IMG/VR virus record: IMGVR_UViG_3300045988_057161
Span: 1 to 34,571 of that record
DNA: 34,571 bases
Origin: a virus
Direction: 5' to 3' (one strand)
Shown here: piece after piece, positions 1 through 34,571 of the stretch
How positions within the stretch are numbered: the first letter of the stretch is position 1
Layout of the letters: the number at the start of each line of letters is the position of its first letter
Position numbers and translations under genes: made by a program
Notes under the pieces: generated by a model
The model's database searches: none
The model's input: only the letters and a program-made list of their open reading frames with translations
Told to the model about the DNA's origin: nothing

Positions 1-55
1 GGTGAGGTTACGGAACGCATCGCCGGACGGGCTTTCGTACCCATGGGCGGTAAAG
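1..55. repeat. 55-bp sequence identical to window end (34517..34571). This is a circular-assembly overlap or terminal redundancy.
   Basis: Direct comparison: ggtgaggttacggaacgcatcgccggacgggctttcgtacccatgggcggtaaag occurs at both ends. An open frame on the minus strand reads through the junction without interruption. Confidence 0.9.
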
Positions 56-693
56 ACGTCCACCTCGGGGAGGCGTGCCACCTGGTCGAACAGGTCGCCG
101 TGCGCGTCCCGCCCCCGGCCGTCGGAGCCCAGGTGGATGAACCCGCCGGCGGCGACAGGGCCGTCATAGCCGAGGCGGCGCACGGCTTCCACCTGCTGCA
201 GCAGCGACCACACGTACTGGTCTGCCGACCCTGCCTGTTGGACGGGGTTGTCGTCGCCAAACAGCACCATCGGTTCGCCGGCCAAGGCGACACAATCCAT
301 GGTCGGGTAATCCTGGTAGGGGATGTCCGAGTCAGGGAAGTTCCGCCACAGAACCTCGCGGAAGTACGGCAGCCACTCCTGCCAAGTCCTGTAGTACGGG
401 TTCACCTTCTCCTTGATGAACAGGTTCCGCACATAGGACAGGTCCACCCACAGGCGCACGTTCGCGTCGCGTGCCCAACGCACCTTCGCGTCCAGTTCAC
501 CGAGTTTGTCGCCGCCGTTGTGCAGCGCCTGCGACGTAGAGTCGCCGAACAGGTCAGTGACCCGCATATGAGTGACGCCCAACCGACGGGCGCGCTGCGC
601 CCACAGCTCCCCGTTAGGCGCCCCGTTCGCTGATGCGATCACACAGCCTCGCAGCGCCTGGGCGCGCCGCCTTCTCTCCTCTGTAGGGCCCAT
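1..693 (-). CDS. Clan GH-A (GH5-like) glycoside hydrolase, N-terminal part. The gene wraps the window junction and continues at 34516..33911. Probable tail-associated polysaccharide depolymerase.
   Basis: My own translation of the minus strand from ATG 693..691 (alternative in-frame ATG at 753): MGPTEERRRRAQALRGCVIASANG...GVTHMRV...CVALAGEPMVLF...VFTAHGYES...RNLT. It runs off position 1 in frame and joins QIATQAGKPFILEEVGFND... at 34516. The pattern R / (N)EP-like acid-base (here GEP) / HxY / EE-V-G nucleophile / W is typical of (beta/alpha)8 clan GH-A enzymes. The ORF track omits it because there is no stop inside this half. High GC3. Confidence 0.6.
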   Translation of the reverse strand, partial: MGPTEERRRRAQALRGCVIASANGAPNGELWAQRARRLGVTHMRVTDLFGDSTSQALHNGGDKLGELDAKVRWARDANVRLWVDLSYVRNLFIKEKVNPYYRTWQEWLPYFREVLWRNFPDSDIPYQDYPTMDCVALAGEPMVLFGDDNPVQQAGSADQYVWSLLQQVEAVRRLGYDGPVAAGGFIHLGSDGRGRDAHGDLFDQVARLPEVDVFTAHGYESPSGDAFRNLT

Positions 694-779
694 AGTGGCC
701 ACACAAAACACCCCTCGCCGGATAGTAGTTACCTTCCACACCCATGATCTCATGAGGGCGGCGGGTAACAGGTTGACAG

Positions 780-1469
780 TCAGCGGGCGGCGCCGAGGCT
801 GATCACCCGGAACCTAGTGCCCGGGTACACGCCGCCGTCGTAATGCCAGAACGGGTCCGTTCCGTACGACCCGCACGTCGAGTACGCGGCCGTGTGTGTA
901 CCAGCGGGAACCTCCTGCTTCCATGACAGGTGGTGAGTCATGAACGTCCGGTTGTACTGGATCTCCGTCTGCCACAGGCCTGCGTTGTCCAGGATGAAAC
1001 CGAAGTAGTAGCTCCCGTTTGCCTTATCCTTGTCGGCTTCGGACGCGAAATCAGAATGGACGATGCTGACGCACACATCCAGGCTAAATTCGAGGAGAGA
1101 GCGGATCGGCAGGTTGAATCCGGTCTCCGCCCACCTTCGTGTCGTGTGGTCGGACGTCGGCCGGCCGCGACCGTTGGACGCGTCAGTCTTGTCGACCAGC
1201 ACGTCACAGAACCCAGCCACCGGCTGCAGCACGAATTGGTTGCCGGACCTAGTCCCGTCCGCCGAGTACAGGACACCAGCGATCAGAAACATCGCCGGAT
1301 GCACGACAGACACGACACCGGCCGGCGCCTGCGACAAGCGAGCCTGCGCCTCCGCCTGCGACGCGCACCGGATAAACGTACCGACGCTGTCCGCGTAGTC
1401 TCCCCACGCTGACAGGATCGGATCGGACGCGGTCGGGACCTTCGCCCCATCCCAACGGGTAGCACTCAT
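780..1469 (-). CDS. Minor tail / receptor-binding-module protein (unknown fold)
   Basis: 229-aa ORF with high GC3, directly downstream of the 1071-aa fibre gene in the tail module. No recognisable catalytic motif. Confidence 0.55.
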   Translation of the reverse strand: MSATRWDGAKVPTASDPILSAWGDYADSVGTFIRCASQAEAQARLSQAPAGVVSVVHPAMFLIAGVLYSADGTRSGNQFVLQPVAGFCDVLVDKTDASNGRGRPTSDHTTRRWAETGFNLPIRSLLEFSLDVCVSIVHSDFASEADKDKANGSYYFGFILDNAGLWQTEIQYNRTFMTHHLSWKQEVPAGTHTAAYSTCGSYGTDPFWHYDGGVYPGTRFRVISLGAAR

Positions 1470-1482
1470 AGTCTCATCCTAC

Positions 1483-4400
1483 TCAGTTCGAAATGTACAT
1501 TGCCGACAGGCGCATGTTATTAAGCTCGAGCCACCCATTCTCGGACCCCATGTCGGGGGTGCGGATCGCGAAGTGCCAGTACAAGCGGACATTCGTGCGC
1601 AACTGCATAAGCCCCGCGGCCGCCACCTTAACGCCCCTCACACCCGGCTCCAAGGCGACAGAGTTCCCGACAGCCAGATCCCAGTTCCCCGCCGGGTTCA
1701 ACTCCACAAGCAACGTCGTCCAGAGAGACGAATAGTGACTCGCTACCGTCGCCTGGATGGTGACCCAGTACAGGCCGCTATACACCGCCTGCGGAATGTT
1801 GTTCTTCCCGATACGAAAATCTTGGGCATCATACTCGAACCACTCGGTGTCATTCTGCAGCTTGCCCGGCCACCACTCCCAGTAGTTCCGCTGCAGGACT
1901 CGCTGCTGGTTCGTTGTCCCAATGAAGTGGGGCGGCATCACCAATGACTTCAGGGGACGCTGATACTCCAGCTGGTTGGTGCCGGCCGCATACATCTGCC
2001 CGTTAGTGAAACGGAACCACGCGTTAGTCCCTTTGTCGTCAGGCTGCGACTGGCGGAACAGCAGAGAGTTACCCTTCAGGCGGATCGTCGAAGTGTCATA
2101 CGCCGTCCGATACCAAAGCTTCAGGTTCTTGAACGAGACGCTTGTCGGCGAGTACAGCGGGAAGATGCGCAAGTAGTAGCGCCGAGTCCCCGCATCCCCT
2201 TTCTTCCAGTTCGCGATACTGATCGTCTGCCAGCCATCCAGGGTGCGGTTGCGGGACAGCTCAACACCGTCACGCAGCAGGACAATTTCCATCTCGGATG
2301 TCCCTCCCGTGTCAGCGCACCAGAAGTCCAAGGTCGCGTCAAACACGTCCCCGTCGGGCAGATCAACATAAGTCTCCCAGCACGCGTTGTACGTGAAGTC
2401 CAGGCGTGACGTGTACTTGCCGGTCATCTCCGTGTCCGACGCGGACGTGATCGTGCACAGTCCGTCAGCGTCAGAGCCGCCGTAGCGGTTCGCCCACGCT
2501 CGTGTCATAGGGACCGCCTGGGAGTTCCAGTCACCTTCGTCGGCGTCTACCGCTTTGTACGGCAGCCCTTTTTTGTTGAGCGACTCAGCAGACTCGGAGT
2601 ACGCATACATAGATGACCCGACGATTTTGGACCCAAAGATATTGTTGCCCTTCAGGTTACCGATCACCGCATCGCCAGTGATGGTTGCCTTGCCGGCGGT
2701 CAGCATGTCAGTAGTCACGGACGCGAACGCCGCCAATTTCGCCCACAGCTCTTTAGACGCGTAAATCGCATCCGACGTGACGCTGCCCGGAGCGAGTTTT
2801 GTGGCCCCCACAGCCTCCGTCAACGACACAAAAGCCACCTCGGCGCGACAGCCGGCCGTAGCCGACAGCTGGAACATGGTCGACGTGACACCAACATCCG
2901 GCGCCCATGACCACTCCTCGGTTCGCCAGCCGTAATCGTTGGCCTTGTACACGGGCCGGCAGACTTCTTTCGCTGCAGCCGTCGCGACCAGTGTGCCAGA
3001 GTTGCTGGAGTTATACCGATACGTCATCCGCAGCACCCAACGCTTCCCTGCGGGGAACGTGATCTTCTGTGTCACTTGCGCCCACGTCTGCGCCCCGGCC
3101 GGGTTGACGAACCGTACGCCGGTCACCAGGGCACCAGGGGCGCCAGACACGGTAGCCGCCAGCGTGACCGCCCTCGTATCTGACACTGTCCACACGGGCG
3201 ACGGCGAAGACGCAAACAGCGGCTCCCGCACCATGTTCTCCGGGTCTACCGACACCGAATGAGCGGCCACCGCCCCCAGGAACGCCGAGTCCGACGTAAT
3301 CACGTCGATCACCGCCTGCGGCATCTTGGCGCCGCCAGTCACCATGAGCTTCGACACGGACAGGCCGCCAATCTTCGCGTCAGTGATAGACGCGTCCGCG
3401 ATCTGCGCGGACCCAATCGCAGCATCACCGATCTGCGCAGACCCAATCGCCTTGTCGCCGATGAAGTTCGTGCCCGCCTGACTGAGTTGCCACACGGTGC
3501 CGTTCCACACGAACGCCTGACCGAGCTTCCCGTCAGCACCCTGCACCCACCACAGCGACCCGGCGGCCTTACCTTGCCCGTCGGCCGGCAGCGGGGCACG
3601 GGCGGCGATCGTCACTTTCCCGTCCAGAGAGGACATCCTCGCAGTCGCCTGGTCGGCGGCGTTCCGAGCCCCCAGAGCATCGGCGGCAGCCTTGTCCGCC
3701 TTCTCCGCAGCCCCCTGAGCGGCCGCAGCGGCACCGTCAGCCTTCCGCTTCGCAGCCAGAATGTCGTCGGCGGATGCGTCCTGCTTTGCCTTCAATACCG
3801 AGTAGTCGGCCTGTGCTTTCTGTGCGTCAGCCTGCGCGGACTTCGCGGCGGCCTGCGCCCCATCCGCAGTTGCCTTCACGGCGGCGGCGTTAGCGTCGGC
3901 CTTCTTCGCTGCCGTGTCAGCGTCCGCGGCTTTCTGCGCCGCGGTCTGCGCAGCGTCCGCGGCGTCCTGTGCTTTCACGTTCGCCTGGCCGGCGAGCGTC
4001 TGCGCGGCCTGCGCCAACGACTTCGCTTCCTCGGCGAGCGCCACCGCCTTCGCGTTGTCACCGGACTTCTTGACGGCCTCCTCGGCGCGCTTCGCCGTCT
4101 CTGCCGCCTGCTGCGCGGTTGTCTTCGCGGCGTCCGCGACGGAAGCCGCATCCTTCGCTGCCTTGTCGGCGGCCGTGATACGCCCGTCCATGCCCTTCAC
4201 GGAGTCCTGCACAGTGCCAACCGACGCAGCAGCAGCCTCCGCCTTCGCCCTGGCTGTCTGTGCGTCGCGAGCGGCAGCAGCCGCATCCCGCGCGGCGTTG
4301 TCGGCGCGGGTCTTCACCTCCGCGGCGGCCTTCTTCGCATCCACCGCGTCGTTCATGGCGTCCGCGATCTCCCTGCCGGCGGGGCCGAGACGCTCGATCT

Positions 4401-4698
4401 GGGTGCGCTCGTCCCCCGGCTCGTCCTGCCCGTCTGTGATCGCCAGCAGGGTGCCGTCAGGGTGCAGACGGACAGTGACCATAGCCCCCTGCCACGTGTA
4501 CAAGCCGGGCGTCTCGCCAGCCACGTACGTCTCAGGCTTGTCGTACGGCATACCGACGCGCACCCACCCAACGGGCAGGGTCGGGTCGGTTTTCGATGTG
4601 TCAACTACGCGGCCCTTCACCCAGCGGATCGTTGTGTCACGACGCTGGGACGCCTGGCTGCCCTCACGGAGCGCCAGGTACAGGCTGCTATCACTCAT
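1483..4698 (-). CDS. Tail fibre / minor tail protein with a long Ala-rich coiled coil and a C-terminal beta-rich binding region
   Basis: 1071-aa ORF. About 270 aa are Ala/Lys/Asp/Gln heptad-like coiled coil (AAKDAASVADAAKTTAQQAAETAKRAEEAVKK...). This is followed by IGSAQIGDAAIGSAQIADASITDAKIGG repeats typical of actinophage fibres. Position is after Tal. Confidence 0.7.
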   Translation of the reverse strand: MSDSSLYLALREGSQASQRRDTTIRWVKGRVVDTSKTDPTLPVGWVRVGMPYDKPETYVAGETPGLYTWQGAMVTVRLHPDGTLLAITDGQDEPGDERTQIERLGPAGREIADAMNDAVDAKKAAAEVKTRADNAARDAAAAARDAQTARAKAEAAAASVGTVQDSVKGMDGRITAADKAAKDAASVADAAKTTAQQAAETAKRAEEAVKKSGDNAKAVALAEEAKSLAQAAQTLAGQANVKAQDAADAAQTAAQKAADADTAAKKADANAAAVKATADGAQAAAKSAQADAQKAQADYSVLKAKQDASADDILAAKRKADGAAAAAQGAAEKADKAAADALGARNAADQATARMSSLDGKVTIAARAPLPADGQGKAAGSLWWVQGADGKLGQAFVWNGTVWQLSQAGTNFIGDKAIGSAQIGDAAIGSAQIADASITDAKIGGLSVSKLMVTGGAKMPQAVIDVITSDSAFLGAVAAHSVSVDPENMVREPLFASSPSPVWTVSDTRAVTLAATVSGAPGALVTGVRFVNPAGAQTWAQVTQKITFPAGKRWVLRMTYRYNSSNSGTLVATAAAKEVCRPVYKANDYGWRTEEWSWAPDVGVTSTMFQLSATAGCRAEVAFVSLTEAVGATKLAPGSVTSDAIYASKELWAKLAAFASVTTDMLTAGKATITGDAVIGNLKGNNIFGSKIVGSSMYAYSESAESLNKKGLPYKAVDADEGDWNSQAVPMTRAWANRYGGSDADGLCTITSASDTEMTGKYTSRLDFTYNACWETYVDLPDGDVFDATLDFWCADTGGTSEMEIVLLRDGVELSRNRTLDGWQTISIANWKKGDAGTRRYYLRIFPLYSPTSVSFKNLKLWYRTAYDTSTIRLKGNSLLFRQSQPDDKGTNAWFRFTNGQMYAAGTNQLEYQRPLKSLVMPPHFIGTTNQQRVLQRNYWEWWPGKLQNDTEWFEYDAQDFRIGKNNIPQAVYSGLYWVTIQATVASHYSSLWTTLLVELNPAGNWDLAVGNSVALEPGVRGVKVAAAGLMQLRTNVRLYWHFAIRTPDMGSENGWLELNNMRLSAMYISN

Positions 4699-4711
4699 GC
4701 GGTCTCCTCCC

Positions 4712-6055
4712 CTACAGGTGGCGGCGAGCTTCCCGTCCGATCACCGTCATCGTGCGAGACACGTCAGACAGCGAGCATGAGTAGCTCGAGACAATGATAG
4801 CAATCCACTCGCCCTCCTTGATTTCGAAGGCGAGGAGGTCGCCGATCTCGATGCGAGGGTCGAACGCCATCTCCACTTTCCACGACGGGAGCCGATCGCG
4901 GGCATGGAACGCATCCAAGTTCGCCTGCTCCACCATCTTCGACCACGACTTATCCGACGACAGATCTGTGACCTTCGTTACCCGACCGTAGTGCTTCGGG
5001 TCGTACGGGGCGCCGTAGTACTGCATCCCGATGTGAAAGTCGTACGTGTAGTTCGACTTCCACCCGGTCGTCTTCCCCTTGTCATCGACCTCACGCCCCC
5101 AGCCTGGCCACAGGTTGTGCCGCCACTGCCAAGCCGTGTTCTTCGCGTTCTGGTACAGCTCATCTCTCTGCCCCCACGCGGACGTCGTGGGCTTACTCTC
5201 CCACAAGAGATTCAACGCCTCATCAACCTCGGTGTCATGGTCCGACCGTTTGATCGCGTCCGCCCACGACTTGTTCCCGGACAGCGAGTACGACTTCGTG
5301 CCGTCCCCCTTCGCATTGATCTCGATCATGTTCGGCAGCCGCCCCGACGGATCTTCAGTCCGCTGCGCGTCCACGAGCAGACCGGACGCCAGCGGATACG
5401 TCTCATCTGGGGTCTGCCAATTCTCCCGCCGCGCGTACGCCTCGATCTTCCCGCCGTACCCCATACGCACGTCCGCGCCGCACGAGTCCGCCAGCATAAT
5501 CACTGACGCCAGTCGGTTCGGCGGCATCTGCAACGACGCCATCGGCGCGACGTTCCGCACCTTCGGGTCCACCCAAATGTACGTGTGTTCCGGGACCGGG
5601 TTCAGGCGGCGCATCTCCGACAGCAGAGTCCCTCCCAACCAAGGCGAGTGCGGGAATGGCAGCGGGTTCTCCTCCAGGTCCAACAACATGTCCTTGGCCT
5701 GCACGGTCGCCTCCTCCGGGTTTGCCGGGGAGTCCGTGATCCGGAAATGCCCGAACGGAACATCCCACCCCTCGCCCTCACGAGGGCGGACCTCCAGAAC
5801 AGGGCACAGCTCCTGCCCGTAGTTCGCCAGTGGGTCGGTCGGGCCTTTCGCCGCCAGCTGGCGGGGGGCGTTCAACGTCAGCCGCGCCGGGGCGGTCGGG
5901 TTCGAGTCCGCCTTCGTGCCGAGCTTCCCCCAGTCCAGCTGCACGTTGTACACGGGCAGGTCCCGCCACTCGATCTTCCCGCCGTAGCGGACGTCCACGC
6001 GGACACGCCACCGGGCCGGCTGGCCCATGTCGAACAGGCTAGGGCCGGGCCTCAT
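4712..6055 (-). CDS. Tal-like tail tip / baseplate hub protein (minor tail protein)
   Basis: ORF 4712..6082. The preferred start is ATG 6055, which forms an ATGA overlap with the stop of the upstream Dit gene. The third gene after the tape measure is the canonical Tal position in siphoviruses. Confidence 0.55.
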   Translation of the reverse strand: MRPGPSLFDMGQPARWRVRVDVRYGGKIEWRDLPVYNVQLDWGKLGTKADSNPTAPARLTLNAPRQLAAKGPTDPLANYGQELCPVLEVRPREGEGWDVPFGHFRITDSPANPEEATVQAKDMLLDLEENPLPFPHSPWLGGTLLSEMRRLNPVPEHTYIWVDPKVRNVAPMASLQMPPNRLASVIMLADSCGADVRMGYGGKIEAYARRENWQTPDETYPLASGLLVDAQRTEDPSGRLPNMIEINAKGDGTKSYSLSGNKSWADAIKRSDHDTEVDEALNLLWESKPTTSAWGQRDELYQNAKNTAWQWRHNLWPGWGREVDDKGKTTGWKSNYTYDFHIGMQYYGAPYDPKHYGRVTKVTDLSSDKSWSKMVEQANLDAFHARDRLPSWKVEMAFDPRIEIGDLLAFEIKEGEWIAIIVSSYSCSLSDVSRTMTVIGREARRHL

Positions 6056-7335
6056 GACGGCATCCCTGCCACGTAACGGCACACGTCGTTGTACGTGCGC
6101 GAGGTGACGTCTGGAATGTCCGACAGGGACAGATCCGCGATGCCGACCTCAGCGAACTCGACTGTCGGCAGCGGGTCACCGTCGAGCAGCAGGCACGGCG
6201 CGACCCAGTCCGCGCCGGCCTGGATCACGGTTGTCGCTTTTATGAGCACCCACCCGTTCGCGTCAGGCTTCCCGTACGTCTGGTTGTTCGGATGACTGAA
6301 GCTGCGTTTCGTTGAGTCGGGGCCACGGCCGTTCGACAGCCACAGGCCAATCAACACGTTCGACAGGTCGGTGTCGCCGCCGATACGCCGCACATAGGCA
6401 GACACTTCCACGGTGTGGCCGACCGGCACCTGCCGGAAGCTAGACGTGCCTGCCGTCGGGGTGACAGTGCGAACACCCCCGCCGCGGGTCGGCCGACCGT
6501 GCGGCGACCAGTTCTCAGAAATGTCGCCGCCGAGCAGCTTGTCGTCCTCCGGGTGCGTGGCGCCGCCCCACAGGTAGGCGACATTCCGCTTGATGTCGCC
6601 GGCGGCGAGCTTCGCCTCCCAGTCCAGCCATTCACCCCAGGTGACGCACGGCGCCCACGAACCCATCCGAGTGCCGTACATGCCGAGCCACCGCTCAGTG
6701 TGGCGGACCATCTCCGAGGGGCGTTCTGTCACGGACAGCTCCCACTGGACGGTGCCAGCCAAGCGCGACTCGGTCTGTTGCGCGGTCGCTTTCTGCACGG
6801 CCACCACACGGATCGGGCGGATCGTGCACGACGGAATCCGGCAGGCGTCGCCGTCGTGAGCGACCACGAGGTAGCCGGGCCGCTGCGTGAGCGCGCGGAG
6901 CGTCTCGTAGTCGGCGCGGCCTTTCGTCCGGTAGGTGATCGTGTACGACAGCGGCTCCGCGGACTGCCCCCACCGGTCAAGGGTTCCGGCTGACGTGGAC
7001 AAGGTCGTCAAGCCGGCAGAGAACGACTCTTCGTTTGCCTCAACGATGTGCCCTTTGACGGCAACGTGGCCGGTCTCGTCGGAGATGATGTCCGCCCCGA
7101 TGGACGTGCGCACCGCGGTCGTGTCGGACGCGCCGACCTGCGTGTACGTGGTCTCTTCGCCGATCGGCGCCAGCGGGTCGCTGATGCACTCAGAGTCAGT
7201 AGGATGCCAGATGAGTACCCGGTTGTCGTCCGACTTTACGTACACGGGTATCGCCGCAGCGCCCTCAGGTGACGGGTTCGGCTGCAGGGACAGCATCCCA
7301 GTGTGCTGCGCCGTGAAGGCTTTCATTGTTGCCAT
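6052..7335 (-). CDS. Distal tail protein (Dit) with C-terminal extension
   Basis: 427-aa ORF starting 5 nt after the tape measure stop. The call rests on synteny (TMP-Dit-Tal). It is longer than a minimal Dit, so an evolved Dit with an added domain is likely. Confidence 0.55.
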   Translation of the reverse strand: MATMKAFTAQHTGMLSLQPNPSPEGAAAIPVYVKSDDNRVLIWHPTDSECISDPLAPIGEETTYTQVGASDTTAVRTSIGADIISDETGHVAVKGHIVEANEESFSAGLTTLSTSAGTLDRWGQSAEPLSYTITYRTKGRADYETLRALTQRPGYLVVAHDGDACRIPSCTIRPIRVVAVQKATAQQTESRLAGTVQWELSVTERPSEMVRHTERWLGMYGTRMGSWAPCVTWGEWLDWEAKLAAGDIKRNVAYLWGGATHPEDDKLLGGDISENWSPHGRPTRGGGVRTVTPTAGTSSFRQVPVGHTVEVSAYVRRIGGDTDLSNVLIGLWLSNGRGPDSTKRSFSHPNNQTYGKPDANGWVLIKATTVIQAGADWVAPCLLLDGDPLPTVEFAEVGIADLSLSDIPDVTSRTYNDVCRYVAGMPS

Positions 7336-7339
7336 GCGG

Positions 7340-10300
7340 TCATCTTCCCATCATCCGGTTCGCTGTGACGATGCGTCCGTCCGCGACGGACTTCATTCTG
7401 GTAGTCAGGGTAGTCTGCCCGTCCACGGTCAGCTCCAGGTTCATCCCGTCCATGGCTTTGCGCAGCTGCTTCACGGACACGCCGCCGACGCCGGTGATGG
7501 ACGGCGAGGACGCGGCCAGGGCGCCCCCGTCGGCGAACCGCCTCGCCTCCATGTAGTTGCGGATGTCGCCGTCGCGGATCATTTTCCGCAGGCGGTACAC
7601 GGCGTCCTGGCCGCCGGCCGCGGCGACTTCCGCGGCTGTAAGGACGTGCTCTCCGTTGGACAGCCACGCGGGGATCCAGTCGTCGCGCCCGCCGCCAGGG
7701 CCGTGCACGGCGCCGGCGTTCGCGTACCCCTTGATCGGGGTGATGGGGCCGCCGTCCGCTCGCAGCCAGGAGCCTTTCGGTACGTGGTCACCGATCCAAT
7801 GGCCGACAGACGTGAAGATTTGCTTAATCCGCGTGGTGATACTGATCTCCTTGTCGTGGAGTTGGTCTATGTTGTATTTGACCGTGCGGACTTTGCCACT
7901 GGCCTGGTCGTTGCCGCTGATGGTGACCGTGCCCGTGGTGTTGTCAATCTCAGTGTGGACTGAGTCTTTCTCCCAGCGGGCGCCCGTGGCGTCTCCGAGG
8001 ATGGAGACGGTGCCGTCGCTGTTGTCGATCGTCTGCACGGTTTCCTGCAGTCCGGCCAGCCCCTGGTCGTTGTCCGCGTCGATTTCAACGACGCCGGTCG
8101 TGCCGTTGATCGAGTCGGCGGTCACTGTCAGGGTGTAGTCGGCGTTTGCCGCATCACCGGAAATGCTGATCGTCCCCGTCATGCCGTTAATCTCGGCTGT
8201 GGCACCATCCGCCGTCTCGGTCGCCTGTGTCGCGTCTGCACTGATCTCGGTTGTCACTTTCTCCGGGATCAGCCCGTACTTGTCGGCAAGCTCGACCGCC
8301 TCATCTTCAGTGAGCCCCATTGACTCGGCGGCGGAGATGAAGGCGTCCCGACCGGTTTGCATCTTCTCCTGCAGTTCCTCCTGGCCGGCACCGGCAGCCT
8401 GCGCAGCCTGCACCTGCGCGAACGTCGCAGACGCCAAGTCGTTCAACGCTGACTGGTTTTTCCGCCCCTTCTCCGTGGTGATGTCCAGGGTGGCGCCGTT
8501 CTCCTTGACAGCGTCATTTACATTCTTCAGCGCCTCCTGGAACTTGATATCCGCGTTGCTGTTGGCAATCACGGTATCGCCGTAGGTTTTGATCCCCTTA
8601 ATGACTTCCTCAATGGACGGGACGATCTGGTCGGTGCCTTCTTTCGCCTTGCGGATCGCGGCGTCTAACTGGGACGTGCCCCCGGCCGCCTGCTGGGCGT
8701 TCGGGTCGATCTGACCAAGTGCGATCGCGAGGCGCGTATTGTCGTCCGCTGTCAGTCCCATCTGCTTGGCGACCTCATTCAGGTGCGACTTGAAGTCCGG
8801 CATAGAGTTGATCAGGTCGATCATGCTCTTGTTCGTGCCGTTCGACATCTCGGACGACAGCTTTTTGAACTGAACTACGGCGTCGTCCGTGGACATGCCG
8901 GACAGGGCCTTACCTGTCGTCTCAAGGGCGTCCTTCGTGCGCTGCAGGTCGGAGCGAGTGTCCGCTCCGAAGGCGCCGGCGATGCCGTCGGCGAAGCTAG
9001 CCAAGTGCTGCTGCACGGACGACCACACGGACGGGCGGCTGATGTCCGCCAGGGCCTGCGAATACTCCTGCAGAGAGTACTTGCCTTTGTCGAAGTCCAA
9101 GTTGTTCATGACGGAGCCACCATGGGCGAGCGCCGTGGACATTTCATCCACGGATACGCCGGTGCGACGCACTTCGTCACCGTAGTGCTTGACGCCCTCA
9201 ATCAGGGCGGCAGTGATCATCATTCGCCCTGCCCGACCGAAACCAGTCATGCCCGTGGCGACTTCGCCGAGCTTCCCCTTCAGGCCGGCCGCCGTCCAGT
9301 TCAGCGTGTTCATGGCGTCCTTGATCTCGACAATTTTCGGCGCCATCACCATGAGGCCGCCGACCGCGGTTAGGGCCGCGCCTCCGAACGCGGCGAAGTT
9401 CATGATCATGGACTGGGTGCCGCTGCCAAGCTCCCCGAGCTTATCGACCAGGGACGTGATGTGCTGAACAACGGAACGCACGGGCGCCTGCGAAGACGAC
9501 CCGATCTTGATCATGGCGGTCTCCCAAGATCCGCCAAGCTTCTCGATATCACCCTTCAAATTGTCTTGCTTCAGGCGGGCGGTCTCAGCGGCGTAGCCGG
9601 CATCATTGACTTTGTCGATCCAACCCTGGATGCCTTCGCCGCCCTCGTTGTACAGAACGTTCGCGGCACGGATAGCGTCCGACCCGAAGATGGTCGACAT
9701 TGCCGTGTTGCGCTCCTCCTCCCCGAGATCCTTCATGCCGTTGCGCAGCTGCTCTGCGACAGCGGTAATCCCGATGAAGTGCCCCTGAGCGTCGTAAATA
9801 TGGATGCCCAAGTCATCCATTGCGTTCTTGGCGCCCTTGGAAGGGTTCTCCAGGCGCTGAAGCATCGTCTTGAAGCTCGTACCGGCGTCTTGGCCGATCA
9901 GGCCTGCGGACGCGAAAGCGGCGATCGAGCCTGTCGTTTCCTCGATACTCAGGCCGGCCTGCGAGGCGACAAGGCCAGACTGCTTCAGGGCGTATGCCAT
10001 GTCGTGGACGCCGCCCTGCGCTTTGCCGGCGCCAGCGGCCAGCAGGTCCGCGACGTGGGTCACCTTATCGCCGGACAGGTTGAACTGCACCATTGCGGTC
10101 GCCGCGGTCTCAGCCGCCTCGGACACGCTGATCTCACCCGCGGCGGCCAGGTCGAGAGCGCCCGAAAGGCCTCCCGCGAGAATGTCTTTTGTGGATACGC
10201 CGGCTTTGGCTAGCTCCTCGATGCCGGAGGCCGCCTCTGTCGCAGAGAATGCGGTATCCGCGCCGGCCTGGATAGCGGCCTCGCGCAGCTGGGACATCTC

Positions 10301-10654
10301 GTCCGCGGACGAGTGGGTGGCAGCCTGTACGGACGACATGGACGCGTCGAAGTCGGCGGACATCTTCCCGGCCATGCCCGCGAACCCGAGCAGACCCGCG
10401 CCGACACCCGCAACTGCCGTACCCACCGTAGTCCAAGCCGCCCCGTTCTGGCGCGCAGAGTCAGCAAGACCAGCAAGCCCGGACTTGCCTCGCTCGCCGG
10501 CATTGCCCATCTGGTCGCCGGCGCCCTGCGCGGCCTGGCCGGCCTGCGACATCGCGTCCGCGGCACCCTTCGTTGCAGACGACGCCTCCTGCATGCCGGC
10601 CTTCACTCCGGATGCGTCGGCGGTCAGCTTGACAACTACGGTTCTGTCGGCCAC
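7340..10654 (-). CDS. Tail tape measure protein
   Basis: 1104-aa ORF, the largest gene, immediately after the G/G-T chaperone pair. Gly/Ala-rich with hydrophobic segments (TVGTAVAGVGAGLLGFAGMAG; NFAAFGGAALTAVGGLMVMAP) and a GSDAIRAANVLY-type core typical of TMPs. Confidence 0.9.
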   Translation of the reverse strand: MADRTVVVKLTADASGVKAGMQEASSATKGAADAMSQAGQAAQGAGDQMGNAGERGKSGLAGLADSARQNGAAWTTVGTAVAGVGAGLLGFAGMAGKMSADFDASMSSVQAATHSSADEMSQLREAAIQAGADTAFSATEAASGIEELAKAGVSTKDILAGGLSGALDLAAAGEISVSEAAETAATAMVQFNLSGDKVTHVADLLAAGAGKAQGGVHDMAYALKQSGLVASQAGLSIEETTGSIAAFASAGLIGQDAGTSFKTMLQRLENPSKGAKNAMDDLGIHIYDAQGHFIGITAVAEQLRNGMKDLGEEERNTAMSTIFGSDAIRAANVLYNEGGEGIQGWIDKVNDAGYAAETARLKQDNLKGDIEKLGGSWETAMIKIGSSSQAPVRSVVQHITSLVDKLGELGSGTQSMIMNFAAFGGAALTAVGGLMVMAPKIVEIKDAMNTLNWTAAGLKGKLGEVATGMTGFGRAGRMMITAALIEGVKHYGDEVRRTGVSVDEMSTALAHGGSVMNNLDFDKGKYSLQEYSQALADISRPSVWSSVQQHLASFADGIAGAFGADTRSDLQRTKDALETTGKALSGMSTDDAVVQFKKLSSEMSNGTNKSMIDLINSMPDFKSHLNEVAKQMGLTADDNTRLAIALGQIDPNAQQAAGGTSQLDAAIRKAKEGTDQIVPSIEEVIKGIKTYGDTVIANSNADIKFQEALKNVNDAVKENGATLDITTEKGRKNQSALNDLASATFAQVQAAQAAGAGQEELQEKMQTGRDAFISAAESMGLTEDEAVELADKYGLIPEKVTTEISADATQATETADGATAEINGMTGTISISGDAANADYTLTVTADSINGTTGVVEIDADNDQGLAGLQETVQTIDNSDGTVSILGDATGARWEKDSVHTEIDNTTGTVTISGNDQASGKVRTVKYNIDQLHDKEISITTRIKQIFTSVGHWIGDHVPKGSWLRADGGPITPIKGYANAGAVHGPGGGRDDWIPAWLSNGEHVLTAAEVAAAGGQDAVYRLRKMIRDGDIRNYMEARRFADGGALAASSPSITGVGGVSVKQLRKAMDGMNLELTVDGQTTLTTRMKSVADGRIVTANRMMGR

Positions 10655-10664
10655 AAGACTCTCC

Positions 10665-11566
10665 TCACTCCTGTTCGGATTCTACCTTGGCGTCCGCAAC
10701 GTACAGGAGCGCCCCTTCCTTTGGCGGGGAGATCAGGTCGCCGTGCTTGTTCCGCTCAGAGTGGTCTTTCTCCCACCGTTCACGGGCAGCTTTCGCGTAA
10801 CAGACCACCTCTCGGGCTTCGAACCAGCCGTCCATGAACTCGTCCCAGGCCACATCGCGCGGGTAGCCGCACCCGCACGGACACAAGGATGACTCGTACA
10901 GAGAGTAGGCGTTCGCCAGGTCATAGTCCTGGGCCACCCACTCGCCAGACCGGCGCAGAATTCCCGTCGGCGGGCGCCCCCACCCCATGGCAGCTTTCGC
11001 CATGGACCGCAGCCAGGCCCCGGTCGGGGCAGTCAGGACCTGGACGAGAAAGGGGCGGTAATGGTGGGGCTCTCCGTGTCGACGGCGCGAATGCAGCGGG
11101 ACAGCTTCTCGACCTGCTGCGGTGACGCCTGGTACAGGCCGGCGATGTCCTCGCCGGTCACGCCGGTCGGCTCCACGATGTGCGCGGCAATGAATGCGCA
11201 CTCCATCTCGTGGGTGACAGGGTCATCCTTCGTGCGATGGCCGAGAGACTCCATGAGCTCCTTCTGCGCGTACACGGACATCGTCTGCACAACGAACTCC
11301 ACCGCTGAGCCCTTCAGTTCGGCGAGCGTCGCATTGGCCTTGTCGAGAAGCTCCTTCTTACGCTCATCAGACAGGCCGGGCAGGCGGGCCTCCTCGTCCA
11401 GGCGGTCAATCACAGCGAGCAGGTCGGTACGCCCGTACAGCATGCATGACTTCCTGGTCGGCTGGAACCCGGCCATCCACGCCGCGAAATCAAACTTCTC
11501 CGGCGTGTCCGCGCCGTCGGTGCGGTCCTTGAAGTTGTCAGCGTCGACATCAACACGGTCGCTCAT
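10665..11566 (-). CDS. Tail assembly chaperone G-T fusion made by a programmed -1 frameshift (about 301 aa)
   Basis: ORF 10665..11201 has no plausible independent start. It is in the -1 frame relative to 11033..11566 and overlaps it. The slip at CCCTTTC gives ...TITAPF|LVQVLTAPTG.... This G/G-T architecture is conserved in tailed phages. Confidence 0.7.
11033..11566 (-). CDS. Tail assembly chaperone (gpG-like)
   Basis: 177-aa acidic ORF between the major tail protein and the TMP. Its 3' end overlaps a second ORF in the -1 frame at a slippery heptamer. Confidence 0.8.
   Translation of the reverse strand: MSDRVDVDADNFKDRTDGADTPEKFDFAAWMAGFQPTRKSCMLYGRTDLLAVIDRLDEEARLPGLSDERKKELLDKANATLAELKGSAVEFVVQTMSVYAQKELMESLGHRTKDDPVTHEMECAFIAAHIVEPTGVTGEDIAGLYQASPQQVEKLSRCIRAVDTESPTITAPFSSRS
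11048..11054 (-). promoter_or_regulatory. -1 ribosomal frameshift slippery heptamer C CCT TTC (X XXY YYZ)
   Basis: The plus strand reads gaaaggg. The minus strand reads ccctttc, in frame as gcC CCT TTC in the G frame and ccc ttt ctc in the T frame. It lies 4 codons before the G stop. Confidence 0.65.
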
Positions 11567-11598
11567 CGGCGTCCCCTGTCTGCGGTCCCAAGCGGTCT

Positions 11599-11650
11599 AT
11601 GTGCGGTGTTGCCCCCGCCGCCAGAGACCGCACATGGCAGCGGGGGCAAC
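11599..11650 (-). terminator. Interlocked stem pairs (possible attenuator/terminator) between the major tail protein and chaperone genes
   Basis: atgtgcggt (11599-11607) pairs with accgcacat (11627-11635). gttgcccccgc (11608-11618) pairs with gcgggggcaac (11640-11650). The arms are interleaved A-B-A'-B'. There is no U-tract. Confidence 0.4.
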
Positions 11651-11676
11651 AGGCCCAGTGTACAGGGTGGCGTATG

Positions 11677-12471
11677 TCAGGCGCCGACCGTGTAGGACTT
11701 CCCGGCGGACGCGCCGACCGCGTTCGTGACAATGAAGTTGCCGGCCTGGACGCCGACAGGCAGGACCGCGCTGATAGCGGTCTGAGACAGCACACGGTAG
11801 GAAGCGACCGGGGTGGTCTTCCCGTTCACCGTGCAGGTGACGCCGGTGACGCCCACGAAGTTCGTACCGGTGATCAAGACAGTGTCGCCGGCCTTCTTCC
11901 CTGACGGGTCGATCGACGTGATCGTGGGCGCAGCCTGAACCTTGCCGCCGCCGACGGTGATCTCGTTCTCCAGGGCGTCAGAAATGAACAGGGACACGGT
12001 GCGCTTCGTGTACGTGGTCCTGTCGTCAGGCTTCTGCGGCTGGCCGGGGGCGACGTGATACCAGTCGACGTCATCTCCGTTCGTGAACGGCTCTTCAGGC
12101 TTCTTGCCTTCGCGCTCGTACAGCTCGAACTCGCGGCCGGTCTGCTTCAGCAGCTCCCAGACGGCGTTGTCGCCACCCTGGACCTTCTGACCGTTGTCGT
12201 CGAAGAACCAGTAGACGCTGACCTGCCCCTCGTACTCGGCGGGGCCAGGGACGGTGCCCTTGCCGGCAGCACCGAGGACGGGCTCTTCGACGCTGGTGCT
12301 GCCCTTGGAGCCGAGCTTGTAGTCGGACTTCATGACAGACATCTCGAAGTGGATGCCCTTGTTCAGCTCATCCGCGGTCGGCGCCTTCCTGTTAGCGACC
12401 GGGGCGGAGTCGGTGCCCAGGGCGACGAGCGTGATGCGGCCGTCGCCGAGCGTCCGGATTGACGAAGCCAT
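11677..12471 (-). CDS. Major tail (tube) protein with a C-terminal Ig-like (IPT/TIG-type) domain
   Basis: 264-aa ORF directly upstream of the chaperones, with a strong SD (ggagagaggagaaag). The C-terminal 85 aa, PTITSIDPSGKKAGDTVLITGTNFVGVTGVTCTVNGKTTPV...IVTNAVGAS, resemble IPT/TIG Ig-like domains. Confidence 0.75.
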   Translation of the reverse strand: MASSIRTLGDGRITLVALGTDSAPVANRKAPTADELNKGIHFEMSVMKSDYKLGSKGSTSVEEPVLGAAGKGTVPGPAEYEGQVSVYWFFDDNGQKVQGGDNAVWELLKQTGREFELYEREGKKPEEPFTNGDDVDWYHVAPGQPQKPDDRTTYTKRTVSLFISDALENEITVGGGKVQAAPTITSIDPSGKKAGDTVLITGTNFVGVTGVTCTVNGKTTPVASYRVLSQTAISAVLPVGVQAGNFIVTNAVGASAGKSYTVGA

Positions 12472-12538
12472 ATCGGCTTTCTCCTCTCTCCGACGCCGCG
12501 TCAGCGCCGGACAACGTACGTTTCTAGGTCAGTTTAAC

Positions 12539-12961
12539 TCAGGCGAATCTTTTGAACGCCGTAACCTGCCACATGTCTACCGAGTAGAACAGGTGCCCGT
12601 AGGCGGGGATGTCTACCTGGTCGTCGCGGAGCAGGCCGGACGAGTAGGACAGGCGCAGCGGTTCCACGTGACAGCCGCCGACCTTCAGTTCGTAGCCGTC
12701 GAGGGCGCCACGGACGTCATCTGTTACGGTCAGCAGCCTGTCAGCGGTGCCCGCGACCACGGTGAGCGGCTGCAGGAAGCTAATCTCGTCGGCGGCGTTA
12801 CCGAGCGTACCGGCCTTGCCGGCGCCAGCGGCGGGCAGCTTCACGAGCACGTACGGGACGTTCGGCCTGGCTTTCGTGACCTCGCCGAGGTACACGTCGT
12901 ACCCGCACCGGTCCCGGCACGCCCTCTCCATTGCTTTCACGAACGGGCCGATCTTGATCAT
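12539..12961 (-). CDS. Tail terminator / tail completion protein
   Basis: 140-aa ORF immediately upstream of the major tail protein. Its start overlaps the stop of the previous gene. The call is by synteny. Confidence 0.55.
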   Translation of the reverse strand: MIKIGPFVKAMERACRDRCGYDVYLGEVTKARPNVPYVLVKLPAAGAGKAGTLGNAADEISFLQPLTVVAGTADRLLTVTDDVRGALDGYELKVGGCHVEPLRLSYSSGLLRDDQVDIPAYGHLFYSVDMWQVTAFKRFA

Positions 12962-13335
12962 GACAGCTTGTCCAGTATCTCGTCGAGGGTGGAGGCAATC
13001 TCGTCGGCGACTTTGTCGTCCATGTAGTCGGCAGGGTGCGGCATGCCGCCGCCGCCCTTAGGAGTGCCCCAGATCGCGATGTTAGCTAGCGCGCCCTTTG
13101 GTTTTGACGGGCCGAACTCAGCCTGGACGACAGCGCCGGACGGCTTCGTGTCGTAGGAGAACGTGTCGCCCACCTTGGCGATTCCTTTGTTAGGGAACGC
13201 CCGGTAGTCCTGCCGCGCCCTCTCTTTCGCCGAGTCCAAGGCGTTGCGCACACCGACCTGCACTGCCGCCCCGGCCTCCTGGGCGGCAGCGAAGTCAGCG
13301 GCAAGAGCGCGCAGCTGTGTCACGTCGGCAGGCAT
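12958..13335 (-). CDS. Head-tail joining protein (HK97 gp10-like neck protein)
   Basis: 125-aa ORF in the head-tail connector block. Its start shares 1 nt with the upstream stop (TGATG). Confidence 0.5.
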   Translation of the reverse strand: MPADVTQLRALAADFAAAQEAGAAVQVGVRNALDSAKERARQDYRAFPNKGIAKVGDTFSYDTKPSGAVVQAEFGPSKPKGALANIAIWGTPKGGGGMPHPADYMDDKVADEIASTLDEILDKLS

Positions 13336-13706
13336 CAGTCAGTCTCCGCATCTACGAGCATGCGCGTCGCGGTCCTGTGCGTTTGGTTGATCAGGCCGCG
13401 CACACGGAACGGGTACGCGTACCCGGTCACGGTGGCGACGTCACCGACGTGCGGCTCGTACGATACGCCGCGAGGAATGTGCAGCTCGGTCTGCTGCAGT
13501 TCGTACGTGTGGCCGGCCGTGGTCGGGGCAGTGCCGTACGACGTCTGCTGCCGCAGCCGGCACTTTCCTTCGTACACGCGAGCCACGGCGGGCTCGTCAT
13601 GGCCGGCCTGCGGGTTCCAGTTCATCGCCCTTTCGGGCCGGTCGATCACACATGAGTCGACCATCAACCATTCGGCTCGCCGTCTGCGGGCGTGCGGGTG
13701 GCTCAC
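13335..13706 (-). CDS. Head closure / head-tail adaptor protein
   Basis: ORF 13335..13769. The preferred start is GTG 13706, in a GTGA overlap with the upstream stop. An alternative start is ATG 13664. Position is between the gp6-like connector and the gp10-like protein. Confidence 0.5.
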   Translation of the reverse strand: MSHPHARRRRAEWLMVDSCVIDRPERAMNWNPQAGHDEPAVARVYEGKCRLRQQTSYGTAPTTAGHTYELQQTELHIPRGVSYEPHVGDVATVTGYAYPFRVRGLINQTHRTATRMLVDAETD

Positions 13707-14155
13707 GGTCTGCCCCTGATCGCGTCGATCCAGCCGCTGTCGCCGTACCGGTTCGTTGCGGGCGGCCACACTTCCCTGTAGGTGCCTATCACGCCGAGCC
13801 CGCGGGTGGGGGCGTCCTCAATGTACAGGAGCAGCGATTTCTTCTCAGTGGGTGTCAGGTACAGCCCATCCTCGGGGACGGGCTTCCCGCCACCCATCCA
13901 GTCGTCGAGTCGTTCGTAGTTCCACGACTCTGGGTTGACGTACGCTCGCGCCGCGCAGGACAGGATGATTTCCTGCACGCCGCCAGGGACGTCGGCCGGG
14001 GTCCACGGGCGTACGACACGCCCGCAGGTTTCAAGAACAAGGGACGTGGCGCGCCGCAGGAGCCACTTGGCGCGACGGACGTCACCGTCCTCGGTGATGC
14101 TCTCTCCGAGCCAGTCTCCAAGGTCGGTGACGTCCGCCAGCGCTGTGGTGGGCAT
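13703..14155 (-). CDS. Head-tail connector (gp6-like) protein
   Basis: 150-aa ORF, the first gene after the major capsid protein. The N-terminus ALADVTDLGDWLGESITEDGDVRRAKWLLRRATSLV resembles the gp6-like connector family. Confidence 0.55.
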   Translation of the reverse strand: MPTTALADVTDLGDWLGESITEDGDVRRAKWLLRRATSLVLETCGRVVRPWTPADVPGGVQEIILSCAARAYVNPESWNYERLDDWMGGGKPVPEDGLYLTPTEKKSLLLYIEDAPTRGLGVIGTYREVWPPATNRYGDSGWIDAIRGRP

Positions 14156-14160
14156 TGCGA

Positions 14161-15090
14161 TCAGGCGAGTCCGAAAGCGGTGGCGCGCTGGGCGTCCATG
14201 ACGGCAGCACCGAAGAAAGCGTCGACAACGGCGCGGTCCTCGGCCTGGTCCGGGTCGTAATCGCAGATCAGACGCAGGGCAAAACCGTCCTCGGCGTGGT
14301 TCGCGCCGTAGGAGGCGCCGAGCGGCACGGTCGCAGCGCGCAGAGCCATCGTGAACGCGTCACGCTGGTAGGCGATGCCGAACTTCTCCGGGAGGCGCGG
14401 GTCCTCGATGATGGTGAAGCCCTTCAGACGGCTGATGATGGCCTCGTGGAGGCTGTCGCCGTCGTCGGCCTGGTAGGCGGCGGACGCCAGGTCGCGGTTC
14501 TTCTGGATGACCTCGGCGACACCGGGGCCAACGGCGATCGTGCGGTCCGAGGTGGGGACCTCGCGGCTGTTGAGGACTCGGGCGAGTCGGGCCACGACCT
14601 CGAGGACGTTCGTGGAGTCGCTCTTCAGCTTGAGGGCCTTAGCGTCGGTGTAGTCAACGCCGGCAGCGGCAGCGTCCGCGGCCTGCGAAGCCTTGATCGT
14701 GACCATGAGCGCGGCCAGCTTCTTGGGGAGCTCATCAACGACAGCCTCGGCGGTCGGCTTAGCGACCTCGTCCTCGAAGGACTGCAGGGTCCACGTGTAC
14801 CAGTCGGAGGGCAGGCGAACCGCGGAGTAGATCTGGTCGGCGAGCTCGACGGGCACGTACTGGCGAGTCAGGTCGGTGTAGCCGATGGCGTGGCGTGCGG
14901 CGCGCTCGGCCTTAGTGCGTGTCGCGGCGGTCGCCTTGACAGGCATGGGCACGTTGACGGTGCTGCCGTAGCCGGCCTCGTAACCGGACTCGGCGTCACG
15001 GTTGATAGTGCGCGGCAGGGCGGACAGGTAGCGGAGAGCGGCGACGGAGCTCTTGGTGACCTTCATCGCCGGGGTTGCAAAGTTAGCCAT
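14161..15090 (-). CDS. Major capsid protein
   Basis: 309-aa ORF immediately after the scaffolding gene, with a strong SD (aggaaggaagcccc ATG). The call is by synteny. The 440-aa plus-strand ORF over it is a GC shadow. Confidence 0.8.
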   Translation of the reverse strand: MANFATPAMKVTKSSVAALRYLSALPRTINRDAESGYEAGYGSTVNVPMPVKATAATRTKAERAARHAIGYTDLTRQYVPVELADQIYSAVRLPSDWYTWTLQSFEDEVAKPTAEAVVDELPKKLAALMVTIKASQAADAAAAGVDYTDAKALKLKSDSTNVLEVVARLARVLNSREVPTSDRTIAVGPGVAEVIQKNRDLASAAYQADDGDSLHEAIISRLKGFTIIEDPRLPEKFGIAYQRDAFTMALRAATVPLGASYGANHAEDGFALRLICDYDPDQAEDRAVVDAFFGAAVMDAQRATAFGLA

Positions 15091-15105
15091 GGGGCTTCCT
15101 TCCTA

Positions 15106-15654
15106 TCAGCGGCGACCGAAGATCCGGTTGCCAATGGTGGTGATGTTCTCGTCATCGTCGTCGTCTCCGACCGGGGCGAACGGCGTCGCCTGCGGCTGGG
15201 GGGCGATGATCGCGGCGAGCTTCTGAGCATCCTCGGGGGTATTGAGGGTGACGTAGTCGGCGAGCTCGGGGGCGAGGCCTGCAGACTTGAGGGACTCCTG
15301 GGTAGCGAGCTTCGCCTTCAGGTTATCCAGTTCGGCGCGGGCGGCCTCGGCGAGAGCCTTGTAGTCAACGGCCGGCTGCGGGTCGGCGGTGGGCTCCTCG
15401 GCTGGGACCTGCGGTGCCGGCTCTACGGCGCCCGTGTCGGCGGGCGCTGCCTCGGGCTTGTCGGCGGGCTTCGCTGACGCGTCTCCGTCAGGAGTGGACT
15501 GCTCGGGCTGGGGGGCGGCAGCGTCCGCGGGCGCTGCCTCGGGCTTGTCGGCGGGCTCTTCGACGCCCGTCGCCGACTTCGGGTCGGCCTTAGCGTCGCT
15601 GTCGGTGGATGCCGCGGACGCGGACGCGTCCCGGCGGGGCTCCGAATCGGCCAT
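15106..15654 (-). CDS. Scaffolding protein
   Basis: 182-aa acidic Ala/Pro/Glu/Asp-rich protein with a helical C-terminal half, located between the MuF-like and capsid genes. It contains an in-frame 31-bp direct repeat (15440-15470 and 15527-15557) that gives a duplicated ADKPEAAPAD. Confidence 0.75.
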   Translation of the reverse strand: MADSEPRRDASASAASTDSDAKADPKSATGVEEPADKPEAAPADAAAPQPEQSTPDGDASAKPADKPEAAPADTGAVEPAPQVPAEEPTADPQPAVDYKALAEAARAELDNLKAKLATQESLKSAGLAPELADYVTLNTPEDAQKLAAIIAPQPQATPFAPVGDDDDDENITTIGNRIFGRR

Positions 15655-15690
15655 TAGCTCCTCCTTTTGGTGTGCTGCGTGCAGTATATA

Positions 15691-16482
15691 TCAACGGGTC
15701 TTCCACCCGTCAGAGAACAGCTCCGGGGCGACGCGCCGCATTTCCATGGTGATGTTGTGCCTGCCAGGCCGACCGGACAAGGCTTCGCCGGACGCATGGA
15801 TGTTCGCGGCGGCTTCCTGGTAGGCGGCGTTGATACGCAGCTCGCGTGACGTCGCGGACCGCTTCAGCCATTCGTTGGGGGTTTCCTTGCAGATTTCCCA
15901 GGTGCAGTCGCAGCAGCGGTGGGCGCGAAACGTGACGGTGTCTTCGGTGTAGACGGGTCCGCGGGCTGCGAGCATGGAGCAGAACGCGCATGTCTTGCCG
16001 ACGATTACGCGCCTGCACTTCAGTCGGGTGCGTCTGGCGGATTGGATGACGTAGTCGCGGGATGCGGACTCGACGCGGGTGCGGCCCCATTGGGCGGCCC
16101 AGTCACGCATTTCGGCGACAGCTTGCTCTCCGCTGATGCCGCGGCGGATGAGGGTTTTCGCACGGACAGGGCCGGAGTAGAACGCGGTACGGACGGCGTC
16201 CTGCCTGGCGATAGGGCGGACAGCGGGGAGGGCCGACAGGTCAATGTCTTCGGCGCGGGCGTACCGGGCGAGGTACTGGGCCGTGAGGGCGCGACCTTGC
16301 CGGGTGCCGGCCTGAATGGCGTCGGCGGCTTTCTTCACCGCGTACTGGTGGACGCCGCCGATGTCGTCCGGGTCGATATCGTCCATGGCGTCAGCTACTG
16401 CGAGCCCTGTGGCGGCAGCCATCGCGGAGATGTGCCGCTGGTATCCAGCGGTGAGGGCCGCTCCGGCGGCGGTGAGGGCCAC
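15691..16482 (-). CDS. MuF-like head morphogenesis (minor capsid) protein
   Basis: 263-aa ORF directly after the portal. The C-terminal motif VGKTCAFCSMLAARGPVY...FRAHRCCDC matches the CxxC...HxxCxC signature of SPP1 gp7 / Mu F-like proteins. Confidence 0.7.
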   Translation of the reverse strand: MALTAAGAALTAGYQRHISAMAAATGLAVADAMDDIDPDDIGGVHQYAVKKAADAIQAGTRQGRALTAQYLARYARAEDIDLSALPAVRPIARQDAVRTAFYSGPVRAKTLIRRGISGEQAVAEMRDWAAQWGRTRVESASRDYVIQSARRTRLKCRRVIVGKTCAFCSMLAARGPVYTEDTVTFRAHRCCDCTWEICKETPNEWLKRSATSRELRINAAYQEAAANIHASGEALSGRPGRHNITMEMRRVAPELFSDGWKTR

Positions 16483-16485
16483 GAG

Positions 16486-17826
16486 TCAGGACTCCTCTGC
16501 AGGTGGGGTGCCTTCCCCATCGGCAGTGAGGGCGCGGGCGTACGCCTCCAGCTCGGATGGGTGCGCGTCCGCGTACTCCTGCCACTCCTGCGCTTCGGCG
16601 GGCGACACGCCGGGGATCCGCTGCCACAGCAGCTGGGCGGGGACGCCGAGCGACTGAGACAGTTTGCCGAGGGCGTCCGCGGCCTGCGACAGCGATCGGG
16701 CCTCTGTGTCACGCCAGTCGACGCGGAGCGTGTAGTCGTTCGCGTCACCGGTCCGGCTCTCCAGCTGAGCGGAAGCGCGGAGTGCGTTCAGAAGTGGCCG
16801 GCCGAGGGCCCGCTGGATTGCGGTGATGTGCGCCCGTTCTGCGGACTTTGCCTCGGCGAGCGCGTCGGCGGATAGGTTCACGAGTTGGGAGCCGGACAGC
16901 GACCATGACGGGATGGACGCGAGCGCGGCCAGGGCACCGAGGTCGGCACGCTCTGCGTCGAGGACGGACTGCATGCTGGTCTCGGGCAGTGACCCGAAAC
17001 TGACGCCATCACCGCCGGTCAGGATTGACGCGGTCGACAGGTGCGCTTTCATTCGCTCGGCGTCTTCGAGGCTGCCAGGGTCGTCCAGGCCGGTGACGGT
17101 CTTCACGCGCCATGAGTTGGAGTGTTGGATAAGGAGCCGGTCGTGGACTGTCTTGATGTACCGGCGGGCGGGGATCCGCAGACGGTCTACGAGGGACTCC
17201 GCGTCACCGTCGATGGACAGGTAGGGGGCGAAACGGCAGACCGGGGCGTACCCAAGGCCGTGATGGACGGACTCGTAGGGGTTGCCCGCACGGTCAATGC
17301 GGACCAAGTCTTGGTCTGTGACGTATAGGGTCGGGCGGCCGCCTTTTGTGAGGAACACGGCGCGGGCGGGCCAGTCCGCGGTGGGGTCGCCGCCCCAGTC
17401 CACGCCGACGCGGGCGACTGAGGCGGCCTCGAGCTTCGCGGCCGGCCCGTTCGGTGCAACCAGCAGGAACGCCTCTCCGTCGGTCAGGGCGGCTTTCCAA
17501 AGGGCGGTCTGACGTGTTGGCATGCCGGCGCGCTCCCATGGCGCCCACAGCGCGGCGAGGTCGCCCTGCTGATCGGCGGTGCGGGTGACGCCGTCGGCGA
17601 TGATCTGACGGCCGAGTGTGTCCACGAGAAGGGCGAGGGTGGGGCTGAGTGCGAGCGCGCGGAGACGCCTCTGGTCGTCGCTCTTGCCGCCGCCATCCAC
17701 GGTCGCGAGCGGCGCGCCGATGCCGGGTGTTGTCGACCCGGGGACGAGGTCCTCTTGCCGCTGCTGAGCCTCCCACCGTTTCTCGGCGGTGTCCTCGGCG
17801 AGCTTCTCCCAGGGGCGGTCACTCAT
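16486..17826 (-). CDS. Portal protein
   Basis: 446-aa ORF starting 7 nt after the large terminase stop. The call rests on size and synteny. Confidence 0.8.
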   Translation of the reverse strand: MSDRPWEKLAEDTAEKRWEAQQRQEDLVPGSTTPGIGAPLATVDGGGKSDDQRRLRALALSPTLALLVDTLGRQIIADGVTRTADQQGDLAALWAPWERAGMPTRQTALWKAALTDGEAFLLVAPNGPAAKLEAASVARVGVDWGGDPTADWPARAVFLTKGGRPTLYVTDQDLVRIDRAGNPYESVHHGLGYAPVCRFAPYLSIDGDAESLVDRLRIPARRYIKTVHDRLLIQHSNSWRVKTVTGLDDPGSLEDAERMKAHLSTASILTGGDGVSFGSLPETSMQSVLDAERADLGALAALASIPSWSLSGSQLVNLSADALAEAKSAERAHITAIQRALGRPLLNALRASAQLESRTGDANDYTLRVDWRDTEARSLSQAADALGKLSQSLGVPAQLLWQRIPGVSPAEAQEWQEYADAHPSELEAYARALTADGEGTPPAEES

Positions 17827-17832
17827 GGGCGG

Positions 17833-19587
17833 TCACCATACCTTTCCGCGTCCTCTGCGGCGACTGTTTCTGTACTCTTCACGCATTATACGGGCACCAA
17901 CCATGGCGACGGCAAGGTCGATTTTTTTCCTGGACTCGCGGTGGTTCTTGGCGATGGACGGCCCCCATTTGGAGGGGACGCGGCGGGCGTGGAGCACGTG
18001 GGCGCGGAGACGGGCGTCGCCGTCGTGAAGGAGCCCGCCGGCCTCGATGTCCGCGTAGACGCGGTTGACGCCGCGGACGAACCGCTCCGTGTGGGACGGG
18101 TCGGACATGTCCCATCTGGTGGCGTGCCGCCTGGAGGCGGGCAGGCGGAGTTTCCGCCGGTAGTCGCGATGCCAGCCGTCGATGATGCCGTCCCAGAAAG
18201 CCACCATCGTTTCGTCGTCCTTCGCGTGGGACGGGTCGCACCAGAGCGCGACAGCGTTGTAGTGGTCGAGGACGTCGCGGACGCGCTGGTCGATCTCCTC
18301 GCGGGGCGCGATCCAACCGCGGGCGCGAGCATCGGGCGGCCGCTGCCACACGCCGAGAGGAAACACGGCGCCGTCGGAGATCCGACAGCCCACGAAAGCG
18401 GTCGCGTCATCCGACTTACCGCCGTCGAAAAACAAAACGAGCTCGTCGTCAGGGTCGAGCGCTGGCAGGTCCTTGGCGCAGCAGGCGTCCCATTCCTCCC
18501 TGGTCACCCACGCGTCCTCGGCGGCGGTGACCTGGTTGTACCACTTCCGCCTGGACTCGGACGCCGGCGTCTCCGGATCGAGGATATCCTGGACGATGCG
18601 GTCCGGCGACAGCCAGGTCGCGTCACCACGGACGCCTTTCACGACTTCTGGGGCGTCGTCCGCGGTCAATGGCGCCTGCGGCGGTGCCTCCAGCGTGTCG
18701 TACATAAGCCCGTAGGAGCGGATCTTCCCTGCCTGGGACTGCTCCCATGCCTCCCTAGTGGCAAGCCCCACCGACTCGACGCCAACGCGGGCGGCGTTGC
18801 AGATGTGCAGCACGCGCGCCTGCCGGTCCGGCGGCGACTTCGCGGCGTCACCGCGCACCACACCCATCATCGCGATGCCAGCGTTGGAGGCCGTCCAGTT
18901 CTGGGTCTCGTTGCAGATCGTCAGGGTGGCACGAGACCCTTCGGCAGCGTCGGGGTTCGACGTGATCGCGGTGATGAAGCCCGGGGAGCCGTCCGTGGGG
19001 CGCACGTACGTGGAGATGACGCGTATGCCGAGCTCGGACTGCACCTGGGCAGGCGCGATCGCCCGGATCGCACCCATCGTGTTCTCAGTCTGCTGCTGTG
19101 ACACGGCGAGCAGACGGATCCACGGCGTCTGCTCGCGGCGGCCACGGACACCATGCGGCGTGGATTCCGGCAGGGACGGGCCAAGGAGAGCGTTCAGGGC
19201 GATCACCCCGGCCAGCGGGTCCTTCCCCCAGCCCTTACACCGTTGCAGGACGACTGTGGGCGCCAGGAACATGCCGTCATCGCCCACTGCGTAGTACCAG
19301 AGGATGAAGCGGGCCTGCTCCGGGGTGAACGTCCACGCCCCGCCGCCCGGGCCGACCAGCGACGAGGAAGCCCAGGCAAGCACATCCCAGCCGACCGACC
19401 TATCAGGCAGCAGCCAGCGCCCGTCCTCGATAGCCCACACGGGGCCGCGCGCGGCAGGCGGCCAGGCGCAGTCCGGCATGGCCGCCGGACCGGACAGCCG
19501 TTCCCTGTACCACGCTTTGATAGCCGGCCATTCGGTCTCGTCCCATTCGCTGGCCTCGGCCGGCGCACTGTTATGCCGACGTGCCAT
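17833..19587 (-). CDS. terL: Terminase large subunit
   Basis: 584-aa ORF. It has a P-loop-like CKGWGKDPLAG in the N-terminal half and an acidic LVLFFDGGKSDDATAF nuclease-type motif in the C-terminal half. It is flanked by a TerS-like gene and the portal. Confidence 0.85.
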   Translation of the reverse strand: MARRHNSAPAEASEWDETEWPAIKAWYRERLSGPAAMPDCAWPPAARGPVWAIEDGRWLLPDRSVGWDVLAWASSSLVGPGGGAWTFTPEQARFILWYYAVGDDGMFLAPTVVLQRCKGWGKDPLAGVIALNALLGPSLPESTPHGVRGRREQTPWIRLLAVSQQQTENTMGAIRAIAPAQVQSELGIRVISTYVRPTDGSPGFITAITSNPDAAEGSRATLTICNETQNWTASNAGIAMMGVVRGDAAKSPPDRQARVLHICNAARVGVESVGLATREAWEQSQAGKIRSYGLMYDTLEAPPQAPLTADDAPEVVKGVRGDATWLSPDRIVQDILDPETPASESRRKWYNQVTAAEDAWVTREEWDACCAKDLPALDPDDELVLFFDGGKSDDATAFVGCRISDGAVFPLGVWQRPPDARARGWIAPREEIDQRVRDVLDHYNAVALWCDPSHAKDDETMVAFWDGIIDGWHRDYRRKLRLPASRRHATRWDMSDPSHTERFVRGVNRVYADIEAGGLLHDGDARLRAHVLHARRVPSKWGPSIAKNHRESRKKIDLAVAMVGARIMREEYRNSRRRGRGKVW

Positions 19588-19918
19588 GTGTCAGTCCCCA
19601 CCGCCCGGCGGCGGCCGTCGCGGCATGCTCGGAGCGGGCCAGGCGGGCCTCTTCCGTGTCGTCCTGCAGCCGGAGCGCCTTCGCAAGTGACGCCATCACG
19701 GCCCTGTGCTGCCGGATCTCCGCCAGCAGAGGGTTGGGGCGCATCTGGCCGGTCGACCCGACCGTCAGCAGGTCGCCGCCGTCTAGTTCTTTCGCCATCC
19801 GGGAGATCAGCTCCGCCTCGTGGCACATGTCGCCCAGTATCCGCACTTCAACAGGCGACAGGTCCCACTCCTCCAGCACCTCCTTGCGCAGGCGCCTAGC
19901 CGATGTCAGACGTACCAC
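19571..19918 (-). CDS. terS: Terminase small subunit (P27-family-like)
   Basis: ORF 19571..20089, trimmed to GTG 19918, which is preceded by AGGAG 7 nt upstream. The longer form would overlap the holin and the hairpin. The sequence LRKEVLEEWDLSPVEVRILGDMCHEAELISRM...MRPNPLLAEIRQHR is typical of small terminases. It overlaps the terL start by 17 nt. Confidence 0.65.
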   Translation of the reverse strand: MVRLTSARRLRKEVLEEWDLSPVEVRILGDMCHEAELISRMAKELDGGDLLTVGSTGQMRPNPLLAEIRQHRAVMASLAKALRLQDDTEEARLARSEHAATAAAGRWGLTHGTSA

Positions 19919-19952
19919 GGGAAAACTCCTAACAGTTGCGGTCAGGGCATAA

Positions 19953-19989
19953 GGATACCCCGCCAGCCGGCCGAACTGGCGGGGTATCC
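19953..19989 (-). terminator. Perfect 14-bp stem / 9-nt loop hairpin between holin and terS
   Basis: ggataccccgccag (19953-19966) and ctggcggggtatcc (19976-19989). On the minus strand it is followed by ttatgccc. It lies in the 82-nt holin-terS gap. Confidence 0.55.
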
Positions 19990-20000
19990 GCGGGGACCGG

Positions 20001-20351
20001 TCAGGCCTTGTGCTTCCCGTCGCCAGAGTCGCGCAGGGTGACACCGCCGGGAGTGACAATGCCCGCCCAGTCGAGGATCGAGACGCCATTGATCTTCACG
20101 CTCTTCAGGATGTTGAAAGCCCCGAGAACGAGGCCAGCAACAGCCAACAGCTGAGACACAGCAGCCTCAGCGGTCGCCGGGTAGGCGCCCACGAACCACG
20201 TGCCAGCAGCGATCAGAACAACAGCAGCCAGGGTCAGGGCGCGACGCTTGCCCGCAGTCCAGTACGGCTTGTCCAGGGCCGCCTGGACGAAAGGCCACGC
20301 AATGGCGGCCACAGCGGTCAGGATCGCGCTCTGCTCAGCAGTCAGATTCAT
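20001..20351 (-). CDS. Holin (three predicted TM helices)
   Basis: 116-aa ORF after the endolysin, with SD gaggagaaag. Hydrophobic segments are AILTAVAAIAWPFVQAAL, ALTLAAVVLIAAGTWFVGAY and LLAVAGLVLGAFNIL. The C-terminus is charged. Confidence 0.7.
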   Translation of the reverse strand: MNLTAEQSAILTAVAAIAWPFVQAALDKPYWTAGKRRALTLAAVVLIAAGTWFVGAYPATAEAAVSQLLAVAGLVLGAFNILKSVKINGVSILDWAGIVTPGGVTLRDSGDGKHKA

Positions 20352-20463
20352 CTTTCTCCTCTGTTGTTTCTTGACGGCCTTCTAGCCGCCCGGCCCAGTA
20401 CGCGCCCAGGATCGCCGCAGCGGCGAACCAATGGGCTGCGCACGGGACGATATGGGTGGTCAC
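20335..20463 (-). CDS. Small single-TM ORF (42 aa) between endolysin and holin. Possible holin partner or antiholin.
   Basis: My own translation: VTTHIVPCAAHWFAAAAILGAYWAGRLEGRQETTEEKDESDC. The GTG start forms a GTGA overlap with the endolysin stop, and the 3' end overlaps the holin start. GC3 is high over the TM part. It is below the ORF-track size cut-off. Confidence 0.35.
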   Translation of the reverse strand: MTTHIVPCAAHWFAAAAILGAYWAGRLEGRQETTEEKDESDC

Positions 20464-21857
20464 TTCCCAGCGGCGGGGCGCTCAACGTCGGCGGGCTTCA
20501 CAGCGGTACGGATGTCGTTGACGGCACCGTAGATCGCGCCCGCGGACTTGACGCCCTCCTGGCCGGGAGTCAGCGCGTCGAGGACCTTGTCGACCGCAGC
20601 ATGGACCGCCTTAGTCTCCTCGTAGGTCGCCTTCGCATACCAGTTCATGTCGCCGGCGAAGTGGTCGCCAGCCTGCCCGGACCTGAACAGGTCCCTGATC
20701 TCCCTGAGAAGGTCAACACCTTCAGCCATTTCCCATGCCTCCTGTCCTGCGCCGTTGGGGCGCCCGTAGTTGTACCACGACCTGCACCGGTCGCTGAAGG
20801 GTTCGCCGTACGCCTCGTAGGCGCCGTAAGCGCTACCCGAATTGTAGCGGGACCCGACACGCTTCAGGTCCTCGTAGGAGTCGCCTTCCGCGCTGATGAG
20901 GTCCCTGATGATGCCGCAGCCGACCTCGGCGGACTTCTCAGGGTCCCACCAGGCCCGGTCGGGGTCGTTGAAGAAGTAGCCGGGGTACGTGACCTGCAAC
21001 GGCCCGACGCCGTTGGACGTGGCGCCGGCGCTGATCTGCGCGTAGAAGTCCCGGAACTTCTCTTCGGTGACTTCTCCGCCGCCGCAGTAGGCGCCGCCAG
21101 CGTCGTGGCCGAAGATATTCGCCCCGTACTCGCCGGTTTCCATCCACAGGGCCGCGAGCGCCGCCCACCAAGGGCAGCCGACGTTGTCCGCGGCGCGGAG
21201 GACGGCCTGCTGCACGTACGACAGTTCGTACCCGTCGTGGCTGGCGCGGGACTGCTCCTGCGTCGGAGGGACCGGAGCCGCGGTGCCCCCGAGGTAACGG
21301 AGGCAGTGCGTCCACCGGGCTGTCTGCGTGTACAGGTGCCCTTCGTAGGACACGCACCGGCACTCGGAGCCGGTCTGGTCGCCGATGTACCCGTCGATTG
21401 ATCCGTCTTCAGCGATCCACGCCTCGGACAGGCCGTTCTTGGTGACCATGGCGACGTGGCCGGCGCCCCCTGAGGCGGCCTCGGAGAGGATCAGGTCGCC
21501 GAGCTGAAGTCCGCCGTCCGGGTAGAGGCTGCTGTCGTCCCAGTGGACGTCCTCGAAACCTCGACTGGCGGCATAGCCGCGGATGTTGCCTGTGTACGTG
21601 TCCCTGGGGAACATGACGCTGGAGTCCCAGGGCTCCCCGTCGGCGTGGAACGCGTAGTTCCAGGCAGCTGCGACACCGGCGGAGCAGTCCATGTTGGCGT
21701 CCGCGGTGAGCCAGCCGAGGTCGGTGGACCGTTCGTACGCCATCCATCGGTCGGGCTGCGAGTATCCGACGCTGTAGTCACCTCCTTGGGGTTTCCCGGG
21801 GCCGCAGGTGGCCCAGTACTCCATCTGGGCTGCGGCGGTTGCGGGTGATGCTGACAT
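20460..21857 (-). CDS. Endolysin with an N-terminal NlpC/P60- or CHAP-like cysteine peptidase and a central lytic-transglycosylase/lysozyme-like domain
   Basis: ORF 20460..21905, trimmed to ATG 21857, which is preceded by ACAGGAGGGCAG. DCSAGV...GAGHVAMV suggest a Cys/His peptidase. WMETG...GVGPLQVT...SRYNSGS resemble the SLT motifs E-S/T, GLMQ and AYNxG. The roughly 90-aa C-terminal region is of unknown function. Confidence 0.75.
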   Translation of the reverse strand: MSASPATAAAQMEYWATCGPGKPQGGDYSVGYSQPDRWMAYERSTDLGWLTADANMDCSAGVAAAWNYAFHADGEPWDSSVMFPRDTYTGNIRGYAASRGFEDVHWDDSSLYPDGGLQLGDLILSEAASGGAGHVAMVTKNGLSEAWIAEDGSIDGYIGDQTGSECRCVSYEGHLYTQTARWTHCLRYLGGTAAPVPPTQEQSRASHDGYELSYVQQAVLRAADNVGCPWWAALAALWMETGEYGANIFGHDAGGAYCGGGEVTEEKFRDFYAQISAGATSNGVGPLQVTYPGYFFNDPDRAWWDPEKSAEVGCGIIRDLISAEGDSYEDLKRVGSRYNSGSAYGAYEAYGEPFSDRCRSWYNYGRPNGAGQEAWEMAEGVDLLREIRDLFRSGQAGDHFAGDMNWYAKATYEETKAVHAAVDKVLDALTPGQEGVKSAGAIYGAVNDIRTAVKPADVERPAAGK

Positions 21858-22062
21858 CTGCCCTCCTGTCTGTCGCGCCCCGTCGGGTCGGGGCGGTTGG
21901 TCCAAGGGTAACGGGCCGGCTTCGTGGCGGCGCTCACTCGAAAACCTGGTGAATCGGGCATCGCGTCGAGTGATTGCTACCTCCGGCGGTCCTTTCCGGG
22001 GGTGGGGGGGGAGGCGGTGCCAGGGTGTTTTTTGGTTTTCGGTCGCGGATTTTTTTTCGTTT

Positions 22063-22506
22063 TCATGTGAAGCGTTCTCGCAGGCTTCGGTTTCGTGTTT
22101 CGTTTGGTTTTTCTTCGTTTTGTTTCGTTTTGTTTTTGTTTTGTGTTTGTTGTTTGTTTGGGTGCGGCGCGCGCTTGTGTTGTGTCATTGCGTGGCGTGC
22201 GGCGGCGCGTGCGAGGGTCTCGGCGGTGGTCTTGGCGTGGTGGCAGGCGTGGGACAGGGGTTGCAGGTTGTCTGTTGAATGGTTGTCTCCGGGCGTGATG
22301 TGGTCGACGTCTGTGGCGCGGCCGTTGCACCCGGCGGCGTGCCACCTCCCCGTGGGGGTGGTGGTGCCCCGGGCTGTCTGGGTGGGTGTGCCCATCGGGT
22401 GGGGGAGCCCTGCGCATTTGTTGTTGTTTCTTTGTAGGACTTGTTGTCTGAGTTTGTTCCAGTTGTTTGGGAGTCGTTGTCTGCGTGTGCTGGTGGTCCA
22501 TGCCAT
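22063..22506 (-). CDS. HNH endonuclease with a low-complexity Thr/Pro/Gln/Asn/Lys-rich insert and tail
   Basis: 147-aa ORF: RRQRLPNNWNKLRQQVLQRNNNKC...CNGRATDVDHITPGDNHSTDNLQPLSHACHHAKT. This is the classic phage HNH pattern (DH...N...CH.KT). The last roughly 35 aa are encoded by a (CAAA)n-like tract. Confidence 0.75.
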   Translation of the reverse strand: MAWTTSTRRQRLPNNWNKLRQQVLQRNNNKCAGLPHPMGTPTQTARGTTTPTGRWHAAGCNGRATDVDHITPGDNHSTDNLQPLSHACHHAKTTAETLARAAARHAMTQHKRAPHPNKQQTQNKNKTKQNEEKPNETRNRSLRERFT

Positions 22507-22521
22507 GCGCCCATCCTAGGT

Positions 22522-22586
22522 GGGGTGGTGGGGGTGGGGGGTGGTGGGGTGGTTCCTGTCTGGGTGGGGGGTGTTTGGGTTGTGGG
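22522..22586 (+). repeat. Two canonical G-quadruplex motifs on the plus strand (C-rich on the late-gene sense strand)
   Basis: GGGGTGGTGGGGGTGGGGGGTGGTGGGG (22522-22549) and GGGTGGGGGGTGTTTGGGTTGTGGG (22562-22586). Both fit G3+N1-7 x4. They lie immediately upstream of the HNH start. Confidence 0.6.
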
Positions 22587-22646
22587 TTTCTGGTGTTTGA
22601 GTTTCCCCCGGGTCGGGACTCTGGTCCTACCCTGTGCGCTGGGTCA

Positions 22647-22811
22647 TGTGGATAACCCTGTGGGTAACCTTGTGGATTGGTTGTGGATAACCTGTGGGTA
22701 AGTGGTTGTGCATACAAGTAATTCACTGCACCCCTCGAGTTATCCACAGGTGGTTGTGGGTTGTGGATTGTTGGGGTTGCAACGGAAGGTAGGGTTATCC
22801 ACTTATCCACA
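22647..22811. repeat. Cluster of DnaA-box-like / iteron 9-13-mers (TTATCCACA(GGTG) family) in both orientations
   Basis: Perfect TGTGGATAA at 22647 and 22682. Perfect TTATCCACA at 22740 and 22803. One-mismatch copies at 22659 and 22693 (TGTGGGTAA) and 22795 (TTATCCACT). Two-mismatch copies at 22671 and 22762 (TGTGGATTG). The extended unit ACCTGTGGRTAA recurs. Confidence 0.8.
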
Positions 22812-22955
22812 GGTGCCTACTATCTACTACCTAGATATCTCTGGTTTGGTGTCATAGCCCCAACGGGGCGCGTGCGAGGGAATGAGGCGCCTGGTCCTTC
22901 TGGGGACAAGGTCCCTGTCTGTGTTGGGTGGTGCGGTGAGGGCATGGAGATAGAC

Positions 22956-22991
22956 GGATCCTCCGGCACTCGTGTTGGTGCCGGAGGATCC
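22956..22991 (-). terminator. Intrinsic-terminator-like hairpin ending the leftward early (replication) operon
   Basis: Perfect 14-bp arms ggatcctccggcac (22956-22969) and gtgccggaggatcc (22978-22991) with an 8-nt loop. It begins 8 nt after the stop of the 70-aa membrane protein gene. Confidence 0.6.
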
Positions 22992-22998
22992 TGGGCTG

Positions 22999-23211
22999 TC
23001 AGCGGCGGTGGAAGCCTGGATGGGCGCCGTGCTTACGGGCCCAGCGGATGGGGCGCAGTGAGGCGAGGCAGACGGCGGAGACGACCGTCCAGAGGAGGCT
23101 GGTGGAGATGTCGAGTTCCCCGGCGGTGAAGCCGGCATACCAGAGGAGTGCGGCGTGGATGGCGGAGAGGATGCCGGCGGCGAGCGCGACGGCGTAGAGG
23201 GTGCGGGTCAT
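22999..23211 (-). CDS. Small membrane protein (2 TM), unknown function
   Basis: 70-aa ORF with SD aagggag 6 nt upstream. Hydrophobic segments are LYAVALAAGILSAIHAALLWYAGF and LLWTVVSAVCLASL. Confidence 0.6.
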   Translation of the reverse strand: MTRTLYAVALAAGILSAIHAALLWYAGFTAGELDISTSLLWTVVSAVCLASLRPIRWARKHGAHPGFHRR

Positions 23212-23359
23212 TGCAGTCTCCCTTATCGGTTGGTGTCAGTGTTCTTATAGTACCCAGCCCCTCGTCTGCTCGGAGGCCGTGTAAGCGGCGCTGCCGGCCT
23301 AACGGCCCCCCCCTGCACCCGAGTACCGGGCGAGGGGGGAACGTTCGCCTATGCGCCTG

Positions 23360-24613
23360 TCAGCGGCCTTGTGGGGTGGGTTCTGCGAGGATGGCCATGG
23401 CGGGTTGGCGGATGAGCTCGGTGCTGCCTGTCGCTCCGTGTCGGTTCTTGGCTACGGACACGGCGAGTCGCGTCTTGTCGGGTATGCCGTTGCGGACGGG
23501 CAGGGACAGCAGGGTGACGGTGTCCGCGTCCTGCTCGATGCTGCCTGACTCGCGGAGGTCGGCGAGCTTCGGGGCGAGGTCGTCTCTCATCTCGGAGGCG
23601 CGGGACAGCTGCGACAGGGCGAACACAGGAACGTCCAGTCCGAGGGCCAGCTCCTTCAACGCGCGGGATTGGTAGGTGACCATCTCCCTGAGTGAGGAGC
23701 CGGGCACGCCACGAGACGGGGCGAGGAGTTGCATGTGGTCGACAACGACGGCGCCGAGCTTCTTCTTGTGGTGGAGGGTGCGCGCGAGGGCGGCGACCTG
23801 TTCGACGGACATGCCGGCTTTGTCGCTGATGTGGATGGGCAGGGCTGCGATCTGGGCGGCGGCGCGGTTGAGGGTGTCGGCGATGTCGGCGGGTGCTGCC
23901 TCTGCCCTGGTCGTGTACTTCAGGGGGGCGCCTGTGGCTTGGGACAGGAGCCTGGGGAGCAGCTCGCGGGCCGGCATCTCCATGGACGTGTAGAGGACGT
24001 GCCGGCCGCCGCGGGCGGCGCATGCGGTGAGGTACAGGCCGTAGAGGGTTTTGCCGACTGCGGGTCGGGCGCCGATGACGTGGAGTCCTCCGTCGCGGTG
24101 CAGGCCGACGATGTCATTGACTGCGGCCCAGGGGGTGTGGACGCCGGTCGCTTTCTTGGCTGTGTACCACTGGTCGATGAGGGTCGGCATGGAGATGGTG
24201 TCTCCGTCGGGGGCGGTGCTGCCGATGCGGGACTGTGCCCAGGAGGCGACTTCGGCTGCGGTGGAGTCTCCTTGGAGGAGCTGTTCGGCGCGTGTGAGCA
24301 CGTCGTGGACGTCGCGTTTGGCGGAGGCTTCCTGAACGAGACGGGCGTAGCGGTCCGCGTCTGCTGGGTTCAGGGACGCGTGCACGCAGTCGAGGATGTC
24401 TTTCCCGGTGGCCGGCTTGCGGACCTCGGCGAGAACGGAAGCGGGGGTGGGGGTTCTGCCCATTGCCCAGTGGTCGCGGATGATTCCCCAGATGGCGGCG
24501 TACCTGGTGTTGGCGATCATGTCTGGCGTCGTTGACCAGGTGGTATCTGTTTGTGCTTCGTTGCCTGCGAGGGCGGAGCCGATGAGGCATTGTTCAATGG
24601 TGGTGGTTTCCAT
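23360..24613 (-). CDS. dnaB: Replicative DNA helicase (DnaB family)
   Basis: 417-aa ORF. It has the N-terminal IEQCLIGSAL motif, Walker A GARPAVGKT, SMEMPAREL, Walker B VVVDHMQLL and LRESGSIEQDADTV. Confidence 0.9.
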   Translation of the reverse strand: METTTIEQCLIGSALAGNEAQTDTTWSTTPDMIANTRYAAIWGIIRDHWAMGRTPTPASVLAEVRKPATGKDILDCVHASLNPADADRYARLVQEASAKRDVHDVLTRAEQLLQGDSTAAEVASWAQSRIGSTAPDGDTISMPTLIDQWYTAKKATGVHTPWAAVNDIVGLHRDGGLHVIGARPAVGKTLYGLYLTACAARGGRHVLYTSMEMPARELLPRLLSQATGAPLKYTTRAEAAPADIADTLNRAAAQIAALPIHISDKAGMSVEQVAALARTLHHKKKLGAVVVDHMQLLAPSRGVPGSSLREMVTYQSRALKELALGLDVPVFALSQLSRASEMRDDLAPKLADLRESGSIEQDADTVTLLSLPVRNGIPDKTRLAVSVAKNRHGATGSTELIRQPAMAILAEPTPQGR

Positions 24614-24634
24614 TTGTGTGTTCTCCGAGTGGGT

Positions 24635-25540
24635 TCAGTTGTTGGTTGCGTTGTTCCACATGGCTGCGATGTTGGCCATGAGTTCGGGGGTGGCTTCCGC
24701 GTTGATGAGTTCGGGGTTGTCGACGCGCGGGTTGCCGAGGAGGTTGTCGGTGTCGGCTGGCGTGTGGGGCTGGTAGTTCTCCCAGTCGTGGTCTTCGAGC
24801 CAGCGGCGTGCGGTGCGGATGTATCGGGCGGGTGTTTCCCGTCGGCGGCATTGGTCTGCGTAGGCGCGTGCGCCGTCGGTGATTTCCCGGGCTGTGGCGT
24901 GCTGTCGGGCTTTCTGCCAGTCCCGGATGGTGGCTTTGCTGCCCGGGTAGACCTCGTTGAATTCGGCTCGTTCCTGGGCTTCCTGCGATTTCCGGGCCTG
25001 CTTCTTGGCTGCGGCCTTGTCGCGTTTGGCTCGCGCGCGGGCGATGTCGTCTTCGCGGACTCGGTCGGCGACCGGGGTGAGCGGCTTGTATGTGCGCTGT
25101 TCAGTGACTCGGTCGTGGCTGACGGCGCCTGCGGCTACGAGGCCGTCGTGGTTGAGGAGGGCGTCGAGGTGAATGGCGTATTCGTTGGCGCTGCCCGGGG
25201 CCTGGCGGCTTTCGATGATGCCGAGTTCGGCGAGGTGGTCGAGTGCCCGGGTGACCGTGGCACGCGACTGTCCGGAGCGTTGTTCGATGGCGGCCTTCGA
25301 CGGGTAGATATGTTCGCAGTTCCACCAGGTGCAGAGTGCGGTGAGGGTGGCGATGTCTCCGCCTGTGAGGTCGTGACGCTTCCAGTAGGAGCGTATGTTG
25401 ATGGCGCCGATGATCTGAGTGTTGTAGTACTCCGTGTTTGTCCTCGCGTTGTGTTGGTTGTTGTGTTCGCCGGCTTGTTGGTTGGGGCCCGGGGGGCTTC
25501 GTGGCTCTACCCGGGCCCCGCGCCGGCCTCCGGGGAACAC
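24635..25540 (-). CDS. Replication initiator / helicase-loader-like protein with a winged-HTH (DnaD / phage O-like). The start is uncertain.
   Basis: The recognisable part of ORF 24635..25879 is TALCTWWNCEHIYPSKAAIEQRSGQSRATVTRALDHLAELGIIESRQ (wHTH) plus a basic/helical C-terminus. It is directly upstream of dnaB. The full 414-aa ORF would run through the operator/promoter region. GTG 25540 or TTG 25570 are the nearest in-frame starts, and neither has a good SD. Confidence 0.55.
   Translation of the reverse strand: MFPGGRRGARVEPRSPPGPNQQAGEHNNQHNARTNTEYYNTQIIGAINIRSYWKRHDLTGGDIATLTALCTWWNCEHIYPSKAAIEQRSGQSRATVTRALDHLAELGIIESRQAPGSANEYAIHLDALLNHDGLVAAGAVSHDRVTEQRTYKPLTPVADRVREDDIARARAKRDKAAAKKQARKSQEAQERAEFNEVYPGSKATIRDWQKARQHATAREITDGARAYADQCRRRETPARYIRTARRWLEDHDWENYQPHTPADTDNLLGNPRVDNPELINAEATPELMANIAAMWNNATNN
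25484..25519. other. 10-bp perfect palindromic-arm hairpin inside the 5' region of the initiator ORF
   Basis: ggggcccggg (25484-25493) and cccgggcccc (25510-25519) with a 16-nt loop. Confidence 0.5.
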
Positions 25541-25725
25541 AACACAAAAACCGTGAGGCCAGCTGATCAACCAACGGGTTAACCCTATCAGGTGCGGGCT
25601 GGCTGGTTGGCGCCTGGTCCACACCTGTCCGCCCCCTGGCGCCGGCGGTGTCGGGCTGGCGTGGACCTGGCCGGCCGCCGGCAGCGGGGGGTAGGGGGGT
25701 GTTTTTTCTCTTGGATAAGGTTTGG

Positions 25726-25768
25726 GGCTCAAAATGAGCCGCCCCCGTCGGCTCAAAATGAGCCGCCC
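25726..25768. promoter_or_regulatory. Two copies of a 19-bp repeat, each containing the 15-bp palindrome GGCTCAAAATGAGCC. Putative operator pair.
   Basis: ggctcaaaatgagccgccc at 25726-25744 and 25750-25768, with 24 bp centre-to-centre. They sit in the divergent intergenic region between the leftward replication genes and the rightward early genes. Confidence 0.6.
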
Positions 25769-25799
25769 TGGATCGTGACCAATGTCACCGCGGCATGGG

Positions 25800-25828
25800 T
25801 TGACCGGCGTGTCGACACGCCGTAGATT
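25800..25828 (+). promoter_or_regulatory. Rightward early promoter: TTGACC - 17 nt - TAGATT, with an 18-bp palindrome filling the spacer
   Basis: TTGACC (25800-25805), spacer ggcgtgtcgacacgccg (17 nt), TAGATT (25823-25828). cggcgtgtcgacacgccg (25805-25822) is a perfect palindrome. The SD gaggagga and ATG 25869 follow about 40 nt downstream. Confidence 0.55.
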
Positions 25829-25868
25829 GATCCCGTCAGCCCGATCAGCCCCCCCGAGGAGGAACCAA

Positions 25869-26129
25869 ATGAACACCACCGCCCAGCTCCCCAGTCAGGC
25901 AGCCACCGCCCTGGTCGCCTGGGTCGCCACCCTCAACATCGTCTGGGTTCTGGCCTCCGCCTTCGCCCTGGTCACCGGCCACGTCACAATGGTTGTCGTC
26001 CTCGGCTTCATCGTCGGCCTGCCGGTCGCCATCCGAGCCACCCGGTCCAGCAACCGCAGGAAGGCCATTCTCCGCCACGCTGCGGCCCGAACGGCCCCGG
26101 CCCAGTACCAGGCACCAGTCGCCCGCTGA
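25869..26129 (+). CDS. Small membrane protein (2 TM), first rightward early gene
   Basis: ORF 25782..26129, trimmed to ATG 25869, which is preceded by gaggagga. Hydrophobic segments are ALVAWVATLNIVWVLASAFALV and MVVVLGFIVGLPVAI. Confidence 0.6.
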   Translation: MNTTAQLPSQAATALVAWVATLNIVWVLASAFALVTGHVTMVVVLGFIVGLPVAIRATRSSNRRKAILRHAAARTAPAQYQAPVAR

Positions 26130-26173
26130 AAGCCGCCCAGAAGCGCTCCTGCAGCTTCAGGAAGGAATGTCCC

Positions 26174-26467
26174 ATGTACCTGTCGACCACCGCCCAGAAC
26201 GACACCGCAGCCCTCATCGTCGAGTGGGTCCGCGCGAACACGATCGGTTACGGCGCCGTCGCCACCAAGGTCGGCCAGGCCGGCTATCCCGACGCCGCAG
26301 TCGTGGCCATCGCCGAGAACGGCAACACCGCCTGCACTGCGAAGGTCGCCGTCCACCACAACCGGATCGTGTACGTGTCGAAGCTCGGCGCCCACGTCTC
26401 CTACCCGATCACTTCCAAGGACGCCGGCCGGATCGTCGGAGGCTTCCTCTCTATCGAGGAGGATTAA
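26174..26467 (+). CDS. Hypothetical early protein
   Basis: 97-aa ORF with SD caggaagga and high GC3. Confidence 0.6.
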   Translation: MYLSTTAQNDTAALIVEWVRANTIGYGAVATKVGQAGYPDAAVVAIAENGNTACTAKVAVHHNRIVYVSKLGAHVSYPITSKDAGRIVGGFLSIEED

Positions 26468-26757
26468 TGTTCCGCCGCAACAAGAGGGACCCGTGGACGA
26501 TGTCCCTGGATGTCGCCAAGGAAATCGGCCGCCGCGGATTCTCTGCCGAAGCCAGGCCGGTCACCGTAAGGTCCGCCATAGAGGACGTCCAGAAATTCGC
26601 AATAGTGATTCCAGGGCGCGGCGTAGCGCTCATTAACAATGAATGCAACATCGTTGTCGCCTCCTCCAATAAACCACTTCCGCAGGCCCCGGTATTCGAA
26701 TACAAGAATGTGGAAGCCGCCGCGGAAAACATCCTGAGAAGCCTGCCACTGCCATGA
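26467..26757 (+). CDS. Hypothetical early protein with atypical (lower GC3) codon usage
   Basis: C-terminal 96 aa of ORF 25993..26757. ATG 26467 overlaps the previous stop (TAATG). The 3' half is about 52% GC by count and has many A/T-ending codons. Confidence 0.55.
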   Translation: MFRRNKRDPWTMSLDVAKEIGRRGFSAEARPVTVRSAIEDVQKFAIVIPGRGVALINNECNIVVASSNKPLPQAPVFEYKNVEAAAENILRSLPLP

Positions 26758-26924
26758 ATATCCCCCAGAACACCGCAATGAAGAACCGATCCGAGTGCGC
26801 GAAAGCTGCCGCCGTCAGGTACAGGAAGCGTGTCGAGCGAGCCGAGATGGCCGACTGGAAACACGTCACCTATACCGACCCGGCCACCGGCCGCGCCCAG
26901 ATAATCAACATCCGCCACAGCTGA
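26754..26924 (+). CDS. Hypothetical small basic protein (56 aa)
   Basis: My own translation: MNIPQNTAMKNRSECAKAAAVRYRKRVERAEMADWKHVTYTDPATGRAQIINIRHS. ATGA overlap with the upstream stop and high GC3. It is below the ORF-track cut-off. Confidence 0.5.
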   Translation: MNIPQNTAMKNRSECAKAAAVRYRKRVERAEMADWKHVTYTDPATGRAQIINIRHS

Positions 26925-26936
26925 AAGGAACCACCA

Positions 26937-27221
26937 TTGTCGCCACTGTCCCAGTCCCGCCTCCTCGCACCGCTCCTCGAGGCGATCCGCAACTGCCTCG
27001 GCTACGGCGAGTACGCCGCCTTCCGACGCACCACCTACGGATCCCCCTACATCGAGGCCCGCACCGAGCGCGGCAACATGATCGCCAGCGTCTGCGAGGA
27101 CGGCCTGTACGCGTTGGACGCCGCCGGCAGCAGGTACGCCTGCGATCCGAACGGCACTAAGGACGCCATCTACAACACGATCCGCAGGTCCCTCAACGCC
27201 GCCCGCGAGGAGTGGGCATGA
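26937..27221 (+). CDS. Hypothetical early protein
   Basis: 94-aa ORF with a TTG start, preceded by gaaaggaac. Confidence 0.55.
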   Translation: MSPLSQSRLLAPLLEAIRNCLGYGEYAAFRRTTYGSPYIEARTERGNMIASVCEDGLYALDAAGSRYACDPNGTKDAIYNTIRRSLNAAREEWA

Positions 27222-27520
27222 TCGGCCGTCACGCCGACGTCGCAGACCGGACCGCCATGGCCAAGGTCATCGCTGACATCTGCCTCCGCGACCACCCAGG
27301 CCCCGACTACCTCGTTGAGGCGCCCCTGACTGACAGCGAAGCCGCAACCCTGCACATTTACTTAGACGACCAAGACCTCCTGACCGTCCACGTCGGCCGG
27401 GCCGGAGTCACCATGTACGCCGGTCGATCAATCGTGGACATGCCATACCAATGCGACGCGCACCCCGCGGACGTAGCCAACCAACTCCTCGGCACAATGA
27501 TGAAAGGAACGCTCCGATGA
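27218..27520 (+). CDS. Hypothetical early protein
   Basis: ORF 27212..27520. ATG 27218 forms an ATGA overlap with the upstream stop. Confidence 0.55.
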   Translation: MIGRHADVADRTAMAKVIADICLRDHPGPDYLVEAPLTDSEAATLHIYLDDQDLLTVHVGRAGVTMYAGRSIVDMPYQCDAHPADVANQLLGTMMKGTLR

Positions 27521-28206
27521 TAGACCGCATCGAGCACGCAAAGATAGTCGCCCAGTCCTCGCTGATCCCCGCCGAGTACCGCGGGAAGCCCGCCGATATC
27601 GTGTGGGCTATGGACATCGGTGATGCCCTGGGCGTCCCGTACACGCAGGTGATGCAGTCGATGGTCGTGGCTCGCGGCAAGATGACGATGTCCGCCGACC
27701 TGATGGGCGCGGTCGTGCGCAGGGCCGGCCATAAGCTGCGTTTCCGCGAGGATGGTGACTCCGTTACCGCGACTCTGATCCGCGCCGACGACCCCGACTA
27801 CGAGTTCGTCGCTACTTGGGACAAGGCGAAGGCGCAAGCTGCCGGCCTGTGGGGCAGCCGCGGCCCGTGGCAGCAGTACCCGATGCAGATGCTCCGCGCC
27901 CGCGCCACCACCGAGGTGTGCCGTCAGGGTGCGTCAGACGCCCTCGCGGGCACCGTCTACACGCCGGAGGAGCTGGAGCCCGCGGGCACGCAGAACACCC
28001 CCCAGAAGGCCGCACCGGACCGCACACAGCGGGACATGACCCGCACCATCCTCATGGACTACTCCCGCGAGACCGGCCGGGACGCCAACGAAGTGTGGCA
28101 GCTGGCGCAGGCTGCCGGTGCCAGCATGGACGACCCCGACTCCCTGTCCGCTGTCATCGACAAGTGGGAGTCAGGCGTCAACCCGGAGCCGCAGGAGGGA
28201 TGGTGA
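27517..28206 (+). CDS. recT: RecT-family single-strand annealing recombinase
   Basis: ORF 27451..28206, trimmed to ATG 27517 (ATGA overlap, gaaaggaac SD). AQSSLIPAEYRGKPADIVWAMDIGDALGVPYTQVMQSMVVARGKMTMSADLM...WQQYPMQMLRARATTEVCR matches the RecT pattern. Confidence 0.8.
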   Translation: MIDRIEHAKIVAQSSLIPAEYRGKPADIVWAMDIGDALGVPYTQVMQSMVVARGKMTMSADLMGAVVRRAGHKLRFREDGDSVTATLIRADDPDYEFVATWDKAKAQAAGLWGSRGPWQQYPMQMLRARATTEVCRQGASDALAGTVYTPEELEPAGTQNTPQKAAPDRTQRDMTRTILMDYSRETGRDANEVWQLAQAAGASMDDPDSLSAVIDKWESGVNPEPQEGW

Positions 28207-28571
28207 GCCTCCAGGCTGTTACCCCGATCGGAGTGCAGCGGCGCATCCTGTCCCTCATGTGGATCGGTCACCCCGAGTCGCGAATCGCCGACATGGCCGG
28301 CGTGAAGCTGGAGTCAGTTCGGAAAGGCCGGTCGGGCGAGTACGTCCCCGAAGAGGACAGGCTTCTCATCGCGTGCGCCTGGTCCCGCAACCAATGCAAC
28401 CCCGCCCCCGTAAACTACAGGTCGCAGGCCGCCCACAAGACAGCAGTTGCCTCCGGCGCCCACTCCCCGCTCGCATGGGACGAAGACGACATCGACAACT
28501 ACCACGCCGAACCGCACGACCTGACGATGGGCCGAGACCGATCCCCATGGAACAGAAAGGAACACCCATGA
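28200..28571 (+). CDS. Putative HTH DNA-binding protein
   Basis: ORF 27816..28571, trimmed to ATG 28200, which is preceded by gcaggaggg. RRILSLMWIGHPESRIADMAGVKLESVRKGRSG looks like a helix-turn-helix. Confidence 0.45.
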   Translation: MVSLQAVTPIGVQRRILSLMWIGHPESRIADMAGVKLESVRKGRSGEYVPEEDRLLIACAWSRNQCNPAPVNYRSQAAHKTAVASGAHSPLAWDEDDIDNYHAEPHDLTMGRDRSPWNRKEHP

Positions 28572-29110
28572 AGATCACCATCCAAAAGACAGCGAACGTG
28601 CCCGACCCGGTACGGGCTCACAACACGGATGCCGGACTCGACCTGTACATCCCCGAAGGTCAGGGCTGCCTGGTTCGCCCGGGCGCCGTGTACACGATCG
28701 ACCTCGGCGTCCGAGTCGCCATCACCGATGGCTACTACGGGCAGCTGACCCTGCGGTCCGCCGCCGGCAAGAAAGGACTCGCCATCCCTAACGGAGTCGG
28801 CATTATCGACTCCGGGTACCGCGGCAACGTCAAGCTCCTCGCTGTCGCGCTCGCTGAGCCGGTCCTTGTCGCCGCCGGGGAGCGGATCTGCCAGCTGGTC
28901 ATCATGCCGCTGCCGGCCGTTGAGGTGGAGATCGGTGTTGTGGACGACGACACCGACCGCGGCACCGGCGGGTTCGGGTCCACCGGCGTCGGCGACATGG
29001 TCGGCGCCAGCGCCACCCCCAGATCATCGGCGGGCTCACCGCTGGACGGCTCATGGGGCAGCTGCAGGAGGCCGTTTTCCGGCACGGCAACGGCGACCCC
29101 GTGGTGGTGA
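28568..29110 (+). CDS. dut: dUTP diphosphatase (trimeric dUTPase) with an atypical C-terminal extension of about 40 aa
   Basis: ORF 28118..29110, trimmed to ATG 28568 (ATGA overlap, gaaaggaac SD). Motifs are DAGLDL, GIIDSGYRGN, ERICQLV and DRGTGGFGSTG. The extension runs into repeat copy 1. Confidence 0.85.
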   Translation: MKITIQKTANVPDPVRAHNTDAGLDLYIPEGQGCLVRPGAVYTIDLGVRVAITDGYYGQLTLRSAAGKKGLAIPNGVGIIDSGYRGNVKLLAVALAEPVLVAAGERICQLVIMPLPAVEVEIGVVDDDTDRGTGGFGSTGVGDMVGASATPRSSAGSPLDGSWGSCRRPFSGTATATPWW

Positions 29111-29149
29111 TCTCATGAGCGACAACGTGAACCACCCCGACCACTACAC
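29089..29149 (+). repeat. 61-bp perfect direct repeat, copy 1
   Basis: aacggcgaccccgtggtggtgatctcatgagcgacaacgtgaaccaccccgaccactacac, identical to 29676-29736. Confidence 0.95.
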
Positions 29150-29444
29150 CTCCTCCGATCCAGAGTTCCTCTCCGTCGTCAGGCACCTCCTTCCCGGTGA
29201 GAGGCGGATCGTTGAGTGCCTTGTCGGCTCCGTGAGTAAGTCCGGAGAGGCAGCCAAGGAGGAGTTCCGCAAGGCAGTCCGGCAGGCGCGCCGCATCGCA
29301 TGCGACGAGGAAGGGCGCTACGACCCGGGCGCTGTCGATGTTGCCATCGGCCACATCCTGGGCGTCATCGCCGCGTTCGCCCCCAGCGGCCCCGGCCTCT
29401 GGCGGGATGTTTTCGATGCCGCCTACCGCATCTCAGGCGAGTAG
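29115..29444 (+). CDS. Hypothetical protein sharing its first 12 aa (MSDNVNHPDHYT) with the DUF3310-like gene
   Basis: Internal ATG of ORF 28866..29444. The N-terminus is encoded by repeat copy 1, after which the sequence diverges completely. Confidence 0.5.
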   Translation: MSDNVNHPDHYTSSDPEFLSVVRHLLPGERRIVECLVGSVSKSGEAAKEEFRKAVRQARRIACDEEGRYDPGAVDVAIGHILGVIAAFAPSGPGLWRDVFDAAYRISGE

Positions 29445-29459
29445 AGAAGAGATGCCAGT

Positions 29460-29705
29460 ATGAACAACAAGAGGAGAAAGATGAACGACAGGATCTACCT
29501 CACAGTCGACGGTCTCATGCGCGAGATGCAGGAAATCGCCGACCGGTACGGCAACATTCCCGTTGCCACCTTCACCACGGCGAACGCTGACTACGAACAG
29601 GCCACTGTCCCGTTCGTCATGCACACCAGGAGAGAGCCCGTGCCCGGCGACTGGGACCTGTTCCACGTCGACCCTAACGGCGACCCCGTGGTGGTGATCT
29701 CATGA
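29460..29705 (+). CDS. Hypothetical protein whose C-terminus NGDPVVVIS is encoded by repeat copy 2
   Basis: 81-aa ORF. An alternative start, ATG 29481, is preceded by aagaggagaaag. Confidence 0.5.
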   Translation: MNNKRRKMNDRIYLTVDGLMREMQEIADRYGNIPVATFTTANADYEQATVPFVMHTRREPVPGDWDLFHVDPNGDPVVVIS

Positions 29706-29736
29706 GCGACAACGTGAACCACCCCGACCACTACAC
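29676..29736 (+). repeat. 61-bp perfect direct repeat, copy 2
   Basis: Identical to 29089-29149, offset by 587 bp. Confidence 0.95.
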
Positions 29737-30079
29737 GCGGTGGCCCGTCGAGGCCATCAACCTGACCGAACGGGAAACATTCCTGATCGGCAACATTCTG
29801 AAGTACGCGCTCCGCGCCGGCGTTAAAGATGGGGCCACGTACGGGGAGGACATGGCAAAAGCCTGCTGGTACGCACGCAGGCATGTCGGCAACATCGCCG
29901 GCCGCGACTCCTGGCAGGCAGGCCTCGACTCCCTACAGGCGCACTTCGCTGACGCGGTCGCCTACCTGTCCTCCCGGCGGGAGGACGTCACCGAGATGCG
30001 CGAATACCTGCGAGACCAGCTGGCCGCCGTCTACGACCAGGTCGAGAAGGAGGAATGCGAGGCATGGGACGCAACCTGA
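29702..30079 (+). CDS. DUF3310-like (SaV-like) protein
   Basis: 125-aa ORF. VNHPDHYT...EAINL...FLIGNILKYALRAG.KDG is the recognisable DUF3310 pattern. Confidence 0.6.
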   Translation: MSDNVNHPDHYTRWPVEAINLTERETFLIGNILKYALRAGVKDGATYGEDMAKACWYARRHVGNIAGRDSWQAGLDSLQAHFADAVAYLSSRREDVTEMREYLRDQLAAVYDQVEKEECEAWDAT

Positions 30080-30447
30080 GGTCCGCGAAAGCCGCCGGGT
30101 CCCGGTTCGAACGGCTCATCGCAGACCACCTCAACGACCGGCTGTACGGCCTCCACGTCGACCGGCAAGTCAAGACCGGGGCGTGCGACTCCGGAGACAT
30201 CGCCGGCGTCCACATCGCCGGTAGGCGCATCGCCATCGAATGCAAAAACGTTACCCGCATGGACTTGCCCACGTGGGTGCGGGAAGCGCATACTGAAGCC
30301 GGCAACATCGGTGCCGCCGCCGGCGTGGTCGTCCACAAGAGACACGGCAACGGCAAACCCGAAGACCAGTGGGTGACCATGACCGTCACCGACCTTGTCA
30401 CCATCGTCAACCTGTTCAACGAAAGGAACACCAATAATGGCCGCTGA
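30055..30447 (+). CDS. PD-(D/E)XK nuclease, Holliday-junction-resolvase-like
   Basis: 130-aa ORF (alternative start ATG 30064). GSRFERLIADHL...SGDIAGV...IAIECKN gives an E...D...ExK arrangement as in Hjc-type resolvases. Confidence 0.5.
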   Translation: MRGMGRNLRSAKAAGSRFERLIADHLNDRLYGLHVDRQVKTGACDSGDIAGVHIAGRRIAIECKNVTRMDLPTWVREAHTEAGNIGAAAGVVVHKRHGNGKPEDQWVTMTVTDLVTIVNLFNERNTNNGR

Positions 30448-30835
30448 GATTATCGTTACGGGGACGCTCACCAGAGACCCGGAGATCAAGTACGCGCAGT
30501 CCGGCACTCCCATGCTGAAGCTTGCCCTGGCCGCCACCAGACGAGCTCAGAACCGGGACACGAAGCAGTGGGAAGACGACGGTGACCCTCTGTACATCGA
30601 CGTCACGTTCTTCGGCGACCGGGAGAACTACCTCGGCGACATCCTCCACAAGGGCGACCAGGTGTCCGTGACCGGCGCGCTCGTCCGCCGCAACTGGGAG
30701 GCTGGCGACAAGTCTGGCGTTGCCCTCGAGGTCCGCTTCCCGAAGCTCCTCGGCTACGTCAAGAAGGCCGACAAGGCTGGCGGCGTGCAGGCGCTCGCCG
30801 CGGCCACGTCCAACACGTTCAACGTGCCGTTCTGA
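30437..30835 (+). CDS. ssb: Single-stranded DNA-binding protein
   Basis: ORF 30395..30835, trimmed to ATG 30437 (gaaaggaac SD). OB-fold pattern: IIVTGTLTRDPEIKYAQSGTPMLKLALA...YIDVTFFG...GDQVSVTGALVRRNWE. The C-terminus ends in a PF tip. Confidence 0.8.
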   Translation: MAAEIIVTGTLTRDPEIKYAQSGTPMLKLALAATRRAQNRDTKQWEDDGDPLYIDVTFFGDRENYLGDILHKGDQVSVTGALVRRNWEAGDKSGVALEVRFPKLLGYVKKADKAGGVQALAAATSNTFNVPF

Positions 30836-30845
30836 CCGGCGTCAC

Positions 30846-30880
30846 GGGTGGGGGGAAACCGGCCGGGAGTACCCCCACCC
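30846..30880 (+). terminator. Hairpin after ssb (9-bp stem gggtggggg/cccccaccc)
   Basis: Arms at 30846-30854 and 30872-30880 with a 17-nt loop, 11 nt after the ssb stop. There is no clear U-tract. Confidence 0.4.
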
Positions 30881-30924
30881 ACCTCACTACACGTAGACCC
30901 TCATAAAACGAAAGGTACAAGCAA

Positions 30925-31203
30925 ATGGCTCCATTCGAGATCGTGATCGCCTCGCAGCCGTCCTGCCAGCAGTGCCGCTCCTCGAAGCGGTACCTGACTA
31001 AGAACGCCACTCCGTACCTGGAGACGAAGTACAAGGACGACGACACCGCGCAGGCAATCGCTGCCGCCAACAACTACACGGCCGCGCCCGTCTGCTACGT
31101 GCTCGACAAGCGCAGCGGTGACACACTCGCCCATTGGGCCGGGTTCAACATGTTCAAGCTCCGCCAGTGGGTGAACAACTACAAGGAAGAGACCGGCAAG
31201 TGA
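30925..31203 (+). CDS. nrdH: NrdH-like glutaredoxin
   Basis: 92-aa ORF with a CQQC redox motif near the N-terminus, APVCYV, and WAGFNMFKL, as in NrdH redoxins. Confidence 0.7.
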   Translation: MAPFEIVIASQPSCQQCRSSKRYLTKNATPYLETKYKDDDTAQAIAAANNYTAAPVCYVLDKRSGDTLAHWAGFNMFKLRQWVNNYKEETGK

Positions 31204-32354
31204 CCCCTTTGGACGAGGCAATCCTCGAGAACGACGCCCTGCCACAGCATCAGCGGCGCACCAACCAGGCCATCGCCGACGAGTACGGCACCTCGGAGGC
31301 GGCCGTCAGACGGCACAGGAAGGCCCTGAAGCGCCGCAGCGAGATGGGCAAGGGCGGCGTAGATGAGTACTTCGGCGTGCCCGTAGAGGCTATCACCGCC
31401 CGCGGGAAAACGGTGCGGCTGGCCGACGGATCCTACGAAAAGATCACGTACAAGCCTGGCGTGGCCGAGCGTAAGGAGGTGCAGGCGAGGCGGTTCGAAG
31501 ACCTGGCGCCGATCTTCGCTGAGCCTGTCCCGTCCGCCGACGTCACGGACAGACAGTCCACTCTTGTGGTGGTCCTGTCAGACCTGCAGATCGGGAAGAC
31601 CGACCGGGGGGGTGGCACCGAGGAAACCGTCCGCAGGGTCCGTTCCGCTGTCGCCCGGATAGCCGACCATGCGGCCGGCCGGTACCGGAAGGTTATTCTC
31701 GTGGACTGCGGCGACTCCACCGAAGGGTTCAGTAACACGGTCAGTCAGGCGCAGACCAACGATCTGCCGCTCACCTACCAGATCAGGACGGCGCAGGCGC
31801 TGATCGCTGACACGCTCCGGACGCTGGTGCCAGTCGCCCCGGAGGTCACCTACGTGGCAGTCCCGTCGAACCACTGCCAGGTCCGCACCGGGGTCGGACG
31901 CAGCAACAGGGCATCGTTCCCCGGAGATGACTACGGGCTGCTGATCGCTGACAACATCCGGCAGATCATTGCCGGCAGACCCGGCTACGAGCACGTCCAG
32001 TTTGAGACGCCAGAGAAGCGGCTTGAGTCGCTGACCGTGCGTGCCGCCGACGGGACAGTCATGGGGGTCACTCACGGGCATGCTGCCGGGGCGAAGAGCC
32101 GGGTTGTGGACTGGTTCCGGGGACAGGCGTTCGGCTGTACCGCCGGGATGCAGAACGCCAGGGTGCTGTTGCATGGCCACTGGCATTCCTTCTCAGTGCA
32201 GACAGTCGGAGATAACAGGCAGATCATTTGCGCGCCGACCGCCGACCCGGGGTCCAGTTGGTTCCAGAACGCTTCTGGCGACTCGTCTGCGCCGTCTCTG
32301 CTGACGTTCGAGCTGGGGCGTGGGACATCGGCCGGCTGGCGCCTCTGGTCGTGA
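31200..32354 (+). CDS. Calcineurin-like metallophosphoesterase with an N-terminal HTH-like segment
   Basis: ORF 31134..32354, trimmed to GTG 31200 (GTGA overlap with the nrdH stop). Motifs are LSDLQIG, DCGDSTEG, VPSNH, VTHGH and LLHGHWH. The N-terminal NQAIADEYGTSEAAVRRHRKALKRR is HTH-like. Confidence 0.7.
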   Translation: MTPLDEAILENDALPQHQRRTNQAIADEYGTSEAAVRRHRKALKRRSEMGKGGVDEYFGVPVEAITARGKTVRLADGSYEKITYKPGVAERKEVQARRFEDLAPIFAEPVPSADVTDRQSTLVVVLSDLQIGKTDRGGGTEETVRRVRSAVARIADHAAGRYRKVILVDCGDSTEGFSNTVSQAQTNDLPLTYQIRTAQALIADTLRTLVPVAPEVTYVAVPSNHCQVRTGVGRSNRASFPGDDYGLLIADNIRQIIAGRPGYEHVQFETPEKRLESLTVRAADGTVMGVTHGHAAGAKSRVVDWFRGQAFGCTAGMQNARVLLHGHWHSFSVQTVGDNRQIICAPTADPGSSWFQNASGDSSAPSLLTFELGRGTSAGWRLWS

Positions 32355-32407
32355 TGCTGCCGTCGCGGTAACGCGTTCCTGGTATGTGGCCCTGCGGCGC
32401 CGCCCAT

Positions 32408-32444
32408 CCCGCCCCCCTTCGTCATTGCGGTGTCTGGGGGCGGG
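32408..32444 (+). terminator. Hairpin (cccgccccc/gggggcggg) after the phosphoesterase gene
   Basis: 9-bp arms at 32408-32416 and 32436-32444 with a 19-nt loop, followed by ccttcatt. Confidence 0.35.
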
Positions 32445-32502
32445 CCTTCATTGGGCGCCTGCCCGCCAACCCGAGTGTGTGCCAGGCGTCACAGCTACGG
32501 GG

Positions 32503-32531
32503 TTGCCCCCCGGGCGCCGCGAGAGTAGGGT
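32503..32531 (+). promoter_or_regulatory. Candidate internal promoter TTGCCC - 17 nt - TAGGGT
   Basis: TTGCCC (32503-32508), a 17-nt spacer, TAGGGT (32526-32531). It sits in the 254-nt gap upstream of the 32609 gene and has the same geometry as the 25800 promoter. Confidence 0.35.
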
Positions 32532-32608
32532 CAGTCATGTTCGACCGACCGACCCGGGCGGGGGTGAAGCGCCGCAGCCACACCCCCTCCCCCCGAAAGG
32601 AACCATCA

Positions 32609-32827
32609 ATGAAGTCATCCACCCTGGCTCGGATTGCCGCCTGGAACGTCATCGCCGACCAGGGGCTGCCCGCCGGCACCAAGGTCGTCGTCGAGGACGG
32701 ATGGGTCACCATCCTCACCCGTGGCGGACAGCCAACCCGCATCCCCTACGGCCCCGCAGACTCCTCCGAGAGCCTCTACGGCGCCCTCAAAGCCGCAGTC
32801 CAGACAACCACCCAGGACGCCCACTGA
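32609..32827 (+). CDS. Hypothetical small protein (72 aa)
   Basis: ORF 32384..32827, trimmed to ATG 32609, which is preceded by gaaaggaac. Confidence 0.55.
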   Translation: MKSSTLARIAAWNVIADQGLPAGTKVVVEDGWVTILTRGGQPTRIPYGPADSSESLYGALKAAVQTTTQDAH

Positions 32828-32873
32828 CAGGCCGTCAGAGGGCCTCCCGTAGCCTCGAAAGGAACCCCCAATA

Positions 32874-33095
32874 ATGTACCCCCACCAGCCAACCAAGCCC
32901 ACCCCCATCGAGGATGTCTCCGTTGGCAGCCTCATCATCCGGGAAGGCGCCGTCTGGAGGGTCGAGTCCAACCGAGCCACCCCCGGCCGGCCCGCCTACC
33001 GGACCCTCACTCTCCGAGGCGGGCACGCAGGCGCCCAGAAAGGCTCCTACGCCACCGCCCCCGTCGGCTCAATCGTCATCGTCCGCACCAACTGA
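32874..33095 (+). CDS. Hypothetical small protein (73 aa)
   Basis: ORF with a gaaaggaac SD and high GC3. Confidence 0.55.
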   Translation: MYPHQPTKPTPIEDVSVGSLIIREGAVWRVESNRATPGRPAYRTLTLRGGHAGAQKGSYATAPVGSIVIVRTN

Positions 33096-33109
33096 AAGGA
33101 ACCAACGCC

Positions 33110-33277
33110 ATGCGCCACGCAGCAGCCCCCACCGCCCGCCCCAGGCCGTCCGGCAGGGCAGCCCAGCTCGCCCTCGGCGCCATCGCCTACGCCATCGCAG
33201 GCCTGTCTGCCGGCCTCATCACCCTCGGCTCCGCCATCGCCATCTGGGGCCTCTGGCAGTGGCTGGGGGTGAACTGA
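33110..33277 (+). CDS. Small membrane protein (55 aa)
   Basis: My own translation: MRHAAAPTARPRPSGRAAQLALGAIAYAIAGLSAGLITLGSAIAIWGLWQWLGVN. It has a gaaaggaac SD and is below the ORF-track cut-off. Confidence 0.5.
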   Translation: MRHAAAPTARPRPSGRAAQLALGAIAYAIAGLSAGLITLGSAIAIWGLWQWLGVN

Positions 33278-33278
33278 C

Positions 33279-33536
33279 ATGACCCCCGCAGGAGTCGTCA
33301 GCGAAGCTCTCACCATCCTTGACGCGTGCGGCCTCGACCGGACCAAGCTGAAAGTGGCGACCGGCCCCCGCGAAGCGGTCATCCGCAGGGGCCGGCGGCC
33401 GTCAGGGATCCGAGTGACTCTCGCCAGGCGCGGCGTCACCTGGCACGTGACCGGGGGTGGCGTCCACTGGAAAGGTGCCAGCCGGCACGCCGCCGCCACA
33501 CAGATCGCTCACATCATCGAAACCGGCTGGAGGTGA
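33279..33536 (+). CDS. Hypothetical protein (85 aa), last rightward gene
   Basis: ORF starting 1 nt after the previous stop. High GC3 throughout. Confidence 0.55.
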   Translation: MTPAGVVSEALTILDACGLDRTKLKVATGPREAVIRRGRRPSGIRVTLARRGVTWHVTGGGVHWKGASRHAAATQIAHIIETGWR

Positions 33537-33914
33537 CGGCGGCGCAGGCGGCCGCTGCTCCGGGGCGATCAACCGAATCAACGCCACCCCCCACCGGATC
33601 AGCGCGGCCGCATACTCCTCCAGCTTGAACACCTGCACCCTGAGGCGGTGCGCTTCCTCTTCGGCGAGGTCGCGCGCCGCCTCAGCCGCATCCCTGGACT
33701 GCTCCAACGTCTCGACGCGACGGTTCAAGGAGTCGGCCATCCGCTCCAGAGCCTCAACCCGCCGGTCGGATGTGTGCTCCGCCTTCGCGAACAGCCAACC
33801 GATCCACGACGCTACGGAGGCAAGGGCCGCGCCGAGCAACTCGGCAGGCAACGGAGGGAGGTCGAGGTCATGCATGAGGCCAGTATGGGGCACCGGCACT
33901 GCGACGACACTCAC
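33402..33914 (-). CDS. Membrane-anchored coiled-coil protein, last gene of the late operon
   Basis: ORF 33402..33998. The preferred start is GTG 33914, in a GTGA overlap with the glycosidase stop. An alternative start is ATG 33875. It has a TM segment LLGAALASVASWIGWLF followed by the heptad-like RRVEALERMADSLNRRVETLEQSRDAAEAARDLAEEEAHRLRVQVFKLEE. The 3' tail has lower GC3. Confidence 0.5.
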   Translation of the reverse strand: MSVVAVPVPHTGLMHDLDLPPLPAELLGAALASVASWIGWLFAKAEHTSDRRVEALERMADSLNRRVETLEQSRDAAEAARDLAEEEAHRLRVQVFKLEEYAAALIRWGVALIRLIAPEQRPPAPPSPPAGFDDVSDLCGGGVPAGTFPVDATPGHVPGDAAPGESHSDP

Positions 33915-34571
33915 GCCAACGGGGCGTACATCATCGGCATGACCCGCTTCCCGCCGCCGCCCGCGGGAATGTTCGCGACCACCGTCTTGTTCGGCCACAC
34001 CTCAACGGTCGCCCCGTCAGACGTACCGTCCGTCTTCAACAGCGGGTAGCAGGTGCGCTGCGGCTTACTATCACCCAACACAGCGGGCGGGATCGTCGCG
34101 ACCCGCTTCTGCCCAACAGACGGCAGCGTCACCGTGCCCCACTCCGACCGGGGCCCCACGCACAGTGCGTGGCCACTCAGGGACGCAATAAATACGTCCC
34201 CGGGAGTCATATCGCCTGGGAACGACGTCCACTCAGGCGCCGGCGGTGCAGGAGAAGCCCCGCCCGACCCCGTCGGCCGGCGGCCGTTCACCGCGTCGAC
34301 CACCTGCAGCCACGCAGCGGCAGACTTCGGGCCGGTGTCCGGACGGACATCAAAGTCGCCGTACTGGCCGATGTTCCACAGGCCAACACCGTTCAGCCCA
34401 GACATGAACGCCACTTGCGCGAACGCGGCCAGCTTCGCGGCTTTCGCATCGTCCGACTTGTCGTTGAAGCCGACCTCCTCCAGGATGAACGGCTTCCCTG
34501 CCTGTGTGGCAATCTGGGTGAGGTTACGGAACGCATCGCCGGACGGGCTTTCGTACCCATGGGCGGTAAAG
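33911..34571 (-). CDS. Clan GH-A-like glycoside hydrolase, C-terminal part (continuation of 1..693 across the circular junction)
   Basis: It is in frame with feature 1..693 once the 55-bp duplicate is removed, for 432 aa in total. It contains the nucleophile region KPFILEEVGFND and GLWNIG, then a Pro-rich linker GGASPAPPAPEW and a beta-rich C-terminal domain of about 120 aa. Confidence 0.6.
   Translation of the reverse strand, partial: FTAHGYESPSGDAFRNLTQIATQAGKPFILEEVGFNDKSDDAKAAKLAAFAQVAFMSGLNGVGLWNIGQYGDFDVRPDTGPKSAAAWLQVVDAVNGRRPTGSGGASPAPPAPEWTSFPGDMTPGDVFIASLSGHALCVGPRSEWGTVTLPSVGQKRVATIPPAVLGDSKPQRTCYPLLKTDGTSDGATVEVWPNKTVVANIPAGGGGKRVMPMMYAPLA
34517..34571. repeat. 55-bp duplicate of window start
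   Basis: Identical to 1..55. Confidence 0.9.

What the first reader, a model, noticed from the sequence alone, without database searches (positions are those of the whole stretch)
22640..22850. Dense cluster of DnaA-box-like 9-mers (four perfect TTATCCACA) with adjacent AT-rich tracts: candidate phage origin or host-DnaA-recruiting/titrating element
Nine copies of a TGTGGATAA/TTATCCACA-type motif lie within about 165 bp of non-coding DNA, between the terminator of the replication operon and the HNH/late genes.
- Perfect copies: 22647, 22682 (one orientation); 22740, 22803 (the other).
- One-mismatch copies: 22659, 22693, 22795.
- Two-mismatch copies: 22671, 22762.

Many extend to a 12-13-nt unit, ACCTGTGGRTAA. 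The boxes flank two unusually AT-rich stretches for this genome: tgcatacaagtaattcactgca (about 22709-22730) and cctactatctactacctagatatctc (about 22816-22841).

TTATCCACA is the textbook DnaA-box consensus, and boxes next to an AT-rich unwinding element are the standard oriC/plasmid-ori architecture. P1 oriR, pSC101 and F/RK2 all use DnaA boxes. This phage encodes its own wHTH initiator and DnaB about 1-3 kb away. A separate DnaA-box array would therefore imply one of three things: dual initiator dependence, sequestration of host DnaA, or iterons for a phage protein that happen to mimic the DnaA box.
Basis: partly seen in the sequence, partly recalled or inferred. Interest (0 to 1): 0.75.

Follow-up and report, generated by a model that had tools for sequence, protein, structure and literature searches.

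The report
Phage-borne mimic of bacterial oriC
An uncultured human-mouth phage carries a conserved ~300-base cassette built like a bacterial chromosome replication origin (DnaA boxes beside the easiest-to-melt DNA in its genome), which probably lets it start replication with the host's own initiator protein, since complete relatives keep the cassette but encode no initiator or helicase.

Summary
Seven of the eight TTATCCACA matches (≤1 mismatch) in the 34.5-kb window lie in 22647-22811; shuffled sequence gives a mean of 1.9.

The boxes are the core of a discrete ~300-bp cassette. It is conserved in more than 30 related oral-metagenome phage genomes of three lineages, while its flanks diverge.

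Its anatomy copies bacterial oriC:
- a tandem box pair, a 5-nt GC spacer and two GAT "DnaA-trios" 13 nt from the upstream box, as in B. subtilis, S. coelicolor and B. bifidum;
- the least stable duplex in the genome, right next to them;
- a distal box exactly 55 bp away;
- an opposed five-box array with 11-12-bp spacing.

The boxes are not iterons of the phage's O-like initiator. That protein's recognition helix covaries with dyad repeats 3 kb away (25726-25768). A complete circular relative keeps the cassette but has no initiator or DnaB. One relative has both genes but no cassette.

The likely genome end (cos, about 21975-21990) is at least 650 bp away, which argues against a packaging role.

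Best reading: a host-DnaA-dependent origin, separate from the phage's own module. This is inferred, not shown. The strict rule of three in-phase trios is not met, and the host is unknown.

The parts
22647..22701 (-). Array of five co-oriented DnaA boxes with start-to-start spacing of 12, 12, 11 and 11 nt. Read on the - strand: TTACCCACA, TTATCCACA, CAATCCACA, TTACCCACA, TTATCCACA. Proposed role: the region where DnaA oligomerises.
   Evidence: In 25 genomes the constraint falls on the 9-mer itself: T2 .99, C5 .98, C6 1.0, A7 .98, C8 1.0, A9 .96. Positions 1, 3 and 4 are degenerate. Spacing of 11-12 nt predominates in 34 distinct cassettes. Lineage 2 has TTTTCCACA, TTATCCACA x3 and TTGTCCACA here.
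22709..22730 (.). Conserved AT-rich spacer TGCATACAAGTAATTCACTGCA between the opposed box sets. It contains an imperfect dyad, which is perfect in lineage 2 (ACTTGTA-GG-TACAAGT). Its role is unknown; it could be a second easily melted tract or an architectural-protein site.
   Evidence: It is among the three least stable duplexes in the cassette-only genomes.
22740..22748 (+). Distal DnaA box C (TTATCCACA; TTGTCCACA in several relatives). It has the same orientation as the tandem pair.
   Evidence: Its start lies exactly 55 nt (5 x 11) upstream of the pair in 31 of 32 distinct cassettes, although the sequence in between is unalignable between lineages.
22795..22811 (+). Tandem DnaA-box pair: TTATCCAC|TTATCCACA in the window, and TTATCCACA|TATCCACA as the family consensus.
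   Evidence: The 9+8 abutting arrangement is the same as B. subtilis boxes #6/#7, TTATCCACA|AATCCACA.
22812..22816 (+). GC-rich spacer GGTGC (GCCCC or GGCCC in other lineages).
   Evidence: It places the first trio 13 nt after the upstream box, the value listed for S. coelicolor, B. bifidum and C. glutamicum.
22817..22834 (+). DnaA-trio-like element CTACTA-T-CTACTA-C-CTAG; the bottom strand reads 3'-GAT GAT A GAT GAT G GATC-5'. Only the first two trios are in phase.
   Evidence: It is nearly invariant in lineages 1 and 2. CTACTA-N3-ACTACC is conserved in register in lineage 3. CTACTA also follows the same pair and spacer in unrelated phage contigs L340 and L342, although those were retrieved with a pattern that required this core.
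22817..22857 (.). Proposed DNA-unwinding element. It includes the palindrome AGATATCT at 22833-22840.
   Evidence: It is the least stable 30-bp (-34.5 kcal/mol; genome mean -47.9, sd 3.2) and 40-bp duplex of the 34.5-kb genome.
22858..22868 (.). GC hairpin CCCCAACGGGG that bounds the unstable tract.
   Evidence: The position is conserved and the stem changes are compensatory: GCCCCgttGGGGC in lineage 1, GTCCCGtaCGGGAC in lineage 2 and GGGGCttcGCCCC in lineage 3.
22956..22991 (-). Perfect 14-bp stem-loop after the small membrane-protein gene. It is the likely terminator of the initiator-DnaB operon and marks the upstream limit of the cassette in this lineage.
   Evidence: (inverted repeat I3), with compensatory changes in relatives.
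25726..25768 (.). Not part of the cassette. These are two 19-nt dyad repeats (GGGCGGCTCATTTTGAGCC), the phage initiator's own binding sites. Next to them is an invariant AT-rich block at 25690-25722.
   Evidence: The repeat sequence covaries with the wHTH recognition-helix segment of the initiator across five specificity types. The repeats, the AT block, the initiator gene and the DnaB gene are all absent together in the cassette-only genomes.

Best explanation
Window 22640-22850 is the core of a self-contained cis-acting cassette of about 300 bp (roughly 22590-22880). The cassette mimics a bacterial chromosomal origin.

Proposed mechanism:
1. Host DnaA binds the tandem box pair (22795-22811), the phased distal box (22740) and the opposed five-box array (22647-22701).
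2. From the pair it oligomerises across the GC spacer onto the GAT GAT trios.
3. It melts the adjacent tract (22817-22857), the least stable duplex in the genome, which is clamped by a GC hairpin.
4. A replicative helicase is then loaded: the host's, or the phage DnaB where one is encoded.

The cassette works independently of the phage's O-like wHTH initiator. That protein has its own covarying sites and AT-rich block at 25690-25768. The family therefore carries two separable initiation modules, and natural genomes exist that lack one or the other.

Shown here: the anatomy, the conservation, the independence from the initiator and the distance from the likely genome end.
Inferred: that the binding protein is DnaA, and that binding leads to replication initiation.
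For: 1. Enrichment and exclusivity. Seven of the eight box matches in the genome are in this block.

2. Specificity. In an alignment-based matrix from 25 genomes, constraint covers exactly the 9-mer. Variants include TTGTCCACA, TTTTCCACA, TTATTCACA and TTATACACA. These fit TT(A/T)TNCACA and the mioC-type boxes. The extended unit GTTATCCACAG is identical to E. coli oriC R1 and R4.

3. Match to the basal unwinding system (BUS), checked against the literature:
- B. subtilis: TTATCCACA|AATCCACA|GGCC|CTACTATTAC...
- S. coelicolor: ...|GGCC|CTACTACTACTG
- This phage family: TTATCCACA|TATCCACA|GGTGC|CTACTA...
- The distance from the upstream box to the first trio is 13 nt.

4. The least stable duplex of the genome starts at the first trio.

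5. The distal box is exactly 55 bp away in 31 of 32 cassettes despite unconserved sequence in between. A helically phased distal box is part of the B. subtilis system.

6. The cassette is conserved as a unit in three lineages whose flanks are unalignable and whose initiators are 33-36% identical or absent.

7. IMGVR_UViG_3300045988_122463 is a circular 32.8-kb assembly that is syntenic throughout. It has the cassette but no initiator or DnaB. Three further contigs show the same over the parts retrieved.

8. The initiator's wHTH covaries with other repeats 3 kb away.

9. The same core, together with 8-10 boxes, occurs in unrelated 53-54% GC phage contigs.
Against: - The published BUS rule needs at least three in-phase trios with a central A. 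Here only two are in phase; the third is 3'-AGA-5'.
- One otherwise syntenic relative, IMGVR_UViG_3300009963_000020, was fully reconstructed and lacks the cassette anywhere. Its two leftover boxes have decayed. So the cassette is not essential when initiator and DnaB are present.
- Position 4 of the box is C in 28% of cases, which is not part of published consensus sequences.
- DnaA-box arrays also occur in phages thought not to use DnaA for replication, namely the T5 iss region and the Berlinvirus genome ends. Arrays alone therefore do not prove an origin.
- The host and its DnaA-box preference are unknown.
- There are no binding, unwinding or marker-frequency data.
- Small proteins of unknown function in the cassette-only genomes could include an unrecognised initiator.
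Confidence: 0.55

Rival explanations
1. The cassette binds host DnaA but is not an origin. It could act as a DnaA sink that shuts down host chromosome initiation as phage copies accumulate. It could be a DnaA roadblock or timer between the terminated early operon and the HNH/late genes. Or it could anchor the first-entering DNA end to membrane-associated DnaA, as proposed for the T5 injection-stop region.
For: - T5-like phages conserve eight DnaA boxes in the first-step-transfer region, far from their origins.
- Berlinvirus phages carry nine CTGTGGATAAC repeats at the genome end.
- The cassette lies only about 650-870 bp from the probable right genome end. By analogy with lambda (my own knowledge), that end would enter the cell first.
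- The cassette sits between a terminator and the late genes.
- The cassette is dispensable in one relative.
Against: - A sink or roadblock needs boxes only. It does not explain the exact geometry of pair, GC spacer and GAT GAT at 13 nt, the adjoining least stable duplex with its GC clamp, or their conservation in three lineages and in unrelated phages.
- In the cassette-only genomes no other origin-like element or initiator was found.
- The Berlinvirus arrays are not followed by a spacer-plus-CTACTA element.
Confidence: 0.25
2. The repeats are bound by some other conserved protein, either a host factor or an unrecognised small phage protein, whose site merely resembles the DnaA box.
For: - C is tolerated at box position 4.
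- The host is unknown.
- Several small conserved ORFs have no family assignment.
Against: - The motif equals the universal DnaA consensus, including its flanks.
- Its pattern of degeneracy fits DnaA boxes.
- The motif is the same in phages of 65% and 53-54% GC that share no detectable proteins. That points to a universally conserved binder.
Confidence: 0.1
3. The repeats are a packaging signal: terminase small-subunit binding sites of a cos or pac site.
For: - The cassette lies upstream of the HNH, TerS and TerL genes.
- Many contigs of relatives end about 100-200 bp away, in the C-rich tract at 22500-22570.
Against: - The contig ends in the C-rich tract are scattered over about 50 nt, overlap from both sides and lie in a G-quadruplex, low-complexity tract. 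That fits assembly or sequencing drop-out.
- A tighter hot spot lies in normal-complexity DNA at 21967-21998, between HNH and the lysin-like gene. It is shared by two diverged subgroups and shows adaptor and fold-back artefacts. It is the better cos candidate and is at least 650 bp from the boxes.
- The cassette-less genome has TerS and TerL 89-95% identical to the window's.
- The distance from cassette to TerL differs by about 1.2 kb between subgroups.
Confidence: 0.04
4. The repeats are iterons of the phage-encoded wHTH (O-like) initiator at 24635-25438.
For: - The initiator and DnaB genes lie 0.5-2.8 kb away in most genomes.
- Plasmid and phage Rep origins are commonly arrays of direct repeats.
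Against: - The initiator's recognition-helix segment covaries with the dyad repeats at 25726-25768 across five specificity types, while the boxes stay the same.
- The cassette is conserved with initiators of 33-36% identity and in complete genomes with no initiator.
Confidence: 0.03

Closest known systems
Bacterial oriC basal unwinding system (BUS): B. subtilis incC boxes #6/#7 plus DnaA-trios, with predicted equivalents in S. coelicolor and B. bifidum (PMC8287927, PMC6669920, PMC10721633)
   Same: - A co-oriented tandem box pair in 9+8 abutting form.
- A GC-rich spacer.
- The first trios are GAT GAT, 13 nt after the upstream box.
- An unstable AT-rich tract follows.
- There is a helically phased distal box and further box arrays.
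   Different: - It sits in a phage genome, not next to dnaA/dnaN.
- Only two trios are in phase, against a minimum of three in the published rule and six in B. subtilis.
- The unstable tract is short (about 40 bp) and clamped by a hairpin.
- Function is untested.
Rep-dependent plasmid or phage origins with auxiliary DnaA boxes (P1 oriR, pSC101, F, RK2); this comparison rests on my own knowledge
   Same: A mobile element's origin that uses host DnaA boxes. In P1 oriR the DnaA boxes flank the core on both sides.
   Different: Those origins are built around iterons of the element's own Rep protein. Here the element's initiator binds elsewhere, and the cassette persists without any initiator gene.
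DnaA-box set in the injection-stop (iss) region of T5-like phages (bioRxiv 10.1101/866236)
   Same: A conserved, precisely arranged set of about eight DnaA boxes in non-coding phage DNA, near the end that enters the cell first. A role for host DnaA is proposed but not shown.
   Different: The T5 boxes sit in pairs inside inverted repeats of the terminal repeat, far from the mapped origins, and no trio or unwinding module is described. Here there is a BUS-like unwinding module, and there are cassette-only genomes.
E. coli datA and DARS loci (PMC5835720)
   Same: Clusters of DnaA boxes outside oriC that titrate or remodel DnaA.
   Different: Those loci are chromosomal regulatory sites with no adjacent unwinding module. 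The phage cassette has one.
Arrays of CTGTGGATAAC repeats at the genome ends of Berlinvirus T7-like phages (P483, Shigella phage A7); unannotated in the records
   Same: The same extended 11-mer unit and the same 11-12-nt periodicity. These arrays were the only BLAST hits of the cassette in 50,697 phage records.
   Different: All nine copies are co-oriented and lie at the terminal-repeat region, with no pair/spacer/CTACTA element. T7-type replication does not need DnaA (my own knowledge).

Membership tests
oriC-type origin / basal unwinding system (BUS) | A DnaA box with at most 2 mismatches to TTATCCACA next to the unwinding site | tested here: met
   A perfect box at 22803-22811 is followed by the trio-like element. 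The definition is from PMC8287927.
oriC-type origin / basal unwinding system (BUS) | A co-oriented tandem box pair in which the upstream box is the better match | tested here: met
   The family consensus is TTATCCACA|TATCCACA. In the window itself the upstream box has 1 mismatch and the downstream box is perfect.
oriC-type origin / basal unwinding system (BUS) | A spacer of at most 16 bp from box to first trio (peak 10-13 bp), with a GC-rich segment of about 4 bp | tested here: met
   The distance from the upstream box is 13 nt. The spacer is GGTGC, GCCCC or GGCCC.
oriC-type origin / basal unwinding system (BUS) | At least three consecutive in-phase DnaA-trios (3'-NAN-5', consensus 3'-GAT-5') | tested here: not met
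   The bottom strand reads GAT GAT AGA TGA TGG, so only two trios are in phase. Further GAT GAT units follow after 1-nt shifts. The first two trios are conserved in all lineages.
oriC-type origin / basal unwinding system (BUS) | An intrinsically unstable, AT-rich unwinding element flanking the trios | tested here: met
   22817-22857 is the least stable 30- and 40-bp duplex in the genome. The same holds in the cassette-only genomes, apart from a coding A-tract.
oriC-type origin / basal unwinding system (BUS) | Additional distal DnaA box or boxes acting with helical phasing | tested here: met
   Box C lies at -55 nt in 31 of 32 cassettes, and the array has 11-12-nt spacing. The requirement is described in PMC6669920.
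oriC-type origin / basal unwinding system (BUS) | DnaA binds, oligomerises and unwinds; replication starts there | not testable with these tools
   This needs host identification, purified DnaA, and footprinting, strand-separation and replication assays.
Rep/iteron origin with auxiliary DnaA boxes (P1 oriR type) | Iterons of the element's own initiator lie inside the origin, and the origin depends on that initiator | tested here: not met
   The initiator's covarying sites are at 25726-25768. The cassette is retained in complete genomes that have no initiator.
cos/pac packaging site (TerS-binding repeats) | Repeats lie next to the genome terminus and are inherited together with the terminase | tested here: not met
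   The probable terminus is at 21967-21998, at least 650 bp away (inferred from contig ends). The cassette-less genome has TerS and TerL that are 89-95% identical.
T5-type iss DnaA-box set / terminal DnaA-box arrays | Conserved DnaA boxes in the DNA that enters the cell first, unrelated to the origin | tested here: inconclusive
   The cassette is about 650-870 bp from the probable right end. Entry polarity and origin function are not known.
Lambda-type origin (for the second element at 25690-25768, not the finding itself) | Dyad-symmetric iterons bound by an O-like wHTH initiator, next to an AT-rich tract | tested here: inconclusive
   The repeats covary with the wHTH and lie next to an AT-rich block. 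However, there are only two repeats and they sit in a divergent promoter region, so they could equally be autoregulatory operators.

The most novel reading that the evidence does not exclude
Some tailed phages carry a complete mimic of the host chromosomal origin: box arrays plus a BUS-type unwinding module. This would let them replicate with host DnaA alone. It would explain complete genomes that encode no initiator or helicase, and the element would be an exchangeable cassette found in at least two unrelated phage groups (65% GC oral phages and 53-54% GC siphovirus-like contigs). By soaking up DnaA, the same cassette could also switch off host initiation as phage copy number rises.
Probability: 0.4. 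Interest if true: 0.8.

Novelty: new variant of a known kind. Interest (0 to 1): 0.7.

Why it matters
Phage origins are mostly unmapped. Textbook phage and plasmid origins use DnaA boxes only as helpers for an element-encoded initiator.

A phage-borne oriC mimic would:
- show that the bacterial unwinding module can be carried on a mobile element;
- explain how small phages with no replication-initiation genes start DNA synthesis;
- provide a sequence signature for finding phage origins in metagenomes (tandem boxes, a GC spacer, CTACTA at 13 nt, and an unstable tract);
- offer a host clue and a natural test set for the minimal number of DnaA-trios;
- raise the possibility that phages manipulate host DnaA availability.

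The family is abundant in human oral metagenomes. Natural variants with both modules, the cassette only, or the initiator only already exist, so the question can be tested directly.

Tried and rejected
- Close relatives among isolated phages: none. Megablast against INPHARED found nothing. The initiator has no tblastn hit there. TerL is at most 47% identical, to Microbacterium and Bifidobacterium phages.
- Host identification failed:
  - there is no close prophage among 185,579 species genomes;
  - homologues of the initiator and the lysin-like protein are all unnamed metagenomic or "Caudoviricetes sp." proteins;
  - the only context available is human oral metagenomes.
- No sigma-70-like promoter was found in 21800-23400, so a late-promoter reading could not be supported.
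- Rfam found no RNA family anywhere in the window.
- The cassette has no plasmid match.
- DnaB-linked box clusters are not a general feature. Of 139 other phage or bacterial DnaB loci, only one had at least 3 boxes within 300 bp.
- I first read the contig ends in the C-rich tract as a possible cos site. I rejected this in favour of assembly drop-out, because the ends are scattered and overlap.
- No iterons were found inside the initiator gene. The only candidate is a weak 2 x 15-nt repeat at 24678 and 24705.
- A second hairpin around 22615-22627 looked conserved in some lineages but not in most lineage-1 relatives, so it is not claimed.
- Literature searches found no description of DnaA-trios or oriC-like origins in phages. 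This covers the held open-access library only.
Full report
**Observation**

TTATCCACA with at most 1 mismatch occurs 8 times in the 34,571-base window, and 7 of those are at 22647-22811. Dinucleotide-preserving shuffles give a mean of 1.92 and a maximum of 6, and none of 100 reached 8.

On the - strand, five boxes run head to tail with 12, 12, 11 and 11-nt spacing (22701 down to 22647). Three boxes lie in the opposite orientation: one at 22740 and an overlapping pair at 22795 and 22803. The two AT-rich tracts are present.

**Context**

The window is a circular assembly with a 55-nt terminal overlap. It is a 65% GC siphovirus-like genome from human oral metagenomes. It has no close relative among isolated phages and no close prophage.

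Reading along the - strand, the order of features is:
- O-like wHTH initiator, ending at 24635;
- DnaB (24613-23360);
- a 70-aa membrane protein (23211-22999);
- a perfect 14-bp hairpin (22991-22956);
- the box cluster;
- a C-rich tract;
- HNH (22506-22063);
- a lysin-like gene, a holin-like gene, TerS, TerL and the structural genes.

**A conserved, bounded cassette**

Nineteen IMG/VR relatives with 88-92% DnaB identity were found, and further ones in metagenomes. All that span the region keep the cluster except one.

In a subgroup with only 68% TerL identity the flanks cannot be aligned, yet a block of about 300 bp is retained almost base for base. Read on the - strand, this block contains:
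- a GC hairpin with compensatory stem changes;
- CTATGACACCAA;
- AGATATCTAGGTAGTAGATAGTAG;
- the box pair;
- about 45 unconserved nt;
- box C;
- the AT-rich spacer;
- the five-box array.

A third lineage has an initiator 33-36% identical and a DnaB 46-47% identical. It has the same layout in the same place.

Box C starts exactly 55 nt (5 x 11) from the pair in 31 of 32 distinct cassettes, although the sequence in between is not conserved. Spacing within the array is 11-12 nt.

**What the boxes look like to a binding protein**

An alignment-based matrix of 7 boxes across 25 genomes shows constraint on exactly the 9-mer: T2 .99, C5 .98, C6 1.0, A7 .98, C8 1.0 and A9 .96. Position 1 (A .19), position 3 (G .12, T .05) and position 4 (C .28) are degenerate, and the flanks are weaker.

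The variants seen are TTGTCCACA, TTTTCCACA, TTATTCACA and TTATACACA. These fit TT(A/T)TNCACA and the mioC-type boxes. C at position 4 does not fit.

**Resemblance to the oriC unwinding module, checked against the papers**

The basal unwinding system (BUS) is defined as follows (PMC8287927):
- a DnaA box, often a tandem pair with the upstream site the better match;
- a spacer of at most 16 bp (peak 10-13) that includes about 4 GC-rich nt;
- at least three in-phase trios 3'-NAN-5', with consensus 3'-GAT-5'.

The supplement of that paper gives these sequences:

| Organism | Upstream box | Second box | Spacer | Trios (top strand) | Box-to-trio distance |
|---|---|---|---|---|---|
| B. subtilis | TTATCCACA | AATCCACA | GGCC | CTACTATTACTTCTACTA | 12 |
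| S. coelicolor | TTATCCACG | GTATCCACA | GGCC | CTACTACTACTG | 13 |
| B. bifidum | TTATCCACA | CTATCCACA | GGGC | TTATTACTA | 13 |
| Phage family consensus | TTATCCACA | TATCCACA | GGTGC | CTACTA-T-CTACTA-C-CTAG | 13 |

So the pair, the GC spacer, the 13-nt distance and two consensus trios are all present. The rule of at least three in-phase trios is not met, because the third trio reads 3'-AGA-5'.

In lineage 3 the element is CTACTA-N3-ACTACC in the same register.

The tract that begins at the first trio (22817-22857) is the least stable 30- and 40-bp duplex in the whole genome, +4.2 sd from the mean. It ends at the conserved GC hairpin.

A helically phased distal box is also part of the B. 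subtilis system (PMC6669920).

**The boxes are not the phage initiator's sites**

Two 19-nt dyad repeats lie upstream of the initiator gene at 25726-25768, next to an invariant AT-rich block. They differ between relatives but always occur as a matched pair.

Their sequence covaries with the recognition-helix segment of the initiator's HTH_36 domain:

| Dyad repeat type | Initiator helix segment |
|---|---|
| GGCTCAwwwwTGAGCC | PSK..SRA[TSA][VT]TRAL |
| GGTATCAAArTGAGAC | SRPTVARAL |
| GGTGCCAAA.TGGCAC | SRRTVARAI |
| GGTGC.AAAG..GC.C | SRRTVA[NS]SL |
| GGAACrAmGTTCC | TDRGVR[KE]A |

The DnaA boxes stay the same across all five types.

**Natural presence and absence**

- Cassette only. IMGVR_UViG_3300045988_122463 was reconstructed from two loci. 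It is a circular assembly (55-nt overlap) of 32.8 kb, syntenic with the window throughout. It has the cassette but no initiator, no DnaB, no dyad repeats and no AT block. Its few unique ORFs match no replication family. Three more contigs show the same over the parts retrieved.
- Initiator only. IMGVR_UViG_3300009963_000020 (33,447 bp, fully reconstructed) has the initiator and DnaB but a deletion of about 290 bp that removes the cassette. It has no box cluster anywhere, and the two leftover boxes have decayed.

The family therefore has two separable modules, and each can be absent. In the cassette-only genomes, the least stable tracts outside a coding A-run are both inside the cassette. In the cassette-less genome, the least stable 30-mer is the AT block beside the dyad repeats.

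**Packaging**

Contig ends of relatives cluster at two places.

- The C-rich tract at 22500-22570. It forms two G-quadruplex motifs on the + strand. The ends here are scattered over about 50 nt, overlap from both sides and sometimes carry adaptor read-through. I read this as sequencing or assembly drop-out.
- Positions 21967-21998, in normal-complexity DNA between HNH and the lysin-like gene. This hot spot is tighter, is shared by two diverged subgroups and shows fold-back and adaptor artefacts. I take it as the probable cos site.

The probable cos site puts HNH at the right genome end, as in HK97-type phages (my own knowledge). It also puts the boxes at least 650 bp from the terminus. Together with the cassette-less genome, whose terminase is nearly identical, this makes a TerS-binding role unlikely.

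**Other phages**

- BLAST of the cassette against 50,697 phage records hit only arrays of CTGTGGATAAC repeats at the ends of Berlinvirus genomes and in some Klebsiella podophages.
- T5-like phages conserve eight DnaA boxes in their injection-stop region.
- These cases show that box arrays alone do not prove an origin, and they keep a non-origin DnaA-binding role open.
- In the other direction, a pattern search for the pair/spacer/CTACTA core found it, with 8-10 further boxes, in two contigs of 53-54% GC. These share no detectable protein with the window. One has siphovirus tail genes and the other an integrase. The module is therefore not confined to this family.

**Verdict**

The best explanation is a host-DnaA-dependent, oriC-like origin cassette, separate from the phage's own initiator module (confidence about 0.55).

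DnaA binding without origin function is the main rival (about 0.25). Initiator iterons and a packaging site are largely excluded.

Membership in the BUS family fails one defining test, the number of in-phase trios, so I describe the element as working like a BUS rather than being a proven member.

I found no description of such an element in phages in the held literature. I rate it a new variant of a known kind.

Noticed in passing
window 22520-22590: The + strand carries two canonical G-quadruplex motifs (for example GGGGTGGTGGGGGTGGGGGGTGGTGGGG); the - strand is C-rich. About 24 contig ends of relatives fall here, scattered over about 50 nt, and some carry Nextera adaptor read-through. The tract varies in length between relatives.
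   Followed up: partly
window 21967-21998: A tight hot spot of contig starts and ends in normal-complexity DNA (- strand: CGGAGGTAGCAATCACTCGACGCGATGCCCG), between the HNH stop and the lysin-like start. It appears in two diverged subgroups and shows fold-back and adaptor artefacts. It is probably the physical genome end (cos).
   Followed up: partly
window 25690-25768: Two 19-nt dyad repeats (GGGCGGCTCATTTTGAGCC) lie beside an invariant AT-rich block (CAAACCTTATCCAAGAGAAAAAACA in the window). The repeats are hypervariable between relatives but always paired, and they covary with the initiator's recognition helix. They are a candidate lambda-like origin or an autoregulatory operator.
   Followed up: yes
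window 25484-25519: The hairpin GGGGCCCGGG...CCCGGGCCCC lies just upstream of the initiator's ribosome-binding site. Three relatives have compensatory changes in the stem. It is a possible attenuator or other structured leader.
   Followed up: no
window 25433-25435: Relatives have the initiator's ATG start codon here, but the window reads ACG. The gene may use a non-canonical or upstream start, or this copy may be impaired.
   Followed up: no
window 25805-25822: A perfect 18-bp palindrome, CGGCGTGTCGACACGCCG, is invariant in all relatives. It lies in the divergent early control region. A conserved GTGAC-N4-GTCAC motif is nearby.
   Followed up: no
L332 (KP090453.1 37328-37381) and L333 (MK685668.1 1-150): The Berlinvirus T7-like phages P483 and Shigella phage A7 carry about nine CTGTGGATAAC (DnaA-box) repeats with 11-12-nt spacing at the genome end. 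The repeats are unannotated in both records.
   Followed up: partly
L340 about 4090-4480 and L342 about 6050-6500: Two unrelated phage contigs of 53-54% GC carry 8-10 DnaA boxes plus the same core TTATCCACATATCCACAG-SNNN-CTACTA, followed by AT-rich DNA. They are IMGVR_UViG_3300042991_000658 (with an integrase) and IMGVR_UViG_3300010413_002326 (with siphovirus tail genes). No DnaA, DnaN, DnaB or initiator was recognised nearby.
   Followed up: partly
window 22063-22160: The 3' end of the HNH gene encodes a low-complexity K/N/Q/T-rich tail from an A-rich tract on the - strand. This is one of the least stable duplex regions in the genome and another place where assemblies break.
   Followed up: no
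whole window: No integrase, repressor, ParA or ParB was recognised. The recognised early genes are RecT, an exonuclease, RusA, SSB and a nucleotide-kinase-like protein. Lifestyle (lytic or plasmid-like prophage) is undetermined.
   Followed up: partly
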